NCBI GenBank assembly: GCA_035654455.1
Contig: DASRWT010000065.1
Coordinates: 3,399 to 67,398 of the forward strand
Source of the DNA: Candidatus Nitrosocosmicus sp.
GTDB taxonomy: Bacteria; Methylomirabilota; Methylomirabilia; Rokubacteriales; CSP1-6
DNA length: 64,000 nt
Direction of reading: 5' to 3'
In this document: positions 1-64,000 of the stretch, piece by piece
Layout of the letters: every line of letters begins with the position of its first letter
Numbering within the stretch: the first letter of the stretch is position 1
Position numbers and translations under genes: made by a program
The notes under the pieces: generated by a model
Database searches by the model: none
What the model was told of the DNA's origin: nothing
What the model saw: the letters and a program-made list of their open reading frames with translations, nothing else

Positions 1-184
1 CGATCTTGACCGTCAGCGGGACACGCGTCATCGGCGCCCTGGCCTCATCTCTGCGCGGGAGCGTAGCACCAAGGCCTTCGCCCTAGCAACTCGCGCCGCC
101 TCCTGGCCGCATTCCACCTCTTTCTCCTCCCCGCCCGTATACCACTGCAGACGCGCCCAGATCGCCCGAGGAGGCTCACCGCCG

Positions 185-1414
185 ATGTCGCTCGCCGGAC
201 CGTTCCACCGCCTGGCCTGGTCCAATCTGGTCGCCCAGTCGGCCGAGCAGCTCAGCATCGCCGCGGCGCCCATGGTCGCGGTGCTGGCGCTGGGCGCCGG
301 CGCCGGGGAGACGGGTTTTCTGACCGCGGCCCAGACGCTGCCGTTTCTCCTCCTCTCCTTTCCCGCGGGGGTGCTGGCGGATCGGCTACCGCGGCGCGGG
401 CTCATGGTGTCGGCCGAGCTCGTGCGCGCGGCGGCCCTCCTGTCCCTGCCCGTACTGGCGGCGTTCGGCTGGCTCTCGGTACCGCTGCTGGCCATCATCG
501 GCTTCGTCGCCGCGACGGGCACCGTGGCGTACAGCGTCGCGGCGCCCGCGCTCGTGCCCGCGCTGGTGCCGCGCGCGTCGCTGGCCGCCGCCAATGGCCG
601 GCTGGAGCTGGCGCGGAGCGTGGCCTATGCAGCGGGGCCCGCCCTCGCGGGCGCGCTGGTGGGATGGGCGGGCGCCTCGCCGGCGTTCACCCTCGCCGCC
701 ATGCTCTCGGGCGTGGCGGTGGTATTGCTGGTCGGTGTGCCCGAGCCGCCTCGGCGCGCGCCCGCGGCGCGGCACTTCGGGCGCGAGCTCCAGGAAGGCG
801 CGGCCTTCGCATGGACGCACCGGTTCCTGCGGCCCATCTTTCTCACCGCGGTCTTCTGGAATCTCTCCTGGTTCATCCTCCAGGCGGCTTATGTGCCCTA
901 TGCCGTGCACGTGCTGGGCTTGAGCGCCTCGGCCATCGGCACCTCGCTGGCCGCCTACGGGGTTGGCATGCTCGTGGGCGCGCTGCTGGCGGCACGCCTC
1001 ATGCGATCGCTGTCCATCGGCATGGCCATCGCGATGGGGCCGCTGGTCTCGGTCGCCGCCGCCGCGGTGATGGTGGCCACGCTCTGGCATCCTTCACCAC
1101 TCCTGATGGGCGCATCGTTCTTTCTCTTCGGCGCCGGGCCCATCCTCTGGACCATCAGCCAGACCACGCTGCGGCAGACCGTGACGCCGGACGCGTTGCT
1201 GGGCCGCGTCTCGGCGCTCTTCATGACCGCCTCCGCCGGCGCGCGACCCATCGGCGCGGCCATCGGGGGCGCGGTGGGCGCCGCCGCCGGGCCCGAAGCG
1301 GCCATCCTTCTGGCCGCGCTGGGCTTCATGGTGCAGGCGCTCGTGATCATCTGGTCCCCGGTGCCGCGGCTCGCCCGCCTGCCGGACCGCGCGGAGCGCC
1401 TGACCGCCGCGTGA
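185..1414 (+). CDS. MFS transporter
   Basis: 409-aa ORF, hydrophobic multi-TM throughout, MFS-type loop motif GVLADRLPRRG after TM2. SD-like gaggagg about 10 nt upstream of ATG 185. Confidence 0.85.
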   Translation: MSLAGPFHRLAWSNLVAQSAEQLSIAAAPMVAVLALGAGAGETGFLTAAQTLPFLLLSFPAGVLADRLPRRGLMVSAELVRAAALLSLPVLAAFGWLSVPLLAIIGFVAATGTVAYSVAAPALVPALVPRASLAAANGRLELARSVAYAAGPALAGALVGWAGASPAFTLAAMLSGVAVVLLVGVPEPPRRAPAARHFGRELQEGAAFAWTHRFLRPIFLTAVFWNLSWFILQAAYVPYAVHVLGLSASAIGTSLAAYGVGMLVGALLAARLMRSLSIGMAIAMGPLVSVAAAAVMVATLWHPSPLLMGASFFLFGAGPILWTISQTTLRQTVTPDALLGRVSALFMTASAGARPIGAAIGGAVGAAAGPEAAILLAALGFMVQALVIIWSPVPRLARLPDRAERLTAA

Positions 1415-1469
1415 CCCCGCTTGACGCCCTTCGCCGGCCCGCGCATAGTGGCCGCCGAGGAGGATCACC

Positions 1470-2066
1470 ATGGATATGCGGGACCTGTTCCTGACACAGC
1501 ACAGCGCCATGCACTCCGTTGCCGTCGGGGGCAACAAGGCCTCCGCCGCCGAGCGCGTGCTGAACGGCCTCTCCGAAGAGCAGATGCGGGTCCGTCCCCG
1601 TGAGGACCTCAACTCCATCGCCTGGCTCGTGTGGCATGTCGCGCGGGCGGAGGATATTTTTGTCAACCCGGTGCTCGCGGGGCGCGACCAGGTGTTCGAC
1701 GACGCCTGGATGAAGCGTCTCGGCGTCAGCCGGAAGGATTTCGGCATCGGTATGAAGAGTCCCGAGGTGAGCGATCTCACCAGGTCGATAAATATCGACG
1801 CGCTTCGCGAGTACCGCGACGCGGTGGGCAAGCGCACGCGGGAGATCATCGGCGGCTTCCAGCCCCAGGACTGGGAAGGCCAGATCCAGCAGGCGGCCAC
1901 GGAGCGCGCCGCCGCCGAGGGCGCGTTCCCGGCGCCGGTGGCGCAGGCGTTCACGGGTCGGCCGCGGATGGGGGTGCTGAGCGCCCTCGCCCTCTTCCAC
2001 CCCGCGGCACATTTCGGCGAGGCCACCACCGTCCGCAGCGCGGGAGGCTTCGGCACCGGTATCTAG
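1470..2066 (+). CDS. DinB family protein
   Basis: 198-aa ORF with DinB-fold His context (WLVWHVARAED ... HPAAHFGE). SD gaggagga just upstream of the ATG. Confidence 0.8.
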   Translation: MDMRDLFLTQHSAMHSVAVGGNKASAAERVLNGLSEEQMRVRPREDLNSIAWLVWHVARAEDIFVNPVLAGRDQVFDDAWMKRLGVSRKDFGIGMKSPEVSDLTRSINIDALREYRDAVGKRTREIIGGFQPQDWEGQIQQAATERAAAEGAFPAPVAQAFTGRPRMGVLSALALFHPAAHFGEATTVRSAGGFGTGI

Positions 2067-2096
2067 CGAAGCGCGGTGCCGGCAGGGAGTCCGGCG

Positions 2097-2663
2097 ATGA
2101 TTGATGCCCGTGACCTGCGGGACCAGACGCGCCGCGAGCTGGCGCGTTTCTCCTCGTTGCTGGAGCTACTGGTGGGCGAGCTCGACGAGGCCGGCTGGCG
2201 GGCCCGGCCGGCGCCCGACGAGTGGTCGCCGGTCGAGATCGTCTGCCACCTGCGGGACGAGGAGACGGAGGACTTCAGCGCCCGCCTGCTCGTCATCCTC
2301 GCGGGTGGGGCGCGGTTCTCGCCGAACGACCCGGAGCGGGTGGCGGTAGACCGTCAGTACCGGCGGGCGAATCCGTCGGAGGCTCTGGCGGCCTTTCGGA
2401 CGCGCCGGATGGCCAGCCTCGACCTGCTCGGATCCGTGGTGCCCGATCACCTGCTCGGGACCGCCGAGCGACCCAACGGGGGCCGCCTCTCCGGTCTCGA
2501 CATTCTGGCGAGCTGGGTCGCCCACGACCGCCTGCACCTGCGGCAGCTCGCGGGGACCCTCGCGCGCCAGTGGGCCGATCGATGGGCGCCGCTGCAGGTC
2601 GACTATGCCGGGCCGATACCGTACGAAGTCGGAAGCAGGCCGTCGGGCGCTACTTCACGGTGA
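2097..2663 (+). CDS. DinB family protein (DinB_2/YfiT-like)
   Basis: Track ORF starts at GTG 2076. In-frame ATG 2097 preceded by gggag is preferred. Motifs EWSPVEIVCHLRDEE and WVAHDRLHLRQL are typical of DinB_2 metal-binding helices. Confidence 0.8.
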   Translation: MIDARDLRDQTRRELARFSSLLELLVGELDEAGWRARPAPDEWSPVEIVCHLRDEETEDFSARLLVILAGGARFSPNDPERVAVDRQYRRANPSEALAAFRTRRMASLDLLGSVVPDHLLGTAERPNGGRLSGLDILASWVAHDRLHLRQLAGTLARQWADRWAPLQVDYAGPIPYEVGSRPSGATSR

Positions 2664-4428
2664 CGCTCTTGGCCAGATTCCGTGGCTTGTCGGGATCGTG
2701 GCCTCGGAGGCGCGCGAGGTCATAGCCGAGGAGCTGAGCCGGGATCGCGTTGACGATGGCGGTGGCCGGCCCGAGGTCGGCGACGCGGATGTGATGGCCG
2801 AAGGCCTCGTGGGGCTCGGGGGAAATGCCGATGACCAGGGCGCCCCGCGCCTTCACCTGCATCGCGCCGCCGAGCACATCGTCGCGGGTGCTGTCGCATG
2901 GCGCCAGGGCGACGCAGGGCGTGCCCGGCTCGATGAGGGCGATGACTCCGTGCTTCAGCTCGCCGCCGGCGAAGCCCTCCGCGTGCATGTAGCTCACCTC
3001 CTTCACCTTCAGGGCGGTCTCCAGGGCGAGCGGATAGCTCGATCCCCGCCCGATGGCGAAGAGGTGCGCACGATCCCGGATGGCCTCGGCGATCCGGCCG
3101 ATGAGCGCACGGCGATCGTCGGCCAGGAACCGCTCGACCTCGTCCGCGGCGGCCGCGACCAGCGCCCGTCCCTCCGCGAGTCGCCCGGCCAGGGCATAGC
3201 CGGTGAGCACGAGCAGGGCGAGCTTGGCGGTGAAGCTCTTGGTGGACAGGACGCACTGCTCAGGTCCGGCCCCGAGCGGGATCGCGTCGTCGGCCAGGCG
3301 CCACAGCGACGAGCCCTCCACGTTGACGATCGCCACCACGCGGGCTCCGCGCGCCTTCGCCGCCTGGGCCGCCTCGATCACGTCGATGGTCTCCCCGCTC
3401 TGCGAGAACGCCAGCACGAGCGAGCCGGCCTCCACGAACTGGCCGAGGTGGCTGAACTCCGATCCGGCGACCGCCGACACGCGGCGCCCGGCGATCGACC
3501 CGAGCAGGTACTGGGCGGCCAGCGCCGCATAGCCGGCGGTGCCGCAGCCCACCGCGACCACGTCGCTTGCGGCAGCCAGGTGATCGGCGAGGCGACGCGC
3601 ATGCTCGGCGCCCGGGCCCGCGAGCCGACGCAGGACGGCCGGCTGCTCGTACGTCTCCTTGGTCATGAAGTCCGGATGGCCCGCGCGGTCGCTGGCGCCG
3701 GCCTGGCCTTCGAGCTCGATGACTTGGGGGTCGAGCTCACGCCCGGTCGTCACGTCGAAGAGGCGATGCCCCTCGGCCGTCACGAGCGCGGCCTGACCGT
3801 CCTCGACGAAGGTCACCCGGCGCGTGCGCTCGAGAATCGCGCCCTGGTCGGAGGCCAGCAGATGCCCCCCGTCGCTCCAGCCCAGCACCAGCGGGGAGCC
3901 GTTCTTCGCGGCGGCGAGCTGACCCATCTCCCCATCGAGCACCGCGATCGCGTTCAGCCCCCGCAGGTCGCGGAATGCGGCCATGGTGGCGTGGGCGAGC
4001 TGCTCGGGCCCGGGCGGCGTGTCGGCCAGGCGCTCCTCGACGAGGTGCGCCACGACCTCGGTGTCGGTCTCGGACCGGAAGCGGTGGCCGGCCCGCTCCA
4101 GCCGCTGCCGGATCTCACCGTAGTTCGAGACGATTCCGTTGTGGATCAGCGCGAGGCGTCCGCTGCAGTCGAGGTGCGGGTGCGCATTGGTCACCGTGAC
4201 CCCGCCGTGGGTCGCCCAGCGCGTGTGCCCGATGCCGATTCGGCTGCTCGGCAGCCCGGTTACCGCCTCGCCGATCTTGCCGACGCGCTTGTCGACGGCG
4301 ACGGCGCGGTCAGTCGCGACCGCGATGCCCCACGAGTCGTAGCCCCGATACTCGAGCCGTCGCAGGCCCCGCAACACGATGCCCGCGGCCTCCCCGTCCT
4401 TGCCCACATAGCCGAAGATCCCGCACAT
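2650..4428 (-). CDS. glmS: glutamine--fructose-6-phosphate aminotransferase (isomerizing)
   Basis: N-terminus MCGIFGYVG, then SIS domains and a C-terminal DKPRNLAKSVTVK. The catalytic Cys must follow the initiator Met, so the start is ATG 4428, not the 652-aa track start at 4608. Confidence 0.95.
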   Translation of the reverse strand: MCGIFGYVGKDGEAAGIVLRGLRRLEYRGYDSWGIAVATDRAVAVDKRVGKIGEAVTGLPSSRIGIGHTRWATHGGVTVTNAHPHLDCSGRLALIHNGIVSNYGEIRQRLERAGHRFRSETDTEVVAHLVEERLADTPPGPEQLAHATMAAFRDLRGLNAIAVLDGEMGQLAAAKNGSPLVLGWSDGGHLLASDQGAILERTRRVTFVEDGQAALVTAEGHRLFDVTTGRELDPQVIELEGQAGASDRAGHPDFMTKETYEQPAVLRRLAGPGAEHARRLADHLAAASDVVAVGCGTAGYAALAAQYLLGSIAGRRVSAVAGSEFSHLGQFVEAGSLVLAFSQSGETIDVIEAAQAAKARGARVVAIVNVEGSSLWRLADDAIPLGAGPEQCVLSTKSFTAKLALLVLTGYALAGRLAEGRALVAAAADEVERFLADDRRALIGRIAEAIRDRAHLFAIGRGSSYPLALETALKVKEVSYMHAEGFAGGELKHGVIALIEPGTPCVALAPCDSTRDDVLGGAMQVKARGALVIGISPEPHEAFGHHIRVADLGPATAIVNAIPAQLLGYDLARLRGHDPDKPRNLAKSVTVK

Positions 4429-4631
4429 AGGCGCCATGCCCCTGGAAGAGGCGGCGCGAGGCAATCCGGCGCCACCGCGGGCACCCTGCCCACGGCTCCC
4501 GAGCGCGCGCCGGCGCGACACCTCGGCTCCCGCCCGGGCGCGCGAAGACGCCCCGGGGCAGCCGCGTGACCACGGCGACGCAGAAAGAGGAGGGGTGACG
4601 TCAGTCACGTGGGCCAGAGCGACCCGCGCGC

Positions 4632-4781
4632 ACGCTGGGTGGCGTTTGTCAGCGCGTCACCGCGCTGGTTTGCTCCACCCATCACGACCGTGCCAGCCGA
4701 GGGACCATCCGCCGAATCCTTCGATCGGTCCCTTCCTCGTCATCCGCCCGCGCGATCTCGCGCGGGACGGATCAGGCGCTA
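4632..4781 (-). ncRNA. glmS ribozyme: glmS ribozyme (GlcN6P-dependent self-cleaving riboswitch) in the glmS leader
   Basis: Minus-strand RNA reads A/GCGCCUGAUCCG-hairpin-CGGAUGACGAGGAAGGGACCGAUCGAAGGAUUCGGCGGAUGGUCCCUCGGCUG...CAAACCAGCGCGGUGACGCGCUGACAAACGCCACCC. This matches the conserved glmS ribozyme core (AGCGCC cleavage site, GACGAGG, UCGAA..UUCGGCGGAUG, CGGCUG, AAACCA-stem-GUGAC-stem-GACAAA). It lies about 200 nt upstream of the glmS ATG. Ends are approximate. Confidence 0.88.
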
Positions 4782-4969
4782 TGCTTCACGACCCCTCTAT
4801 CCCCTTCGGATCCGCTCCTCGACGCTCTCCTTTCCCTGATTCGACTCTAGCACGAGTGGTTGACCGTTGTCCGCGGCTGAGGGCGCATGTAGAATCGCGG
4901 CAGCCCGGGCCGCTCACGCGCTCGGGGATGATCCGGCACGCCGCGACCGCCGCACCGTGGAGGGCATTC

Positions 4970-6109
4970 ATGGACCAGGACATCACGCGCCGCGCGTTCG
5001 TGATCCACGTGGGCGCCGCCGCCGCGCTGCTGGGAGGCGCGGTCCCGTCCTCCGCGCAGACCCCGCCCGCCCCCGTGGCCGGCAAGGAAAAGCTGATCGT
5101 GCGGAGTCCGCGTCCGATCAACCTCGAGACGCCGCTCCGTGACCTGAGTGCCGAGATCACTCCCACCGACCTCTTCTTCGTTCGAAACAACTACGACGGG
5201 CCGGAGATCGATGCCAGCCAGTACGTCCTCAAGGTGGATGGAGAGGTGGACAACCCGCTCACGCTCCGCCTCGACGACCTGAGGCGGATGGAGCAGATCA
5301 CGCACACCATCACGCTCGAGTGCGCGGGCAACGGGCGCAGCTTCTACTCCCCCAAGGCCCCGGGCCTGCAGTGGGAAAACGGCGCGGTGGGGACCGCGGC
5401 CTGGAAAGGCGTGCGGCTGGCCGAGGTCCTGCGCCTGGCGCGTCCGCGTCCGAGCGCCTCCCATGTGGTGCCGGACGGAAACGACGCGCCCCCGACCGCT
5501 CAGGCGCCGGACTTCATCCGGAGCCATCCGATCTGGAAGGCGATGGAACCGCATACGATGATCGCAATCGAGATGAACGGGCGGCCGCTGCCCCACCTCC
5601 ACGGCGGCCCCGCGCGACTGATCGTCCCCGGCTGGATTGGCTCGGCGTCGATCAAGTGGCTGGTGCAGCTCACGCTGGCGGACAAGGAATGGGGCGGCCC
5701 CTTCATGCAGCGGAGCTACCGCTCCCCGCGAGTCGAGGATCCGCAACAGACGTATTCCCTCCAGTCTCTCGAATGCAAGTCCCTGATCGTGAGCCCGCTC
5801 GACGGCGCCAGGGTGGCGCCGGGCGCGCAGATGATGCGGGGGTACGCGTGGGCCGGAGAAGGCTCAGTCACCGGCGTGGACGTTTCCCTCGACGGCGGCA
5901 AGGCGTGGGCGCCGGCCGCGCTGAGCGGTCCAGCACACCGGTACGCCTGGCGCGGGTGGGAATTTCCGTGGACGGCGGTGAGCGGCGCGCACACCTTCAT
6001 GGCGCGGGCCAGCGACTCCTTGGGCCGCGTGCAGCCGGGTGGCAAGCCGCGCGATCCCCAGGGCTACCGCTGGAACGTGATCCACGCCGTCCGGATCGAT
6101 GTGGCGTAG
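4970..6109 (+). CDS. sulfite oxidase-family molybdopterin oxidoreductase (SorA-like), Tat-exported
   Basis: The real start is ATG 4970 (ggaggg SD), not track start 4436. Twin-arginine signal MDQDITRRAFVIHVGAAAALL, then FFVRNNY, ITLECAGNGR and WIGSASIKWL motifs of the SO/YedY family. Confidence 0.85.
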   Translation: MDQDITRRAFVIHVGAAAALLGGAVPSSAQTPPAPVAGKEKLIVRSPRPINLETPLRDLSAEITPTDLFFVRNNYDGPEIDASQYVLKVDGEVDNPLTLRLDDLRRMEQITHTITLECAGNGRSFYSPKAPGLQWENGAVGTAAWKGVRLAEVLRLARPRPSASHVVPDGNDAPPTAQAPDFIRSHPIWKAMEPHTMIAIEMNGRPLPHLHGGPARLIVPGWIGSASIKWLVQLTLADKEWGGPFMQRSYRSPRVEDPQQTYSLQSLECKSLIVSPLDGARVAPGAQMMRGYAWAGEGSVTGVDVSLDGGKAWAPAALSGPAHRYAWRGWEFPWTAVSGAHTFMARASDSLGRVQPGGKPRDPQGYRWNVIHAVRIDVA

Positions 6110-6431
6110 CCGGCTCTCACTGGCACTGGCCGCGCTGATCGTCGGAGCTCCCCTGGGATGGGGTTGGAGTTGGGCGGAGAGCCCGGGAAGTGGAGCGGCC
6201 CCATCTACCCTCTCGGCGCAGGTCGACAACCCCTTGCCGCGAGATCGTGACCAGCAGCTGGTGACGGGTCGATGCATCATCTGCCACAGCCTGGAGATGA
6301 TCGCCCAGCAGCGACAGACTCGCGCCGAATGGGCCGTGATCGTGGATCGGATGATCACTTACGGAATGCCGATGCAGCCGGGCGACCGGGAGCAGATCCT
6401 CACCTACCTCGCGAAGCACCTCGGCCAGTGA
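6099..6431 (+). CDS. small monoheme c-type cytochrome (SorB-like partner)
   Basis: 110-aa ORF overlapping the SorA-like stop by 11 nt. N-terminal signal-like segment, single CIICH heme-binding CxxCH motif and downstream Met residues. Confidence 0.65.
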   Translation: MWRSRLSLALAALIVGAPLGWGWSWAESPGSGAAPSTLSAQVDNPLPRDRDQQLVTGRCIICHSLEMIAQQRQTRAEWAVIVDRMITYGMPMQPGDREQILTYLAKHLGQ

Positions 6432-6446
6432 CCGATACCGCTCCGG

Positions 6447-7256
6447 TCACTTGCGGGCGGACGCCACGTGGGCCGGCTGGGGAAACGCCAGCCCGGTGTC
6501 GTCGAGGTGCGGCGCCAAGGTCTCGTTGATCTCGGAGATCAGCTCGCGCCGCTGAGGCTCCGTCAGCTGCGCGAGCAGCCCCAGCATGCCGGGGGCGCCG
6601 GCGGTGATGGTCCGGAAGAACGCCTCCGGCGAGGGAAAGCGCGTCATCTTCACCTCCGCCCGGATGACCAGGTCGCGGAAGCCGGCGCCGGCGATGACGC
6701 CGCGGAGGGCCGCGCGGTCGCCGAACGAGAAGGGCGGGAGCTTGGCCGCGTCCGCGCCCACGTACTTCGCCAGGGCACGCTCCATGGCGGCAAAGCCCGG
6801 GCAGTGCGCGCTCGACTTCCACACCGCAACGAAGAGCCGGCCGCCGGGCGCGAGCACACGGTGCATCTCACGGAGCGCGGCGGCCTTGTCGGGGAAGAAC
6901 TGCAGTCCCTGCTGGCAGAAGACGAAGTCGAAGGCGCCGTCGGGGAGCGGCATCGCCTGGGCGCTGCCCTCGAGCCACTCGATGGGAACGCCCGCCGCCG
7001 ACGCGCGGGCGGCCGCGAGCATGCCGGGGTTCAGGTCCAGGCCTACTATCCGCCCCGTAGGACCCACGCGGGGTGGCAGGAGGCGCGTGACCACGCCCGT
7101 GCCGCACGCCACGTCGAGCACGCGCGCGCCCGCCGCCGGGGCCGCGCGCTCGACGAGATCCGCCGCCCAGGGCCCGAACAGGCCGGGGACCATCTCGCGC
7201 TCGTAGACCTCGCCCGGGTTGGGGGCCGCCGGCGCCGCGGCAGCGGCATCCGCCAC
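6447..7256 (-). CDS. class I SAM-dependent methyltransferase
   Basis: 269-aa ORF with motif I VLDVACGTGVV and post-I/II motifs (LDLNPGML, DFVFCQQGLQF). GTG start overlaps the upstream stop (TAGTG). Confidence 0.85.
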   Translation of the reverse strand: MADAAAAAPAAPNPGEVYEREMVPGLFGPWAADLVERAAPAAGARVLDVACGTGVVTRLLPPRVGPTGRIVGLDLNPGMLAAARASAAGVPIEWLEGSAQAMPLPDGAFDFVFCQQGLQFFPDKAAALREMHRVLAPGGRLFVAVWKSSAHCPGFAAMERALAKYVGADAAKLPPFSFGDRAALRGVIAGAGFRDLVIRAEVKMTRFPSPEAFFRTITAGAPGMLGLLAQLTEPQRRELISEINETLAPHLDDTGLAFPQPAHVASARK

Positions 7257-7603
7257 TATCTCAGCACTGCCCGGTAGGTGGCTTCGTCGAAGCCGACGAG
7301 GAGGGTGCGCCCCTTGCGCAAGGTGGGCGCGCGAAGATTGCCGGAGGGACCGAGGAGCAGCCCCAGCAGGGTGGCCCGATCCGGCCGGTCCTTCTTCAGA
7401 TCGTGGTGAACCACCTTGGCGCCCTTGGCCACGTAGAGCTCGTCCACTTCCTTGAGCAGGGTCAGGGCCTGCTCGGGTCCCATCCGGATCTTCTTCGCGT
7501 CCACCTGCTCGGCGGTGTCGATCTTGGCCTTCGCAAGGAACCCTTGCGTCTTACCGCAAGTCATTCAGCCCTTCCGGTGATAGCTCCAGTCCACCCGCGC
7601 CAT
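7256..7603 (-). CDS. ArsC/Spx/YffB-fold thiol-disulfide protein, predicted selenoprotein (in-frame UGA at 7565..7567)
   Basis: Track ORF (7256..7564) starts MTCGKT. The same frame continues upstream through one TGA to ATG 7603, giving MARVDWSYHRKG-U-MTCGKTQGFLAKAKI. This restores strand beta1 and a U-x-x-C motif where the family has C-x-x-C. ATG 7603 is 10 nt after the upstream DinB stop. Confidence 0.7.
7532..7548 (-). promoter_or_regulatory. candidate bacterial SECIS hairpin
   Basis: 16 nt 3' of the UGA: 7-bp stem CGCAAGG/CCUUGCG with apical loop GUU. The spacing and the G/U-containing loop fit the bSECIS model. An alternative overlapping hairpin CUUGCG-GUAAGA-CGCAAG also exists. Confidence 0.5.
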
Positions 7604-7613
7604 GTGCGCGCCC

Positions 7614-8120
7614 CTACCTGGCGTCGGGAAGCCCGGCCGCCTTGCGGATCTTGGCGAGCTGGCCGGCGTGATCGTTCCAGTGGTAGTCGAAAAGCGCGCC
7701 GACATACACGGGAATGGGCACTTCCTCGTTCCCCATCAGCTCCTTGAAGAGCGGAATACGCGCCTTGCGGTGGAGGTCGCTGTCGGAGAGCCCCTGGAGA
7801 TAGCCATAGATGGCCTTGCGCTGGCTATCGAGCCCGTCCAGGAGCTGCTTGAGCGACGCGGTCGCCCGTGAGCCGCCGGTGTCGGCGAGGCCGCCCTTGA
7901 TCTCGACCACCGGCAGATTCGAGGTCGAGAAGCTCTTGAGGACGGCCACCGGGTCCCAGCCCTGCTCGAAGAGAAGGTGGCAGATCACCTGCCGCGTGGT
8001 CCACTCGCCGGGAGCATCGGACTTGTCGAGGTACGGCTCCATGCCCTGGAGCTGCTTATTGATATTCGCCCATGCCGCGTCGGACTTGGCCTTGAGCGCG
8101 TTCACCGTCGCCGTCGCCAT
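7614..8120 (-). CDS. DinB family protein
   Basis: Trimmed to ATG 8120 (gggagg SD 8 nt upstream). Motifs WTTRQVICHLL and DYHWNDHAGQLAKI are typical of DinB_2. Confidence 0.8.
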   Translation of the reverse strand: MATATVNALKAKSDAAWANINKQLQGMEPYLDKSDAPGEWTTRQVICHLLFEQGWDPVAVLKSFSTSNLPVVEIKGGLADTGGSRATASLKQLLDGLDSQRKAIYGYLQGLSDSDLHRKARIPLFKELMGNEEVPIPVYVGALFDYHWNDHAGQLAKIRKAAGLPDAR

Positions 8121-8382
8121 CGCCGGAGCCTCCCTGAGCAAGTGGTCCTGTCGGCGAGTATACCGGAACGCGCGGGCCCCGGCCGGAGTTGCTGGAAAAG
8201 GAACCGCGCCGGCGACGCCGGTCCGCAGCGCCGCCGACGCGCATCGAGCAGAACGAGCCCACACTCGCCCCACTCGACTTCGTGCGACCCGGATCAGCTT
8301 GGAATCATGAAAGCCGCGCCGGCCGAAACAACGGCCCGGATCAACCCGTCGCCCCGACCGACGCGGTCCACCGAGGGCCGGG

Positions 8383-8643
8383 CTATTGCCCGGTGACCTC
8401 GACGGAGCTGACGACCTTCTGGCCGTCCTTTTCCTCGAAAACCACCTCGACCCTGTCGCCCTCGTGAATCTTCGCCATGATCTCGCCGCTCATCACGCGC
8501 AGCTCGGTACCGTCCTCCAGCACCACCAGCCCCATCATGGTGTTGATCTCCTTGACGGTGCCCTTCACGTCCACGGCCTCGGCGGCCGGGCAGACGAGCG
8601 CGGTACTTGCGAGCAAAGCGACAAGCAGGATCAAACGTCGCAT
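8383..8643 (-). CDS. DUF1344-like small secreted protein
   Basis: 86 aa from ATG 8643 (gggagg SD). Signal peptide MRRLILLVALLASTALVCPAAEA, then a beta-rich domain (VKGTVKEIN...GDRVEVVFEEKDG). The upstream part of the 268-aa track ORF is rejected. Confidence 0.7.
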   Translation of the reverse strand: MRRLILLVALLASTALVCPAAEAVDVKGTVKEINTMMGLVVLEDGTELRVMSGEIMAKIHEGDRVEVVFEEKDGQKVVSSVEVTGQ

Positions 8644-8735
8644 GCGAAGCCTCCCGGATCTGACGGGTGAACTAGTCTCGCGGGCCACGAGGCCGGCGAG
8701 GGCCGCGGGAACGCCGCGGCCGGCCCATCGGGAAG

Positions 8736-9023
8736 CTAGGCGAGAGGCGGGGCGCGGCTGGACGCGGTGCAGACGGCGCGACTGAGGATCGCTTCCGGGA
8801 CGGGGAACTCGACGCGCGCCACCACGCGCGTGGACGCATCCACCCGCGGCGGCCCGGAAGCGCCCAGCGCCTTGAAGCTGGACAGCGCGAAGGTGTCGTC
8901 CAGGTCGCCGGCGTCGTAGATGCCGTGGATCCAGGTCTGCTCTATTCCGGCCGCGAGCACGAGGGGACGCAGCGAGAGCAAGCTCGCGACGAGCACGAAG
9001 CTGAGCAGGATCCGGCGGCTCAT
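8736..9023 (-). CDS. hypothetical secreted protein
   Basis: About 95 aa with a signal-like N-terminus MSRRILLSFVLVASLLSLRPLVLAAG. Start uncertain (ATG 9023 or 9035). No recognised domain. Confidence 0.4.
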   Translation of the reverse strand: MSRRILLSFVLVASLLSLRPLVLAAGIEQTWIHGIYDAGDLDDTFALSSFKALGASGPPRVDASTRVVARVEFPVPEAILSRAVCTASSRAPPLA

Positions 9024-9116
9024 GCGCAGAACCATACTCCGCAGCCGCCACCTGCGCAAGCATCTCGTTTCGTCCGCTTGTCCCCTCTCCGGGGCTCCTG
9101 CTACTCTTTGGAAGCC

Positions 9117-9758
9117 GTGTCCGAGCCAGTCCCCCAGACCGAGGTCCCGCAGTCGCCGCCGCCGCCCGTGTTCCCGCCGGCGCGGACACCCACGGCTGCG
9201 CCCGGGACCAAGCTCAGCGGCATCGCCGCCTGGTTCCGCCATCCGTATCTCCCCCATGCGCAAGCCGTCGTGGGCCTCCTGGCCGGCATCCTGTCCATCG
9301 GGGGGTTCGCCTACTCCTATCTCTGGGCCACCACCCCCGTCGTGCCCACCCGCGGCGAGGTGGTCGCGGCGGCTCTGGACGCGCGCACCGAGAAGGTGAT
9401 CCCCGACGCCACCCTGGAAGTGCTCACCTTGAAGGACGCGCTGGTGACCACCCTCACCCCGGACGCGGCCGGTCTCGCGCGGCAAACCATCAAGGAAGGC
9501 TCCTACCGCCTGCGCGCCACCCATCCGCGCTTCAGCAGCGAGGTGCGCACCATTCACGTGATTGCGGGGAATACCGCGAACATTCGCCTGCGGCTGACCC
9601 CGCGCGGCGCCAAGCCGTCCGCGTCCGCCACGCCGGGGGTGCTGACGCCACCGTCGGGAGCCACGGGCGCCGCCTCCGGGAGCGGCTCCTCGTCCAGCTC
9701 GGAGATCGGCAAGGCCGTGGACGGGGGCGTGAACGCGGTGAAGAGGATCTTCCGCTAG
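9117..9758 (+). CDS. membrane-anchored carboxypeptidase-regulatory-like domain protein
   Basis: Pro-rich N-terminus, one TM (VVGLLAGILSIGGFAYSYLW), a CarboxypepD_reg-like beta-sandwich (GSYRLRATHPRFSSEVRTIHVIAGNTANIRLRL) and a Ser/Gly-rich tail. GTG 9117 start is uncertain. Confidence 0.55.
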   Translation: MSEPVPQTEVPQSPPPPVFPPARTPTAAPGTKLSGIAAWFRHPYLPHAQAVVGLLAGILSIGGFAYSYLWATTPVVPTRGEVVAAALDARTEKVIPDATLEVLTLKDALVTTLTPDAAGLARQTIKEGSYRLRATHPRFSSEVRTIHVIAGNTANIRLRLTPRGAKPSASATPGVLTPPSGATGAASGSGSSSSSEIGKAVDGGVNAVKRIFR

Positions 9759-11716
9759 ATCGCCTCCGCGATCGCTTTCACGCCGCCCGGATTGTCCAGC
9801 GAAGAGAGGTCGCCGGGCTCCTTGCCCAGATAGGTGGCGCGAATTACCCGGCGCATGATCTTGGCGCTCCGGGTCTTGGGCAGCTCGGCGGCGAAGAGCA
9901 CGCGCTCGGGCTTGATGGCCTTGCCCATCGCCTGCACCACCATCTCGACGAGCGCGGCGCGCAGCGGCTCCGAGGCGGCGTGACCCGGGCGGAGCACCGC
10001 AAAACAGATGACGGTCTCGCCCTTGATCTCGTGCGGCACGCCGACGGCGGCCGCCTCCGCGACCGCCGGATGTCCGACCAGCACGGATTCCACTTCGGCC
10101 GGCCCCACTCGCTTGCCGGCGATCTTCAGCGTGTCATCCGAGCGGCCGTGGATGAACCAGAAGCCGTCCGCGTCCACGAAGGCCCAGTCGCCATGGGTCC
10201 ACACGCCCGGCCAGCGCGACCAGTAGGTCTCCTCGTAGCGCGCGGCATCCTGCCAGAACCCGCGCGTCATGCCCGGCCAGGCACGCGTGATCACCAGCTC
10301 GCCCACCTCTTCGCGTACCGGTCGACCGTCGTCGCCGAAGACCTCGGCGGCTATGCCGGGAATCGGGCCCGCGAAGGAGCAGGGCTTGATGGGCGCGATG
10401 GGGAAGCAGGAGAGGATCCCGCCCGAGATCTCGGTGCCGCCCGTGTAGTTGATGATGGGGACACGGCCCGCGCCGATGGCCTCGAAGAGCCAGCGATACG
10501 GCTCGGGGTTCCAGGGCTCGCCGGTCGAGGCCACGATGCGGAGCGAGGAGCGATCGTGCTTCTTCCACCAGGCGTCGCCGTGCGGCATGAGCGCGCGCAC
10601 CGCCGTGGGCGAGATGCCCATGTGGGTGATGCGATGCTTCGCCACCAGGGTCCAGAGCCGGTCCGGCTGCGGGTAGTCCGGCGTGCCCTCGAACAGCACG
10701 GCGGTGGCGCCCAGCAGCAGCGCGCCGCAGATGAGCATGGGGCCCATCAGCCAGCCGAGATCGGTGACCCAGAACACCCGGTCCCCCTCGCCGATGTCGA
10801 AGCAGTAGGCGAAGTCATGGGCGTTCTTCAGCGAGAAGCCGCCGTGGGTGAGCACGGTGCCCTTGGGCTTTCCGGTGGTGCCCGACGTGTAGATGATGAG
10901 CGCGGGGTGATCGGCGGGGACCTGAGCGGCCGGACACTCGGGTGACTCCGCGAGCACCAGCTCCTGCCACCAGTGATCGCGGCCGGTCGTCCACGGAGCC
11001 GGCTCGGGCGCCTTTCCGCCCAGCCGGCGCAGCACGATCACGTGCTTCACGGTGGGCGAGGCGGCCACCGCCTCGTCGGCGGTGCGCTTCATCGGCACCA
11101 CCTGCCCGCGACGGTAGAAGCCATCGGCGGTGATGAGCACCTTGGCGTCGCAGCCCTGAAGCCGCGCCGCCACCGCGGCGCCGCCATAGCCCGAGAAGCA
11201 CGGCGTGTAGATGGCCCCGATCCGGTTCACCGCCAGGATGGCGATCACCGCCTCGGGGCTCATGGGGAGAAAGATGCCCACGGTGTCCTGCTCGCGCAGC
11301 CCGAGCCGGCGCAGGGCGTTGGCGAGGCGGTTCACCTCGCGCGCCAGGGTGGCGTAGCTGAGCGTGACGACCTCGCCGTTCTCCGACTCCCAGACCACGG
11401 CGGGCTTGTCGCCTCGCCCCGCCTTGACGTGCCGGTCCACCGCGTTCACGGTCAGGTTCATGGCACCGCCGGGAAACCACGACGGCCACATGATGCCGCG
11501 CGAGTTGTCCAGCACCTTGGTGTAGGGCTTGCTCCACACGAAGCCGAGATCGCGCACCACCGCGTCCCAGTACCACTCGGGTTCTTCGACGGACCGGCGC
11601 TGCAGCGTGGCCAGCGAGTCGATGCCCTGCGCGGCCATGAAACGGGCGATCCGGGTGCGGGCGGCGGTGGCGGGATCGGGGCGCCAGACGATGTCGTCGC
11701 GGCTCATGGCCGCCAT
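9755..11716 (-). CDS. AMP-forming acyl-CoA synthetase (acetate/acetoacetate--CoA ligase family)
   Basis: About 653 aa from MAAMSRDD. ACS-type N-terminal domain, AMP motif IIYTSGTTGKPKG, then GWLMGP and C-terminal LPKTRSAKIMRR. The 5' 261 codons of the 914-aa track ORF are an Arg/Ala-rich artefact. Confidence 0.9.
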   Translation of the reverse strand: MAAMSRDDIVWRPDPATAARTRIARFMAAQGIDSLATLQRRSVEEPEWYWDAVVRDLGFVWSKPYTKVLDNSRGIMWPSWFPGGAMNLTVNAVDRHVKAGRGDKPAVVWESENGEVVTLSYATLAREVNRLANALRRLGLREQDTVGIFLPMSPEAVIAILAVNRIGAIYTPCFSGYGGAAVAARLQGCDAKVLITADGFYRRGQVVPMKRTADEAVAASPTVKHVIVLRRLGGKAPEPAPWTTGRDHWWQELVLAESPECPAAQVPADHPALIIYTSGTTGKPKGTVLTHGGFSLKNAHDFAYCFDIGEGDRVFWVTDLGWLMGPMLICGALLLGATAVLFEGTPDYPQPDRLWTLVAKHRITHMGISPTAVRALMPHGDAWWKKHDRSSLRIVASTGEPWNPEPYRWLFEAIGAGRVPIINYTGGTEISGGILSCFPIAPIKPCSFAGPIPGIAAEVFGDDGRPVREEVGELVITRAWPGMTRGFWQDAARYEETYWSRWPGVWTHGDWAFVDADGFWFIHGRSDDTLKIAGKRVGPAEVESVLVGHPAVAEAAAVGVPHEIKGETVICFAVLRPGHAASEPLRAALVEMVVQAMGKAIKPERVLFAAELPKTRSAKIMRRVIRATYLGKEPGDLSSLDNPGGVKAIAEAI

Positions 11717-11749
11717 TTTACTGTAAGCTGCGCCGGGGAGGAGAGGGCC

Positions 11750-12523
11750 ATGGCGATCCGGGTGGAGAAGCAGGGCGCGGTGACGACCGTGATCATGGAC
11801 CGTCCCGAAGCACGGAATGCGGTGGATGGGCCGAGCGCGCGGGCGCTGGCGGAGGCGTTCCGCGCCTTCGATGCCGATCGAGACGCCCGCGCCGCCGTGC
11901 TCTGGGGTGCCGGCGGGACGTTCTGCGGAGGCGCGGATCTCAAGTCCTTCGGCACCGAGCGCGGGCTCCGCGTCGAGGCCACGGGAGACGGACCGATGGG
12001 CCCTACCCGGATGCTCCTGTCCAAGCCGGTGATCGCCGCCGTGGCGGGTTACGCGGTGGCGGGCGGGCTCGAGCTGGCCCTCTGGTGCGATCTCCGCGTG
12101 ATGGAGGAGACGGCCACCTTCGGCGTCTTCTGCCGGCGCTGGGGCGTGCCGCTTCTCGACGGCGGGACGGTGCGCCTGCCCCGTCTCATCGGCACCAGCC
12201 GCGCGCTCGACCTCATCCTCACCGGACGAGCGGTGGACGCCGGCGAGGCGCTCCACATCGGGCTGGCGAATCGCGTGGTGCCGGCCGGACAGGCGCGCGT
12301 CGAGGCGGAGGCGCTGGCGCGCTCGCTGGCCGAGCTGCCGCCGCTGTGTCTGCGAAGCGACCGCCGCTCGGCCTACGAAAGCTGGGGCATGGATCTCGAC
12401 GCCGCCCTCGCGCGCGAGTATGCCCTGGGCCGGGTCACGCGCGACTCCGGCGAGAGCCGCGAGGGCGCGGCGCGCTTCGCCGCCGGCGAGGGCCGGCACG
12501 GCGCTGCCGCCCCGCGGCGGTGA
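11750..12523 (+). CDS. enoyl-CoA hydratase/isomerase (crotonase) family protein
   Basis: 257 aa from ATG 11750 (ggggaggagaggg SD). Motifs RPEARNA, FCGGADLK and AGYAVAGGLELALWCDLRV. Confidence 0.9.
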   Translation: MAIRVEKQGAVTTVIMDRPEARNAVDGPSARALAEAFRAFDADRDARAAVLWGAGGTFCGGADLKSFGTERGLRVEATGDGPMGPTRMLLSKPVIAAVAGYAVAGGLELALWCDLRVMEETATFGVFCRRWGVPLLDGGTVRLPRLIGTSRALDLILTGRAVDAGEALHIGLANRVVPAGQARVEAEALARSLAELPPLCLRSDRRSAYESWGMDLDAALAREYALGRVTRDSGESREGAARFAAGEGRHGAAAPRR

Positions 12524-12883
12524 TCAGCCGGCGCCCCCGCCGGGCGTGACGAGCTTCTCGACCACGCGGAGCTCGCCCACCAGCAGCCGCCCCACCTTCA
12601 GGTCCCCGATCTCGAGGCTCTGGAATCGCGCGTGACGGACCGACAGGCGGCCGATCACGAGGCGGCTGATGGTGAGCAGCCCCAGCGTGAGCGCGCCCAC
12701 GGCCACCGCGCCCACGGCCACCGCGCCCGCCGCCAGCGCGCCCGACAGCTCCCCGCCCGTCGCGCTGGAGCCGATCTCCTGGTGGCCGACGCGCAGCTGA
12801 CGGATCGCGCGTCTCGAGCCGCCGCGCGAATGCCGGTCCCGCGCCGGCGTCGGTGCTCCATTGTGCGTCACGTCTGATTCCAT
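12524..12883 (-). CDS. hypothetical membrane protein
   Basis: 119-aa ORF with a Gly/Ala/Val-rich TM (GAVAVGAVAVGALTLGLL) followed by RFQSLEIGDLKVGRLLVGELRV. Contains a 15-nt tandem repeat. No recognised domain. Confidence 0.45.
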   Translation of the reverse strand: MESDVTHNGAPTPARDRHSRGGSRRAIRQLRVGHQEIGSSATGGELSGALAAGAVAVGAVAVGALTLGLLTISRLVIGRLSVRHARFQSLEIGDLKVGRLLVGELRVVEKLVTPGGGAG

Positions 12884-12923
12884 GGAAGTTGACCTCCCGT
12901 CGAGATGCGATGCGCTCCCATCC

Positions 12924-13217
12924 TCACATCACCAGGGAATCGACGACCTCGAAGCGCTCGGTGGTGACCTTGGCCCCGGTGGAGGCGGTGGTGGCGGCCT
13001 GCCGCTTCCGGCGCGCCTCCTCGCTGGCCCGCATGGCCTCCGCGCTTTCCCAGAGGGTGACGATCAGTCCCTTTCCGGCCTCCCGGTCCACCAGCCAGTA
13101 GGCCGCCGTCAGGCCCGGATCCTTTTCGATGCCGGGCTTGACCTCCTCCCGCGACCGCAGGATCCAGCGCTCGAGCTCCTCCCCCGATCCTTCCCACGTG
13201 CCGATCCGTGCGAACAT
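12924..13217 (-). CDS. ABM-like (dimeric alpha-beta barrel) domain protein
   Basis: 97 aa. The pattern IGTWEG...GLIVTLWESAEAM...ERFEVV resembles antibiotic-biosynthesis-monooxygenase-fold proteins. Confidence 0.6.
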   Translation of the reverse strand: MFARIGTWEGSGEELERWILRSREEVKPGIEKDPGLTAAYWLVDREAGKGLIVTLWESAEAMRASEEARRKRQAATTASTGAKVTTERFEVVDSLVM

Positions 13218-13248
13218 CGCGCCTCCCTTCGCGCCGCCCCGGCGGAAT

Positions 13249-13716
13249 TCAGCGCAGCGGCTTGAGCAGCTGGATCGTGTAGTCGTTGAAGCCGATCTTC
13301 CGGTACAGGCGTCCGGCGGCCTCGTTCTTCACCAGGACCCCGACCCGAAGGGCCCGGGCACCCATCTTGCGAGCATACGCTTCCGCCCGCTCGAGGAGCG
13401 CGCGGCCGATTCCGCGCCGCCGATAGGCAGGGAGAACGACGAGGTCCGACACATAGGCGTAGGCCTGGCCCTCGTCGGGTGCGGGTACCACCCGCGCCAG
13501 CACCCCGACGAATCCCGCCACCGCGCCGTCCTCCTCGGCGACGAAGACCCGTCCCGCGGTCGCCGCGCACCGCTCCATGAGGTTGGCGAGGTAGCGGTCC
13601 GCCATGACCCCGCCCTCGGGCAAGCCGGGCTCGAGCCCTCGCTCGAAGTCCTGGAGCTCCACCATGCACGCCCGGAGCTGGCTCCGGTCCCGAGCCGGAT
13701 CGTATTCGCGGATCAT
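13249..13716 (-). CDS. GNAT family N-acetyltransferase
   Basis: 155 aa from MIREYD. Acetyl-CoA motif VLPAYRRRGIGRALLERAEAYA. The track 5' extension is rejected. Confidence 0.85.
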   Translation of the reverse strand: MIREYDPARDRSQLRACMVELQDFERGLEPGLPEGGVMADRYLANLMERCAATAGRVFVAEEDGAVAGFVGVLARVVPAPDEGQAYAYVSDLVVLPAYRRRGIGRALLERAEAYARKMGARALRVGVLVKNEAAGRLYRKIGFNDYTIQLLKPLR

Positions 13717-13747
13717 GCTTCGACCGGTTGGATGGGCACGCCGCCGA

Positions 13748-14116
13748 TCAGATCCAGACGTCGTTGGGGGCGGTCCGCGCCCCCTCCGCATCGCCGGTAT
13801 TGACCACGCCGCTCGGCTCGACCAGCAAGATCCGACACTCGTGGGGCGCGGACGGCTTGTGCTCGACGCCCTTGGGGACCACGAACATCTCCCCCGGCCC
13901 CAGGTCCACCGCGCCATCCCGCAGCTCGATCCGCATCCGGCCGTCCAGCACGATGAAGACCTCGTCGGTGTCGGCGTGGCTATGCCAGACGAACTCCCCC
14001 TGGATCTTCACGAGCTTGAGCTGATAGTCGTTCATCTGGGCCACGACCTTCGGGGCCCAGTGGTCGGTGAACCGGGAGAGCTTGTCCTGGAAGTTGATGG
14101 CCTCGTGCACGCTCAT
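13748..14116 (-). CDS. cupin domain protein
   Basis: 122 aa from MSVHEA. Cupin motifs [20 protein letters not shown] and [12 protein letters not shown]. Confidence 0.8.
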
Positions 14117-14120
14117 CGCT

Positions 14121-14393
14121 CTACGCTCTCCATAAGGTCCAGACGCCCACGGCAACAAAGCCCGCTCCGGCCACCCGCCCGACCAGCCTGGCGTTGACGT
14201 GAGACCCGATCAGGCTCCCCACGAATACCGCAAGGGCGGACGATGTGACAAGCGCGATTGCCGCGCCCAGGAACACCGCCCACTTGCTGTTCTGCGCTCC
14301 GGACGCGTACAGCATGGTGCTGAGCTGGGTCTTGTCCCCGAGCTCCGCCAAGAGAACGGTGGCGAACACCGTGATCAGCAGCTTGAGATCCAT
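14121..14393 (-). CDS. UPF0016/GDT1 (TMEM165) family half-size membrane protein
   Basis: 90 aa from MDLKLL with a single E-x-G-D-K-T/S repeat ([10 protein letters not shown]) and 3 TMs. The start overlaps the upstream stop (TGATG). Confidence 0.75.
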
Positions 14394-14974
14394 CAGCGTC
14401 CCTCCGCGGGCCCGAGACCAAAATCTTTCGCCAGGATCACGAGAAGCGCGTCGGTCCGGCGGCGGGATTCGGCATAGAGCCACTGGTTGAATTCCGACCA
14501 GTTGGCCTTCCCGCCGCCACGCCTCCGCTTCATCAGCTCCATGTCGACCTCGTGGATGAGCCAGCCATCGACGAAATCGGTCAGGGCCCGATACGCGGAT
14601 TCCGACGTGAACCAGCGGGCGCCGCCGACGATGGCGCGGATTCGCTTCAGATGGTGCCAGGACTGCTCATCATACGCGGCCAGCGCGGCCTGGAACCGCT
14701 CCGCGGAGTGGCTGTCGTAGGAGACTTGCAGGGCCAGCAGCTGAAACTGCCAGACCGGATCTACCAGGTCGCGCAGGAACTGGGCGCGGGCGCTCCCGAT
14801 CTCCGCCTGCCTCGCGAGCTCGGCCTCAAACTTCTTCTGCTGCTCGAAACGGCTCTGATCCATCCGGAACTTGACCACCGGCACGATGATCCCGGTCAAG
14901 GCGGCCCCGACGAGGAGCAGGAGCACTTTCTCGAGGAAGCTGGTACTCGCCAACACTTCGAGCACGGTGTCCAT
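14393..14974 (-). CDS. hypothetical N-terminally membrane-anchored protein
   Basis: 193-aa ORF with one N-terminal TM and then a helical soluble part. Looks less GC-rich than its surroundings by eye. Translationally coupled to the UPF0016 gene. Confidence 0.55.
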   Translation of the reverse strand: MDTVLEVLASTSFLEKVLLLLVGAALTGIIVPVVKFRMDQSRFEQQKKFEAELARQAEIGSARAQFLRDLVDPVWQFQLLALQVSYDSHSAERFQAALAAYDEQSWHHLKRIRAIVGGARWFTSESAYRALTDFVDGWLIHEVDMELMKRRRGGGKANWSEFNQWLYAESRRRTDALLVILAKDFGLGPAEGR

Positions 14975-15190
14975 TCGCCTCGGCGGCCTCCCCTTGGCCC
15001 AGAAGATACCCCACGAATCGCTAGGCGAATCGTGGTACCCGTGCGATACTCATCACGTTCTCGAAGCGACTCCTAGAGTCCGAACGGCGGCTTCCCCGGC
15101 AAATCCTCCCGTTCTTTCCGATCAAGCCGGACACACAGTAGCGCGGTTGCTTGCCCGGCGAGAAGCCCGCTCGACAGAGGTCGAATCTCC

Positions 15191-16546
15191 ATGTCCTTCG
15201 CTGCCCTGAATCTCCACTCCGCATTCCTGCGCGCCGTCGAGGCCCTCGGCTTCACGACGCCCACCCCCATCCAGCGCGATGCCATTCCGCCGGTGCTGGC
15301 CGGCCGTGACGTGGTGGCCTGCGCCATGACCGGCAGCGGCAAGACCGCCGCCTTCCTCCTGCCCATCGCGCAGCGCCTGATGGACAAGCCGCGCGGGGCC
15401 GTGCGCGCGCTCGTGATCGCGCCCACGCGCGAGCTGGCCGCGCAGATCGAGGCCGATCTCCGCGACCTCGCCCGCTTCACGCCCGTCAAGGGCGCGGCGG
15501 TGTTCGGCGGCGTCGGCATGGGCCCGCAGGAGTCCGCCTTCCGCCGCGGCGTGGACATCATCGTCGCCACGCCGGGCCGGCTCCTGGACCACATGCAGCA
15601 CTCCTATGTCCGGCTGGACGCCCTCGAGGTGCTGGTCCTCGACGAGGCCGACCGCATGCTGGACATGGGCTTCCTCCCCGATATCCGCCGCATCCTCGGC
15701 AAGCTGCCGAAGCAGCGCCAGACGCTCCTCTTCTCGGCCACCATGCCCGCGCCCATCGCCGCCCTCGCGCGCGAGTTCCTGCGGAACCCGGTGCCGATCA
15801 ACCAGGAGCGGCAGGCGGCGCCGGCCACCGGCATCACGCATTCCGTCTACGCCGTGTCGCAGGACCTCAAGGGCGGGCTCCTCACCGCGCTCCTCCAGCG
15901 GGAAGACATGCGCAGCGTGCTCGTCTTCACGCGCACCAAGCATCGCGCCAACCGCCTCGCCGACCAGCTCGCCCGGCGGGGTATCTCCACGGATCGGATC
16001 CACGGCAACCGGAGCCAGGCCCAGCGCACGCATGCGCTGGAGGGCTTCAAGCGCGGCAAGTACCGCGTGCTGGTGGCCACCGACATCGCGGCGCGCGGCA
16101 TCGACATCGACGAGCTGTCCCACGTGGTGAACTTCGACGTTCCCAACGTGGCGGATGACTATATCCACCGCGCCGGGCGCACCGCGCGCGCGGGCGCCGT
16201 GGGGGAAGCGATCACCTTCGTCGCGCCCGACGAGATGGGCGATCTCAAGGCCATCGAGCGCGCGGTCGGCAATCCCCTGCCGCGGCTCAAGCTCGAGGGC
16301 TTCGACTACTCGCAGCGGCCCGCCGAGCGTCTGGAGATACCGCTGGCGGAGCGCGTCGCCGCGATCCGGGCCCAGAAGTCCGCCGAGCGGGCCCGCGCCC
16401 GCGACAAGGCCTCTCGGCAGGGCCAGGCGCCGACTCAGGCGCCCGGCCAGGTACGGGGTCAGGGCCATGGGCGCCCGGCCACTCGATCCGGCCAGGGCGC
16501 TCGCGGTCGTGGGTATTGGGCCGGGATATCCGGGCGGAATCGGTAG
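15191..16546 (+). CDS. DEAD-box ATP-dependent RNA helicase (RhlE-like)
   Basis: Q-motif region, AMTGSGKTAAF, PTRELA, VLDEADRM, SAT and HRAGRTARAG motifs, plus a basic Arg/Gly-rich C-terminal tail. Confidence 0.92.
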   Translation: MSFAALNLHSAFLRAVEALGFTTPTPIQRDAIPPVLAGRDVVACAMTGSGKTAAFLLPIAQRLMDKPRGAVRALVIAPTRELAAQIEADLRDLARFTPVKGAAVFGGVGMGPQESAFRRGVDIIVATPGRLLDHMQHSYVRLDALEVLVLDEADRMLDMGFLPDIRRILGKLPKQRQTLLFSATMPAPIAALAREFLRNPVPINQERQAAPATGITHSVYAVSQDLKGGLLTALLQREDMRSVLVFTRTKHRANRLADQLARRGISTDRIHGNRSQAQRTHALEGFKRGKYRVLVATDIAARGIDIDELSHVVNFDVPNVADDYIHRAGRTARAGAVGEAITFVAPDEMGDLKAIERAVGNPLPRLKLEGFDYSQRPAERLEIPLAERVAAIRAQKSAERARARDKASRQGQAPTQAPGQVRGQGHGRPATRSGQGARGRGYWAGISGRNR

Positions 16547-16721
16547 ATAGCCCCAGGCCCCCGCATTTGGAGGACCCAACACAGGTCCGGAGCGAATCTC
16601 CCTGAATTGTAGGACGGCAAAGCGAGTGAGGTCAAAATAGTTAGTGTAATCAGCATGTTATTGTCAGTGACCCCTGGCCCAGCGCTTGCAATGTACCTGG
16701 GCCAGGAGGTCAGTGACGATC

Positions 16722-17117
16722 ATGTCCGGTGCGGGGACTCTGAATGCGAAGCGAATCCTGGTGGTCGACGATGAAGTGCCGCTGGCGAGCTTGATCGCCG
16801 AGATTCTGTCGGCAGAAGGGCACCGCGTCGACATCGCGCCGAACGGCCTGGCGGCGCTGGCGCGGGTAGAGCATAACGAGTACGACCTGATCCTCAGCGA
16901 CCTCCGGATGCCGGAGCTGGACGGCCCGGGCCTCTACCGGGAGCTCGAGCGCCGCCGGCCCGACCTCCTTGCCCGCATTGCCTTCGTGACCGGCAGCGCC
17001 CAGACCCCCAACATGGAGCAGTTCCTGGAGCGCACGGGGGTCCCCATCCTCTACAAGCCGTTCCGCCTGGAAGAGCTCACCAAGCTCGCGACCTCGCTCC
17101 TCGACCGCCAGTCCTGA
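16722..17117 (+). CDS. single-domain response regulator (CheY-like receiver)
   Basis: 131 aa from ATG 16722 (aggagg SD). Motifs ILVVDDE, LILSDLRMPELDG and YKPF. Confidence 0.85.
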   Translation: MSGAGTLNAKRILVVDDEVPLASLIAEILSAEGHRVDIAPNGLAALARVEHNEYDLILSDLRMPELDGPGLYRELERRRPDLLARIAFVTGSAQTPNMEQFLERTGVPILYKPFRLEELTKLATSLLDRQS

Positions 17118-17131
17118 TTCCGGCGCGCTGA

Positions 17132-17148
17132 TCTCCGCTCGGCGGAGA
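17132..17148. terminator. small hairpin between convergent genes
   Basis: TCTCCGC-TCG-GCGGAGA, a 7-bp stem, between the response-regulator stop and the oxidoreductase stop. No U-tract. Confidence 0.3.
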
Positions 17149-17153
17149 CGGAG

Positions 17154-18173
17154 CTACCGGGGCTCGGGCCCGAGCTTCACGACCATCTTCCCGACGTTGT
17201 CCCCCGAGAAGAGCCCGAGAAAGGCCTTCACCGCGTTGTCGATCCCCTCCACCACCGTCACCTCGTGCTTGATCCGGCCCGCTTTCACCGCGCTCCCGAC
17301 CTCCGCGAGGAAGGCCGGATAGCGGTCGAAGTGGTCCGATATGATGAATCCCTGCATCCGCACGCGATTGCCGACCATGTTCATCATGTAGCGCGGGCCG
17401 GGCTCGGGGGTCTCCAGGTTGTACTGGGAGATCATTCCGCAGAGCGGGATGCGGGCGAACGGGTTCACCAGGCGGAGGACGGCGTCCAGCATCGCCCCGC
17501 CCACGTTCTCGAAGTAGATATCCACACCCTTGGGGCACGCGTCGCGCAATGCCTCGAAGAGATCCGGCACCCGGCGGTAGTTGACGGCCGCGTCCGCGCC
17601 CAGCTCATTCGTGAGCCACTTGCACTTGTCGTCCGTGCCCGCGGTGCCGACCACGCGGCAGCCGAGGAGCTTGCCGAGCTGGACGACGAGAGAGCCGGTG
17701 GCGCCCGCTGCGCCCGAGACCACCAGGGTCTCGCCCGCCGTGGGCTGGCCTATCTCCTTGAGGCCGTACCACCCGGTGAAGCCGGGCACACCCAGCACGC
17801 CCAGATAGCTGACCAGCGGCAGCGAGCGATCCAGGGGCGTCAGGCCCTCGCCCGTGGACACGAAATACTCGCGCCAGCCCAGCATGCTGGAGACGATGGC
17901 GCCGGGCTTGAATCGGGGATCGTTGGACTTCATCACCTCGCCCACCGCGCGGCCGTCGGCGGGCTGGCCAACTTCCCAGGGCTTCGCGTAGGAGCGACGG
18001 TCGTTCATGCGGCCGCGCATGTACGGGTCCACCGACATGTAGATGTTGCGGACGAGCACTTCCGCCGGGCCGGGCTCGGGGAGGGTGGCCTCGACGAGCT
18101 TGAAGTCGCTCGGCCGGGGGGCGCCCACCGGACGGGCGGCGAGGAGGATCTGGCGATTGACGGTGCCGGGCAT
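17154..18173 (-). CDS. NADP-dependent oxidoreductase (MDR superfamily, alkenal/one reductase YncB-like)
   Basis: 339 aa. N-terminal FKLVE...YMSVDPYMRGRM and nucleotide motif VVSGAAGATGSLVVQLGK. Confidence 0.9.
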   Translation of the reverse strand: MPGTVNRQILLAARPVGAPRPSDFKLVEATLPEPGPAEVLVRNIYMSVDPYMRGRMNDRRSYAKPWEVGQPADGRAVGEVMKSNDPRFKPGAIVSSMLGWREYFVSTGEGLTPLDRSLPLVSYLGVLGVPGFTGWYGLKEIGQPTAGETLVVSGAAGATGSLVVQLGKLLGCRVVGTAGTDDKCKWLTNELGADAAVNYRRVPDLFEALRDACPKGVDIYFENVGGAMLDAVLRLVNPFARIPLCGMISQYNLETPEPGPRYMMNMVGNRVRMQGFIISDHFDRYPAFLAEVGSAVKAGRIKHEVTVVEGIDNAVKAFLGLFSGDNVGKMVVKLGPEPR

Positions 18174-18187
18174 GGGGGGTCGTCCGC

Positions 18188-18964
18188 CTAGACGGTGGCG
18201 GCCATGCCGCCGTCGAAGTTGATGGCAGTGCCGGTGATGTAGGCGGCGCGATCGGAGACGAGGAAGGCGACGAGGTCGCCGAACTCGGACGCGTGCGCCA
18301 CGCGGCCGAGCGGAATGCGCTTGGCCAGCTCGCGATAGTGGCCCTCGAGGTCTCCGTCCTTGGCGCGCCGATCGATCTGGGCGCTGCGCACGAGACCGAT
18401 GCAGATGGTGTTGACCAGGATCTTGTCGGCGGCATACTCGTGAGCGAGCGACTTGGTGAGGTTGATCCCCGCCGCGCGGGACACGCTGGTCGGGAGGGAG
18501 CGCGGCGCCGGGGCCTTGCCGCCCACGGTGGTGACGTTGACGATGCGGCCACCGCCGCGCTTCTTCATCTGCGGGATCGCGAGCCGGCAGAAGCGGATGG
18601 CCCCCATCACCTTCAGCTCGAAGTCCTCGTGCCAGGTGTCGTCATCCACCTTCTCGAAGGCGGCCGCCGCCGAGGTGCCCGCGTTGTTGAGGAGGATATC
18701 CACCCCGCCCCAGCGCTCCACGGTGGCGCGCACCACGTTCTCGATGTCCGCGGTCCTGGTCGCGTCCGCCGATACCGCCAGCACCTCGTTGCCGGTGGCC
18801 TCCTTGATCCCGGCCGCTGCCGCCTCGAGCACGTCCTTGCGCCGGGCGCAGATGGTGACCTTCGCGCCTTCCCGCGCCAGCCGCTCTGCCGCCGCGCGGC
18901 CCAGTCCCTCGCTGCCCCCGCTGATGATCGCGACCTTCCCGCCCAGCCCCAGATCGAGCGCCAT
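18188..18964 (-). CDS. SDR family oxidoreductase
   Basis: 258 aa. Motifs GKVAIISGGSEGLG, NNAG and catalytic YAADK. Confidence 0.9.
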   Translation of the reverse strand: MALDLGLGGKVAIISGGSEGLGRAAAERLAREGAKVTICARRKDVLEAAAAGIKEATGNEVLAVSADATRTADIENVVRATVERWGGVDILLNNAGTSAAAAFEKVDDDTWHEDFELKVMGAIRFCRLAIPQMKKRGGGRIVNVTTVGGKAPAPRSLPTSVSRAAGINLTKSLAHEYAADKILVNTICIGLVRSAQIDRRAKDGDLEGHYRELAKRIPLGRVAHASEFGDLVAFLVSDRAAYITGTAINFDGGMAATV

Positions 18965-19007
18965 GATTCCTCCCGGTGTCGTGTGTGACGTGGTTGCGTA
19001 GCGGTGA

Positions 19008-19322
19008 CTACAGGTCGCTGCTGATCTCGCCGGTGGCGTTGTCCACCACCACCGGCGTGTCGAAATAGGTGATGCGCGGCTCCGCGCCGTATCGCTCGCG
19101 AATCATCCGCTTCCACTCGGCGGTGTAGGTGCGCTCCGCGTCCTCGCGGGACTTCCAGAGATAGATCCCGCCTCCGGTGGAGGCTTCCGCATTGAAGACG
19201 TAATACTTCCGGACGAGGCCGGGCAAGTCCCGATATTTCGGCGCGGAGCCCTTGAAGAGCTCGGCGGCCTTGTCCCGGGACACGGAGGCGGGCAGAGGGA
19301 ACTGGACCAGCGCGGTGATCAT
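19008..19322 (-). CDS. YdhR-like putative monooxygenase (alpha-beta barrel)
   Basis: 104 aa. ITALVQFPLP...GLVRKYYVF...GGIYLWKSREDAE resembles the YdhR family. Confidence 0.7.
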   Translation of the reverse strand: MITALVQFPLPASVSRDKAAELFKGSAPKYRDLPGLVRKYYVFNAEASTGGGIYLWKSREDAERTYTAEWKRMIRERYGAEPRITYFDTPVVVDNATGEISSDL

Positions 19323-19347
19323 GATCGCTCCTCCTCGGGGCGCGCGC

Positions 19348-20142
19348 TCAGCGGCCCTTGAACACCGGCTCGCGCTTCTCCACGAAGGCGCGGGTCGCCT
19401 CGCGCCAGTCCTCGGTCATGCCGCTGCGCGTGTGGCCCCACGCCTCGAGGTCGAAGACGTCCTTGAGGCTGCCGGTCTCCGCGGCATTGAGATTGCGCTT
19501 CATGTAGCGATAGGCCACCGAGGGGCCCCGGGCCAGCCGCGTGGCCAGCGCCATGGTCTCCGTCTCGAGCAGGGCGTCCGGGACGACACGATTGACCATG
19601 CCGAGCGCCAGCGCCTGGGCGGCGTCCACGAGGTCCGCGGTGAGGTAGAGCTCGCGCGCCTTCGCGGTGCCTACGAGCTGGGTGAGGAAGTAGCTCCCGC
19701 CGAAATCCCCCGAATAGCCCACGCGCGCGAAGGCGGTGCCGTACTTCGAGTTGTCGGAGGCGATTCGCATGTCGCAGGCCAGCGCGACGGACAGCCCCGC
19801 CCCCGCCGCCGCGCCCCGCACCATGGCGATGGTCGGTTTGGGCATCTCGTGAAGGAAGCGCGAGACTTCCATGCGGGACCGGAGCGCCTGGGCCTTGTCC
19901 TCGAGGCTGGCGCCGTCGCCTTCGCGTCCCTCGGCCATGGCCTTGACATCGCCGCCGGCGCAGAAGCCGCGGCCGGCGCCCGTGACGACGACCACGCCGA
20001 CATCGGGGTCATTGGCCAGGCGCGGCAGGGCCTCGAGGAGGGCATCCAGCATGTCCCGCGACATGGCGTTGAGCCGGTCGGGGCGATTGAGCGTGAGGAC
20101 GGCGACGCGGTCCTTGACGGCTTCGAGCAGATCCTGGGTCAT
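19348..20142 (-). CDS. enoyl-CoA hydratase/isomerase family protein
   Basis: 264 aa. Motifs LNRPDRLNA, FCAGGDVK and AMVRGAAAGAGLSVALACDMRIA. Confidence 0.9.
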   Translation of the reverse strand: MTQDLLEAVKDRVAVLTLNRPDRLNAMSRDMLDALLEALPRLANDPDVGVVVVTGAGRGFCAGGDVKAMAEGREGDGASLEDKAQALRSRMEVSRFLHEMPKPTIAMVRGAAAGAGLSVALACDMRIASDNSKYGTAFARVGYSGDFGGSYFLTQLVGTAKARELYLTADLVDAAQALALGMVNRVVPDALLETETMALATRLARGPSVAYRYMKRNLNAAETGSLKDVFDLEAWGHTRSGMTEDWREATRAFVEKREPVFKGR

Positions 20143-20238
20143 CGAGGCTCCTCCGGGCAGCAGGGGTCGGTGCTGTCGAGTGCCGCGATGATCGCCGGGC
20201 GCGTGGCCCGGCGCAAGCCCCCTGCCGCCTGTCGAAGC

Positions 20239-20379
20239 CTAGTGCGAAAGCCAGCCGCTCATCATCCAGAAGGCGCCGGCGACTCCGCCCGCAACGGCGA
20301 GGAGTCCCGTCGAGAAGTCGCCCGAGACCGCCATGGTCACCGGCACTGCCATCGCCGCCATCCCGATAAAGGTCTTCAT
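20239..20379 (-). CDS. small hydrophobic protein (46 aa)
   Basis: MKTFIGMAAMAVPVTMAVSGDFSTGLLAVAGGVAGAFWMMSGWLSH, two predicted TMs. ggaggg SD 7-8 nt upstream of ATG 20379. Confidence 0.4.
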   Translation of the reverse strand: MKTFIGMAAMAVPVTMAVSGDFSTGLLAVAGGVAGAFWMMSGWLSH

Positions 20380-20525
20380 GGCTCCCGCCCTCCGTTGACG
20401 CAAGGACAGAGCAATGGGTATGCCAGCCCTTAACGACAGCAGATTCGCAGGGTTACTCACAGATGAGGAGGGCGGTGGGAAGCTTGTGCCCGGCAAGAGA
20501 GTAAGTTTGCCCGCCGGAGGACTGG

Positions 20526-20777
20526 TCAGGCGACCGGTTCGGGCGCGTCGAGTGGGACCATGAACGCGCCCACGGACACCAGGGACTCGTCATTCTCCGG
20601 CCGCCAGCGGCGATGGCCCTGCCGCCGCTCGTCTTCCAGATCCGCCCACCGGCGGCGGCGCTCCCCTTGCCGACGATCGAGGGTCACCAGCACGTCCTGC
20701 TCGTCGGAAAAATGGCGCACGAGGTAATCAGCCAGATCGGGCCTGGTCTTCGAAACGATGAACAGATAGCGCGCCAT
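20526..20777 (-). CDS. hypothetical protein
   Basis: 83 aa from MARYLFIVSKTRPDLADYL (gggggtggag SD) with an Arg-rich central segment. No recognised domain. Confidence 0.5.
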   Translation of the reverse strand: MARYLFIVSKTRPDLADYLVRHFSDEQDVLVTLDRRQGERRRRWADLEDERRQGHRRWRPENDESLVSVGAFMVPLDAPEPVA

Positions 20778-20892
20778 CTCCACCCCCGACGGAATAAGCA
20801 AGTTCGCTGCCTGTAGCGGAAGAGCAACCATTCCGACAGGATCGACACGAGGCTCTCATGTCCCGCGACGGAAGCGTAAGCTTTTCCGACGT

Positions 20893-21792
20893 CTATCGGT
20901 ACTCCCTAGCATAGAGATCCTCGCGGGTGGTCGGCACGTCAAAGCGGGAGTCCCACTGCTTGCGCATGAGGACTTGATAGAGCCCGATATGGCCCTCCTG
21001 GAAGGCCACCGACGAGCACGTGAGGTAGAGGCGCCAGATGCGATAGATCCGCTCGCCCACGAGCGCGCGCGCCTCATCGGCCCGCGCCTCGAGCCGCTCC
21101 ACCCACTCGCGGCAGGTCCGCGCATAGTGGAGCCGCAGGCCCTCGACATCCACGATCTCCCAGCCGGCGCGCTCCTGCTCGGTCATGGTCTCGGTGAGTC
21201 CTGCCAGCTCGCCGTTGGGGAAGACGTACTTGTAGAGGAAGTCGGTCTGGGTGGTGGGTTTCCAGTGGAACTCGTGAGTGATGCCGTGATTGAGATAGTA
21301 TCCCCCGTCATTGAGCATGGTCCGGACCCGGCCGAAAAAGGCCGGATAGTTGGCGATGCCCACGTGCTCGATGACGCCGACGGCCGCGATCTTGTCGTAG
21401 CGCGCGTCCGCGGGCAGGTCGCGGAAGTCCCGATACTCCACCAGGCAACGTCCGGTGAGCCCCTCTCGCTCGATCCGCGCGGCGGCGAACTCGGCCTGGG
21501 CGCGGGACAGTGTCACGCCGTGCGAGCGCACCCCGTAGTGCTGGGCAGCCCAGATCGCCAGGCTCCCCCACCCGCAGCCGATGTCGAGCAGGGTCTCGCC
21601 GGGCTGGAGCCGCAGCTTGCGGCAGACCAGGTCCAGCTTGTCGGCCTGCGCCTGTTCGAGCTTGCCGTCCGGATCCCGATAGTAGGCGCACGTGTAGACC
21701 ATGAGCGGGTCGAGGAAGAGCGCGTAGAACTCGTTGGACTGGTCGTAGTGGTACGAGATGGCCTCGGCGTCCCGCTTCTTGCTCCGCCTCAT
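20893..21792 (-). CDS. cyclopropane-fatty-acyl-phospholipid synthase family SAM-dependent methyltransferase (catalytic domain only)
   Basis: 299 aa. Begins at the family-conserved HYDQSNEFYALFLDPLMVYTCAYY, then LLDIGCGWGSLAIWAA and IAAVGVIEHVG. ATG overlaps the upstream stop (ATGA). Confidence 0.9.
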   Translation of the reverse strand: MRRSKKRDAEAISYHYDQSNEFYALFLDPLMVYTCAYYRDPDGKLEQAQADKLDLVCRKLRLQPGETLLDIGCGWGSLAIWAAQHYGVRSHGVTLSRAQAEFAAARIEREGLTGRCLVEYRDFRDLPADARYDKIAAVGVIEHVGIANYPAFFGRVRTMLNDGGYYLNHGITHEFHWKPTTQTDFLYKYVFPNGELAGLTETMTEQERAGWEIVDVEGLRLHYARTCREWVERLEARADEARALVGERIYRIWRLYLTCSSVAFQEGHIGLYQVLMRKQWDSRFDVPTTREDLYAREYR

Positions 21793-22916
21793 GAGGTCGC
21801 CTCCTTCATGCCGAAGATCGAGTCGAACACCACGCGGCGCCGCGCGCGCTCGGACCCGAGCACCACGCGCACCGCCAGCCGCGCCATCACCTCCGGGAGC
21901 CGGCCGATCTGCCGGCCGATCCAGCTGGGCTCGCCGGGCCCGTAGAGCGCCACGACCTCGCGCGCATAGCGATCGAGGGAATCGCCCCCCCGGAGGACTC
22001 GATGCGCCGCCGCGGCGGCGAGGATGCCGCTGCGGATGGCGGGCCCGATGCCCTCGCCGGAAAGATCGCGGGCCAGCCCCGCCGCGTCGCCCACGAGACA
22101 GAAGCCGGGGCCGGCCAGACGACGCGGCGCCTGCCGGCGCACGACATATGCGTGCCCCTTGAAGGGATCGAGCGGCATCGCCTCGGGCAGCCGGCCGCTG
22201 GCGCGCAGCATGGCGAGCAGGGCGTCGCGCCGCCTCGGCAGACTGCCGTCATTCCCGCCCGTGATGCCGATGCCCACATTGATGAAGTCGCCCTTGGGGA
22301 AGAACCACCCGTAGCCGCGCAGGTCGGGCTCCACATAGAGCTCGGGCGCGTCCATGAAGCGCTCGATCCGCGCCCGCCATTCGGCGGGCAGCCGCGTCTC
22401 GGTCTCCTGCGCGGCCACCACCTCTTCGCGCGCGGACACCTCCCCCAGATCGCGGGCCACCGGGCAGCGATGTCCGCCGGCGCCGATCACCAGGGGCGCC
22501 TCGAACACGCCCTGCTCGGTCTCGACGCGCGCGCCCGAGGGCCCCGCGGTGACCGCCTTGACGCGCACACCCCAGCGCACGTCCGCGCCCGCCGTCGCCG
22601 CGCGCTCGAGAAGAAAGTGATCGAACTCCCGGCGAATGATGCCGTAGGAGGCCGGTCCCCGCCAGCGCGTGTCGTGGCGCGCGCCCTGGAACTCCAGCGC
22701 GCAGGCGGCGAAGCCCTGGATGGTGAGCGGATACTTCTCGGGCTCGATCTCGAGGTCGGCCAGCGCGGCGAGCGTCACCCAGCCCGCGCAGATCTTCTGG
22801 CGGGGGAAGACGGCGGCGTCCAGCACCAGGGGGCGCAGCCCGGCCCGGGCCAATTGCCAGGCCGCCGTGCTCCCGCCGGGCCCGCCTCCCACCACGAGAA
22901 CGTCGTGGGTGGACAC
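21789..22916 (-). CDS. geranylgeranyl reductase family FAD-dependent oxidoreductase
   Basis: 375 aa. Motifs DVLVVGGGPGGSTAA, RQKICAGWV, YGWFFPKGDFINVGIG and LVGDAAGLA. GTG start lies one codon after the upstream TGA. Confidence 0.9.
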   Translation of the reverse strand: MSTHDVLVVGGGPGGSTAAWQLARAGLRPLVLDAAVFPRQKICAGWVTLAALADLEIEPEKYPLTIQGFAACALEFQGARHDTRWRGPASYGIIRREFDHFLLERAATAGADVRWGVRVKAVTAGPSGARVETEQGVFEAPLVIGAGGHRCPVARDLGEVSAREEVVAAQETETRLPAEWRARIERFMDAPELYVEPDLRGYGWFFPKGDFINVGIGITGGNDGSLPRRRDALLAMLRASGRLPEAMPLDPFKGHAYVVRRQAPRRLAGPGFCLVGDAAGLARDLSGEGIGPAIRSGILAAAAAHRVLRGGDSLDRYAREVVALYGPGEPSWIGRQIGRLPEVMARLAVRVVLGSERARRRVVFDSIFGMKEATS

Positions 22917-22919
22917 GGA

Positions 22920-23267
22920 TCAGGACTTCCAGAGCGAGAGCAGGATGCGCAGACGCTGGCCGGCGGTCACCTTGATCTCCTCGACCTCGTTGGCCACGCG
23001 CATGGCGTCGAAGAGATCGCCCTGGATGTCGATGGCGTTCGAGGCATAGGCCTCGGCGAAATGGCCGGGGCTGGGATCGCGCATGATCGAGACGAAGGTC
23101 TCCGGCGCGTGGATCACCACGAAGCAGGCAGGCTCGCCCTGACCGAGTCGCACCTCGGTGCCATCCCACAACCGGAAGGCAAGCGGGTGCTGCAGTCCCT
23201 TGAACACCTCGCCGAGAATCGACGCGGCGACACGGGCGTTCGGGCGCGGACGAAGAAGTGAGGGCAT
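22920..23267 (-). CDS. stand-alone CFA-synthase N-terminal-like domain protein
   Basis: 115 aa. FRLWDG...VVIHAPETFVSIMRDPSPGHFAEAYASNAIDIQGDLFDAM resembles the N-terminal (non-catalytic) domain of long CFA synthases. gagga SD 8 nt upstream of ATG 23267. Confidence 0.65.
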   Translation of the reverse strand: MPSLLRPRPNARVAASILGEVFKGLQHPLAFRLWDGTEVRLGQGEPACFVVIHAPETFVSIMRDPSPGHFAEAYASNAIDIQGDLFDAMRVANEVEEIKVTAGQRLRILLSLWKS

Positions 23268-23286
23268 GGCGTCGTCCTCAGCGCTT

Positions 23287-23314
23287 TGTATACGGAGGGA
23301 GCCGCGCTTGTCAA
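23287..23314 (-). promoter_or_regulatory. sigma70-like promoter for the 23267..20893 operon
   Basis: Minus strand: TTGACA (23314..23309), 16-nt spacer, TATACA (23292..23287). About 20 nt upstream of the SD/ATG of the first gene. Confidence 0.45.
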
Positions 23315-23477
23315 CCGAGGGCGTTGGCCCGCGCCGGCGCGGCGGCAGGCGGGTCCCTGGGTCACTGCATATAGCTGATTAAACGGACATTCTGCAAGGT
23401 GACCGTGTTTGTGAAGAACATGGACGACCGGGAGAAGATCAGCTCAAGATCGAGGCGACGGCCGTCCTCCCGGAACG

Positions 23478-24086
23478 CTAGAGACTCGGGCGCTCCGTGC
23501 TTGGCTTTGCGCCCGGGCCGAGCAATGGCGCTTTGCGCCCACCAGCCCGCTCGCCCTCCAGCAACGACGGGATGTCCGGATACGCGTAGATCGTCGGCGC
23601 GCCGTTCGCCGGCAGGCCGCCCGTGTCGATCGACGGGCCGTACACGCTGTGCACCTCGCGTCCCAGAAGGCGCAGCAGCGTGGTCTGCTCGGCCCGATGA
23701 TGCGCGGTGTGCGCGATGCGTCGCACCATGATCCACGCGCGGTTGTGCGTCGTGTCGAAGAACGCCACCTCGCGTTCCCACCACCCGGCATCCTGTCGCT
23801 CGAGCGCCGCGAGCCGCGCGCCGGAGTGCTCGGCGTAGCGCTCGATGAAGGCCAATCGCGTCTCCGGCGTCGGGACCGGCGGCGCGCCGACGTCGATGCC
23901 GAACATCTCGACGAACCATTTGTTCTCGCTCATGCACTGATGAACCATGTGCTCGCGTGGCGTCCGGTCGCGCGCGAGATTCGGATGGGGACGGACATCG
24001 AGGTCGGCGTCCCGGAACATGCTCCACACGCTGAGCGTCTTCAATCGCTCGGACGCATACGTCTCGACGAGGAATCCGTGGCTCAC
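23478..24086 (-). CDS. DinB family protein
   Basis: 202 aa. PREHMVHQCMSE ... IAHTAHHRAEQTTLLRLLG, a typical DinB-fold His pattern. Confidence 0.8.
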   Translation of the reverse strand: MSHGFLVETYASERLKTLSVWSMFRDADLDVRPHPNLARDRTPREHMVHQCMSENKWFVEMFGIDVGAPPVPTPETRLAFIERYAEHSGARLAALERQDAGWWEREVAFFDTTHNRAWIMVRRIAHTAHHRAEQTTLLRLLGREVHSVYGPSIDTGGLPANGAPTIYAYPDIPSLLEGERAGGRKAPLLGPGAKPSTERPSL

Positions 24087-24112
24087 CGTCGTCCTAGTTA
24101 AACTCGCTTTTA

Positions 24113-25252
24113 TCAGCTTCCCGGGTTGATGGCCGAGTGCACGCAGTTGCTGATCACGTCCAGGCGCGCGCTGTGCCAGGGATCCGGCACCCGGCTATTG
24201 GTGAGGTAGGAGAAGGACACCCCGGAGTCCGGATCGCCCCAGCAGTAGGACGAGCCGACACCGCCATGGCCGAAGGTGCGCGGCGAGGCCAGCGAGCCCA
24301 GGCCCCGGATGGTGTCGGTCGTCCCGCGCGTGTGAGGCCCGAGGCCGCGGTGCATGGGCATGCCCATGTAGGCGTCCACGCGATCGCCGGTGAAATTCCG
24401 GGTGACGTACTGGATCATGCGCGGCGAGAAGAGGCGCGTGCCGTTGAGCGTGCCCTCCTGCACCATCATCTGGTAGAAGGCCGCCATGGCCCGGGCGGTG
24501 GCGTAGCCGCCGCCCCCCGGCGTGCCCGCGCGGTAGAAGGCGGCGTGGTTCTCCTCCGCCCGCTTGCTCTGCCGCCGCCAGTCGGCCGACGGCTCGTGCA
24601 TGTCCACGGTCCGCGCGTGGTGCGCGTCGGGCAGACCCACGAAGAGATCCCCGCCCAGTCCCAGCGGCTCGATCACGTTCTCGCGGATGAAGGCGCGATA
24701 GTCCGTCTTGGCGAGCGCCTCGATGAGGACGGCCGCCGTCCAGTGCGCGGCGCGGCCGTGGTAGTGCACGCGCGAGCCGGGAGTGAACTCGAGCGTGAAG
24801 CCGCACACGGTCTTCCGCAGGAGATCGTGGTCCTCCCACGCCGCGCTCGGCACGTCGGCATTGGGATAGCCGGCCTGGTGCGACAGGAGCTGGATGACCG
24901 TGATCTCGCCCTTCCCATTGGCCTCGAAGCCGGGGACGTGATCGGCCACCCGGTCGGTGAAGCGCAGGGCGCCGCGCTCGACGAGGGCCCACACCGCGCT
25001 GGCGGTGATGACCTTGGTATTCGAGTAGAGAAGCCACAGCGTGTCCTCGCGCGCCGCCACCCGCGCGCCTTCCGTCCGCGCCTCGCCCAGCGACTTGAAC
25101 AGGGCGAGCTTGCCGCGCCGGGCCACCGCGATCTGGGCCCCGGGATAGCGGCCCTCGGTGATGTGCCCCGCGATGACCTCGACGAGGCGCTCCAGCGCCT
25201 GGGGATCGAGGCCGAGCGACGACGGATCGGAGACGGTCAGCGGAAAGGCCAT
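24113..25252 (-). CDS. serine hydrolase (beta-lactamase/PBP4* class C-like family)
   Basis: 379 aa from MAFPL (gagga SD). Active-site S-x-x-K (YSNTK), and HGGVGSS near the C-terminus. Confidence 0.88.
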   Translation of the reverse strand: MAFPLTVSDPSSLGLDPQALERLVEVIAGHITEGRYPGAQIAVARRGKLALFKSLGEARTEGARVAAREDTLWLLYSNTKVITASAVWALVERGALRFTDRVADHVPGFEANGKGEITVIQLLSHQAGYPNADVPSAAWEDHDLLRKTVCGFTLEFTPGSRVHYHGRAAHWTAAVLIEALAKTDYRAFIRENVIEPLGLGGDLFVGLPDAHHARTVDMHEPSADWRRQSKRAEENHAAFYRAGTPGGGGYATARAMAAFYQMMVQEGTLNGTRLFSPRMIQYVTRNFTGDRVDAYMGMPMHRGLGPHTRGTTDTIRGLGSLASPRTFGHGGVGSSYCWGDPDSGVSFSYLTNSRVPDPWHSARLDVISNCVHSAINPGS

Positions 25253-25293
25253 GGCGTCCTCACGAGGTGAAAGGCACGGCAAGGGTCGCGCGG

Positions 25294-25322
25294 AGTGTAG
25301 GCCGCGGGACGGGACCTGTCAA
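25294..25322 (-). promoter_or_regulatory. sigma70-like promoter for the serine hydrolase gene
   Basis: Minus strand: TTGACA (25322..25317), 17-nt spacer, TACACT (25299..25294). Confidence 0.4.
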
Positions 25323-25347
25323 CGGCGCGGCTTGCTATACTGCGCCG

Positions 25348-26559
25348 GTGAGCGCGCCCGGTCCCGCCCTGCTCGACGGCCTCGTCGTGCTGGATTTCAC
25401 CCGAGTTCTCGCCGGCCCGTACTGCACGCGCCTGCTCGCCGATCTCGGCGCGCGGGTGATCAAGATCGAGCGCCCCGGCGAGGGCGACGAGATGCGCCGG
25501 GCGCACCTGCAGCTCGAGGAAGGCCGCGACGACCAGAGCACCTACTTCACGCGCATCAATACCGGCAAGGAGAGCGTGGCCCTGGACCTGGCCCATCCCG
25601 CCGCGGGCGAGGTCGTGCTCGACCTCGCGCGCCGGGCGGACGTCGCGGTGGAGAACTTCGTGCCCGGCGTGATCGCCCGCCTGGGCTGCGACTGGCCGGC
25701 GCTCTCGGCGGTGAAGCCCGATCTGGTCTTCTGCTCCATCTCCGGCTTCGGCCAGACCGGCCCCTGGCGCGGCCGCGCGGCGTTCGCTCACATCGTCAAT
25801 GCCGCGTCGGGAATGATGCACCTCGAGCGCGGCGACGCGCCCGCGCCGCACTCGGCGAATATCCAGGCCGCCGACGTCCTCGCGGGCACGCATGCCTTCG
25901 GGGCCATCATGGCTGCGCTCTGGCGCCGCGCCCGCACCGGAGCCGGCGCGCGCCTGGACGTCTCCATGCTGGAAGCGCTCATCGCCTGCGACGACGTGAG
26001 CTTCGGGTCCGTCCTCAACGGCGGCGAGGAGATGGGCGCGCCGCGGCCCGGCATGTGGGTGTACGAGATCGGGGGGCGCCACGTGGCGCTCCAGACCACC
26101 GGCGCGCCCGCCCTCTGGCCGCGCCTGGTGAAGCTGCTGGAGCGGCCGGAGCTGGCCGCGGACCCGCGATTCGCCACGCCGGTCGCGCGCCGCGAAAATC
26201 GCGCCGCGCTGGGCGAGATCATCGGCTCGTGGATGCGCCGCTTCGCCACCGTGGACGCGGCGGTGGAGACCCTCACCGCCGCGCGCATCCCGTGCGCCCC
26301 GGTCCTCGCGCCGAAGGAAGTCAGCGAGAGTCCCCACCTGGCTGCGCGCGAGTTCTTTCCGCTGGTGCCGCATCCCACGCGCGGGAAGGTCCGCGTTACC
26401 GGCACGCCCTTTCACCTGGACGGCGGAGCGGTGGGGCCGGCGGGCCCGGCGCCGTATCGCATCGGCGAGCACACGCGCGTGGTGCTCGAGGGCCTGCTCG
26501 GCTACCCCGCCGCGCGCATCGAGGCGCTCCGGGCGGCCGGCGCCATCGCGACGCCGTGA
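25348..26559 (+). CDS. family III CoA-transferase (CaiB/BaiF)
   Basis: LDGLVVLDFTRVLAGPYCTRLLADLGARVIKIERPGEGD and the rest of the CaiB/BaiF fold. GTG 25348 chosen because TGCTATACT (extended -10 like) ends 7 nt upstream, suggesting a possibly leaderless mRNA. Track start is 25267. Confidence 0.85.
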   Translation: MSAPGPALLDGLVVLDFTRVLAGPYCTRLLADLGARVIKIERPGEGDEMRRAHLQLEEGRDDQSTYFTRINTGKESVALDLAHPAAGEVVLDLARRADVAVENFVPGVIARLGCDWPALSAVKPDLVFCSISGFGQTGPWRGRAAFAHIVNAASGMMHLERGDAPAPHSANIQAADVLAGTHAFGAIMAALWRRARTGAGARLDVSMLEALIACDDVSFGSVLNGGEEMGAPRPGMWVYEIGGRHVALQTTGAPALWPRLVKLLERPELAADPRFATPVARRENRAALGEIIGSWMRRFATVDAAVETLTAARIPCAPVLAPKEVSESPHLAAREFFPLVPHPTRGKVRVTGTPFHLDGGAVGPAGPAPYRIGEHTRVVLEGLLGYPAARIEALRAAGAIATP

Positions 26560-26577
26560 GGCGGGGGCGCCCCCGCC
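26560..26577. terminator. GC palindrome directly after the CoA-transferase stop
   Basis: GGCGGGGGCGCCCCCGCC, a perfect 18-nt palindrome starting 1 nt after TGA 26557..26559. No clear U-tract. Confidence 0.3.
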
Positions 26578-26640
26578 CGTGATAGTCTCTCCGGCAGTGG
26601 CGGCGGGCAGCGCAAACCTCAACGCTCGGGAGATCCCCCC

Positions 26641-28269
26641 ATGGCTCGGATGACCGGCGGCGAAGCACTCGTCAAGCAGCTCTATCACGAAGGCATTCGC
26701 GTGGTCTTCGGTCTCCCCGGCGTCCAGCTCTACGGCGTGATGGCCGCCCTGCGCGAAGAGCCGCGCATCCGCTTCATCCAGACGCGCCACGAGCAGGCCA
26801 CCTCCTACATGGCGGACGGCTACGCGCGCGCCGGCGGCAGCGTCGGCACCGCGCTGGTGGTGCCCGGCCCCGGGCTCCTCAATGCCTCCGCCGGGCTGAG
26901 CACCGCGTACTCCGCCTCCTCGCCCGTGTTCATGATCTCCGGCCAGGTGCCGAAGAACCAGATCGGCAAGGACATCGGCGTGCTCCACGAGGTCAACGAC
27001 CAGCTCGAGTGCATCCGCCCGGTGACCAAGTGGCGGCGCCGCGTGCTGGAAGTGGCGGAGGTGCCGGCGGCGGTGCGCGCCGCCATGCATCAGCTCACCA
27101 CCGGCCGGCCGCGTCCGGTCGAGATCGAGATGCCGCCCGAGACCATGGAGGACGAGGGCGAGGCGGTGCTCATCGACCCCGTGCGGCCGGTGCGGCCCGC
27201 TGCCGCCGCCGCCGACGTGAGCCGCGCGGTGGATCTCCTCCTCAACGCGCAGCGGCCCGTCATCTACGCGGGCGGGGGCGCGGTGTTCGGCGGGGCCAGC
27301 GAGGCGCTCACCGCGCTGGCCGAGTATCTCCAGGCCGGCGTGATCACCAGCGCCGAGGGCAAGGGCGCGATCAGCGATCACTCCGATCTCTCGCTGGGCG
27401 CCACCGTGTGGCCGAACTCGCCGGTTCGCAATCACCTGCTCCAGGCCGACCTCATCCTCGCGGTGGGCACCCGCTTCGCCCTCGCGGTGCCCAAGGCCGA
27501 CCAGCAGGTCATTCACATCGACATCGATCCGGACGAGATCGGCCGGAACCACCGGAAGTCGCTGGGTCTCGTGGGCGACGCCCGCGCCACCCTCGATGCC
27601 ATCGTGGAAGGCGTCCGCAAGGCCACCCCGCCGCGGTCCTCGCGCAAGGCGGAGCGCGAGGCGCTGCGCGCGGAGACGGCGGCCCTGGTCCAGGAGCCCC
27701 AGGCGGGTATCCTCAAGAGCCTGCGCGAGGGCACGCCGGAGAACGCCATCTTCATCTCCGGCATGACTCAGATCGGCTACTACTCGCGTCCCTGCTGGCC
27801 GACCTACGAGGCCCGGACCTATCTGTCGTCCTCGTACTCGGGCAATCTCGGCTACGAGTACCCGGTGGCGCTGGGCGCCAAGGTCGCCTGCCCGCAGCGC
27901 CCCGTCATCGCGGTGATCGGCGACGGCGGCTTCATGTACAACGTGCAGGAGCTGGCCACCGCCGTGCAGCAGAAGATCAACGTGATCGCGGTCGTCTTCA
28001 ACGACAACGCCTTCGGCAACGTGGCGCGCGACCTCGACGACTGGTGGGGCGGCAGCTACGGCGCCTCGCTGCACAATCCGGACTTCATGAAGCTGGCCGA
28101 CGCCTTCGGCGCTCACGGAATGCGCGCCAAGGAGCCCACCCAGGTAGGCGCCCTCGTCCGCGAGGCCATTCAGCTCGACCGGCCGGTGCTCATCGAGGTG
28201 CCGGTGGGCCGGATGCCCACGCCCATGTTCTTCCCGCCGCGGAAGGCGCCCACCAAGTATCAGCGCTGA
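26641..28269 (+). CDS. thiamine pyrophosphate-dependent enzyme (acetolactate synthase-like family)
   Basis: 542 aa. N-terminal Pyr domain (GLPGV...RHEQATSYMADGYAR), central domain, and TPP motif GDGGFMYNVQELATAVQQKINVIAVVFNDNAFGN. Confidence 0.9.
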   Translation: MARMTGGEALVKQLYHEGIRVVFGLPGVQLYGVMAALREEPRIRFIQTRHEQATSYMADGYARAGGSVGTALVVPGPGLLNASAGLSTAYSASSPVFMISGQVPKNQIGKDIGVLHEVNDQLECIRPVTKWRRRVLEVAEVPAAVRAAMHQLTTGRPRPVEIEMPPETMEDEGEAVLIDPVRPVRPAAAAADVSRAVDLLLNAQRPVIYAGGGAVFGGASEALTALAEYLQAGVITSAEGKGAISDHSDLSLGATVWPNSPVRNHLLQADLILAVGTRFALAVPKADQQVIHIDIDPDEIGRNHRKSLGLVGDARATLDAIVEGVRKATPPRSSRKAEREALRAETAALVQEPQAGILKSLREGTPENAIFISGMTQIGYYSRPCWPTYEARTYLSSSYSGNLGYEYPVALGAKVACPQRPVIAVIGDGGFMYNVQELATAVQQKINVIAVVFNDNAFGNVARDLDDWWGGSYGASLHNPDFMKLADAFGAHGMRAKEPTQVGALVREAIQLDRPVLIEVPVGRMPTPMFFPPRKAPTKYQR

Positions 28270-28282
28270 GGAGCGCCGCAAC

Positions 28283-28690
28283 CTGGCATCCGGTGGCTCC
28301 TCGCGGGTCCCCGCGGCGCTGATCTCGGCGTGGCGGGCGCTGCGCCTGCGCTGCCCGCGGTGCGGCGCCGGCAAGGTCACCGTGCGCTGGCTCGGCTTGC
28401 GGCCGGCCTGCCCGAGCTGCGGCCTCCGGCTCGACCGCGGCGAGTCGGACTACTGGCTGGGGGCGATGCTGTTCAACCTCATCGCCGCCGAGACGCTCTT
28501 CGCGGTGGGCCTGGTGACGGTGCTCGTCCTCACCTGGCCCAATCCTCCGTGGGACGCGCTCCAGTGGGGGAGCATCGCCGCCATGATCCTGGCCCCGCTC
28601 ATTCTCTTCCCCTTCAGCAAGCTCCTCTGGCTCGCCTTCGACCTCGTCTTCCGCCCGCCCACCCCCGAGGACTTCACTTCAGGGTCGTGA
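28283..28690 (+). CDS. DUF983-like zinc-ribbon membrane protein
   Basis: Track ORF starts at GTG 28382, but the same frame upstream encodes the first zinc-ribbon half (RCPRCGAGK), pairing with CPSCGLRL. In-frame CTG 28283 has a gaggag SD 9 nt upstream. Two TMs follow. Start uncertain. Confidence 0.6.
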   Translation: MASGGSSRVPAALISAWRALRLRCPRCGAGKVTVRWLGLRPACPSCGLRLDRGESDYWLGAMLFNLIAAETLFAVGLVTVLVLTWPNPPWDALQWGSIAAMILAPLILFPFSKLLWLAFDLVFRPPTPEDFTSGS

Positions 28691-29501
28691 AGGTGAAGGC
28701 GCGGATGATGTGGCGCTGCGCCGCCACGAATACCACCAGCACCGGCGCCACCACGAACATGCTGCCGGCCATGATGATGTGCCAGCGCGCGCCCGTTCCC
28801 TCCTCGCGCAGCATGGCCACGCCGATGGGCAGGGTGCGCACGGCGTCCGTGGTTGTCATCACCAGCGGCCAGAAGAAATCGTTCCAGTGGTACACGACGC
28901 TGAAGAGCGTGAAGGCTACCAAAGTGGGCCGGGCGATGGGCGCGAGGATGCGGAAGATGAGGGTGAAGGTGCCCGCGCCGTCCACGCGCGCGGCGTCCAC
29001 GATGTCGTCGCTGATCTGCATGAAGGCTTCCCGGATGAGAAAGGTGCCCAGCGCGGACACCGCATAGGGCAACACCAGCGAGGCATAGGTATTGAGCAGG
29101 CCCACCTTGCTGAACAGCATGTAGAGCGGCACGAAGCGCACCTGGGGCGGCACGATGAGACAGGCAATGACGACCAGGAAGCAGACGTCGCGTCCGGGGA
29201 ACCGGAGCTTGCTGAAGGCGAAGCCGGCCAGGCAGCCGAAGAAGAGCTGAAGCACGACGATGGCCACCGTCTGGATGGCGTTGTTCAGGGCGTAGCGGAG
29301 GAAGGGCCCCGAGGCCCAGGCCTTCGCGTAGTTGTCCCAGTGGGCGGGGCTCGGCCAGAAGGTGGGCGGGAATCGGGTCACTTCCGCGAGGTCCTTGAGC
29401 GACGTGGACACCATCCAGAGATAGGGAAACACCTCCACCAGCGCCACCAGGGCGAGCGCGCCCACGGTGAGGGCCCGCCGGAGCGGATGGGAGCGCCTCA
29501 T
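28674..29501 (-). CDS. carbohydrate ABC transporter permease (MalG/UgpE-like)
   Basis: 275 aa from MRRSHPL. EAA-loop region DAARVDGAGTFTLIFRILAPIARP. ATGA overlap with the upstream permease. Confidence 0.9.
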   Translation of the reverse strand: MRRSHPLRRALTVGALALVALVEVFPYLWMVSTSLKDLAEVTRFPPTFWPSPAHWDNYAKAWASGPFLRYALNNAIQTVAIVVLQLFFGCLAGFAFSKLRFPGRDVCFLVVIACLIVPPQVRFVPLYMLFSKVGLLNTYASLVLPYAVSALGTFLIREAFMQISDDIVDAARVDGAGTFTLIFRILAPIARPTLVAFTLFSVVYHWNDFFWPLVMTTTDAVRTLPIGVAMLREEGTGARWHIIMAGSMFVVAPVLVVFVAAQRHIIRAFTFTTLK

Positions 29502-30268
29502 GTCGAGTAGTGCACGCGCCGCCGGAAGAGCAGCCACTGCGCCAGCGTGAGCAGGACGATGAGCACGAAGAACACCACCACGCCCGCGGAGGCCTTGCCG
29601 AGCTTGAAGTACTGGAAGGCCTGCTCGTAGATCCAGTACACATAGATCATGGTCGAGGTCACCGGCCCGCCCTGGGTCATGATCTTCACGATGTCGAAGC
29701 CCTGGAAGCTCGCGATGGTCAGCGTGACGAGGAGGAAGAGCGTGGTGGGCGTCAGCAGCGGCCAGGTGATGTGGCGGAAGCGCTGCCAGCCCCCGGCGCC
29801 GTCCAGCGCGGCCGCCTCGTAGAGATCGCCGGGGATGGCCTGGAGCCCGGCCAGGTAGATCACCATCGGGTAACCGACGGTCTTCCACACCGTCACCAGC
29901 ACGAGGGTCCAGAGCGCGATGCGATGATCGCCCAGCCAGTTGACGGCGGGGAGCCGCACCAGCCCCAGCAGCCAGGCCACCAGGCCGTATTGCGGGTCGA
30001 GGAGCCAGATCCAGAGCAGCGACACCGCCACCCAGGAGACAACGTAGGAGGAGAAGATGGAGGCGCGGAAGAGCGCCCCCAGGCGGGTGCGATCGTTGAG
30101 GAAGATGGCGAGGAGGAGGCCGAGCGCCTGGGACAGCACCACCACGCCGCCCGAGTACTTGGCGGTATTGGTCACCACCTCGAGGAACTCGGCGGTGGCG
30201 AGGGCGCGATAGTTCGCCGTCCCCACCCAGCGGGCGGGCCCGGCGAGGTCCCATTCGTAGAAGCTCAC
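29498..30268 (-). CDS. carbohydrate ABC transporter permease (MalF/UgpA-like), 5' end unresolved
   Basis: EAA-loop EAAALDGAGGWQRFRHITWPLL. The frame upstream of GTG 30268 encodes a family-typical TM1 (RLGWALASPSLALFALVYLYPVAYSAW) with no canonical start. The true start is probably upstream (see findings). Confidence 0.8.
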   Translation of the reverse strand: MSFYEWDLAGPARWVGTANYRALATAEFLEVVTNTAKYSGGVVVLSQALGLLLAIFLNDRTRLGALFRASIFSSYVVSWVAVSLLWIWLLDPQYGLVAWLLGLVRLPAVNWLGDHRIALWTLVLVTVWKTVGYPMVIYLAGLQAIPGDLYEAAALDGAGGWQRFRHITWPLLTPTTLFLLVTLTIASFQGFDIVKIMTQGGPVTSTMIYVYWIYEQAFQYFKLGKASAGVVVFFVLIVLLTLAQWLLFRRRVHYST

Positions 30269-30380
30269 CCACGCCGAGTAGGCGACGGGGTAGAGATAGA
30301 CGAGGGCGAAGAGCGCGAGCGACGGGGACGCGAGCGCCCAGCCGAGCCGGGCCTCGCGTCCCCGCCGCCCGCGGCGCCCG

Positions 30381-31661
30381 CTAGTACTTGCCGAGGATCT
30401 CGTTGGCCTTGGCCTCCGCGGCTTGCATGACCTCGGCGGACGTCTTGATGCCGAGCACGGCGGCCTCGAGATTGGGCTGGATGACTTCTCGCTGGATCTC
30501 GAAGAGCGCGGGCGAGAACGGGAAGCGCTGCGCGGTGCGCAGCTGGTCGATGGCGGTCTTGTAATTGGGATTCTGCTTGTAGAAGTCCTGCATCTCCGCG
30601 GAGGCGACCGCGGAGCTGCGAATGGGCATGTAGCCGGTGGCCTTGGACAGCGAGATGGTCTGGGCCGGCTCCGTCATCCACTTGATGAAGGCCCAGCCCG
30701 CCTCCTTCTCGGCGGGGGGCGCGTCCTTGGCGATCACGAAGAAGGTGCCGCCGGTGGGCACCGCCTGCTTCGCCTTGCCGGGCAGGAACGCGGTGCCCAC
30801 CTTGAACTTCGCGTTCTCGGTGATGTAGTTGAGGAAGGCGGTGGAGGTGAAGATCATCGCCACCTTGCCGTTGAGGAAGTCGGTATTGGTCACCTCCCAG
30901 GCGCTGTAGTCCTTGCCGGGCGGCCGCTTCATGGTCTTGTCCTTGTTGACGAGATCCACCCAGAACTGGAGCGCCTCCGTCCCCTTCTCGCGGAATGCCG
31001 CCTTCTTGCCATCGGGGCTCAGGAGGCTGCCGCCGGCCTCGTGGAGCAGCGCGTACCAGAACCACCAGTCCACCGGCACCTCGAAGCCGTACACCTTGAC
31101 CTCGGCCCCTTCGCGCACGGTGAGCTTGTCGGCGGCGGCGCGGAACTCGTCCCAGGTGCCGGGCACCTTGATGCCCTTGGCCGCCAGCATCTCCGCGTTG
31201 TAATAGAGGATGGGCGTGCTGCGGAAGAACGGCAGCGCGAAGGTCGGCGGCTGCGGCTTCCCCAGATAGTCGAAGTACGTGTGCTGGGTCTGGCCGGGGA
31301 GATAGTCGGCCAGATTGGTCCCGTTGGGCCCCGCCGCATAGGCATCCAGCGGCTCGAACAGCCCGGCCTGCCACAGCTGCGGCATCGCCTCCCCGACGAC
31401 GTGGAAGACGGCGGGCGCGGTCTTGGTGGCGGCGGCGGCGCGGATCTTGGCGAGCGCCTGGAAGTAGTCGCCCTGGAAGGTGCCCTCGATCCGGTACTTC
31501 GTCTGCGACTCGTTGAACTTCTTGATGTGCGCCTCGGTCACTTCCCGATTCTTGCCCCCGAAGGAGTACCAGAACTGGGCGGTGATGGGGCCCTGCGCGG
31601 CGGCGGGTTGCGCCCCCGCGAGAAGCCCGGTGGCCAGCAACGTGGCCAGCATCCGTCTCAT
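30381..31661 (-). CDS. ABC transporter substrate-binding protein (CUT1 sugar/polyol/glycerol-phosphate family)
   Basis: 426 aa from MRRMLATLLATGLLAGAQPAAAQ (signal peptide, ggagg SD). Family-1 SBP fold features. The rest of the 1169-aa track ORF is artefact. Confidence 0.9.
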   Translation of the reverse strand: MRRMLATLLATGLLAGAQPAAAQGPITAQFWYSFGGKNREVTEAHIKKFNESQTKYRIEGTFQGDYFQALAKIRAAAATKTAPAVFHVVGEAMPQLWQAGLFEPLDAYAAGPNGTNLADYLPGQTQHTYFDYLGKPQPPTFALPFFRSTPILYYNAEMLAAKGIKVPGTWDEFRAAADKLTVREGAEVKVYGFEVPVDWWFWYALLHEAGGSLLSPDGKKAAFREKGTEALQFWVDLVNKDKTMKRPPGKDYSAWEVTNTDFLNGKVAMIFTSTAFLNYITENAKFKVGTAFLPGKAKQAVPTGGTFFVIAKDAPPAEKEAGWAFIKWMTEPAQTISLSKATGYMPIRSSAVASAEMQDFYKQNPNYKTAIDQLRTAQRFPFSPALFEIQREVIQPNLEAAVLGIKTSAEVMQAAEAKANEILGKY

Positions 31662-32689
31662 CGGCGACCTCCAGTGGTGTGAGGGGTGCTCCAGCAGGCG
31701 GCGCGCAGCTCGCGCTCGACGTCGCGTCCGCCGTAAACGATCCGATGGAGCGCGCGCAGCAGCGGGACGTCCACTCCGCGGCCGGCGGCGAAGCGCCAGC
31801 ACCAGCGGATGGCGGCATAGCCCTCGGTGAGCTGGTCCCGGCGCGCGAGCCGCCGCACCACGGTGCGGGTGGCGAGCCCGGCGCCGCGCAGCTCGCCGAA
31901 GACGCGGTTGCGCCCGGCCACCGCGGTGACGTGGAGATCGCCCGCGCCGCCGAGCCCGTACACCGTCTCCGGCCGCGCCCCCACCCGGCGGCCGAGTCGC
32001 GCGATCTCCGCCAGCGCCTGGGTGTAGATGAGCGACTTGGTGTTGTACATCGCCTCCGCGCGGCCCGCCGCGACGAGGCCGTCGCAGAGCCCCACCGCGA
32101 TGGCATAGGCGTTCTTGAGCGCGGAGCAGAGCTCGAGCCCCCGCTGATCCGCGGTCTCGGTGATGGCGTAGTAGGGGGTGCCGAGGGCGCGGCGCCACCG
32201 GCTCCGCGCGCGCGCGTCGGGCGAGGCATACATCACCGCCGTGGGCACGCGGCGCGCCAGCTCCATGGCCTTGGAGGGTCCGCCCACGGTCACGATGCGA
32301 AGCCCCGTCGCCTCCAGCACCGCGGTGGACAAGGTCACGATGCGCCCGCGGCTGCGCGTGAGCCCCTTGGACACGGACAGCACCGGCACCCCGGCGGGAA
32401 CGTGGGGCGCCGCCTGACGCAGCACGGACACCGCGGCGTCCGAGGTCACCGCGTTCACCACGAGGTCGGCGCCGGCGAGGGCCGCCCGCAGCGCCTCCGC
32501 GGCGAAGGGCACCACCGCCCGCGGCAGCCGCAGGCCCAGCCGCGGATGCCGCCGTCCCGCGCGCACCGCCGCCAGCAGCCGGCCGTCGAGCGGGGTGCCC
32601 CACAGCGCCACCGAGTGCCCGTTGTCGGTGGCGGGCACCGTGAGCGCGCCGCCCATGTAGCCGGCCCCGAGGATGGCGATATGCGCCAT
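31658..32689 (-). CDS. NAD(P)H-dependent glycerol-3-phosphate dehydrogenase-like protein
   Basis: IAILGAGYMGGAL Rossmann motif, GGPSKAMELARRVPTAV and KNAYAIAVGLCDGL typical of GpsA. TGATG overlap with the upstream kinase and ATGA overlap with the downstream SBP gene. Confidence 0.8.
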   Translation of the reverse strand: MAHIAILGAGYMGGALTVPATDNGHSVALWGTPLDGRLLAAVRAGRRHPRLGLRLPRAVVPFAAEALRAALAGADLVVNAVTSDAAVSVLRQAAPHVPAGVPVLSVSKGLTRSRGRIVTLSTAVLEATGLRIVTVGGPSKAMELARRVPTAVMYASPDARARSRWRRALGTPYYAITETADQRGLELCSALKNAYAIAVGLCDGLVAAGRAEAMYNTKSLIYTQALAEIARLGRRVGARPETVYGLGGAGDLHVTAVAGRNRVFGELRGAGLATRTVVRRLARRDQLTEGYAAIRWCWRFAAGRGVDVPLLRALHRIVYGGRDVERELRAACWSTPHTTGGRR

Positions 32690-34149
32690 CACGCCACGCG
32701 CCGCAACGCGGGATAGAGGATGAGCCGCTCCGCGAGCATGGTGGTGTACATCTCATGCCGAGCGGGATCCGGCGCATGACGCACGAGCCGCCCGCGCCAC
32801 GCCTTGGCGGCCGACACGGCGGACACCGCGCCGACGCCGAGGCCGGCCAGCAGCGCGGCGCCGGCGGGCGCGCCCAGTCCATCCGGCAGATACGCCAGCG
32901 GCGCGCCGAGCGCGTCGCAGAGGATTTGCCGCCACACCGCGCTGCGAGCGCCGCCGTTGACGGCCACCACCTCGTCGAGCGTGGTGCCGCGCTCACGCAG
33001 CACCTCGAAGCTGTGCCGCAGGGAGAGCGCGACGCCCTCGAGGACCGCCCGGTACAGATGGCCACGCCCGTGCGCGAGCGACAGCCCGACGAAGGCGCCG
33101 CGCGCGCTCGCATCCCAGAGCGGGGTGCGCTCGCCCTGCAGGTAGGGCAGAAGCCGCAGGCCCTCCGCGCCCGCCGGCACCGCCCCGCTCTCCGCGTCCA
33201 GCGCGTCAAAGGACACGCCGCGGGCGAAGACGGAGCGAAACCACTCCTGCGCCGCGCCGGCCAAGGTGGCGCCGAGCGCGAGATAGCGGTCGCAGCCGAC
33301 GTGATGCGCATTGATGAGGCGCGTGTCGAAGTCGGGCTGGGCCATCGGCACGATGAGATTGCCGGAGGTGCCGAGCATGAGACAGGCCTCGCCGGGCTCG
33401 GTGACGCCGGCGGCCAGCGTGGACGCGGCGAAGTCCGCGCCGCCCACCACCACCGGCGTGCCCGGCGCGAGCCCGGTCTCTCGGGCCGCCGGGCCGGTGA
33501 CCGCACCCGCCACGTCCCGCGCGGGGCGAAGCGCAGGCAGCCGGGCGATCTCGACCCCGGCCGCCACCGCCCCCTCGGCCGACCAGGCGCGCGCCTGGGC
33601 GTCGTAGAGCGGCACGCAGAGCGCCGCCGACGAGGGATCGGTGACGCGGGCGCCGGTGAGCCGCAGCACCGGATAGCTGTGGGATTGCAGGAAGGTGGCG
33701 GTGCGCGCCCACACCTCGGGCGCGTGGCTCCGGAGCCACAGCGCCTTGGGGCCGAGATAGAACGCGTGCAGCCGGTTACCGGCGATGGCCTCCGCGCGCG
33801 GGCCCATCGAGGCCGCGAGCGCCGACGCTTCCGCATCGGCGCGCACGTCGAGCCAGAGAATGGCGGGAGCGAGGGGACGGCCGTCCGCATCCACCGCCAG
33901 CAAGGTGGGCGCTTGCCCGGTGATGCCGACCGCCTCCACCTGCCCGCCGACGGTGGCGGTCAGGGAGACGAGGATGCGGCGCACCGCCGCCCACCACGAA
34001 TCGGCGTCGGCCTCCGCCCAGCCCGCGGCGGGCACGCGATGCTCGTAGCCGACGGTCTCCTCCGCGAGCACGCGTCCGTCGAGGTCGAAAGCGGCGCCCT
34101 TGGCCGACGTGGTGCCGACATCCACCCCGAGCAGGACACGGGCCGTCAT
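32689..34149 (-). CDS. FGGY-family carbohydrate kinase (xylulokinase/glycerol kinase-like)
   Basis: 486 aa. LGVDVGTTSAKGA N-terminal ATPase motif, and GGADFAAS and VNGGARSAVWRQI motifs. Confidence 0.9.
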   Translation of the reverse strand: MTARVLLGVDVGTTSAKGAAFDLDGRVLAEETVGYEHRVPAAGWAEADADSWWAAVRRILVSLTATVGGQVEAVGITGQAPTLLAVDADGRPLAPAILWLDVRADAEASALAASMGPRAEAIAGNRLHAFYLGPKALWLRSHAPEVWARTATFLQSHSYPVLRLTGARVTDPSSAALCVPLYDAQARAWSAEGAVAAGVEIARLPALRPARDVAGAVTGPAARETGLAPGTPVVVGGADFAASTLAAGVTEPGEACLMLGTSGNLIVPMAQPDFDTRLINAHHVGCDRYLALGATLAGAAQEWFRSVFARGVSFDALDAESGAVPAGAEGLRLLPYLQGERTPLWDASARGAFVGLSLAHGRGHLYRAVLEGVALSLRHSFEVLRERGTTLDEVVAVNGGARSAVWRQILCDALGAPLAYLPDGLGAPAGAALLAGLGVGAVSAVSAAKAWRGRLVRHAPDPARHEMYTTMLAERLILYPALRRVA

Positions 34150-34217
34150 GGCGGGGGCGAGTATAGCGCGCCCGTATTGCTTGCGCGTGACGGTCCGCGC
34201 GTGCTACACCCCACGCC

Positions 34218-35525
34218 GTGACGGGAGCGCGACCCGATCTGCTCATCATGCTCAGCATCGACGGCCTCGGCGCCGGCTACGTGGACGATCCGCGGCTCCA
34301 CCTGCCCGCGCTGCGCGGCCTCGCCGCCCGCGGCGCTCGCGCGCGACGCCTCACCTGCATCTTCCCCACCGTGACCTGGCCTTGCCACACCTCCATCGTC
34401 ACCGGCGTCTCACCCGCGCGGCATGGCGTGGTCGGCAACCTGACGTTCGATCGCGGCACCGGGGCCGTGGTCGAGCACTACGGGGACCGCACCGAGCGGG
34501 GCATCGAGGCCGAGACCCTGTGGGACCGCCTCCACGCGCGCGGCGAGCGGACGGCCAGTCTCTGCTGGCCCAAGACGCGCGGGGTCACGACGATTCCGGA
34601 CAATATTCCGGAGTTCTACGAGCAGGAGCTGTTCGAGCGCTACGCCTCGCGCCCGTTGTGGACCGAGCTGGCTTCCCACGGCTTGCCGGTTTCGCGCTAC
34701 GGGGCATGGAGCGCCGCGCATCCGCTGGGGCCCATGCAGGACTGGCTCACGCTGGAGGCCGCGCGGCACGTCCTCGCCGTTCGCCCGCCGCGCCTGCTGC
34801 TCCTCCACTTCCTCACCCTCGACTCGTACCAGCACGACTTCGGCACCGCGAGCCCCGAGGCGCGCTGGGCGCTGCTCCAGATGGACGCCCTGGTGGGGCG
34901 CCTTCTCGACACCCTCACGGCGCTGGGCCGCGCGGAGACCACCGCCTTCATGGTGTTCGGCGATCACGGGTTCGCCGACATCCAGCGCACCCATCATCTG
35001 AACCAGATCCTCCTCGAGGAGCGTCTGCTGGAGGTGGACGCGCGCGGCGCCGTCACCCGCCGGCTCGCCTGGGCGGCCGGCAATGGCGGCTCGGCGCACG
35101 TGTACGCGCTGGAGGGCGCGCCGCGCACCACGATCGACCGGCTGCGCGAGCGCTTCGCCGCCCTGCCCGGCGTGGACGCGATCGGGCGCGAGCGCTTCGC
35201 CGAGCTGGGGCTGCCCCAGCCGGGACCCGGCTCGACCCAGGGTGATCTGATGGTCGCCGCGGAGGACGGCACCTTCTTCAGCGGCCACGCGACCCCGGAG
35301 GCGGCCGCCGCCTCGCCCGTCTACGTGGCCGGCCATGGGCACATGCCTCATCTGCCGCGGCTCGGGGCCGCGCTCGTGCTGGCGGGAGCGGGCGTGCGCG
35401 CGGGCGTGACCCTCGGCGACGTGTCCATGCTCTCGCTGGCGCCCACCGCCGCGCGGCTTCTCGGCGTGGAGCTCCCCGGCGCCGAGGCGCCGCCGCTGGT
35501 CGAAGCCCTCGCCGGTTCCAGCTAG
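34218..35525 (+). CDS. nucleotide pyrophosphatase/phosphodiesterase (alkaline phosphatase superfamily, NPP type)
   Basis: 435 aa. SIDGLG, nucleophile context FPTVTWPCHTSIVTG, and DSYQHDFG and GDHGF metal ligand motifs. Confidence 0.85.
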   Translation: MTGARPDLLIMLSIDGLGAGYVDDPRLHLPALRGLAARGARARRLTCIFPTVTWPCHTSIVTGVSPARHGVVGNLTFDRGTGAVVEHYGDRTERGIEAETLWDRLHARGERTASLCWPKTRGVTTIPDNIPEFYEQELFERYASRPLWTELASHGLPVSRYGAWSAAHPLGPMQDWLTLEAARHVLAVRPPRLLLLHFLTLDSYQHDFGTASPEARWALLQMDALVGRLLDTLTALGRAETTAFMVFGDHGFADIQRTHHLNQILLEERLLEVDARGAVTRRLAWAAGNGGSAHVYALEGAPRTTIDRLRERFAALPGVDAIGRERFAELGLPQPGPGSTQGDLMVAAEDGTFFSGHATPEAAAASPVYVAGHGHMPHLPRLGAALVLAGAGVRAGVTLGDVSMLSLAPTAARLLGVELPGAEAPPLVEALAGSS

Positions 35526-36329
35526 ATGGGTCCCGCGACCCCCGGTGGCATGTGGACGACGGGGAGCGCGTACGAGCGCTATGTCGGCCGCTGGAGCCGT
35601 CTCGTGGCGCGCGACTTCCTCGCGTGGCTCAGCGTGCCCGCGGGCCGGCGCTGGCTCGACGTGGGCTGCGGCACCGGCGCGCTGAGCCACGAGATCCTCG
35701 AGCGCGGCGCTGCCTCCGCGGTGGCCGGCATCGACGCGTCCGCCGGGTTCGTCGAGCATGCCCGCGCCCAGGTCCCCGACCCGCGGGCGTCGTTCAGGGT
35801 GGGCGACGCCCAGGCGCTGCCCTTCGAGGACGCCGCCTTCGACGCGGCGGTGTCCGGGCTCGTGCTCAACTTCGTGCCGGATCCCGCTCGGATGGTGGGC
35901 GAGATGCGCCGCGTGGTGAAGCCCGGCGGGGTGGTGGCGATCTACGTGTGGGATTACGCGGGCGAGATGCAGCTCATGCGCTATTTCTGGAACGCGGCGT
36001 CGGCGCTGGATCCGGCGGCGCGGGTCCTCGACGAGGGACGGCGATTTCCTCTCTGCGGGGCGGTGCCGCTGGCCGAGCTCGCCCGCGCCGCCGGGCTCGC
36101 CGAGGTGGAGGCGCGGGCCCTGGACGTTCCCACCACCTTTCGCGATTTCGACGACTACTGGACGCCCTTCCTCGGGGGCCAGGGCCCGGCGCCCGCCTAC
36201 TGCCTCGCGCTCAGCGAGGAGCGGCGGACCGCGCTGCGCGAGGCGATCCGCGCGGCCCTTCCCGTCCGTCCCGACGGCAGCGTCGCGCTGATCGCGCGCG
36301 CCTGGGTGGTGAAGGGCCGCGCCGCCTGA
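35526..36329 (+). CDS. class I SAM-dependent methyltransferase
   Basis: 267 aa. WLDVGCGTGALS motif I and DAAVSGLVLNFVPD. ATG immediately follows the upstream TAG. Confidence 0.85.
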   Translation: MGPATPGGMWTTGSAYERYVGRWSRLVARDFLAWLSVPAGRRWLDVGCGTGALSHEILERGAASAVAGIDASAGFVEHARAQVPDPRASFRVGDAQALPFEDAAFDAAVSGLVLNFVPDPARMVGEMRRVVKPGGVVAIYVWDYAGEMQLMRYFWNAASALDPAARVLDEGRRFPLCGAVPLAELARAAGLAEVEARALDVPTTFRDFDDYWTPFLGGQGPAPAYCLALSEERRTALREAIRAALPVRPDGSVALIARAWVVKGRAA

Positions 36330-36350
36330 GCCCGCCGGCGGCACCGCTCT

Positions 36351-36764
36351 CTAGCAGGGGTCCTTCCCCTTGCGCGGCGCCTGCACCAGCTCGAGCCGCG
36401 TGTCGTCGGGGCCGCGCAGGAAGGCGATGCGCCCGCCGTTCGGCATGTTGATCGGTCCCTCCAGCCGCTGAGCCCCCAGTCCCTCCAGCCGCTTGATGTC
36501 GGCCTCGATGTCGGTGGAGTCGAGGCCGAAGTGCTCGAGCCCGTGATGCGCGGAGGCGTCGCCGGGGCCCAGGGTCTCACCGCTGCGGGCGCCCGAGATA
36601 TTCACGTTGATGCCGCCCTCCGCGCTTCCGCAGCGGATGAAGCGGTCGCCGAACACCCGCACCTCGTCGGAGTTGATCGTGAAGCCAAAGGCGGTGACGT
36701 ACCACTGGGCGGTCTTCAGCGGATCGGGGGACTTCAGGTGGATGTGGTTGATCCGATACGGCAT
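36351..36764 (-). CDS. VOC (glyoxalase/bleomycin resistance/dioxygenase) family protein
   Basis: 137 aa from MPYRINHIHLKS (gaggagg SD), with HHGLEHFGL and the paired beta-alpha-beta-beta-beta pattern. The track 5' extension is rejected. Confidence 0.8.
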   Translation of the reverse strand: MPYRINHIHLKSPDPLKTAQWYVTAFGFTINSDEVRVFGDRFIRCGSAEGGINVNISGARSGETLGPGDASAHHGLEHFGLDSTDIEADIKRLEGLGAQRLEGPINMPNGGRIAFLRGPDDTRLELVQAPRKGKDPC

Positions 36765-36789
36765 GCGCGCGCCTCCTCGGGTGGTGGGG

Positions 36790-36821
36790 TGGACAAATCG
36801 CGGCTGCGAGGCCAGTATAAT
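36790..36821 (+). promoter_or_regulatory. possible promoter for the aminotransferase operon
   Basis: Perfect TATAAT at 36816..36821, rare in this GC background, 16 nt upstream of ATG 36838. The only -35-like hexamer (TGGACA 36790..36795) is 20 nt away, which is a poor spacing. Confidence 0.3.
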
Positions 36822-36837
36822 CGGCCGGAGGACTCCC

Positions 36838-38007
36838 ATGGCCCCGACGTTCGACTTCGATCGCCGCATCGACCGGCGCTCCACCGCGAGCAACAAGTGG
36901 CGGAAGTTCGACAAGGACGTGCTGCCGCTCTGGGTGGCCGACATGGACTTCGCCTCCCCCGAGCCCGTCGTGCGCGCACTGCGCGAGCGCGCCGAGCACG
37001 GCGTGTACGGATATGTGTACGAGGAGCCCGAGTTCTTCGAGGTGGTGGCCGACCGCATCCACAAGCGGTACGGCTGGAAGGTCGGCCCCGAGGCGGTGGT
37101 GCTGCTGCCCGGCGTGATCGCGGGGCTCAACATGGCCGCGCGCGTCTTCGCCGCTCCCGGCGACGGGCTCCTGGAGCAGGTGCCGGTGTACCCGCCCATT
37201 CTCCGGTGCCCGGGCAACATGGGCCTGACCCGCGACGAGGCGCCGCTGGCCCGCCGCGCCGACGGCCGCTACGAGGTGGACTGGGACGCGTTCGAGCGCG
37301 CCATTCACGGCCGCACGCGCGCCTTCATCCTCTGCAACCCGCACAACCCCACCGGGCGCGTCTACACGCGCGAGGAGCTGGCGCGGATGGCGGAGATCTG
37401 CGGGCGGCGCGGGGTGGCCATCATCGCCGACGAGATCCACTGCGATCTGATCTACGCGGGCCAGCGCCATGTGCCCATCGCCTCGCTGGACGCCGAGGTG
37501 GCCGCGCGCACCGTCACCCTCATGTCGCCGTCCAAGACCTTCAATCTGGCCGGCCTCAAGTGCGCCATCGCGGTGGTCACCGACGCGGCGCTCCGTGAGA
37601 AGTTCCTCGCCACCAAGGTGGATCTGGTGGCGAACCCCAATGTCTTCGGCTTCGCCGCCGCGCATGCCGCCTATCGCGACGGCGGGCCCTGGCTCGACGC
37701 CCTCATGGTGTATCTCGAGGCCAACCGCGATTACACCGTGACGTACGTGCGCGAGCACTTCCCCGGCGTGGTGATCTATCCGCCCGAGGGCCTCTACCTC
37801 GCCTGGCTCGACTTCCGGGGGGCGGGAATTCCCGGCCACGATCCGTACACGTTCTTCCTCGAGCAGGCGCGGGTGGCGCTCAACGACGGCGTGACCTTCG
37901 GCCCCGGCGGCCAGGGCTTCGCGCGGCTGAACTTCGGCTGCCCGCGCGCCATGCTCACCGAGGGCCTCGATCGCATGCGCGACGCCTTCCGCCGCTTGCC
38001 CCGCTGA
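36838..38007 (+). CDS. PLP-dependent aminotransferase / C-S lyase (MalY/PatB family)
   Basis: 389 aa from MAPTFDFDRRIDRRSTASNKW (ggagga SD). Motifs NPHNPTGRVYT and SPSKTFNLAGLK (PLP lysine). Confidence 0.9.
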   Translation: MAPTFDFDRRIDRRSTASNKWRKFDKDVLPLWVADMDFASPEPVVRALRERAEHGVYGYVYEEPEFFEVVADRIHKRYGWKVGPEAVVLLPGVIAGLNMAARVFAAPGDGLLEQVPVYPPILRCPGNMGLTRDEAPLARRADGRYEVDWDAFERAIHGRTRAFILCNPHNPTGRVYTREELARMAEICGRRGVAIIADEIHCDLIYAGQRHVPIASLDAEVAARTVTLMSPSKTFNLAGLKCAIAVVTDAALREKFLATKVDLVANPNVFGFAAAHAAYRDGGPWLDALMVYLEANRDYTVTYVREHFPGVVIYPPEGLYLAWLDFRGAGIPGHDPYTFFLEQARVALNDGVTFGPGGQGFARLNFGCPRAMLTEGLDRMRDAFRRLPR

Positions 38008-38104
38008 CCGCCGTCGGTTGCCGACCCTCCGCGCGCATGCTAGGTTGCGCTGGTCGTCATCCCCTGCACTCTCGGCCCTGCCGTTTCGGCCAAAGGAGAC
38101 CGTA

Positions 38105-38896
38105 GTGAGAGAAAACAAGCTCCGCACGATCTGGGCGCGCGGCGAGGCGGTGGTGAACGGGTGGCTGGCCATTCCCAGCGCGTTCTCGGCGGAGGTGATG
38201 GCCCATCAGGGCTTCGACTCCCTGGTGGTGGACATGCAGCACGGCGTCGTCGACTACCAGGTGGCGGTGACCATGCTCCAGGCCATCTCCACCACCGACG
38301 TGGTGCCGATGGCGCGCGTGCCGTGGAACGATCCCGCACGGCTCATGAAGATCCTCGACGCCGGCGTCTACGGCGTGATCTGCCCCATGATCAATACGCG
38401 CGAGGAGGCGGAAGCGCTGGTGCGGCACTGCAAGTATCCGCCGCGCGGCCACCGCTCCTGGGGTCCGGTGCGCGCCTCCATCTACGCGGGCGCGGACTAT
38501 GGCGACCACGCCAACGACGACATCGTGGTCATGCCCATGATCGAGACCGCGGAGGCGCTGAAGAACCTCGACGACATCCTGACCGTGCCCGGGGTGGACG
38601 CCATCTACGTGGGCCCCTCCGATCTCTCCCTCGCGCTGGGCTGCAAGCCGCGGCTCGACCAGACCGACGCGCCGGTGGTGGAGGCGCAGCAGAAGATCGT
38701 GGAGGCCTGCAAGAAGCACGGTGTGATCGCGGGCATCCACAACAGCACCTCCGCCTACTCGCTCAAGATGATCGAGGCCGGCTACCAGTTCGTGACGCTC
38801 GCCAGCGACAGCCGCTTTCTCGCCCAGCGTGCCGCGGAGGAAGCCGCCGCGGTCAAGAAGACGGGCGTGAAGGCCGGCAAGCTGCCGGGCTACTAG
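38105..38896 (+). CDS. HpcH/HpaI family aldolase
   Basis: 263 aa from GTG 38105 (aaggag SD). Motifs DSLVVDMQHG, RVPWND and MIETAEAL, a class II aldolase/citrate-lyase-beta-like barrel. Confidence 0.88.
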   Translation: MRENKLRTIWARGEAVVNGWLAIPSAFSAEVMAHQGFDSLVVDMQHGVVDYQVAVTMLQAISTTDVVPMARVPWNDPARLMKILDAGVYGVICPMINTREEAEALVRHCKYPPRGHRSWGPVRASIYAGADYGDHANDDIVVMPMIETAEALKNLDDILTVPGVDAIYVGPSDLSLALGCKPRLDQTDAPVVEAQQKIVEACKKHGVIAGIHNSTSAYSLKMIEAGYQFVTLASDSRFLAQRAAEEAAAVKKTGVKAGKLPGY

Positions 38897-38905
38897 GAGC
38901 GCGCC

Positions 38906-39694
38906 ATGGCCCGGCTCGACGGCAAGGTCGCGATCGTCACCGGCGGCGGCACCGGCATCGGCCGTTGCACCGCCCTCATGCTCGCGAAGGAGGGCGCCCG
39001 CGTCGTGATCAGTGGGCGGCGCAAGCCGCCGCTGGAGGACGTGGTGGCGGAGATCGCGGGCGCCGGCGGCCAGGCCGTCGCGCATCCCGGCGACGTGTCC
39101 CGCCCCGCGGACGCGCAGGAGCTGGCCCAGTGGACGCTGGCGCAGTTCGGCCAGGTGGATGTCCTCATCAACAATGCCGGGCACTCCAGTAAGGTGCGCA
39201 ACCTCCGCTGGATCGGCCTCGAGGAGTGGGAGAAGGTGATGGCGGTCAACGTCACCGGGGCCTATCTCCTCACCCAGGCCGTGCTGCCGAACATGATCGA
39301 GCGCGGCGGCGGCACCATCGTGACCGTCTCCTCGTACGCGGCGCTCAAGCCCGGCCTCATCGGCGGCTCCGTGTACGGCGCCGCCAAGGCGGCTCAGCGC
39401 AACATGATGGGCCACGTGCACACCGTGCTCCGCGACAAGGGCATCCGCGCCACCACCATCATGCCCGCCGAGGTGGACACGCCCATCCTCGACAATCGCC
39501 CCCTGCCGCCGGACGCCGTCGCCCGCGCGACCATGATGATGCCGGAAGACGTGGCGGAGGCCATCCTCCTCTGCGTCACCCTGCCCGCGCGCACGGTGAT
39601 CGAGGAGATCGTCATCAGCCCCACGCGCTCTCGCGACCAGAGCAAGGAGATCGCGGTGGCGCGGGACATGGGCGCGCCCCCGGGTGCTCCGTAG
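38906..39694 (+). CDS. SDR family oxidoreductase
   Basis: 262 aa. Motifs GKVAIVTGGGTGIG, NNAG and YGAAK. Confidence 0.9.
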   Translation: MARLDGKVAIVTGGGTGIGRCTALMLAKEGARVVISGRRKPPLEDVVAEIAGAGGQAVAHPGDVSRPADAQELAQWTLAQFGQVDVLINNAGHSSKVRNLRWIGLEEWEKVMAVNVTGAYLLTQAVLPNMIERGGGTIVTVSSYAALKPGLIGGSVYGAAKAAQRNMMGHVHTVLRDKGIRATTIMPAEVDTPILDNRPLPPDAVARATMMMPEDVAEAILLCVTLPARTVIEEIVISPTRSRDQSKEIAVARDMGAPPGAP

Positions 39695-39823
39695 TGCGGG
39701 GCCGCCGGACCGATACGGGGAGGGCCTAGCGGTGGCCACGGCGGCGGTCGACGGAGCCCGCCTCCACTACAACGCCGGTGGCGAGGAGCCCGCGCCGCTC
39801 CCGCCCGATCCCGCCTGAGCGCG

Positions 39824-40714
39824 ATGGCGGCAGCGGCATATCGCTTCATCGTGGTGGACTCGCCGAGGCCGGGTGTGCGCCGGGTCACGCTCAACCGGCC
39901 CGAGAAGCGCAATGCGCTGAGCAACGAGCTGCGCGGCGAGCTCTTCGATGCCCTCCGCCGCGCCGACGGGGACGAGACCGTGCGCGTGTCCATCGTGCGC
40001 GGCGCCGGGGTGTGCTTCTCCGCGGGCTATGATCTGGGCGCCGACCTCACCCAGGGGCGCCCCTATCCCACCGCGGCCGGCGACGGGCACTGGCCGCGCC
40101 ACGTGGTGGAGGGGTGGTTCCAGATCTGGGACCTTGCCAAGCCGGTGATCGCCCAGGTGCACGGCTATTGCCTGGCCGGCGGCAGCGAGCTGGCCGCCGC
40201 CTGCGATCTCGTGTACGTGGCGGAGGACGCGCAGATCGGCTATCCGCCGGTGCGCCTCATGAGCCCGCCCGACGCCCAGTTCCATCCCTGGCTGGCGGGC
40301 ATGCGGCAGGCCATGGAGCTGATGCTCACCGGCGATCCGGTGTCGGGCGCCGAGGCAGCGCGCATCGGCCTCGCCAACCGCGCCTATCCCGCCGCCGCCC
40401 TCGAGGCGCACGTGCTCGATATCGCGGAGCGCGTGGCGAAGATCCCCACCTCGCTGCAGCAGATCAACAAGCGGTCGGTCCACCGCGCCATGGAGATCAT
40501 GGGCATGCGCGCGGCCATCCGCGCGGGCACCGAGCTCCAGGCGCTGGCCTTTCACCAGCCCGAGTCGGTGGCGTATCGAAAAGAAGTGCGGGCCAATCTC
40601 AAGCGCGCGCTCGATGCGCGCGACGGACGTTTCGGCGACTATAGAACGGCTCGGCGGACCACCGCCGGCACGGCCAAACGCAGCACGAACGCGCGAAAGG
40701 AGAAGAGCTCCTGA
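39824..40714 (+). CDS. enoyl-CoA hydratase/isomerase family protein
   Basis: 296 aa. Motifs LNRPEKRNAL, FSAGYDL and AQVHGYCLAGGSELAAACDLVY. Confidence 0.88.
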   Translation: MAAAAYRFIVVDSPRPGVRRVTLNRPEKRNALSNELRGELFDALRRADGDETVRVSIVRGAGVCFSAGYDLGADLTQGRPYPTAAGDGHWPRHVVEGWFQIWDLAKPVIAQVHGYCLAGGSELAAACDLVYVAEDAQIGYPPVRLMSPPDAQFHPWLAGMRQAMELMLTGDPVSGAEAARIGLANRAYPAAALEAHVLDIAERVAKIPTSLQQINKRSVHRAMEIMGMRAAIRAGTELQALAFHQPESVAYRKEVRANLKRALDARDGRFGDYRTARRTTAGTAKRSTNARKEKSS

Positions 40715-41706
40715 TGGGACTCCTCGACGGCAAGACGGCGGTGGTGACGGGCGCGGGGCGCGGCATCGGGCGCGGCATCGCGATCGCGCTGGCGAAGGAA
40801 GGGGCCAAGGTGGTGGTCAATGACCTCGGCGCCGCGCTGGGCGGCGAGGGCACCGACAAGTCGCCCGCCCAGCAGGTGGTGGACGAGATCGCCAAGGCGG
40901 GCGGCAAGGCGGTGCCGAACTTCGGCTCGGTGTCCGACTTCGGCCAGGCCACCGACATGGTGGAGCAGGCGGTGCGCGAGTGGGGCCGCATCGACATCGT
41001 GGTGAACGTGGCCGGCATCCTTCGCGACCGGATGATCTTCAACATGACGGAGGAGGAGTGGGACATCGTGCTCGCCGTCCACCTCAAGGGGACGTTCAAT
41101 ACCATCCGCGCCGCCTCCGTCCACATGCGCGAGGCCAAGGCCGGGCGCATCGTGAACATGTCCTCGGTGTCGGCGCTGGGCTCCCCCGGCCAGCCCAACT
41201 ATGCCGCCGGCAAGGCGGGCATCCTCGGGCTCACCTGGTCCACCGCGCACGCGCTGGGCAAGTACGGGGTCACCAGCAATGCCATCCTGCCCAGCGGCGC
41301 CACGCGGATGATCGACTCCACCCCCCGCGGGCGCGCGGTGTTCGAGCAGACCGGCAAGTGGCCGAGCGAGCAGGCCAAGGGCACCGAGCGCGATCCCGAC
41401 AATGTGGCTCCGCTGGTGGTGTTTCTCGCCAGCGACGCCGCCGCGCACGTCAACGGTCAGGCCTTCCACTCCTTCGGCTATGGCTATACCCTGCTTGCCC
41501 AGCCGCAAGCCATCCGGCGCCTGGAGGCGGATCACCGCTTCGAGCCCGCGGAGCTCGTGAAGCTCTTTCCGGAGACGCTCGGCCACGACCTGCGCATGCC
41601 GCCCGCGCTCGAGTTCGGCCGCACGCTGGACAAGCGCCCCGCCGGGGAGTGGAAGGACCTGGGCAAGGGCGTGCGCGCCTGGCAGTCCGGCTTCGAGGAG
41701 AAATAG
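40714..41706 (+). CDS. SDR family oxidoreductase (long form, MFE-2 dehydrogenase-like)
   Basis: 330 aa. Motifs GKTAVVTGAGRGIGRG, NVAG and YAAGK. ATGA-type overlap with the upstream hydratase. Confidence 0.88.
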   Translation: MGLLDGKTAVVTGAGRGIGRGIAIALAKEGAKVVVNDLGAALGGEGTDKSPAQQVVDEIAKAGGKAVPNFGSVSDFGQATDMVEQAVREWGRIDIVVNVAGILRDRMIFNMTEEEWDIVLAVHLKGTFNTIRAASVHMREAKAGRIVNMSSVSALGSPGQPNYAAGKAGILGLTWSTAHALGKYGVTSNAILPSGATRMIDSTPRGRAVFEQTGKWPSEQAKGTERDPDNVAPLVVFLASDAAAHVNGQAFHSFGYGYTLLAQPQAIRRLEADHRFEPAELVKLFPETLGHDLRMPPALEFGRTLDKRPAGEWKDLGKGVRAWQSGFEEK

Positions 41707-41737
41707 CCGCCTCGGCGACGACGGAACGACGGACCGC

Positions 41738-42559
41738 TCAGGCGCCGAAGAGCACCCGGGTGCCCGCCGCGGGCAAGGAGGCGGTCTCGGGCTCCGGGCG
41801 CGCGATGCCGAGGCGGGCGCGCAGCGCCACCACGTCGCCGATGACCGCGGTGACGGGTGGGGGGAGCGGGACGGGACCGGCGAGCGCGGCGAGCGCATCG
41901 AGGGTCGAGACGACGGTCTCCTGCTCGGGAGTGGTGCCCCGATGGATGAGCGCCACCGGCGTGTCGCCGGGACGGCCGCGGGCGATCAGGGTCCGCGCGA
42001 TGCCGGGCAGCGCCTCCGTGCCCATGAGGACCACCAGCGTATCCACCGCGCGGGCGATCGCGCTCCAGTCCACCGTCGGCTCGCCCTTGGCGGGATCCTC
42101 GTGGCCCGTGATCACCGCGAAGGACGCGGCGACACCGCGGTGGGTGACGGGGATGCCGGCGGCGGCGGGCGCGGCCAGGGCGGAGCTCACGCCGGGCACC
42201 ACCTCACAGGGAATCCCCGCCGCGGCCAGAGCCGCCGCCTCCTCGCCCCCCCGTCCGAACACGAAGGGATCGCCGCCCTTGAGCCGGACCACCCGGAGAC
42301 CCCGCCGCGCCAGAGCCACCAGGATGGCATTGATCTCGGGCTGGGACACCTCGTGGGCGCCCGCGCGCTTGCCGACGTAGATGCGCTCCGCCGCCGCCGG
42401 GGCCTCGTCGAGCAGCGCGGGCGCGACGAGACGATCGTAGACCACCGCCTGGGCGACGCGCAGGAGCCGGAGGCCGCGCACCGTCACGAGCTCGGGGTCG
42501 CCGGGCCCCGCGCCCACCAGCGCCACCCGGCCGCCCGCGTCCCCATGCTTCGCCGGCAT
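41738..42559 (-). CDS. cobA: uroporphyrinogen-III C-methyltransferase (SUMT)
   Basis: Motifs LVGAGPGDPELVTVRG, KGGDPFVFGRGGEE and VPGVSSA. ATG 42559 overlaps the upstream stop (TGATG). Confidence 0.9.
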   Translation of the reverse strand: MPAKHGDAGGRVALVGAGPGDPELVTVRGLRLLRVAQAVVYDRLVAPALLDEAPAAAERIYVGKRAGAHEVSQPEINAILVALARRGLRVVRLKGGDPFVFGRGGEEAAALAAAGIPCEVVPGVSSALAAPAAAGIPVTHRGVAASFAVITGHEDPAKGEPTVDWSAIARAVDTLVVLMGTEALPGIARTLIARGRPGDTPVALIHRGTTPEQETVVSTLDALAALAGPVPLPPPVTAVIGDVVALRARLGIARPEPETASLPAAGTRVLFGA

Positions 42560-43200
42560 CACGCGCCCTCGAGCCGGGAGCGGAGGCGGGCGCCGCCGCC
42601 GGGCTCGCCGCCGCCCCCGCCGCTGCCGCTCGACAATCCGCGCAGCTCGTCCTCCAGCGCGCGGCCCCAGCCCTCGGCCGTCACCGGCGCGCCCCGCTCC
42701 CGGAGCTCGCGGCGCACCTCGGCCACCACCTCCACGAAGGCGCCGAAGTCCGCCGGGAAATATCGCTCGAGCTCGTCGCGCACCGCGCGCGTGAGCGCGG
42801 GGCTCGCCCCGCCGCTCGACACCGCCACCGCGAGCGAGCCGCGGCGCAGCACCGCGGGCAGGAGAAAGTCACAGTGCTCGGGGTCATCGGCGGCATTGAC
42901 CCAGACGCCTCGCGTCCGCCCCTCCGCGCGAACAGCCCCGCTCACCGCCCGGTCCCCCGTGGCCGCGAAGGCCAGGGCGACACCCGCGAGATCGCCAGGG
43001 AGGTACTCGCGCGCCTGATGCGCGAGATGACCCTCCGCCGCGAGGGCGGCCAGCGCCGGCGTGAGCGTCGGGCTCACCACCGTGATGCGAGCCCCCGCGC
43101 CGAGGAGGCCGCGCACCTTGGTCTCCGCCACGGGCCCACCCCCCACCACCACGCAGGGGCGATCCACGAGGTCGAGAAAGATCGGATAGTGACTGCTCAC
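42559..43200 (-). CDS. precorrin-2 dehydrogenase / sirohydrochlorin ferrochelatase (SirC/Met8/CysG-N like)
   Basis: 213 aa from GTG 43200. YPIFLDLVDRPCVVVGGGPVAETKVRGLL Rossmann motif and VNAADDPEHCDFLLPA. The upstream part of the track ORF is rejected. Confidence 0.8.
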   Translation of the reverse strand: MSSHYPIFLDLVDRPCVVVGGGPVAETKVRGLLGAGARITVVSPTLTPALAALAAEGHLAHQAREYLPGDLAGVALAFAATGDRAVSGAVRAEGRTRGVWVNAADDPEHCDFLLPAVLRRGSLAVAVSSGGASPALTRAVRDELERYFPADFGAFVEVVAEVRRELRERGAPVTAEGWGRALEDELRGLSSGSGGGGGEPGGGARLRSRLEGA

Positions 43201-43210
43201 GGGGTCCCCG

Positions 43211-44932
43211 TCATTCGAGGTGGTGAGGGGTGGCGGCCACGGGAAGGTCGCGGGCGACGGCCGCGACCGCGCCGCCCGCCAGCAGCGCCCGCAAGTCGTC
43301 GTCGCTCCGGGCCGCCGCGAAGTCCTTGAAGCTCTGACCCGGCGTCCGGAGATCCAGATAGGCCCGCAGCAGGCGCTCGATCGCGGCGGGCGTCTCGCGG
43401 GCGGGCACCCGGAAGCCCACCGGGCGGGCGACGGAGGCGTGCTGTCCCAGCCCCCCGCCCACGCAGACGTAGTACGCATCCTCGAGGCCGGCGGGGCCCT
43501 TCACCTTCTTGCCCTCCAGCCCGATGTCGGCGATCCAGTGCTGGCCGCAGGAGTTCGGGCAGCCCGTCACGTGGATCTTCACGTGACGGTCGAAGCCCGG
43601 CAGCCGCGACTCCAGGTCCTCGACCAGGCGCCGCGCGAAGCCCTTGGTCTCGGTGAGGGCGATCTTGCAGAACTCCGTGCCCGTGCAGGCCACGGTGCCG
43701 CGCCGGAAGGGCGACGCGGAGAGCGCGAGCCCGGCGGCCTCCGCTTCCGCGCCCAGGGCGGCCGTCCGCTCGCGCGGCACGTCGAGCACCACCAGGTTCT
43801 GCATGTGCGTGGTGCGCAGCGCGCCGGAGCCGAAGCGCTCGGCGAGGTCGGCCGCCGCGCGCATGGTGGCGGGATCGAGCCGCCCCCGCAGGATGGCGAA
43901 GCCCGCATAGGCGAGACCCGGCTGCCGCTGCTGGTGCAGACCCACGTGATCGCGGTACGCGTCCTCGGGCGGGGTCTCCGGCACCGCCGCCTCCAGGCAA
44001 TAACCCAGCCGTCCCTCGATTTCTGTGCGGAAGCGGTCCGCCGTCCAGCCGTGGCGGAGGAAGAGGAACTTGAGGCGCGCCTTCTCCCGATGCTCGCGGA
44101 GGACGTCGCTGTCGCGGAAGATCTCGGCCACCGCCTTCACCACCGCCAGGGTCTGATCCCAGCGCACGAAGACGTCGAGCCGCGGGGCGAGGTGCGGGTC
44201 CGTGGAGAGCCCGCCGCCCACGCGCAGCGAGAAGCCGGTCTCGCCGGTCCCGGGATGCCGGATGGCGGTGAGCCCCACGTCATTGATCTCCGGGTACGAG
44301 CACCACTCGCGGCAGCCGGCGATGGAGACCTTGAACTTGCGCGGGAGGTTGTAGAACTCGGGCGCGCCGTTGAGCATGGCGGTGGCCGCGTCCACCAGGG
44401 GCGAGGCGTCCGCGATCTCGTCGGCGTCCACTCCGGCCACCGGGCAGCCCGTGATATTCCGCGTGACGTCGCCGCAGGTGCCGATGGTGGTGATGCCCAC
44501 GCGGGACAGGCTGGCGACGATCTCGGGCAGGCTCTCCACCTGTACCCAGTGGAGCTGGATATTCTGCCGCACCGTGAGGTCGGCCACCCCGCGCGCGTGA
44601 CGCTCGGTGAGATCGGCGATGGCGCGAAGCTGAGGCGCGGTGAGGAAGCCGTTCGGGATGCGGATCCGCTGCATGAAGTAGCGGAGGCCCTTGCCCTCGC
44701 CACCCGTTCCGCCCACCGCCCCCACGCCGTCGCCCTGGGTGTAGAGACCCCACCAGCGGAAATAGGTGTTCAGCCACTCGGGTGGGATCGAGTCGAAGCC
44801 CTCGCGGGCGAACCGCTCGATCTCCGAATAGGCCGCCCAGGGGTTGAGCGCGCCCTTGAGACGCTCGGCCCGCTGGGCCTTGGTTTCCTTCGGTGGCACC
44901 GGCACCACGGCGGCTCCATTCCCTTCACTCAC
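43211..44932 (-). CDS. sulfite/nitrite reductase hemoprotein (siroheme-[4Fe-4S], ferredoxin-type)
   Basis: 573 aa. NIR_SIR ferredoxin-like repeats. Cluster Cys motifs CTGTEFCKIA and TGCPNSCGQHW. ggagga SD 10 nt upstream of GTG 44932. Confidence 0.92.
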   Translation of the reverse strand: MSEGNGAAVVPVPPKETKAQRAERLKGALNPWAAYSEIERFAREGFDSIPPEWLNTYFRWWGLYTQGDGVGAVGGTGGEGKGLRYFMQRIRIPNGFLTAPQLRAIADLTERHARGVADLTVRQNIQLHWVQVESLPEIVASLSRVGITTIGTCGDVTRNITGCPVAGVDADEIADASPLVDAATAMLNGAPEFYNLPRKFKVSIAGCREWCSYPEINDVGLTAIRHPGTGETGFSLRVGGGLSTDPHLAPRLDVFVRWDQTLAVVKAVAEIFRDSDVLREHREKARLKFLFLRHGWTADRFRTEIEGRLGYCLEAAVPETPPEDAYRDHVGLHQQRQPGLAYAGFAILRGRLDPATMRAAADLAERFGSGALRTTHMQNLVVLDVPRERTAALGAEAEAAGLALSASPFRRGTVACTGTEFCKIALTETKGFARRLVEDLESRLPGFDRHVKIHVTGCPNSCGQHWIADIGLEGKKVKGPAGLEDAYYVCVGGGLGQHASVARPVGFRVPARETPAAIERLLRAYLDLRTPGQSFKDFAAARSDDDLRALLAGGAVAAVARDLPVAATPHHLE

Positions 44933-44964
44933 TCGTCTTCTTCCTCCGCTCCGAGCTACGCCCT

Positions 44965-44999
44965 GAAAACACGAAAGCCGGGGATGAGCTCCCCGGCTT
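44965..44999 (-). terminator. intrinsic-terminator-like hairpin inside the sulfite reductase leader
   Basis: Minus strand: AAGCCGGGG-AGCUCAU-CCCCGGCUU (9-bp stem) followed by UCGUGUUUUC. It lies downstream of the predicted promoter and 33-67 nt upstream of the start codon. Confidence 0.45.
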
Positions 45000-45103
45000 G
45001 GTGTCGGCCCTGGCCCATCGACTATGCGGTTGGACGCTCCAACGCATTACATCGCAGGTACTTAGGACACGTGGGACCGGCAGGGATCGCCATGACTGGG
45101 CTA

Positions 45104-45132
45104 TTAGTACGTTTCCCAGTCGGAATTGTCAA
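45104..45132 (-). promoter_or_regulatory. sigma70-like promoter of the sulfite reductase-siroheme operon
   Basis: Minus strand: perfect TTGACA (45132..45127), 17-nt spacer, TACTAA (45109..45104). Located in a less GC-rich 257-nt intergenic region. Confidence 0.5.
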
Positions 45133-45189
45133 GTACAAATTCGGCCTGAGCCGCCGCTCCGCTTCTGCAACAAGCTCTGACGACGCCGC

Positions 45190-46284
45190 TCAGCCGCCGG
45201 CGACGGTGACCCAGCCCCCGCGCCGCTCGGACTCCAGGACCGCGTCCAGCACCGCCTGCGCGCGCATGCCGTCCTCGAAGGACGGGCTCGCGCTCTCGCC
45301 CTTGCGGATGGCGGCGAGGAGCCGCTTCACCAGGGGCGCGATGGTGGCCTTGCCCACCGCTTCCATGGCGTCACCGTCGCCGGCCGAGCGCGGCACCACT
45401 GCCGGCACCTTCACGGGCAGCAGTCCGCCGCCGTTCTGGGTGGCGCGCAGCTCGGCATGCCACCATCGCGGCGCGTCGCGATTCATGCGGTAGACGAGCG
45501 CGCCCTTGTCTCCGTAGGCCTCGAGGGTGTTCTCGTTCGCGCCGCGCGCGGCGCGGCTCGCCTGGAGCGTGACGGTGGCGCCGGAGGCCAGCTCACCCAG
45601 CACCGCGCAGTAGTCCTCCGCGTCCGCGGCGCGCTCGCCGCCCGGCACGGTGCGCGAGGGATGGGCCACCGCGCCCAGGGCCGACACGCGCCGGAAATCG
45701 CCGAAGCTCCACCGCACGAGATCGATCAGGTGCACGCCCATGTCGCCCATGGCGCCATGCCCGGCCTGGGCGCGGTCCATGCGCCAGGTCGAGGCGGCCG
45801 ACTCGTCGGCCCACCGCGCGCCCAGCCAGCGGCCGCCCAGGTGAAAGGGCCGGCCCACGTGGCCCGCCGCGACCATTTCGTGAAAGCGCAGCATGGAGGC
45901 GGAGAATCGCCAGTTGAAGGCCGTCATCCCCACCCGCCGGGCGCGGGAGGCGGCGTCGATCATGGCGCGCGCTTCCTCCGCGTCCATGGCCAGCGGCTTC
46001 TCGCAGAGCACGTGCGCGCCGCGCTCGAACGCGGCGAGCGCGATGGTCTTGTGCAGCGCGGGCGGCGCCGCGATGACCACGATGTCCGGCCGCGCTTTCT
46101 CCAGCATCTCCTCCCAGCGCGCGAAGACCTGGGGCACGCCGTAGCGGTCGGCGATCTTCCGCGCGGCGCCTTCGTCACGCTGGCAGACCGCCACCACCTC
46201 GCAGCCATTGGCCTGGAAGGCCGGGATATGGGCGCGGCCGAAGCCGAGCCCGACGATACCCACCGTGTGCTTCTTGCGGGCCAT
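45190..46284 (-). CDS. Gfo/Idh/MocA family oxidoreductase
   Basis: 364 aa from MARKKHTVGIVGLGFGRAH. EKP motif (VLCEKPLA). Start overlaps the upstream stop (TGATG). Confidence 0.9.
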   Translation of the reverse strand: MARKKHTVGIVGLGFGRAHIPAFQANGCEVVAVCQRDEGAARKIADRYGVPQVFARWEEMLEKARPDIVVIAAPPALHKTIALAAFERGAHVLCEKPLAMDAEEARAMIDAASRARRVGMTAFNWRFSASMLRFHEMVAAGHVGRPFHLGGRWLGARWADESAASTWRMDRAQAGHGAMGDMGVHLIDLVRWSFGDFRRVSALGAVAHPSRTVPGGERAADAEDYCAVLGELASGATVTLQASRAARGANENTLEAYGDKGALVYRMNRDAPRWWHAELRATQNGGGLLPVKVPAVVPRSAGDGDAMEAVGKATIAPLVKRLLAAIRKGESASPSFEDGMRAQAVLDAVLESERRGGWVTVAGG

Positions 46285-48269
46285 CACTCGGCACCCCCGA
46301 GTCCGGCCTGAAAGAGGTCCCACTGCGCTCCCGCGCGCGCCACGATGGCGGGAATATCCTCGGCGAGCACGTGGCGCCGCTCCACCGCCGCCTCCGCCAC
46401 CGCGCGCACCCGCTCGAGATAGCCTGCCCGGTCCCGGTAGCGCTCCGCCATGGACGGGCGCGGATCACCGGCGCGCTCGCGCGCGTCGGCGGTGACGGCA
46501 AGCGGAAAGGTCGAACCCATCATGCTCATGAGGTCGCCGGGCGCGCCCTGGGACGGATGCCGGAGATTCCAGCCCGTGAAGGTGGCCAGCGGCGCCAGCA
46601 GCTCCGGCGGCCGGATCCCCGCCACCTCGTTGCCGTCCGCGTCCACCGCGGAGACATGGCTCACATAGGCCGGGCCCGCCTTGGGCGGCAGGTTCGACGC
46701 GATGCCGCGCGCCCAGTCCGAGCCCCAGTCCAGCCGCGCGGGCCGGCTGAGACGATCGGGAAAGCGCACGCCGGGAATGCGCGTGAAGACGGGCGCGGTC
46801 GACTCCGCGGCCACCGCGGTGCCGTCGGCCAGGCGCGGCACCGCGCTCGGCGGCGGCGCCGTCCCCTCCCGCACCCAGCGATCCAGGTTGACGAGCGCGG
46901 CGCGAAGCAGCGGGGCATAGTCCACGGTATTGAACGGGGCGCGGCCGCGGTCGCCGGTATTGGGATCGGCCGCCGCCGGCGGCAGCGCGCCCGGCGTGTG
47001 CTGGGTCCCCGCGAAGTGATAAATACGGACGTGGTCGGGCGGCTCCACGTCGGCGCGGCCCTCGACGTCGGTGTGCACGAGCGACGCGTCGCCGCGCCAG
47101 TACTCGGCCGAGGTGTTGACGGTGAAGATCTTCGGCATCTTGCCGCCGGCGGCCAGGCGCGACAGCAGCCCGTCGCGCTGCCCGGTCAGAGGATCCGACT
47201 GCTCGGCATCCGTGAACGGGAAGAGGCTGCCCACGCTCTGGGTGGCGTTGAGCGAGGGCTGCCCGAAGCGCATGTTGAACTCGCCCCGCCGCCCACCCGC
47301 CACGTGCGGGAAGACCGCATCGTAGACCTGGCGCCCGCTCTCGTCCTCGTTGAGCCCCAGATAGAGGAAGTGGCGGAGGAAGCGTCCCGTCTGCGAGACG
47401 CCGAAGGCATAGGCGCGGTCGAGCCGGCCCGCGCTGGGATTTCCCGCCCCCGCGGCGCCGAAGCGCAGCCACGCGCCCACGTCGCGCACCGCCAGGAGCC
47501 CGAGGCCCACCAGGGTCGGATCCTGGGAGCGGTAGATGAGCTCGTAGATCGCGCCCGGCTCGAAGCCTCCCGGGAGATGCAGATACGAGGCATCCGGCGA
47601 CACGCGCCCGTCCGCCCCTCGGCGGGCGAACCGCCATGCCGCGCGCGGCACCGGGAGGCGCGGCGCGCCCCCGTGCGCGCGCACCGTCAGCTCGGCCTCG
47701 GCGTCGTCGAGCGAGGCGGCGGGATACGGGATGTGATACCGGTCCGCGAGCGGCAAGGTGTCCACCCTCGCGTTCGGCCGCCACTGGCAGCGGAGCCGGC
47801 CGGTGACGGGCCCCTCGGCGCCGCGCGCCCGCGGCGAGTCCAGCGCCATGAGGCCGTCCTGGCGCGGCACGTCCGGCTGCCAACCGATCCAGGCCACGGT
47901 ATAGCCCCAGCGCATGAGGAAGCCGTTGCCGAAGTCTTCCGCAGTGGTGGGATCGGCGGCGCGCGGGGTGCTGTTGTACATCGCGAGCGCCACCTTGCGG
48001 CCGCGATTGGGCACGTCGACCAGCAAGCTGCGCCGGCCCTTGTCGGGATCGCGGGGCTGGAGGAGATAGAAGTCCCCGCTGAACTCCACGCGGCCGGCGG
48101 CATTCCGCGGCGCCAGCTCGAGGTCGGTGATGGCACGGTGCTGCGGGTGCGCGGGGTCCACCGCGAAGCGGAGCCGGCCGGCGATCTTCTCGTAGGGTCC
48201 CGCCTCGCCGAAGGGACGGCCGTCGAGGATGGGGACACGGGTGGTGATCTCGAGCGCGGTCACGGTCAT
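46284..48269 (-). CDS. large alpha/beta-hydrolase-domain protein of unknown function
   Basis: 661-aa ORF with good coding character (ggaaggag SD). GVSQTGRFLRHFLY resembles a G-x-S-x-G-type nucleophile elbow. Family assignment from memory only (Abhydrolase_10-like). Confidence 0.7.
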   Translation of the reverse strand: MTVTALEITTRVPILDGRPFGEAGPYEKIAGRLRFAVDPAHPQHRAITDLELAPRNAAGRVEFSGDFYLLQPRDPDKGRRSLLVDVPNRGRKVALAMYNSTPRAADPTTAEDFGNGFLMRWGYTVAWIGWQPDVPRQDGLMALDSPRARGAEGPVTGRLRCQWRPNARVDTLPLADRYHIPYPAASLDDAEAELTVRAHGGAPRLPVPRAAWRFARRGADGRVSPDASYLHLPGGFEPGAIYELIYRSQDPTLVGLGLLAVRDVGAWLRFGAAGAGNPSAGRLDRAYAFGVSQTGRFLRHFLYLGLNEDESGRQVYDAVFPHVAGGRRGEFNMRFGQPSLNATQSVGSLFPFTDAEQSDPLTGQRDGLLSRLAAGGKMPKIFTVNTSAEYWRGDASLVHTDVEGRADVEPPDHVRIYHFAGTQHTPGALPPAAADPNTGDRGRAPFNTVDYAPLLRAALVNLDRWVREGTAPPPSAVPRLADGTAVAAESTAPVFTRIPGVRFPDRLSRPARLDWGSDWARGIASNLPPKAGPAYVSHVSAVDADGNEVAGIRPPELLAPLATFTGWNLRHPSQGAPGDLMSMMGSTFPLAVTADARERAGDPRPSMAERYRDRAGYLERVRAVAEAAVERRHVLAEDIPAIVARAGAQWDLFQAGLGGAE

Positions 48270-49420
48270 GGGAGCACTCCTTCCTCTTCGGGAATTCCGA
48301 GATAGCCGCGGTAGAGCCGCAGCGTCCAGGCGCCGACGCCCAGCGCGAGCGCGACGGCGATGATGAGCGGCCCCGCCACGGGCACGAAGCGGGCCAGGGC
48401 CAGCGCCAGCACCGCCAGGGCCATCCAGGCGATGCGCGCGGCGCGGAGCTGTCGCGCGCCGCGCCGGAAGGCGCGGGCGCCGAGATCGCCGAGGGCGAAC
48501 GCGGCGGTGATGAAGCCGAGCAGGAGAGCGAGGCTATACAGCGCCACCAGGGCCAGCGCGAGCGGGAGCGCGACCACGGTGAGGGCGAGGCACACCGCCA
48601 CCAGGGGCGCGAGGGCGAGCACGGCCGCGCCGAGGCCGAGGCTCGCCCACGGCCGGCGTGCCACCGTGCGCGCGGCCGCCACCGTGAAGCGGGGAAACAG
48701 GAGAAAGAGCACCAGGCCGCTCACAAAGAGGTTCACCACCACCAGCGCCCGCGTCACCAGCCCGAGCAAGGTGAGCACGCGACCGGCGCGGTCAAAGAGC
48801 TCGGGCTGGCGCTGGATCACCCGCCCGGCGATGCGGGCCTCCGGCGCGATGCGCGCCTCCTGGCCGCTCCAGTAGGTGAGGTTCCCCGTGATGCGGGCGG
48901 TGGGCAGGATCTCGATGTCCCGCGCGGCCAGATAGACATCGCCTTCCACGGTGCCCCCGATGCGCACGCGCACCGCGGCCACGCGCAGCTCGCGCCGCAC
49001 CTGTCCCGACATGTCCACCCGCCGCCCGACAATCCAGGCCGAGCCGCCCACCCGGCTGGGCTCGGTGATCCGCACCACCTCTCCGGCGGCGAGGAGCCCG
49101 TCGCCGACTTCGGCGGCGATGACCACGATCTGCCCGGCGGCGCGGACATCGTCCAGGACGCGGCCGGCCACGAACACCGAGGCGGCCCCCGCCGCCACGT
49201 CGCCGCGGACGAGGCCTTCGATGGAAATGTTCCAGGCGCCGGCGGCCATGACGTCGCCCGCCGCCTCGCCGCGGAACTCGATGCGCTCGCCGGCCAGGTA
49301 GAGGTCCTCCGCGAAGGTGCCGGTCTTCACGAGGTGCAGGGCCGCCTCCTGTCCGGCGGCGGGCGCCGCGCCCGCGACCAGCGCGAGCAGGACCACATGG
49401 CAGAGCGAAACGGTGCGCAT
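48266..49420 (-). CDS. exported bactofilin-like (polymer-forming cytoskeletal repeat) protein with C-terminal multi-TM domain
   Basis: From MRTVSL (signal peptide). Repeated G-x-V-x-GDV / V-x-I-x-G beta-helix-like units, then about 5 hydrophobic helices. ATGA overlap with the downstream gene. Confidence 0.7.
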   Translation of the reverse strand: MRTVSLCHVVLLALVAGAAPAAGQEAALHLVKTGTFAEDLYLAGERIEFRGEAAGDVMAAGAWNISIEGLVRGDVAAGAASVFVAGRVLDDVRAAGQIVVIAAEVGDGLLAAGEVVRITEPSRVGGSAWIVGRRVDMSGQVRRELRVAAVRVRIGGTVEGDVYLAARDIEILPTARITGNLTYWSGQEARIAPEARIAGRVIQRQPELFDRAGRVLTLLGLVTRALVVVNLFVSGLVLFLLFPRFTVAAARTVARRPWASLGLGAAVLALAPLVAVCLALTVVALPLALALVALYSLALLLGFITAAFALGDLGARAFRRGARQLRAARIAWMALAVLALALARFVPVAGPLIIAVALALGVGAWTLRLYRGYLGIPEEEGVLP

Positions 49421-49453
49421 CGCGACCGCCCGACGGTAGCACAAGTTCCCGCC

Positions 49454-49482
49454 TTGACGAGTCCGGCGCGTCCGACTACTCT
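49454..49482 (+). promoter_or_regulatory. possible promoter of the DUF35-thiolase operon
   Basis: TTGACG (49454..49459), 17-nt spacer, TACTCT (49477..49482), about 50 nt upstream of ATG 49531. Confidence 0.35.
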
Positions 49483-49530
49483 CGGCGAGTCATCACGCAG
49501 CCTCCAGGCGAAAGGAGCCCGCCCCCGCCC

Positions 49531-49980
49531 ATGAGTCCCGCCGAGCTCGAGCGTCCGCTGCCCCAGCCCATCACGCCGGAGGCCAAGCCCTACTGGGACG
49601 GTCTCCGCGAGCAGAAGCTCATGCTGCCGAAGTGCCAGGATTGCGGCCACTGCTTCTTCTACCCGCGCGTCGTCTGCCCCCACTGCCACTCGCGCCGGAT
49701 CGGCTGGATCCAGTCCAGCGGTCGGGGCCGCCTCTTCTCCTTCGAGATCTCCTACCAGCCGCTCAACAAGGCGTTCAAGGTGAAGCCGCCGTACGTGCTG
49801 GCCATGGTCGAGCTCGAGGAGGGGCCGCGTCTCTTGTCCAATCTGGTGGGCATCGCCGCCGATCCCAAGCTCATCCGCTGCGACATGCCGGTGGAGGTCG
49901 TCTACGAGAAGCTCAACGACGAGTTCACCGTGCCTTTGTTCAAGCCGGCGGGAGCCGCGGGCGCCGGAGGGGGGCGATGA
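49531..49980 (+). CDS. Zn-ribbon/OB-fold protein (DUF35 family)
   Basis: 149 aa. Motif CQDCGHCFFYPRVVCPHCHS, a rubredoxin-like zinc ribbon, followed by an OB fold (GRLFSFEI...). Confidence 0.88.
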   Translation: MSPAELERPLPQPITPEAKPYWDGLREQKLMLPKCQDCGHCFFYPRVVCPHCHSRRIGWIQSSGRGRLFSFEISYQPLNKAFKVKPPYVLAMVELEEGPRLLSNLVGIAADPKLIRCDMPVEVVYEKLNDEFTVPLFKPAGAAGAGGGR

Positions 49981-51134
49981 GCGGGACCATGAAAGAGCTT
50001 TCCAACTCGGCCTGCATCGTCGGCGTGGACGAGAGCGACGAGATCGGCATCCTCCCCAACAAGAGCCAGCTCGCGCTGCACCTGGAAGCCATCACCAATG
50101 CGGTGCGGGACGCCGGCCTCAAGGTCAAGGACGTGGACGGCATCTTCACCGCCGGCCAGCACTCGCCGTCGCTGCTGGGCGAGGCCCTCGGCATCACGAC
50201 GCGCTACGTGGACGGCACCACCGTGGGCGGATGCTCCTTCATCATGATGGTGGGCCACGCGGTGGCGGCGCTGCATCACGGGCTCTGCGACGTGGCGGTG
50301 GTCTCGCACGGCGAGTCGGGGCGCTCCGGCGTGGGCGTCACCCGCAGCCGGGACACCAGCCTCTCCGGCCAGTTCGAGATCCCCTACGGCTTCGCCGGCG
50401 CGCCCACCTACTTCGGCATGATCACCACGCGTCACATGCACGAGCACGGCACCACGCTGGAACAGTGGGCGCAGGTGGCGGTGTCTACGCGAAAGTGGGC
50501 CGCCCTTAATCCCAAGGCCCGCAACCGCGAGCCCATCTCCGTGGCCGACGTGCTCGGCTCGCGCCCGGTCTGCTATCCGTTCAATCTCCTCAATATCTGC
50601 CTCGTCACCGACGCGGGCGGCGCGGTGGTGCTGACGCGGGCCGACCGGGCCAAGGACTGCGCGAAGAAGCCCGTCTACGTGCGGGGCGCGGGCGAGGCCA
50701 CCGAGCACGTGATGGTCACCCAGATGCGGGACCTCACCCATAGCGAGGCCACGCGGATGTCGGGCGAGAAGGCCTTCGGCATGGCGGGAGTGGACCGGAA
50801 GGACTTCAACCACATCATGCTCTACGACGCCTTCACCTCGGGGCCGCCCATCATGCTGGAGTCGCTGGGCTTCGCCAAGCGCGGCGAGGGCGTGCACTTC
50901 TTCGAGGAGGGCCGCTCCACGCCGGGGGGCTCCCTCCCCATCAATACCAATGGCGGGGGGCTCTCCTACACGCATACGGGAATGTACGGCATCTTCCCCA
51001 TCATCGAGTCCACCCGCCAGCTTCGCGGCGAGTGCGGCGCGCGCCAGGTGCCCAACTGCAATCTCTCCCTGGTCAACGGGATGGGGGGAATGCTGTCGGC
51101 GGCGGGCACTCTGGTGCTCGCCAACCAGCGCTAG
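49977..51134 (+). CDS. thiolase-like protein (SCP-x/nonspecific lipid-transfer thiolase type, DUF35 partner)
   Basis: 385 aa from ATG 49977 (ATGA overlap). Thiolase-fold features and C-terminal NTNGGGLS...GMGG. Confidence 0.9.
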   Translation: MSGTMKELSNSACIVGVDESDEIGILPNKSQLALHLEAITNAVRDAGLKVKDVDGIFTAGQHSPSLLGEALGITTRYVDGTTVGGCSFIMMVGHAVAALHHGLCDVAVVSHGESGRSGVGVTRSRDTSLSGQFEIPYGFAGAPTYFGMITTRHMHEHGTTLEQWAQVAVSTRKWAALNPKARNREPISVADVLGSRPVCYPFNLLNICLVTDAGGAVVLTRADRAKDCAKKPVYVRGAGEATEHVMVTQMRDLTHSEATRMSGEKAFGMAGVDRKDFNHIMLYDAFTSGPPIMLESLGFAKRGEGVHFFEEGRSTPGGSLPINTNGGGLSYTHTGMYGIFPIIESTRQLRGECGARQVPNCNLSLVNGMGGMLSAAGTLVLANQR

Positions 51135-51143
51135 GAGGGGGCG

Positions 51144-52286
51144 GTGCAGCGCAGCACCGATCGCATCCTCACCACTCACACCGGCAGTCTGCCCCGGCCC
51201 GATGACCTCACCCGGTCCATGTTCGCGAAGGAGGAGGGCGTGCCGGTGGACGCGGCCGCCCTCGCCGCGCGCATCAAGGCGGCGGTGGCGGAGGTGGTGG
51301 GCAAGCAGGTGGACGCGGGCATCGACGTGGTGGACGACGGCGAGTACAGCAAGCCCAGCTACGCGACCTATGTGAAGGACCGGTTGCACGGGTTCAAGGG
51401 CAAGTCCGAGCCGCTGCAATATCGCGACCTGGTGGATTTCCCCGGCATGGCCCGCCGCGTCTTCGGAGATCCCGGCCGGTCCCGCCGGAAGACGCCCGCC
51501 TGCACCGAGCCGGTGTCGCTGCGCGATCCCGACGCGGCCCGGGCCGACGCCGCCAATCTCGGCGCGGCGCCGGCCCGGGCGCGCGCCCGCGAGGCCTTCC
51601 TCACCGCCGCCTCCCCGGGCGTGATCTCGCTCTTCTTCAAGAACGAGCACTATCCGACCCACGAGGCCTATCTCTACGCCATCGCGGAGGCGATGAAGCA
51701 CGAGTACGAGACGGTGGCGGGCGCGGGCTTCGTGCTGCAGATCGACTGCCCCGACCTCGGCATGGGCCGGCACATCCAGTTCGCCGACCTCGATATCGCG
51801 GCGTTCCGCACCATGGCCCGGCTCCACATCGAGGCGCTGGATCACGCCCTCGCCAACGTCCCCCCGGAGCAGATCCGCATGCACGTGTGCTGGGGGAACT
51901 ACGAGGGGCCCCACCACTTCGACGTGGCGCTGGCGGACATCATCGACCTCGTGCTGGCCGCCCGCGCCACCGCCGTCTCCTTCGAGGGCGCCAATCCGCG
52001 GCATGCGCACGAGTGGCGCGTGTTCGAGACGGTGCGGGTGCCGGACGGCAAGACCATCATTCCGGGCGTCATCGACTCCACCACCAACTTCATCGAGCAC
52101 CCGCTCCTCGTCGCCGAGCGCATCACCCGCTACGCGCGCCTGGTGGGCCGCGAGAAGGTCATGGCGGGCACGGATTGCGGCTTCGGCACCTGGGTGGGCC
52201 AGGCGGCGGTGGATCCGGACATCGTCTGGGCCAAGCTGGGCAGCCTGGCCGAGGGCGCCCGGCTGGCGTCGCGCGAGCTCTGGTAG
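51144..52286 (+). CDS. cobalamin-independent methionine synthase (MetE C-terminal-like, UROD/MetE superfamily) family protein
   Basis: 380 aa from GTG 51144 (aggaggggg SD). N-terminal ILTTHTGSLPRP, then DDGEYSK and MHVCWGN, typical of MetE-like Zn alkyltransferases. Confidence 0.85.
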   Translation: MQRSTDRILTTHTGSLPRPDDLTRSMFAKEEGVPVDAAALAARIKAAVAEVVGKQVDAGIDVVDDGEYSKPSYATYVKDRLHGFKGKSEPLQYRDLVDFPGMARRVFGDPGRSRRKTPACTEPVSLRDPDAARADAANLGAAPARARAREAFLTAASPGVISLFFKNEHYPTHEAYLYAIAEAMKHEYETVAGAGFVLQIDCPDLGMGRHIQFADLDIAAFRTMARLHIEALDHALANVPPEQIRMHVCWGNYEGPHHFDVALADIIDLVLAARATAVSFEGANPRHAHEWRVFETVRVPDGKTIIPGVIDSTTNFIEHPLLVAERITRYARLVGREKVMAGTDCGFGTWVGQAAVDPDIVWAKLGSLAEGARLASRELW

Positions 52287-52325
52287 GAGACCTTCGGGTC
52301 GGAGAACGTGTCGGAGAGCTTGGTT

Positions 52326-52364
52326 CCGGCGCCGCCGCGGAAGCGCGTTCCGCGGCGGCGCCGG
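52326..52364. terminator. perfect 17-bp-arm hairpin between convergent genes
   Basis: CCGGCGCCGCCGCGGAA-gcgcg-TTCCGCGGCGGCGCCGG, no mismatch. It lies between the MetE-like stop (52286) and the lipoprotein stop (52385). No U-tract. Confidence 0.5.
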
Positions 52365-52384
52365 CCGGTGCTACGAACCCGTGA

Positions 52385-53080
52385 TCAGCAGGACTGCAGG
52401 CTGGGCGCGGCGGCGTCCTTCACCTTGAAGGTGGTGGTGAAGTTGTCCTCCCACACCTCGAGCGGGATGCGACCGTGCTCGTCGGTGCCGTCGAAGAAGT
52501 TGAGCTTGGCGCGGTTGACCAGCTCCGCCGCGGGCACGCGCCGCGCGAGGAAGCCCTGAGCGGTGGCCTTGTCCACCCAGAACACCAGGCTCTCGTTCAC
52601 CTTGCGGTCAGAGCCGGGCTTGGTCCACGACAGCACCACCCCGTAGCCCTGGACACCGCCGTCGCTGGCCACCCCCTTGAGGGCGGTCATCCGGCGCAGC
52701 AGGTCCACGCCGTAGCGCGAGAACATTGCGGACGCTCGCCGCTCCTTGGGGAAGGCCCCGAAGCGCTCATCGTCCTTCTGGTCGATGAGGATCCAGGTGG
52801 CAAGAAACCGCTCGTCTTCCTGAGCCCACTTGGGCTTGCGGAAGCCGATGCCGCGAGTATTCACGTTCACCCACGGCAGACACGTGCTGATGCTGTCGTA
52901 GAGGCTGACGAGCTGACCATGGTGCGTGCTCGCCAGGGTGCGCGCTTTCGGAGTACTGTACTGATCGGGCGTGCCGATCGCTTCGTCAACCGGCACCGCG
53001 GCCGCAGGCCCGCCGCAGCCGAGCGCCAGGGTCACCGCCGCCGCCGCGACGAGATACTTGCGAATGGTTACACGCTTCAT
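52385..53080 (-). CDS. hypothetical lipoprotein
   Basis: 231 aa. Signal peptide with lipobox LALGC, aggagg SD, C-terminal Cys. No recognised domain. Confidence 0.7.
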   Translation of the reverse strand: MKRVTIRKYLVAAAAVTLALGCGGPAAAVPVDEAIGTPDQYSTPKARTLASTHHGQLVSLYDSISTCLPWVNVNTRGIGFRKPKWAQEDERFLATWILIDQKDDERFGAFPKERRASAMFSRYGVDLLRRMTALKGVASDGGVQGYGVVLSWTKPGSDRKVNESLVFWVDKATAQGFLARRVPAAELVNRAKLNFFDGTDEHGRIPLEVWEDNFTTTFKVKDAAAPSLQSC

Positions 53081-53317
53081 TTGGAGCCTCCTGGAGCGAG
53101 GCCTTCAAGCGCCCGGGAATCCGGGACGCGGCCTCGTCACCGGGTGTAGAGAGCAACCGGGATGCCAGCCTGGGCCGCTGCGACCGGGGAGGGATATCCC
53201 CTTGCACGTCAACTACATCGGCGTCGGGTAGCGGTAAAGGGCCTCTTCCACCGCCCCGCGAACGTCAGGCTGCTGACGAACTGTCCGCGCGGCGAAACAC
53301 CACAGGGGGGACCGACC

Positions 53318-53566
53318 ATGGGCCTGCTCATCTCCATCATCATCGGCGGCATCATCGGCTGGCTTGCCAGCCTCATCATGAAGACCGACGCCCAGATGGG
53401 GATTCTCGCCAATGTCGTGGTGGGCATCGTGGGCTCCGCCCTGGGCCACTTCCTGGCCGGCGCCCTGGGACTCGCCGCCTACGGCCTGCCGGCGCGGCTG
53501 CTCGTCTCGGTGGTGGGCGCGGTGGTGCTGATCGCGATCCTGCGCGCGCTCGGCCTCTTCCACTAG
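53318..53566 (+). CDS. GlsB/YeaQ/YmgE family stress-response membrane protein
   Basis: 82 aa from MGLLISIIIGGIIGWLASLIM, with a typical Gly-zipper TM pattern. The track 5' extension is rejected. Confidence 0.85.
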   Translation: MGLLISIIIGGIIGWLASLIMKTDAQMGILANVVVGIVGSALGHFLAGALGLAAYGLPARLLVSVVGAVVLIAILRALGLFH

Positions 53567-53578
53567 ACGCGCCCGCGC

Positions 53579-55117
53579 TCAGGCCAGCCGGTACACCTCC
53601 ACCTCGGCGGTGCGGCCCTTCACGTGGGCGGCCGCCGCGCGGACCAGCGGGACCCGTCCGCCCAGCCGCGCGTGGGTCGTCCCGCTCACGAGGATGTCGC
53701 CGCCCAGCTCCTTGGTGAGGCCCTGGATGCGCGAGGCGAGGTTGACCGCATCCCCCACCAGGGCATAGGAGAGGCGCTCGCGGCTGCCGATGCTTCCCGC
53801 CAGCACGGTGCCGGTGTGGACGCCGATCCCGTGGCGCAGCGGCGCCTTGCCTCCGCGCTCGCGCTCCCGGTTCCACGCCGCCAGCCGCCCCCGCATGTCC
53901 ATGGCGGCGCGCACCGCCTGCTCGGCGTGGTCCGCATGCGCCACCGGCGCCCCGAACACCGCCTCGATCTCGTCGCCGATGTACTGGAGCACCAGCCCGT
54001 GCTGGCCGCGGATGGCCGCCTCCATCTCGCCGAAGTACCCGTTGAGGTCGCGCACCACCTCGCGCGGGTCGGTGGCCTCGACCCAGGGCGTGAAGTCGCG
54101 CAGGTCGCAGAAGAGAATGGTCACCTCGAGCTGCTGGCCCTCCAGCGCCACGCGGCCGGCGAGGATCTCGTCCCGCACCTCGCGCGAGACGTACTTGCCG
54201 AAGATCTCCGTCACACGCTCGCGCTCCTGGAGACCCTGGACCATCTGGTTGAAGCCGGAGGTCACCTCGCCGATCTCGTCGTTGGAGACCACCGGACAGC
54301 GGGTCTCCAGTCGCCCCTCCTCCACCTGAGCCATGGCGCGGGCCAGGGCGCCCAGGGGCTCCGCCACGCTCCGCGACACCGAGATCGCCAGCCCCACCGC
54401 GGCGGCGATGCCCACCGCCATCACGAAGCCGATGAGGACGAGCACGTCGGTCGCGAGCGAGCCCGCCGCGCCCGCGGCCGCGCCCACGAGCAACCGCGCG
54501 CGCGTATAGGACACCACCCCCAGCACCGACATGGGCAGGACGCTGATGAGGAGGAAGACGATGAGCAGCCGCGACCGCACGCGGAGGCGCGGCACCCCGG
54601 GCACGAGGGTGAGACCACCCTCCGGAAAAAAGGCGGGAAGGATGAGGCGCCAGCGCCGCTCGGCGGAGAGGAAGGCGTAGAACGCGGCCACGGTGCCGGC
54701 CACCACGGTGGTGCCGAACATCGTGCGCAGCGCGAGGGGCCAGGTCAGGCCTCCCAGCAGCCACGGCAGCAGCACGCCCCAGATGACGCCCGCGAGCACC
54801 CAGCCCACCAGCGTGATCCCGCCCAGGAGGAAGGGCACCAGCAGCGCGTGCCGGCGGATCTCCGGATCCGCTATGCCGCTCTCGGATGACTGGAGCCGCC
54901 GCGTCCAGCGCCGGCCCATCCAGTAGCCGAGGCCGGACAGCGCGCCGAAGGCCACCACGGAAAAGGTGAGCTCGAACCAGCCCGGACGCGTCCCGATCCC
55001 CTCCGGCGACGGGTCCACGTAGCGGAAGTACACGAAGGTGAGCACCGCCCCCAGCAGGTTCTGGGGTACCGCGGAGCGGACCAGCGCGCTCCGGATCGAC
55101 GCGCGATCCTCGCTCAG
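53579..55117 (-). CDS. membrane-bound class III adenylate/guanylate cyclase with HAMP domain
   Basis: Multi-TM N-terminus, HAMP, and cyclase motifs FCDLRDFT, GDEIEAVFGAP, GVHTGTVLAGSIGS and VGDAVNLASR. The 5' end is uncertain. CTG 55117 overlaps the ADH stop (CTGA). The first GTG is 55045. Track start 55423 would overlap the ADH gene by 310 nt. Confidence 0.85.
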   Translation of the reverse strand: MSEDRASIRSALVRSAVPQNLLGAVLTFVYFRYVDPSPEGIGTRPGWFELTFSVVAFGALSGLGYWMGRRWTRRLQSSESGIADPEIRRHALLVPFLLGGITLVGWVLAGVIWGVLLPWLLGGLTWPLALRTMFGTTVVAGTVAAFYAFLSAERRWRLILPAFFPEGGLTLVPGVPRLRVRSRLLIVFLLISVLPMSVLGVVSYTRARLLVGAAAGAAGSLATDVLVLIGFVMAVGIAAAVGLAISVSRSVAEPLGALARAMAQVEEGRLETRCPVVSNDEIGEVTSGFNQMVQGLQERERVTEIFGKYVSREVRDEILAGRVALEGQQLEVTILFCDLRDFTPWVEATDPREVVRDLNGYFGEMEAAIRGQHGLVLQYIGDEIEAVFGAPVAHADHAEQAVRAAMDMRGRLAAWNRERERGGKAPLRHGIGVHTGTVLAGSIGSRERLSYALVGDAVNLASRIQGLTKELGGDILVSGTTHARLGGRVPLVRAAAAHVKGRTAEVEVYRLA

Positions 55118-56169
55118 AAGACGAACACGCCCTTTCCCGTCGTCTGGGTATCGAAGAGCCGGTAGGCGTCCGTCGCCTGGTCCAGCGCGAAGCGGTGCGT
55201 GAGGAGCCGCTTGAGCGGAACCTTGCGGTCGGCGATGAAGCGCGCGCACTCCGCCTGGCCGACGGTGTTGAAGGTCCACGAGGCCACGATGGTGAGCTGG
55301 CGCCGCAGCATGTCGGGGCTCACGTCCAGCGTCACCTGCCCACCCTCGCCCACGAAGCACACGCGGCCCCAGGTCCGCGTGCTGCGCACCGCGGCGGCGC
55401 GCGCGTCGGCGTGCCCCGTGCAATCCATGGCCGCATCCACGCCCTCACCGTGGGTGAGCTGCTTGAGGGCGGCGATGGGATCGGCTTCCCGGGAGTTGAT
55501 CACCGCGTCGGCGCCGAACTCGCGGGCGAGCTTGAGGCGCTCGGGGGAGATGTCCACCGCGATCACCCGCGCGCCCATGGCGGCGCCCAGCATGGTGGCG
55601 CTGAGACCCACCGGACCCTGCCCGAAGACGGCGAGGGTATCCACCCCGGAGATGTCGATGCGGCGGAGCGCGCCGTAGGCGGTGCCGGTGCCGCAGGACA
55701 CCGCGGCGCCTTCCTCGAACGACAGCTCGTCGGGCAGCGGTACCAGAGTGAAGGCGGGCGCCTTCATGTAGGGCGCGTGGCCGCCGTGGCCGGTGACGCC
55801 ATACACCGTGATGCCCTTCCCGCAGAGCTGGGACCAGCCGGTGCGGCAGTGCTTGCAGAGGCCGCAGCCCTTGTAGTGATGCTGCATCACGCGCTGGCCA
55901 AGGGGCGCCTCGGCCTCGGTCACCCCCGCGCCCCGCTCGGCCACGATCCCGCAGGGCTCATGCCCGGCGATCACCGGCCCGCCGTCGCCGCCCAGCCCCA
56001 GCGAGGCCGCCATGCCTCCGCCCTTCCGCGAGGCGCGATAGGCATGCAGGTCGCTCCCGCACATGCCGGAGGCCTTCATCTGGAGGATGACCTCGCCCGG
56101 TCCCGGCTTCGGATCGGGGAAGTCGCGGATCTCGAGCTCACGGTCGCCGAGGAAAGTGATGCCGCGCAT
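55114..56169 (-). CDS. zinc-dependent alcohol dehydrogenase family protein
   Basis: 351 aa from MRGITF (aaggag SD). Motifs GMCGSDLH, GHEPCG, structural-zinc CGLCKHCRTGWSQLC and GQGPVGL. Confidence 0.9.
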   Translation of the reverse strand: MRGITFLGDRELEIRDFPDPKPGPGEVILQMKASGMCGSDLHAYRASRKGGGMAASLGLGGDGGPVIAGHEPCGIVAERGAGVTEAEAPLGQRVMQHHYKGCGLCKHCRTGWSQLCGKGITVYGVTGHGGHAPYMKAPAFTLVPLPDELSFEEGAAVSCGTGTAYGALRRIDISGVDTLAVFGQGPVGLSATMLGAAMGARVIAVDISPERLKLAREFGADAVINSREADPIAALKQLTHGEGVDAAMDCTGHADARAAAVRSTRTWGRVCFVGEGGQVTLDVSPDMLRRQLTIVASWTFNTVGQAECARFIADRKVPLKRLLTHRFALDQATDAYRLFDTQTTGKGVFVF

Positions 56170-56189
56170 GGGCCGTCTCCTTTGAGGGG

Positions 56190-57305
56190 CTAGGCGAACC
56201 GGCGCATGGACAGATCGCCGAGGTCGAGGGTGGGCCGACCGTCCAGGAGCCATTCCGCTACCGACTCCCCGGTGGCGTACGAGTGCTGAAAGCCGTGACC
56301 GCAGAAGCCGACGGCCAGGAAGAGGCCCTCGACTCCCGGCGCCCAGTCGATGATGGCGTGCTCGTCCGGCGTGAGCGGGCGCAGGCCCGCCCAGGCGTGG
56401 CGCACCTGGGCGGCGCCGAGGGCGGGGATGCGGCTCACCGCCTTCTGCACCGTCTGCTCGAGCACGCCCCAGTCCACGGTGGCGGTGTACTCGGTCACGG
56501 CGCCGATATCGCCCGCGCTCATCAGCACGCCCTGCTGCTCGCTCCGGCAATAGAAGCCGCTGCTGCGATCGGTGAGGAGCGGAATGGGATGCTTGATCTC
56601 GGTGAAGGCGTCGGTGACGAAGATGTGCCGGCGGCGCGGGTCCACCGGGATCCGCAGCCCCGCCATCTCGCCGACCAGCGGCGCCTGCGGGCCGGCGGCG
56701 TTGACGCAAACCCGGGTCGCGATGCGGCCCGCCGGCGTCCGCACGCCGGTCACGCGCCCGCCCTCCACCTCGATGCCGGTGACCGGCGTGTCCTCCAGGA
56801 TGCGGACGCCGCGCTGCCGCGCCTGCGCGGCGTAGGCCTGCACCACGTCATTGGGCGAGGCGTGCCCGTCCTGGGGCCCCCACACCGCCGCCAGCACGTC
56901 GTCGACCCGCATCGACGGCACGATGGCGCGCGCGTCGTCGGGCCCGATGAGCCGGGTCTCGGCCCCCTTCGCGTGCTGCACCGTCATGTTGCGGCGGAAG
57001 CGCGCGACATCCTCTTCCGAGGTGAGGAGAAAGAGATAGCCTTCCTGGCGGAAGTCGCACTCGGCGTTCATCTCGTCGCGGAAGCGCTTGAAGAACTCGA
57101 TGCCGCGCAGGGAGAACTCCACCTCGATGGCGAGCGGAAACTCCACCCGGATGCCGCCCGCCGCCTTGCTGGTGGAGCCGGCGCCCACCATCTCGCGCTC
57201 CAGCACCACCACGTCGCGGGCCCCGCGGCGCGCGAGGTGGTAGGCGATGGAGGCGCCGATGGCGCCGGCGCCAATGATGACGACCTCCGCGGTCCTGGGA
57301 AGCAT
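56190..57305 (-). CDS. FAD-dependent oxidoreductase (DAO family, sarcosine/D-amino-acid oxidase-like)
   Basis: 371 aa from MLPRTAEVVIIGAGAIGASIAYHLA, with C-terminal GFCGHGFQ. The track 5' extension is rejected. Confidence 0.9.
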   Translation of the reverse strand: MLPRTAEVVIIGAGAIGASIAYHLARRGARDVVVLEREMVGAGSTSKAAGGIRVEFPLAIEVEFSLRGIEFFKRFRDEMNAECDFRQEGYLFLLTSEEDVARFRRNMTVQHAKGAETRLIGPDDARAIVPSMRVDDVLAAVWGPQDGHASPNDVVQAYAAQARQRGVRILEDTPVTGIEVEGGRVTGVRTPAGRIATRVCVNAAGPQAPLVGEMAGLRIPVDPRRRHIFVTDAFTEIKHPIPLLTDRSSGFYCRSEQQGVLMSAGDIGAVTEYTATVDWGVLEQTVQKAVSRIPALGAAQVRHAWAGLRPLTPDEHAIIDWAPGVEGLFLAVGFCGHGFQHSYATGESVAEWLLDGRPTLDLGDLSMRRFA

Positions 57306-57312
57306 CGCTCGC

Positions 57313-58350
57313 TCAGCCGAGGCCGGGCATGACCTTCTCGCCGAAGAGGCGCAGGGATCGCCGCACCGCTTCCTGGGGAAGGCCCCCGCGCGAGAAGGCG
57401 CCCATGAAGTAGGTGACGCCCAGGGCGTCCGCGTGCTGGCGGATCTTGTCCGCGACCTCCTCGGGCTCGCCCACGATGGCGGCCTGGTCGAGGGCCTGCT
57501 CCTCCGACAGCGAGAGCAGGTTCTCCCGCACGCGCTTGTAGAACTTGTACTGCTCGGGCGGGACGCCGGCGGGGTCGGCGATGAGGCCGGCCTGGGTCTG
57601 GAAGAACCACCGGATGGGCTCGCGCAGGTTGTCCCGCGCCTTCTGCCGCGATTCGGCCACGTGGATGATCTTGTTGAGGCAGATCTCTCCCTCGCCGCCG
57701 TGGGCGGCGCGGTGCTCCGCGCGGTAGGCGTCGTAGTTGCGCCGCAGGATGTCGAAGGGCGTGAACGACGGCGAGGTGAGGATGCGCAGCCCCCCGCGCC
57801 CTGCCCGCGCATAGGTGTCGGGTGACACCGCCGCCGTCCACAGCGGGGGATGCGGCGTCTGCACCGGCTTCGGCAGCACGGTCAGGTCGCGGAACTTGTA
57901 GAACTCGCCCTCGAAGGTCCACCGGTCCTGGGTCCAGGCGCGGCGGATCACCTCGAGACCCTCCTCGAAGCGCTCGCGTGTTCGCTCCATGGACACGCCC
58001 AGCCCGGTGAACTCCTTCGGCTGATAGCCGCGCCCGATGCCGAAGTCGAGCCGGCCCCCGGAGAGGATGTCCAGCATCGCGAACTCCTCCGCGATACGCA
58101 CGGGATGGCTGAAGGGCTCGATCACCACCGCGGTGCCGATGCGCACGCGCTTGGTCTCGCGCGCCACCGCGGCCCCGAACACGGCGAGGTTGGGACAGAT
58201 GCCGTAGGGCGAGAAGTGATGCTCGGCCAGCCACACCGCGTGGAAGCCGAGCTCGTCGGCGAGCCGACACTCCTCCAGGGAATTGGCGTACACCTCGGGA
58301 TGGCTCTGCCACTCCCGCCACGAGAGGAGATTCTGGATCGCGAACTTCAT
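57313..58350 (-). CDS. LLM-class (luciferase-like) flavin-dependent oxidoreductase
   Basis: 345 aa. WLAEHHFSPYG, GRLDFGIGRGY and the TIM-barrel LLM pattern. ggaggagg SD. Confidence 0.9.
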   Translation of the reverse strand: MKFAIQNLLSWREWQSHPEVYANSLEECRLADELGFHAVWLAEHHFSPYGICPNLAVFGAAVARETKRVRIGTAVVIEPFSHPVRIAEEFAMLDILSGGRLDFGIGRGYQPKEFTGLGVSMERTRERFEEGLEVIRRAWTQDRWTFEGEFYKFRDLTVLPKPVQTPHPPLWTAAVSPDTYARAGRGGLRILTSPSFTPFDILRRNYDAYRAEHRAAHGGEGEICLNKIIHVAESRQKARDNLREPIRWFFQTQAGLIADPAGVPPEQYKFYKRVRENLLSLSEEQALDQAAIVGEPEEVADKIRQHADALGVTYFMGAFSRGGLPQEAVRRSLRLFGEKVMPGLG

Positions 58351-58372
58351 GCCCGCCCTCCTCCGGAGTCTC

Positions 58373-58624
58373 TCAACGATAGAACCGGAACAGCAGCCAC
58401 GACACGTAGCCGATCAGGATGACCACCACCGCCATGGCGAACGGCACGAAGCGCTGGACGCGGCCCACCAGCTGGGCGCTTCGATCCTGGATCGCCGCCG
58501 CCCGCTCCTGCAGCTTCTCCGCCTTGTCCACCTGCTGTCGCTGCAGGGCCAGGGACTCCGCCTGCCGGTCGCGAATCTCCTCGAGCAGCCGCGCGATACG
58601 GTCCAGCTTCTCCGCTTCGCTCAT
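58373..58624 (-). CDS. small tail-anchored coiled-coil protein
   Basis: 83 aa from MSEAEKLDRIARLLEE with a C-terminal TM (FAMAVVVILIGYVSWLLF). ATGA overlap with the upstream DAO-family gene. Confidence 0.5.
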   Translation of the reverse strand: MSEAEKLDRIARLLEEIRDRQAESLALQRQQVDKAEKLQERAAAIQDRSAQLVGRVQRFVPFAMAVVVILIGYVSWLLFRFYR

Positions 58625-59826
58625 CCGCGCGCGCCTCCCACCGGATCCCTCTGGTCGGCGCGCGGCGCGTAGGGATGCGGGCCCTGCGGCGACCGGCCCT
58701 CCGCGAAGCGCCGGAGGGCGAACGGAGTGATGTCCACCGTCTTGGCGCGCCCTTCGGTGATCAGCTCGGCCATGCACTGGCCGACCGCGGGCGCGATCTT
58801 GAAGCCGGAGCCGCTGAAGGCGGTGGCGAGGTAGAGGTTCTCCATCCCCTCCACCGGTCCCAGGATGGCGTGGCGATCGCCGCTATAGCAGTCGAAGGCG
58901 CGGTAGCCGCGCGCGAGCGTGGCGCCCTCCATCAGGGGAATCCGGTGAGTGAGGATGCCCGCCCCCACGCCGGCCGCATGGGGCGGCAGCCCGCTGCCGA
59001 GCGTGTCGGGATCCACGTCCCACTCCTGGCACGGCACGCCGACCAGGGTGAGTCCGCCCGCCTCGGTACGGAAGTAGCTGCCCTGCGCGTTGTCGATGAA
59101 GACCATGTGGCCCTGGGCGAGCGCGGGGGGGCGCGCGACCGCCACCGTGTCGATGGCCTTGGGCCGCGCGGGGAGCGGCACCCCCAGCTCCCGGCACAGG
59201 CGCGGCGCCCAGGCGCCCGCCGCGATCACCACCGCGCCCGCGTCGATCGCTCCCGCCGCCGTCTCCACCCCGGTGACGCGGCCGCCCGAGCGGGTGACGC
59301 TCGTCACCGCCGTCCACGGGCGCACCGCCGCCCCCAGCTCCCGCGCGCGCCGCGCGAAGCCTTCCACCACGTCCACCGGGCTCGCGTAGCCCGAGTCGGG
59401 CTCGTAGGCCGCCGCGCCGAGATCGTCCACCGCCGCGAAGGGCTGGAGGTCGCGGAGCTCGGCGGGGCTGATCGCGGTGGTATTGATCCCGATGCCGCGG
59501 AGCATCTCCACGTTCCTTCGAAGCGCCTCCGCGTACTCCGGCGCTACTACGTTCACAAATCCGGTATGGGTGAAGACCGGCGGGCCGCCCATCAGCTCCG
59601 CCCAGTGGCGGAACACCGGAAAGCTCGCCCAGGCCAGGCGCGCATCCCACTCGTTGGTGTAGTGCATGCGAACCAGTGCGCTCGACCGCCCCGACGCGCC
59701 GTGGGCGAGCGCGCCCTGCTCGAGCAGGACCACCCGCTTCACTCCGCGCGCGGCCAGCGCGTAGGCGAGACTGCAGCCGTGGACGCCGCCCCCGACGATG
59801 ACGACGTCCGCCGTCTCCGCGCTCAC
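58621..59826 (-). CDS. FAD-dependent oxidoreductase (DAO family)
   Basis: 401 aa. DVVIVGGGVHGCSLAYALA, with C-terminal AFSGSGFK. GTGA overlap with the upstream RidA gene. Confidence 0.9.
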   Translation of the reverse strand: MSAETADVVIVGGGVHGCSLAYALAARGVKRVVLLEQGALAHGASGRSSALVRMHYTNEWDARLAWASFPVFRHWAELMGGPPVFTHTGFVNVVAPEYAEALRRNVEMLRGIGINTTAISPAELRDLQPFAAVDDLGAAAYEPDSGYASPVDVVEGFARRARELGAAVRPWTAVTSVTRSGGRVTGVETAAGAIDAGAVVIAAGAWAPRLCRELGVPLPARPKAIDTVAVARPPALAQGHMVFIDNAQGSYFRTEAGGLTLVGVPCQEWDVDPDTLGSGLPPHAAGVGAGILTHRIPLMEGATLARGYRAFDCYSGDRHAILGPVEGMENLYLATAFSGSGFKIAPAVGQCMAELITEGRAKTVDITPFALRRFAEGRSPQGPHPYAPRADQRDPVGGARG

Positions 59827-60278
59827 CTCGCCACCACCGCGGTGGCCTCGATCTCCACCAGGATGTCGGGCCGCACGAACTGGGAGATCTCCACCAGCGT
59901 GCTGGCGGGCCGGTGGGCGCCGAAGTACTCCCGGCGCGCCACGTTGACCTTCTCGCGATCGGCGATGTTCTTGAGGAAGACGGTGACCTTGCAGACGTCG
60001 GCAAAGCTGGCGCCGGCGGCGGTGAGGCAGGCCTTGATATTGTCCAGCGCCTTGCGCGCCTGGGCGGTGGCGTCGTCTCCTCCCACCGTGCGCCCATGCT
60101 CGTCGGAGGCCACGCAGCCCGAGACGAACACGATGTTCCCCGCCCGGACCACGTGAGTGAAGTGGCTGATGGGCTCGGACATCCCGGGCACGCGAATTTC
60201 TTGCCGATGGGGGCGGCTCGCCCGCTTCGGCCGCGCCGCCTTCTTCACTGCCCGCCCGCGCTTCGCTCGCTTCGCCAT
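59823..60278 (-). CDS. RidA family enamine/imine deaminase with basic N-terminal extension
   Basis: RidA core from MSEPISHFTHVVRAGNIVFVSG ... VEIEATAV. The strong gggaggg SD precedes ATG 60278, not the internal ATG 60182, which adds a 32-aa Lys/Arg-rich extension. Confidence 0.85.
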   Translation of the reverse strand: MAKRAKRGRAVKKAARPKRASRPHRQEIRVPGMSEPISHFTHVVRAGNIVFVSGCVASDEHGRTVGGDDATAQARKALDNIKACLTAAGASFADVCKVTVFLKNIADREKVNVARREYFGAHRPASTLVEISQFVRPDILVEIEATAVVAR

Positions 60279-60437
60279 GATCGCCCTCCCTGAGGTTCGC
60301 TACGGTGAACGGCCGAACACCAGCACCCTAAGGAGCGCCGGGCGTGGGGTCAAGCGCGAAAACCGGAACGCGCGGGAGGGCGCCCGCGGCGCGGGAAATT
60401 GGTGTACTCTCTCGGCTATTCCACCCAAGGAGGCGTC

Positions 60438-62075
60438 ATGAAGGTCATCGATGCGATCGCCGAGATCCTGAAGCGCGAGGGAGTCGAGTTCCTGATCGGC
60501 TATCCCGTCAACCACGTGCTCGAGGCCGCCGCCGCCGCCGACATCCGCACCATCATCGTGCGGCAGGAGCGCACCGGCCTGCACATGGCGGACGCGGTGA
60601 GCCGGATCACGTCGGGCCGGAAGATCGGCGTCTTCGCGATGCAGCACGGTCCCGGCACCGAGAACTCCTTCGGTGGCGTCGCGCAGGCCTTCGGCGACTC
60701 GGTGCCCATCGTGGTGATTCCCGGCGGATATCCGCGGAAGATCGCCGGTATCACGCCCAACTTCTCCTCCACGCTCAACTACCGCCACGTCACCAAGTGG
60801 GCGGAGTGGGTGATCCGCCCCGTGGACGTGCCGGACGCGATGCGCCGGGCCTTCACCCAGGTGAAGAACGGCCGGCCCCGCCCGGTGATGGTGGAGATCC
60901 CGGTGGACATGATGATGGAGGAGGTGCCGGAGCCCCTGGTGTACAAGGCGGCGCCGCGCACCCGCATCGCGCCGGACCCCAAGGACGTGGCGGAGGCCGC
61001 GCGAGTGCTGGTGGCCGCCGAGCGGCCCGTGATCTACGCGGGCCAGGGCGTGCACTACGCGCAGGCCTGGCCGCAGCTCCGCCAGCTCGCCGAGCTGCTG
61101 GAGTGCCCGGTGACCACGAGCCTCGAGGGCAAGAGTGCGTTCCCCGAGAGCCATCCGCTGTCCCTGGGCTCCGGCGGGCGCTCGCTGCCCAAGGCCGTGT
61201 TCCAGTTCCTCAAGGACTCCGACGTCATCTTCGGGATCGGCTGCAGCTTCTCCACCACCAACTACGGCATCACCTTCCCCAAGGGCAAGGTGATGATCCA
61301 CTCCACCCTCGACCCCCTCGACCTCAACAAGGACATCGCCGCCGACCACGCCCTCATCGGCGACGCCGGGCTGGTGCTGGACGCCTTGATCCTGGAGGTG
61401 AAGGACCGCGTCAAGGGCAAGCCGCGCGGCCGCCTCGACACCGTCACCCAGGGTATCAAGACGGTGAAGACCGAGTGGCTCAACCAGTGGATGCCGCGGC
61501 TCACCCAGAACACCAAGCCGCTGTCGCCCTATCGCGTGATCTGGGACCTCATGCAGACGGTGGACCTCTCCAACACCATCATCACGCATGACGCGGGCAG
61601 CCCTCGGGATCAGATCTCGCCCTTCTGGGAGACGGTGACGCCGCTGTCCTATATCGGCTGGGGCAAGACCACCCAGCTCGGCTACGGCCTCGGGCTGGCC
61701 ATGGGCGCCAAGCTGGCCGCCCCCCAGAAGCTCTGCATCAATCTCTGGGGCGACGCCGCCATCGGCTTCACCGGCATGGACTTCGAGACCGCGGTGCGGG
61801 AGCGCATCCCCATCCTCTCGGTGCTCCTCAACAACTTCTCCATGGCCATCGAGCTCAAGGTGATGGCGGTGGCGACGGAGAAGTTCCGCAGCACCGACAT
61901 CAGCGGCAACTATGCCGACATGGCCAAGGCCTTCGGGGGCCACGGCGAGCGCGTGACCGAGCCCGGCGAGATCATCCCCGCCATCAAGCGGGCGATCAAG
62001 CAGACGCAGGAGGGGCGGCCCGCGCTCCTCGAGTTCATCACCGAGAAGGCGGTGGACTTCTCGATGTACTCGTAG
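60438..62075 (+). CDS. thiamine pyrophosphate-dependent enzyme
   Basis: 545 aa from MKVIDAIAEILKREGVEF (aaggagg SD). TPP motif GDAAIGFTGMDFETAVRERIPILSVLLNN. Confidence 0.9.
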   Translation: MKVIDAIAEILKREGVEFLIGYPVNHVLEAAAAADIRTIIVRQERTGLHMADAVSRITSGRKIGVFAMQHGPGTENSFGGVAQAFGDSVPIVVIPGGYPRKIAGITPNFSSTLNYRHVTKWAEWVIRPVDVPDAMRRAFTQVKNGRPRPVMVEIPVDMMMEEVPEPLVYKAAPRTRIAPDPKDVAEAARVLVAAERPVIYAGQGVHYAQAWPQLRQLAELLECPVTTSLEGKSAFPESHPLSLGSGGRSLPKAVFQFLKDSDVIFGIGCSFSTTNYGITFPKGKVMIHSTLDPLDLNKDIAADHALIGDAGLVLDALILEVKDRVKGKPRGRLDTVTQGIKTVKTEWLNQWMPRLTQNTKPLSPYRVIWDLMQTVDLSNTIITHDAGSPRDQISPFWETVTPLSYIGWGKTTQLGYGLGLAMGAKLAAPQKLCINLWGDAAIGFTGMDFETAVRERIPILSVLLNNFSMAIELKVMAVATEKFRSTDISGNYADMAKAFGGHGERVTEPGEIIPAIKRAIKQTQEGRPALLEFITEKAVDFSMYS

Positions 62076-62082
62076 CCGCGGC

Positions 62083-62997
62083 GTGGCCGAGCGCGAGTAC
62101 CGCTTCGTCCAGGTCGACGTCTTCACCGACCGCGTGTTCGGGGGCAATCCCCTCGCGGTGGTCTTCGAAGCCACCGGTCTGTCGGATGGTGAGATGCAGG
62201 CCGTCGCCAGGGAGATGAACCTCTCCGAGACGACCTTCATCCTGCCCCCCACGCGTGGGGACTGCGCGGCGCGGGTGCGGATCTTCACCCCCGCGCGCGA
62301 GCTCCAGTTCGCGGGACATCCCACCATCGGCACCGCCTGGGTGCTCGCCGCCCACGGGCTCCTGCCCGGAACCCCCTCCCGCTTCAATCTTGAAGAAGGG
62401 ATCGGCCCGGTCCCGGTGACGCTCGAGGGCGATCCCGCCCGGCCTCGCTTCCTCTGGATGCGCCATCGCGAGCCGGAGTGGGGCCCGGAGCAGACCAACC
62501 GCGCCGAAGTGGCGGCGGGGGTGGGCCTGACCGAGGCCGACCTCTTGCCCGGCGCTCCCATCCAGTCCGGCTCCACCGGCACTCGCTTCCTCTTCGTCCC
62601 GCTCCGCGACCCGGCCACGGTGGACCGCGCTCTTCTCGACGTGGCGAGGATTCTCAAGGCGCTGGGTGACCAGCCCCTGGTGGGAATCTTCGTCTTTGCC
62701 CCGGACCCCGATCCCGCCGCCGGCCGCGTGCACTCGCGCATGTTCGCCCAGCACACCTCCGGCATTCCCGAGGATCCCGCCACGGGCTCGGCGAGCGGCC
62801 CGCTCGGCGCCTATCTGGTGCGGCACCGGCTGGTGAAGGCCGACGGCAGGGTCGCGATGGTGAGCCACCAGGGCGTGAAGATGGGACGGCACAGCCACGT
62901 GCACATCCGCGGCGTGGCGCGCGACGGCCATCTCGATGAGATCGAGGTGGGCGGCAGCGTGGTGCCGGTCATCGAAGGACGCCTGCGAGTCCCGTGA
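62083..62997 (+). CDS. PhzF family isomerase
   Basis: 304 aa. FVQVDVFTDRVFGGNPLAVV, NLSETTF and FAGHPTIG motifs. Confidence 0.9.
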   Translation: MAEREYRFVQVDVFTDRVFGGNPLAVVFEATGLSDGEMQAVAREMNLSETTFILPPTRGDCAARVRIFTPARELQFAGHPTIGTAWVLAAHGLLPGTPSRFNLEEGIGPVPVTLEGDPARPRFLWMRHREPEWGPEQTNRAEVAAGVGLTEADLLPGAPIQSGSTGTRFLFVPLRDPATVDRALLDVARILKALGDQPLVGIFVFAPDPDPAAGRVHSRMFAQHTSGIPEDPATGSASGPLGAYLVRHRLVKADGRVAMVSHQGVKMGRHSHVHIRGVARDGHLDEIEVGGSVVPVIEGRLRVP

Positions 62998-63059
62998 CTT
63001 CTCGTGTACGCTGACGCCGAACCGTGTCGTCTCCCCCACTCGACCCTGGAGGTCGCGCG

Positions 63060-64000
63060 ATGAAGATCCGACGGCTCCTCGCCCTGTTGCTCCTGCTTCC
63101 GCTGACGCTCGCCGTCGGCGGGGGGTCCGCCACGGCTCAGCCCGCGGGCACCCTGGTGGTGGGGCTCGTCGCCGAGCCGGTGAACCTCGATCCCGCGCAG
63201 GTGACGGACTTCAACTCCAACCGGGTGGGCCGCCGGATCGTGGAGCCGCTGGTGACGTTCGCGGAGGAGACCACCCAGCTCGTGCCCGGCCTGGCCGAGT
63301 CCTGGACCATCTCGCCCGACGGCCTGCAGTACACCTTCAAGCTGCGCAAGGGCGTCAAGTTCCACGACGGCACCCCGTTCAACGCCGCCGCCGCGAAGTT
63401 CTCCATCGAGCGCCAGATCAATCCCGAGCATCCCGCCAACAAGCTGGGGAAGTATCCCTTCGCCAACTACTTCTTCGGCAACGTGAAGGCCGTGGAGGCG
63501 ATGGACGACAGCACCGTGCGCTTCATCTTGAAGGAGCCGCGCGCCTCCTTTCTCGTGGTGATGGCCGCCGCCGCCGCCTCCATGGTGAGCCCCACCGCCG
63601 CCCTCAAGGCCGGGGTGGACTTCGCCCTCGCGCCCGTCGGCACCGGCCCCTTCCGCTACGGCTCATGGACGCGCGGGCAGTCGGTGGTGCTGGAGAAGTT
63701 CCCCGAGTACTGGAAGGGCGCGGTGAAGTTCGACCGTGTCGTCTTCCGGCCCATCGTGGAGGACCAGGCGCGCCTCACCGAGCTCCTCACCGGCACCCTG
63801 GACCTCATCGTGGGCGTGCCCGCGGACTTCGTGGCGCAGCTCGAGACGAGCCCGAAGGCCAACCTCCTCAAGCAGGTGGGCGCGCATGTCTGGTACCTCG
63901 GCATCAACAACACCAAGAAGCCGCTGGACGACAAGCGCGTGCGCCAGGCGCTGAACTACGCGGTGAACAAGGACGCCATCGTCAAGGATGTGCTCAAGGG
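63060..64000 (+). CDS. ABC transporter substrate-binding protein, family 5 (peptide/opine/nickel type), 3'-truncated by window end
   Basis: Not in the ORF track because it has no stop in the window. Translating from ATG 63060 (ggagg SD) gives MKIRRLLALLLLLPLTLAVGGGSATAQPAGTLVVGL...PGLAESWTISPDGLQYTFKLRKGVKFHDGTPFNA...PVGTGPFRY...NYAVNKDAIV, which is classic DppA/OppA-family sequence. Confidence 0.85.
   Translation, partial: MKIRRLLALLLLLPLTLAVGGGSATAQPAGTLVVGLVAEPVNLDPAQVTDFNSNRVGRRIVEPLVTFAEETTQLVPGLAESWTISPDGLQYTFKLRKGVKFHDGTPFNAAAAKFSIERQINPEHPANKLGKYPFANYFFGNVKAVEAMDDSTVRFILKEPRASFLVVMAAAAASMVSPTAALKAGVDFALAPVGTGPFRYGSWTRGQSVVLEKFPEYWKGAVKFDRVVFRPIVEDQARLTELLTGTLDLIVGVPADFVAQLETSPKANLLKQVGAHVWYLGINNTKKPLDDKRVRQALNYAVNKDAIVKDVLK

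What the first reader, a model, noticed from the sequence alone, without database searches (positions are those of the whole stretch)
7256..7603. ArsC/Spx-fold gene that is complete only with an in-frame UGA read as selenocysteine
The annotated-looking ORF (7256..7564) begins MTCGKT and lacks the first beta strand and the first redox residue of the fold. The same frame extends 5' through a single TGA (7565..7567) to ATG 7603, which lies 10 nt after the stop of the upstream gene. The extended product starts MARVDWSYHRKG-U-MTCGKTQGFLAKAKI. The UGA therefore occupies the position of the N-terminal Cys of the C-x-x-C motif in ArsC/Spx/YffB proteins (beta1, then G-C-x-x-C-x-K-A). A SECIS-like hairpin starts 16 nt downstream (7532..7548), with a 7-bp stem and a GUU loop. 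ArsC-like selenoproteins have been reported from comparative genomics, but this gene would be missed or truncated by standard gene callers.
Basis: partly seen in the sequence, partly recalled or inferred. Interest (0 to 1): 0.7.

Follow-up and report, generated by a model that had tools for sequence, protein, structure and literature searches.

The report
Known ArsC-like selenoprotein gene, mis-called short
This is a real selenocysteine-encoding gene for a small ArsC/Spx-fold redox protein, read through an in-frame UGA with the help of a conserved RNA hairpin, but it belongs to a selenoprotein family that is already catalogued, so it is a correct call and not a discovery.

Summary
On the minus strand, ATG 7603 opens a frame that passes through one TGA (7567..7565) into the 102-aa ORF ending at TAG 7258..7256. 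The 12 upstream codons (MARVDWSYHRKG) match residue for residue the conserved N-terminus of Cys-containing homologs (DWSYHRNG-C-xTC), so the UGA sits at the first Cys of a CxxC motif.

Of 80 species-representative loci, 63 carry TGA and 17 carry TGC/TGT at this codon. In 36 of 63 TGA sequences (62 loci plus the window) the next codon cannot be a start.

The protein scores 142 bits (cutoff 85) against NCBIfam NF041106 "ArsC family (seleno)protein". That family is listed in the 2008 GOS selenoproteome and in 2022 and 2026 reviews as "arsenate reductase-like protein, UxxC".

Two things remain open. No Sec machinery lies in the window and the rest of the genome is not available. The biochemical function is also unknown: the protein is not a canonical ArsC or Spx by model score. 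Verdict: interpretation supported, already known, low interest.

The parts
7256..7603 (-). Full-length selenoprotein CDS: 115 aa plus stop, MARVDWSYHRKG-U-MTCGKTQ...YRAVLR
   Evidence: Sequence read. NCBIfam NF041106 scores 142.3 bits against a cutoff of 85 and covers residues 4-110. The N-terminus aligns with Cys homologs.
7601..7603 (-). True start codon ATG, 10 nt after the upstream gene's stop
   Evidence: A start codon 12 codons upstream of the TGA/TGC is the recurrent arrangement across loci.
7565..7567 (-). In-frame UGA read as selenocysteine (residue 13), the first position of the U-x-x-C motif
   Evidence: 63 of 80 related loci have TGA here and 17 have TGC/TGT. It aligns with Cys13 of homologs and with Spx Cys10.
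7556..7558 (-). Cys16 codon (TGC), the partner residue of the UxxC motif
   Evidence: Invariant column C16 in alignment A1.
7532..7548 (-). SECIS-like hairpin: 5' arm 7548..7542, loop GUU 7541..7539, 3' arm 7538..7532
   Evidence: -8.8 kcal/mol. 96% of cells are paired across 62 distinct sequences. The closing pair is G-C in 39, A-U in 22 and mismatched in 1. Pairing collapses when the register is slid. RNAalifold consensus agrees. The hairpin is absent from Cys-form loci.
7256..7564 (-). The 102-aa ORF that standard gene callers report (a truncated artefact)
   Evidence: The 50 nearest database proteins are all called at 102 aa.
7614..8273 (-). Upstream co-directional gene of the DinB_2 superfamily (start codon uncertain)
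   Evidence: Pfam PF12867 scores 25.8 bits against a GA of 24.8. It is a neighbour only in L001-L003.
6447..7256 (-). Downstream class I SAM-dependent methyltransferase; its GTG start overlaps the selenoprotein stop by 1 nt
   Evidence: It is a neighbour only in L001-L003.

Best explanation
The locus encodes a 115-residue selenoprotein of the ArsC/Spx/YffB branch of the thioredoxin-like fold, a member of NCBIfam family NF041106.

Translation. It starts at AUG 7603. At UGA 7567..7565 the ribosome does not terminate. A 17-nt hairpin lies 16 nt downstream, which puts its GUU loop 23 nt from the UGA. This hairpin acts as a bacterial SECIS element that recruits SelB-GTP-Sec-tRNA(Sec), so selenocysteine is inserted and translation continues to TAG 7258..7256.

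Protein. Sec13 follows strand beta1 and sits at the N-terminal cap of helix 1, with Cys16 one turn later. The U-x-x-C pair most likely cycles between the selenol/thiol state and a selenenylsulfide, making this a small thiol/selenol-disulfide oxidoreductase whose physiological substrate is unknown.

What is shown: the coding continuity, the Sec/Cys column, the conserved hairpin, the family membership and the fold. What is inferred: SelB-dependent Sec insertion, the redox chemistry and the function.
For: - Sequence and ORFs.
- Family: NF041106 scores 142.3 bits against a cutoff of 85, over the whole model.
- N-terminus: the extension aligns residue for residue with Cys homologs.
- Sec/Cys column: 63 of 80 species-level loci have TGA and 17 have TGC/TGT.
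- No alternative start: in 36 of 63 TGA sequences (62 loci plus the window) the following codon is Lys, Thr or Gln, so no start codon exists there.
- Hairpin in TGA sequences (n = 63, the window included): all 7 pairs form in 46, 6 pairs in 16, 5 pairs in 1, and the loop is GUU in 60. In Cys forms at most 4 of 7 pairs form.
- Compensatory change: GGG-UUC in 37, GAG-UUU in 22, GAG-UUC in 1, GGG-UUU in 0. Formal pair counts and slide controls agree, as does RNAalifold.
- Codon choice: the stem uses Leu CUU and Gln CAA, which are 2.4% and 2.1% of those codons in this window's genes. All 63 TGA forms use CUU, against 1 of 17 Cys forms.
- SECIS criteria: all published bSECIS criteria are met (criteria from PMC13188914; energy).
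- Fold: a PDB profile search aligns UxxC with the Spx CxxC. The AlphaFold model of a Cys homolog has pLDDT 91.3, with beta1 followed by CxxC at the helix-1 cap. Foldseek's best hits are Spx, YffB and ArsC-related proteins.
- Lineage: relatives are Rokubacteria/Methylomirabilota, a phylum reported to include a MAG with 63 predicted selenoprotein genes and Sec-type hydrogenases.
Against: - No tRNA-Sec, selA, selB or selD lies in the 64-kb window, and the rest of the genome could not be reached.
- Sec insertion has not been shown experimentally for any member of this family, as far as the papers read here show.
- Single-sequence folding prefers a competing hairpin.
- The covariation rests on one pair whose two states may track phylogeny and GC content.
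- Pfam ArsC is below its gathering score for this sequence (20.2 against 24), and Foldseek TM-scores are only about 0.55. The protein is a diverged relative and its chemistry is inferred by analogy.
Confidence: 0.88

Rival explanations
1. The UGA plus SECIS is decoded as cysteine, not selenocysteine. A non-canonical tRNA (tRNA-ReC, also called SelC*) would be delivered by SelB, giving a CxxC protein from a TGA-containing gene.
For: [quoted passage not shown] 2018, as cited in PMC13582414). Sequence data alone cannot tell Sec from Cys insertion. 17 of 80 orthologous loci work with a plain Cys codon.
Against: tRNA-ReC was found in a minority of genomes in the study read (about 13-17%), and in that study's UXXU-type genomes it was found in addition to canonical tRNA-Sec. 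Keeping a costly TGA plus hairpin in 63 of 80 species only to insert Cys is hard to explain when TGC is one mutation away. No such tRNA is in the window.
Confidence: 0.05
2. The gene really starts at Met 7564 and makes a 102-aa protein. The upstream frame and the TGA are non-coding leftovers or a decayed pseudogene N-terminus.
For: ATG 7564 is preceded by an SD-like GGAAGGG. All gene callers report 102 aa. The single-sequence hairpin statistics are modest.
Against: The 12 upstream codons are conserved at the amino-acid level across phyla and are identical in pattern to Cys homologs. 36 of 63 TGA sequences have no start codon after the TGA. The truncated product would lack strand beta1 and the first redox residue. 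The NF041106 model includes the extension.
Confidence: 0.02
3. There is SECIS-independent stop-codon read-through (near-cognate Trp or another residue) or a reassigned UGA in this organism.
For: One database protein (P0053) shows Trp at this column.
Against: That Trp is an artefact: the DNA is TGA and a caller applied another code. The 23 window genes used for the codon count contain no internal stop codon of any kind. At least one adjacent gene pair is separated by a TGA that fits an ordinary stop. The hairpin is specific to the TGA forms, which points to SelB-type recoding.
Confidence: 0.01

Closest known systems
NCBIfam NF041106, 'ArsC family (seleno)protein' (ArsC_rel_Se_1). Equivalent to 'Arsenate reductase-like protein, UxxC' in Zhang et al. 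2026 (PMC13188914) and Zhang 2022 (PMC9312934), and traced by the 2026 review to the GOS selenoproteome study (PMC2398784), which lists 'Arsenate reductase 2, cd03032, UxxC'
   Same: Full-length match well above the curated cutoff. It has the same UxxC motif, the same Sec/Cys column and the same size of about 115 aa. Close relatives in NCBI already carry this name.
   Different: Nothing substantive. This copy is one more Rokubacteria/Methylomirabilota ortholog, 92% identical to L001. Like most database entries it would be called 13 residues short.
Spx/MgsR redox-sensing RNA-polymerase-binding regulators (TIGR01617; PDB 1Z3E, 6GHB)
   Same: Best sequence-profile and structural matches. The CxxC sits at the same place, after beta1 at the helix-1 cap.
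   Different: It scores 22.5 bits against a cutoff of 75. TM is only about 0.55 with rmsd 6-7 A. Identity is 22-25%. The lineages differ: Rokubacteria, Planctomycetes and Acidobacteria here, whereas from general knowledge Spx is mainly a Firmicutes protein. Nothing here indicates RNA polymerase binding.
Glutaredoxin-coupled arsenate reductase ArsC (R773 type, TIGR00014) and YffB (PDB 1RW1)
   Same: Same superfamily fold. The nucleophilic Cys of ArsC occupies the same N-terminal position (general knowledge of the family; Foldseek hits 3F0I, 3RDW and 1RW1).
   Different: No TIGR00014 hit at E <= 1. R773 ArsC structures are not among the profile hits at E <= 1. The motif here is a dithiol-type UxxC, not a single catalytic Cys. 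There are no ars genes nearby.
Bacterial SECIS consensus (bSECISearch model, Zhang and Gladyshev 2005, as summarised in PMC13188914)
   Same: 3-nt loop starting GU, 7-bp upper stem, 23 nt from UGA to loop, -8.8 kcal/mol. All values are within the model.
   Different: The loop is at the minimum size, and there is no family-wide lower stem. SelB binding is untested.

Membership tests
NCBIfam NF041106 ArsC family (seleno)protein | Whole-protein HMM score at or above the curated cutoff (85 bits) | tested here: met
   142.3 bits, E = 7.3e-42, residues 4-110 on model positions 1-107 of 107, with U replaced by C.
NCBIfam NF041106 ArsC family (seleno)protein | U/C-x-x-C motif, with an in-frame TGA aligned to Cys of non-selenoprotein homologs | tested here: met
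   The window UGA aligns with Cys13. 63 loci have TGA and 17 have TGC/TGT at the same codon.
Bacterial selenoprotein gene (SelB/SECIS recoding) | Apical loop of 3-9 nt and upper stem of 4-16 bp | tested here: met
   Loop GUU (3 nt) and a 7-bp stem. Criteria from PMC13188914.
Bacterial selenoprotein gene (SelB/SECIS recoding) | G in the first two loop positions, usually followed by G or U | tested here: met
   The loop is GUU in 60 of 63 TGA sequences, GGU in 2 and GUA in 1.
Bacterial selenoprotein gene (SelB/SECIS recoding) | 16-37 nt between the UGA and the apical loop; MFE <= -7.5 kcal/mol | tested here: met
   16-nt spacer plus 7-nt arm gives 23 nt. Energy is -8.8 kcal/mol.
Bacterial selenoprotein gene (SelB/SECIS recoding) | Hairpin conserved in TGA orthologs and not required in Cys orthologs | tested here: met
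   96% paired with one compensatory pair in TGA forms. At most 4 of 7 pairs in Cys forms. Stem codons CUU and CAA are otherwise avoided.
Bacterial selenoprotein gene (SelB/SECIS recoding) | Genome encodes selC (tRNA-Sec), selA, selB and selD | not testable with these tools
   None were found in the window or in the 60 loci scanned for tRNAs. The source genome is not in the species-representative collection. There is phylum-level support from the literature only.
Bacterial selenoprotein gene (SelB/SECIS recoding) | Selenium demonstrably incorporated at the UGA | not testable with these tools
   This needs 75Se labelling or mass spectrometry.
Pfam PF03960 ArsC family | Score at or above the gathering threshold (24 bits) | tested here: not met
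   20.2 bits for the extended protein and 16.0 for the truncated one. Several Cys homologs do carry precomputed PF03960 hits, and fold-level kinship is supported.
Arsenate reductase ArsC, glutaredoxin-coupled (TIGR00014) | Match to the equivalog model | tested here: not met
   No TIGR00014 hit at E <= 1. No R773-type ArsC structure appears among PDB profile hits at E <= 1.
Spx/MgsR regulators (TIGR01617) | Score at or above the cutoff (75.05 bits) | tested here: not met
   22.5 bits. Structural similarity is only moderate, TM about 0.55.

The most novel reading that the evidence does not exclude
The family might not be a generic oxidoreductase. It could be an Spx-like redox sensor in which a selenenylsulfide switch (Sec13-Cys16) controls binding to a partner such as RNA polymerase. 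That would make it a selenoprotein transcription regulator in Rokubacteria, Planctomycetes and Acidobacteria. The only support is that Spx proteins are the nearest solved structures. Nothing here tests partner binding.
Probability: 0.04. Interest if true: 0.65.

Novelty: already known. Interest (0 to 1): 0.15.

Why it matters
As biology it adds little. The family, its UxxC motif and its Sec/Cys dimorphism are already catalogued, and NCBI has a curated model for it.

Its practical value is for annotation. The 50 closest database proteins are all truncated to 102 aa, including NCBI records already named "(seleno)protein", and one entry carries a spurious Trp at the Sec position. The comparative data gathered here define the family's SECIS as a compact 7-bp/GUU hairpin (ACGCARGR-GUU-YCUUGCS; the outermost pair forms in 46 of 63) placed 16 nt after the UGA. 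That could be used to repair these gene calls automatically. The function of the family is still unknown and no member appears to have been studied experimentally.

Tried and rejected
- Alternative hairpin 7560..7543 (CUUGCG-GUAAGA-CGCAAG), which single-sequence MFE prefers. Rejected: one pair is broken in 41 of 62 sequences and nothing exceeds the shuffles.
- A 9-bp lower stem flanking the hairpin, seen in some Rokubacteria. It is only 62% paired family-wide and mostly unformed in the window, so it is not part of the core element.
- Functional inference from gene neighbourhood. The DinB_2 and methyltransferase neighbours are shared only with L001-L003, and no neighbour family occurs in more than 11 of 80 loci.
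- An ArsM link for the methyltransferase. It gives only generic class I SAM-MTase matches far below the ArsM cutoffs.
- Sec machinery. ARAGORN on the window and on 60 loci, and NCBIfam scans of 30 large window ORFs, found none.
- Other selenoprotein candidates in the window. Two TGA scans found none convincing.
- Rfam at gathering thresholds. It found only a glmS ribozyme and no SECIS family hit.
- Exact-match search for the source genome. No hit.

Full report
**1. Observation**

The minus strand reads as follows:
- TAG 7616..7614 is the stop of the upstream gene, followed by 10 nt.
- ATG is at 7603..7601.
- GCG CGG GTG GAC TGG AGC TAT CAC CGG AAG GGC encodes A R V D W S Y H R K G.
- TGA is at 7567..7565.
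- ATG 7564 follows, and the frame runs to TAG 7258..7256.

The ORF lister reports only the 102-aa ORF 7256..7564. The hairpin CGCAAGG-GUU-CCUUGCG lies at 7548..7532 and begins 16 nt after the UGA. All coordinates in the finding are correct.

**2. Is the extension coding?**

A database search with the extended protein (U written as C) returned 2085 relatives. The 50 best (81-97% identity) are all called at 102 aa. More distant ones (56-66% identity) are mostly 115-117 aa and cover 97-100% of the query.

Aligned, the full-length proteins start x-x-x-DWSYHRNG-C-x-T-C-G-K-T-Q, and the window's MARVDWSYHRKG-[UGA]-MTCGKTQ matches this residue for residue. In a second alignment of 29 full-length homologs, W, S, Y, H, R and G of this segment are invariant.

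**3. Sec/Cys column across genomes**

80 loci were fetched from one-genome-per-species contigs. They are mainly Rokubacteria/Methylomirabilota, Planctomycetota and Acidobacteriota, and the nearest, L001, is 92% identical.
- The codon at this column is TGA in 62 loci plus the window, TGC in 14 and TGT in 3.
- The one unparsed locus, L069, is also TGA: HRPG-U-KGC.
- The totals are therefore 63 TGA and 17 Cys.
- Among the 63 TGA sequences (62 loci plus the window), the next residue is Met in 26, Lys in 17, Thr in 11, Gln in 8 and Val in 1. So 36 have no possible start codon after the TGA.
- A start codon 12 codons upstream is the recurrent arrangement.

This excludes both a pseudogene and a genuine Met-14 start.

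**4. The RNA element**

In the 63 TGA sequences the 7-bp stem is complete in 46, has 6 pairs in 16 and 5 pairs in 1. The loop is GUU in 60. In the 17 Cys sequences at most 4 of the 7 positions can pair.
- The closing pair is G-C in 40, A-U in 22 and a mismatch in 1. At codon level this is GGG-UUC in 37, GAG-UUU in 22, GAG-UUC in 1 and GGG-UUU in 0. A Gly/Glu replacement thus covaries with a synonymous Phe codon.
- RNAalifold recovers the helix.
- Pair counting gives 96.1% paired against 30-64% for slid registers, and no shuffle reaches the observed pairing or covariation.
- The two states of the closing pair may follow phylogeny and GC content, so this is supportive evidence, not proof.

Codon choice gives independent support. 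In 8921 codons of this window's genes, CUU is 2.4% of Leu codons and CAA is 2.1% of Gln codons, yet the stem uses both. All 63 TGA forms use CUU at that Leu, against 1 of 17 Cys forms.

Two other structures were tested and set aside. The competing hairpin that single-sequence MFE prefers has one pair broken in 41 of 62 sequences and no signal above shuffles. A lower stem seen in some Rokubacteria is only 62% paired and mostly absent in the window.

The published bSECIS model requires a 3-9 nt loop, a 4-16 bp stem, G in the first two loop positions, 16-37 nt from UGA to loop, and MFE <= -7.5 kcal/mol (PMC13188914). The window element has 3 nt, 7 bp, GUU, 23 nt and -8.8 kcal/mol.

**5. The protein**
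- NCBIfam NF041106 "ArsC family (seleno)protein" matches at 142.3 bits against a cutoff of 85, over the whole model.
- Pfam ArsC is just below threshold, 20.2 against 24. The match reaches profile position 1 only when the extension is included.
- A profile of the family finds a putative arsenate reductase (2M46), Spx and YffB in the PDB at E of 1e-5 to 5e-3. It aligns C13-x-x-C16 with Spx C10-x-x-C13.
- An AlphaFold model of a natural Cys-form homolog (P0051) has pLDDT 91.3. It shows beta1 at residues 7-10, then the CxxC at the N-cap of helix 15-26.
- Foldseek's best hits are Spx, YffB and "ArsC family related" proteins, but at TM about 0.55.
- The protein does not reach the Spx model cutoff (22.5 against 75) and gives no hit to the ArsC equivalog.

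It shares the fold and the motif position, but I do not file it as an arsenate reductase or an Spx.

**6. Context**

The gene lies 10 nt after a DinB_2-superfamily gene and overlaps by 1 nt the start of a class I SAM methyltransferase. These neighbours recur only in L001-L003. No neighbour family is present in more than 11 of 80 loci. Context therefore says nothing about function.

**7. Sec machinery**

The window has no tRNA-Sec. None of the 30 large ORFs scanned is SelA, SelB or SelD, and no other convincing TGA-interrupted gene was found. The source genome is not among the species representatives.

The literature read here reports a Methylomirabilota MAG with 63 predicted selenoprotein genes and Sec-type hydrogenases in that phylum. 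The same paper notes that tRNA-ReC can make SelB and a SECIS insert Cys at UGA. That reading cannot be excluded without the genome.

**8. Comparison with what is known**

ArsC-like selenoproteins were reported in 2006 (PMC1794560). The 2008 GOS selenoproteome lists a UxxC form, "Arsenate reductase 2, cd03032" (PMC2398784). It reappears in the 2022 review and in the 2026 review, the latter explicitly under NF041106. NCBI already names near relatives "ArsC family (seleno)protein", although those records are still 102 aa long.

**9. Verdict**

The thing itself is already known. The remaining unknowns are experimental proof of Sec insertion and the protein's substrate.

Noticed in passing
window 4626..4791 (-) and 2650..~4480 (-): A glmS ribozyme (Rfam RF00234, 91 bits) lies directly upstream of a GlmS gene (NCBIfam 577 bits). 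It is a standard arrangement but sits in a Rokubacteria-like genome.
   Followed up: no
window 4436..6109 (+) and 6099..6431 (+): A SorA-like molybdoenzyme and a SorB-like c-type cytochrome overlap as a pair. Both are well below the NCBIfam equivalog cutoffs (267 against 600 and 40 against 93), so they are divergent sulfite-dehydrogenase relatives.
   Followed up: no
L081 337..339 (protein P0053): A database protein of this family shows Trp at the Sec column. Its DNA is TGA followed by the same hairpin, so a gene caller translated TGA as Trp. It is a Sec form in disguise.
   Followed up: yes
window 7562..7567 (-) and alignment A2 columns 4-9: The residue after Sec is Met in 26 of 63 TGA forms and in 0 of 17 Cys forms. 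This creates UGA-AUG preceded by an SD-like GGAAGGG. It explains the tidy 102-aa miscalls. Whether re-initiation yields a truncated product when selenium is scarce is untested. The base after the UGA is A in 54 of 63.
   Followed up: partly
Homologous-protein output: The truncation is systematic. The 50 best hits are all 102 aa, including NCBI records already labelled 'ArsC family (seleno)protein' (P0036, P0074).
   Followed up: partly
L043, L003, L031, L049, L074: Loci 70-84% identical to the window gene sit in MAGs labelled Nitrosotalea (an archaeon), Verrucomicrobiia, Dormiibacterota and Limnocylindria. They are probably mis-binned Rokubacteria-like contigs, or else horizontal transfer.
   Followed up: no
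window 38310..38401 (-): ARAGORN calls a 92-nt tRNA-Val(GAC), which is unusually long for tRNA-Val, inside a plus-strand ORF with a strong coding signature (37931..38896). It may be a false positive.
   Followed up: no
window 6447..7256 (-): The downstream methyltransferase's weak NCBIfam matches include ArsM-type selenoprotein fusion families (NF041537, NF047649). The scores are far below cutoff (about 75 against 460-510), so this reflects only the shared SAM-binding domain.
   Followed up: partly

Follow-up and report, generated by a model that had tools for sequence, protein, structure and literature searches.

Three genes follow one another on the minus strand of the 64,000-nucleotide stretch of DNA analysed here (the window), which belongs to an uncultured soil member of the Rokubacteria, with coordinates and spacing exactly as originally predicted. 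The first, g1 (22920..23267), has an ATG start and encodes a 115-aa protein with the C terminus ...RLRILLSLWKS; the second, g2 (21789..22916), starts with GTG and encodes 375 aa; and the third, g3 (20893..21792), starts with ATG and encodes 299 aa beginning MRRSKKRDAEAISYHYDQSNEFY. Read from the sequence, the g1/g2 junction is 'TGA tcc GTG', a gap of 3 nt, while g2 and g3 share a 4-nt overlap ('cATGAgg'), and a Shine-Dalgarno-like purine run is found 7-12 nt 5' of each start codon. Ahead of g1, a promoter-like element on the same strand (23287..23314) is made up of a -35 hexamer TTGACA (23314..23309), a 16-nt spacer and a -10 hexamer TATACA (23292..23287), leaving 19 nt between its 3' end and the g1 ATG. 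A strict sigma-70 consensus scan of 20200..23700 called no promoter, the missing final T of the -10 hexamer being the reason that this site was passed over. The consensus-like promoter proposed originally is nevertheless present as a pair of hexamers: GTTGACAA and TATACAAA are kept in five relatives (L014, L009, L010, L003 and L001), in which spacer and flanks vary, and in a comparison with five relatives the conservation upstream of g1 starts at the -35. It is solely for this conservation that we retain the site as a candidate, a putative conserved promoter ahead of g1. No terminator was found by a scan of the same interval. The flanking genes (beta-lactamase-family, DinB, CoA-transferase, enoyl-CoA hydratase, SDR and Zn-ADH) have no apparent functional tie to the cassette, and the DinB gene upstream is not kept at any of the related loci (the best 80 of 314).

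The g1 product corresponds to a free-standing N-domain of the type found in cyclopropane fatty acid synthases (CFAS) and in BfaB. It matches Pfam DUF7884 (PF25371) with an E value of 2.7e-9 (37.5 bits, cut-off 27) and covers positions 5-82 of the 393-position NCBIfam CfaB model, which bears out at a significant level the earlier impression that g1 resembles the CFAS N-domain and nothing more; its closest relative is the N terminus of BfaB (E 3e-6). This identity comes from profile searches and fold comparison and not from the sequence search of the PDB, where nothing was significant (best 5z9o, E 0.53). An AF2 model of g1 (pLDDT 77) finds the CFAS N-domains 7qos and 5z9o as its top fold matches, followed by SCP2 folds, and we accordingly describe g1 as a predicted lipid-binding protein with an SCP2-like fold. 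Among its homologs, 42 of 44 are likewise stand-alone proteins of 95-125 aa carrying PF25371, and an alignment of stand-alone N-domain proteins (n=24 sequences) contains 25 invariant positions.

The g3 product is a CMAS catalytic domain that has no N-domain of its own. Residues 4-274 match positions 2-273 of the 273-position PF02353 CMAS profile (E 2e-92, 309.8 bits, cut-off 27), the protein spans positions 99-393 of the CfaB model, and its CFAS matches in the PDB start at about residue 103-109 of the solved chains. By blastp, T. curvata BfaB comes out first (47% identity, 247 bits), ahead of Marinobacter TmpB (42%) and E. coli Cfa (37%). In a neighbour-joining tree with bootstrap, split-type g3 proteins, BfaB and a related locus (L015) form a clade with 100% support that leaves E. 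coli Cfa outside; g3 also falls outside both published TmpB clades, the gamma-type and the Desulfobacter-type, and shares the motifs LNHxIT and FPxGEL with BfaB. The SAM motif is kept as DIGCGWG, and YTCAYY, IEHVG, LNHGIT and LHYART align with the Cys, Glu, His and Tyr positions of the E. coli bicarbonate site, which we take to be C139, E239, H266 and Y317. These residues, highlighted in the supplement of Blitzblau et al. (PMC7791843), are kept in methylene-forming and cyclopropane-forming CMAS enzymes alike, so that the two kinds are inseparable by sequence. Each of the top 120 g3 homologs is likewise short (267-314 aa). Long bacterial CFAS carry the N-domain on the catalytic chain; here it is a separate 115-aa ORF with a 375-aa gene in between.

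Taken end to end, g1 and g3 are colinear with E. coli Cfa, TmpB and BfaB, and the break between them falls in the interdomain linker of the single-chain enzymes, opposite E. coli ...ARLFNLQSKKRAWIVGKEHYD, which upholds the view that a CFAS-like enzyme has here been divided between two genes. Modelled by AF2 as a single fused chain with a block alignment, g1+g3 reached a pLDDT of 88.6 and a pTM of 0.87, CFAS structures having been part of AlphaFold training; disorder was confined to the junction, and the N-domain (pLDDT 88-97) docked as in the solved enzymes. The model superposes on two-domain CFAS structures with TM scores of 0.84-0.90 over about 390 columns, and g1 is thus predicted to be structurally compatible with g3. 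Such an association has an experimental precedent: according to Hari et al. 2022 (PMC9851988, citing Hari et al. 2018), the N- and C-domains of E. coli CFAS expressed from separate cistrons stay associated and co-purify, while changes are tolerated in the linker, which is disordered.

The gene between the two halves encodes a flavoprotein of the geranylgeranyl reductase (GGR) superfamily, as was first suggested; g2 passes the cut-off of TIGR02032, the GG-reductase family (172 bits against 158.8), and in the PDB it comes closest to 3oz2, a digeranylgeranylglycerophospholipid reductase (5e-18). Much closer counterparts are the TmpA proteins of Marinobacter (38% identity over the full length, 2e-65) and Thiohalospira (43%). 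In the neighbour-joining tree, g2 joins all five published TmpA sequences and every CMAS-adjacent GGR in a TmpA clade (bootstrap 96.5%) with a common K-x-C-A-G-W signature, in place of which GGR homologs that have no CMAS neighbour, the outgroups, carry C-G-G-G. The motifs of g2 itself are GGGPGGS, FPRQKICAGWV and GYGWFFPKGDFINVGIG. In keeping with this placement, g2 is co-oriented with a CMAS gene and directly abuts both of its halves. By sequence, g2 is a clear TmpA homolog, and a putative reductase of methylene (or other olefinic) acyl chains.

The nearest published arrangement is tmpBA, the 'ten-methyl palmitate' operon of Desulfobacter, Desulfobacula, Marinobacter and Thiohalospira (Blitzblau et al. 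2021, Biotechnol Biofuels 14:12, PMC7791843), in which a CFAS-family lipid methyltransferase is likewise tightly linked to a GGR-like flavoprotein. With palmitoleate as substrate in E. coli, TmpB from all four genera yields 10-methylene-palmitate; TmpA, which resembles archaeal GGRs, showed no activity in E. coli or in yeast, and reduction by any TmpA has never been demonstrated (PMC7791843). The chemistry expected of our operon is the same, a 10-methylene intermediate followed by presumed reduction. However, TmpB is a single chain of about 370-475 aa encoded upstream of tmpA, while here three genes run in the order N-domain, tmpA, catalytic domain, the two methyltransferase polypeptides enclosing the reductase, and the methyltransferase belongs to the BfaB clade rather than to the TmpB clades. 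Its counterpart bfaAB, from the actinobacterial tuberculostearic acid pathway (Machida et al. 2017, PMC5660069; PMC7791843), follows the same two-step logic of methylene formation and reduction and contains the nearest relative of g1 and g3, BfaB, a proven 10-methylene-forming enzyme. BfaB is nevertheless a single chain with a longer linker, and its partner BfaA is an NADPH-dependent flavoprotein reported to be unrelated to TmpA (PMC7791843). A tblastn search of the 64-kb window with M. smegmatis BfaA (E <= 1e-3) gave no match, in line with the original prediction that the reductase comes from a different family; nor was a second CMAS gene found in the window.

More distant comparisons can be made with the enzymes whose structures are solved. 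E. coli CFAS (PDB 6bqc) has the same two-domain architecture, the break seen here being the counterpart of its disordered linker (residues 100-120), but it is naturally one chain, makes cyclopropane rings and has no partner reductase. With the archaeal GGRs (PDB 3oz2 and 3atq), g2 shares the superfamily model, the FAD-binding GxGxxG, a Cys that aligns with that of ...PVRCGEG... in 3oz2, and a YxWxFPx7GxG-type motif. It lies, however, far under their equivalog cut-offs, in a distinct clade that always adjoins a CMAS gene, and its presumed substrate would be a methylene- or methyl-alkenyl acyl chain rather than a polyprenyl one. The operon is a gene-organisation variant of the known tmp/bfa pathway and not a new kind of system. 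The original prediction knew of no description of this architecture; the pairing of a methyltransferase with a GGR-like reductase had in fact been published as tmpBA (PMC7791843), and only the split, interleaved order of N-domain, reductase and catalytic domain appears to be undescribed, our literature search having found no description of it and no work on TmpA or TmpB after the 2021 paper.

We propose, with reasonable though not strong confidence, that the operon is self-contained and introduces mid-chain methyl branches (10-methyl type) into the fatty acids of membrane phospholipids, with g1 and g3 as a split methyltransferase and g2 as the reductase. The g1 and g3 products would associate non-covalently as the halves of one BfaB-like SAM-dependent enzyme, g1 serving as the SCP2-like lipid-binding N-domain and g3 as the catalytic domain. 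Together they would methylate the cis double bond of a monounsaturated acyl chain carried on a phospholipid, to give a methylene (or methyl-alkene) intermediate rather than a cyclopropane ring. The FAD enzyme g2 would then reduce the C=C bond of this intermediate to a saturated methyl branch, and translational coupling across the short gap and the ATGA overlap could keep the three products in step. The originally suggested sequence of methylation and C=C reduction remains the best-supported reading, given the TmpA clade of g2 and the BfaB clade of g3, although we infer the reduction step. For Ca. Methylomirabilis, the sole genus of the phylum in culture, 10MeC16:0 is a typical lipid (PMC6581649); we found no genetic work on its 10-methyl lipid pathway in the literature, and in a profile scan the genus was absent among the best 80 of 314 relatives.

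A different and, in our judgement, unlikely reading is that g1 and g3 form an ordinary split cyclopropane synthase and that g2 is merely co-transcribed, for instance to saturate a menaquinone (MenJ-like) or polyprenol side chain. Such an enzyme would be expected to keep all bicarbonate-site residues of cyclopropane synthases, as g3 does, the top solved-structure matches of g3 are bona fide CFA synthases, some databases label g2 homologs 'menaquinone-9 beta-reductase', and the activity of TmpA is unproven (PMC7791843). Mere co-transcription sits poorly, however, with the presence of a linked CMAS gene beside the reductase gene at about 40 of the first 60 loci, across many phyla, and with the separate clade and active-site signature of the CMAS-linked GGRs, from which unlinked homologs are excluded. 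The tested methyltransferases of such pairs all gave methylene and no cyclopropane products (PMC7791843), and g3 clusters with BfaB and not with E. coli Cfa. It also scores far under the CFA-synthase equivalog and exception cut-offs (357 against 650 for NCBIfam CfaB NF040703 and 248 against 400 for PRK11705), a shortfall that is partly due to the missing N-domain, and g2 is well under the MenJ cut-off (72 against 700).

Somewhat less probable still is the methylation and reduction of another lipid, such as an isoprenoid, a long-chain olefin or a quinone tail, by analogy with the sterol C24-methyltransferase and the delta-24(28) reductase that follows it. The characterised members of the GGR superfamily do reduce isoprenoid C=C bonds, and a free SCP2-like subunit could present various lipids. 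Against this, the nearest characterised methyltransferases, BfaB and TmpB, take delta-9/10/11 monounsaturated C14-C20 acyl chains as substrates (PMC7791843), the arrangement of N-domain and catalytic domain is that of the phospholipid-acting CFA synthases, and no isoprenoid-pathway genes lie beside the cassette.

The order N-domain, reductase, catalytic domain recurs in 77 of the 80 best of 314 related loci, the other three ending at contig ends, and among these 80 it is found in Rokubacteria, Binatia and Nitrospinota. Far from being unique to this assembly, the arrangement keeps its three intact ORFs and tight junctions in assemblies made independently and in several phyla, where reductase identity falls as low as 46%, and this is far beyond chance or artefact. 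The notion that the split is a mere defect (a disrupted pseudogene, or else a frameshift or assembly artefact, leaving no working two-subunit enzyme) can draw on frameshifts in g2 and g3 of L014, a near-identical long-read MAG, and on the degenerate catalytic domain of L015, but it is effectively refuted by this conservation of gene order, to which the start codon, Shine-Dalgarno sequence and promoter-like site of g1 itself, the invariant positions of the stand-alone N-domains and the uniformly short closest g3 homologs may be added, and we give it almost no credence. The linkage of methyltransferase and reductase is conserved over many phyla, and the published tmpBA layout also occurs among the related loci (type B). 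In L015 the three separate ORFs are ordered N-domain, catalytic domain, reductase, so that fission may have preceded rearrangement; the reductase gene does lie between the two halves, but to call it 'inserted' presupposes an evolutionary direction.

As a predicted function of the preferred tmp/bfa-type pathway, mid-chain methyl-branched fatty acids would be expected in Rokubacteria, Binatia and Nitrospinota, which are abundant uncultured lineages of soil, subsurface and marine environments. In sediment studies, 10Me16:0 is ascribed to sulfate reducers or Methylomirabilis. In soil PLFA work, 'actinomycetes' are routinely named as the source of 10Me16:0, 10Me17:0 and 10Me18:0 (e.g. PMC6275175). 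Were a tmp-type cassette widespread in other phyla, these attributions would lose weight.

The operon also provides a natural counterpart to the engineered split of E. coli CFAS, in which the N-domain is evidently a separable subunit, and may be useful for dissecting the role of that domain. We might speculate further, and with little confidence, that the three products form one machine, in which g1 presents the same acyl chain to g3 for methylation and then to g2 for reduction. If so, TmpA-type reductases would need a g1-like presentation or a matching partner, and the form found in Rokubacteria, Binatia and Nitrospinota would be a system in which to reconstitute TmpA reduction. Independently of this, the operon joins the BfaB methyltransferase clade to the TmpA reductase clade and adds many new TmpA candidates for the unproven reduction step, which is relevant to engineering saturated branched lipids as lubricants; a DNA scan for the TmpA signature returned at least 119 loci.

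Three consecutive minus-strand ORFs make up the locus, at exactly the coordinates first given for them: g1 (22920..23267, 115 aa), g2 (21789..22916, GTG start, 375 aa) and g3 (20893..21792, 299 aa), in a window of ~70% G+C. The 3-nt gap at the g1/g2 junction ('TGA tcc GTG') and the 4-nt overlap at the g2/g3 junction ('cATGAgg') can be read directly, and a Shine-Dalgarno-like purine run lies upstream of all three start codons. The claim that g1 is the N-domain of a cyclopropane fatty acid synthase (CFAS) is borne out by a significant match, above the gathering score, to Pfam DUF7884, which describes the N-domain found in long CFA synthases (E 2.7e-9), and by the NCBIfam CfaB model, of which g1 covers positions 5-82 and g3 positions 99-393. 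By sequence, g1 found no significant match among solved structures (E 0.53). The g3 product matches the whole profile of the catalytic methyltransferase family CMAS (E 2e-92), and its alignment with solved CFA synthases begins at their residue ~103-109. Concatenated, g1 and g3 align colinearly with E. coli Cfa and the methyltransferases TmpB and BfaB; the split point falls opposite the E. coli linker (...ARLFNLQSKKRAWIVGKEHYD), and g3 keeps the SAM motif and the Cys, Glu, His and Tyr of the bicarbonate site. The g2 product scores 172 bits against TIGR02032, the geranylgeranyl reductase (GGR) family model (curated cut-off 158.8), and the solved structure most like it is the digeranylgeranylglycerophospholipid reductase 3oz2 (5e-18).

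In E. coli CFA synthase, a disordered linker (residues 100-120) that tolerates free changes of sequence and length connects the N- and C-domains (PMC9851988), and according to the account given there of Hari et al. 2018, the domains stay associated through affinity purification when produced from separate cistrons. Modelled alone (pLDDT 77), g1 finds its best fold matches in the N-domains of the CFA synthases 7qos and 5z9o, followed by SCP2-type lipid-carrier folds. Modelled as one chain, g1 and g3 reach a pLDDT of 88.6 and a pTM of 0.87, with low confidence only at residues ~101-130, on either side of the junction at 115/116. This model, in which the chain is artificially fused and which comes from a predictor trained on two-domain CFAS structures (AlphaFold), superposes on two-domain CFA synthases with TM scores of 0.89-0.90 (7qos), 0.84 (5z9o) and 0.85 (6bqc) over 390-396 aligned columns, as against just ~264-288 columns for single-domain mycolic-acid enzymes. 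The superposition supports the docking of g1 on g3 in the canonical manner of two-domain CFA synthases.

The original prediction knew of no description of this architecture, but operons that combine a CFAS-family methyltransferase with a GGR-like flavoprotein are already published under the name tmpBA ('ten methyl palmitate'), from bacteria containing 10-methyl-palmitate (Blitzblau et al. 2021, PMC7791843). In E. coli, 10-methylene-palmitate was made by four of five tmpBA operons, the 10-methyl product was not seen, and the authors suggest that TmpA, the presumed reductase, which resembles archaeal geranylgeranyl reductases, is perhaps sensitive to oxygen or lacks an electron carrier that it needs (PMC7791843). 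What does appear undescribed in the literature searched is the split, interleaved gene order and its occurrence in Rokubacteria, Binatia and Nitrospinota.

Like the tmpBA reductases, g2 adjoins a CFAS-family methyltransferase gene and belongs to the TmpA clade. Compared with the published proteins (supplement of PMC7791843), it is 38% identical to Marinobacter TmpA over its full length (2e-65), 43% to Thiohalospira TmpA and ~31% to Desulfobacter-type proteins. A neighbour-joining tree unites all CMAS-adjacent reductases and all five published TmpA in one clade (96.5% bootstrap), within which the reductases of split loci (type A, described below) form a subclade (100%). An FPRxKxCAGW signature is common to the TmpA clade, and GGR homologs without a CMAS neighbour carry CGGG; gamma-type TmpA proteins have Arg in place of Pro in the 'FP' motif of GGRs (GYGWVFRKGD). 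For the g3 product the closest match is actinobacterial BfaB rather than TmpB: identity is 47% to T. curvata BfaB, against 42% to Marinobacter TmpB, 37% to E. coli Cfa and 33% to Desulfobacter TmpB. BfaB acts in tuberculostearic acid synthesis, where it is proven to form the 10-methylene group, and g3 shares its LNHxIT and FPxGEL motifs. Type A catalytic domains, BfaB and that of locus L015 form a clade with 100% bootstrap, separate from the gamma-type (94%) and Desulfobacter-type (96%) TmpB clades. The 64-kb window holds no homolog of BfaA, the reductase of the bfa pathway. By these sequence comparisons the system thus classifies as a BfaB-clade methyltransferase, split in two, with a TmpA-clade reductase. 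Across L001-L060 and the published TmpA/TmpB, the reductases are monophyletic, but the methyltransferases paired with them separate into three clades, each well supported. The first, of Desulfobacter type, lies near E. coli Cfa; the second is gamma-proteobacterial; the third is the BfaB-like split type, with which actinobacterial BfaB nests.

We propose that g1 and g3 most likely form a two-subunit SAM-dependent methyltransferase. By analogy with the BfaB and TmpB experiments, it would methylate a cis double bond in a monounsaturated acyl chain of a phospholipid, producing a 10-methylene-type intermediate. This would then be reduced to a saturated methyl branch by g2, an FAD enzyme whose superfamily saturates C=C bonds of lipid chains; we infer this second step, TmpA-type reductase activity being putative throughout the clade. 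The originally predicted logic of methylation followed by reduction is supported. In Ca. Methylomirabilis, the cultured genus of the same phylum, 10MeC16:0 and 10MeC16:1 are typical lipids (PMC6581649). A split cyclopropane synthase beside an unrelated isoprenoid reductase is disfavoured, as the methyltransferase-reductase linkage spans phyla, g2-type reductases carry a clade-specific signature, and scores against the equivalog models for CFA synthase and MenJ lie below threshold; a substrate other than an acyl lipid is a less likely reading that lacks support. The finding is useful chiefly in three ways: it predicts which uncultured phyla make 10-methyl fatty acids, which serve as 'actinomycete' markers in soil PLFA studies, it provides a naturally split CFAS, and it adds candidate enzymes for the TmpA reaction, as yet unproven.

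Searching species-representative genomes with g2 yielded 60 loci, whose layouts, read by tblastn of all three proteins, are of two types. Type A has three ORFs in the order N-domain, reductase, catalytic domain, and occurs in Rokubacteria/Methylomirabilota MAGs (identity up to 96%) and three 'delta proteobacterium' MAGs. Type B has a fused N-domain and catalytic domain in one ORF of ~370-475 aa with the reductase gene abutting downstream, and occurs in Gammaproteobacteria, Planctomycetaceae, Geobacteraceae, Betaproteobacteria, Spirochaetes, Bacteroidota and Desulfobacterales. The original prediction had left the conservation of the interleaved order to a survey of relatives; in a second, profile-based scan (the best 80 of 314 relatives, from Rokubacteria, Binatia, Nitrospinota and one 'Planctomycetota' MAG, with reductase identity to g2 down to 46%), 77 of the 80 loci hold the complete type A order and the other three end at contig edges. 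The closest g1 homologs are nearly all stand-alone (95-125 aa), an exhaustive search of 1.84 billion representatives returned just 209 g1 clusters at E <= 1e-3 (the closest ~100-130 aa), and the closest 120 g3 homologs, named generically 'cyclopropane-fatty-acyl-phospholipid synthase' or 'class I SAM-dependent methyltransferase', are all 267-314 aa. The retained order and the short, separate homologs argue that the split is an old arrangement under selection, and a pseudogene or assembly artefact is rejected.

The window's closest relative (L014, 6001..8029; ~95% protein identity) carries several frameshifts within g2 and g3, probably sequencing errors because it is a long-read MAG. The cassette also lies on contigs binned as Verrucomicrobiia, Nitrosotalea sp. 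(an archaeon), Acidoferrum, Deferrimicrobiaceae, Limnocylindria and Eisenbacteria (L003/L063, L004/L071, L074, L075, L076, L079, L080), with reductase identities to the window of 73-86%, as high as in Rokubacteria-labelled contigs; this looks less like gene transfer than like mis-binning within the MAG sets concerned. A Polyangiaceae MAG (L047, 6001..8315) shows a third order for the pair: the reductase comes first and a Desulfobacter-type methyltransferase of full length (~381 aa) follows, the aligned regions lying ~570 nt apart. In a 'Gammaproteobacteria' MAG (L015, 2178..4474) the genes are split, not interleaved (N-domain, catalytic domain, reductase as three ORFs). The reductase branches as sister of the split-type clade (97% bootstrap). 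The catalytic domain is divergent, with neither the HYDxxNxFY nor the EHVG motif, and the locus may be either an intermediate in evolution or a copy in decay.

Upstream of g1, the promoter claimed at 23314..23287 (minus strand; TTGACA, 16 nt, TATACA) is present as a site, and GTTGACAA and TATACAAA are both kept in five relatives (g1 identity 73-95%) in which the spacer and upstream flank have diverged; a strict promoter scan did not call it, because its -10 element lacks the final T. Comparison of 23315..24086 with the closest relatives shows synteny stopping immediately upstream of the -35 hexamer. The upstream DinB-family gene (23478..24086) has no tblastn match in any related locus, and the cassette therefore sits in variable genomic contexts; its wider neighbours are unrelated metabolic genes, and the conserved unit is the three-gene cassette. 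Downstream of g3 by 61 nt lies g4 (20526..20831, minus strand), an arginine-rich ORF of 101 aa with no match in Pfam or NCBIfam and no cysteines, which rules out a ferredoxin. More distant split-type loci lack it, and it occurs at the same position, with 58-87% identity, only in closer Rokubacteria loci (L001/L061, L002/L062, L003/L063, L009/L132, L010/L135, L014, L086, L093). The sole tRNA gene in the window is tRNA-Val (GAC), at 38310..38401 on the minus strand.
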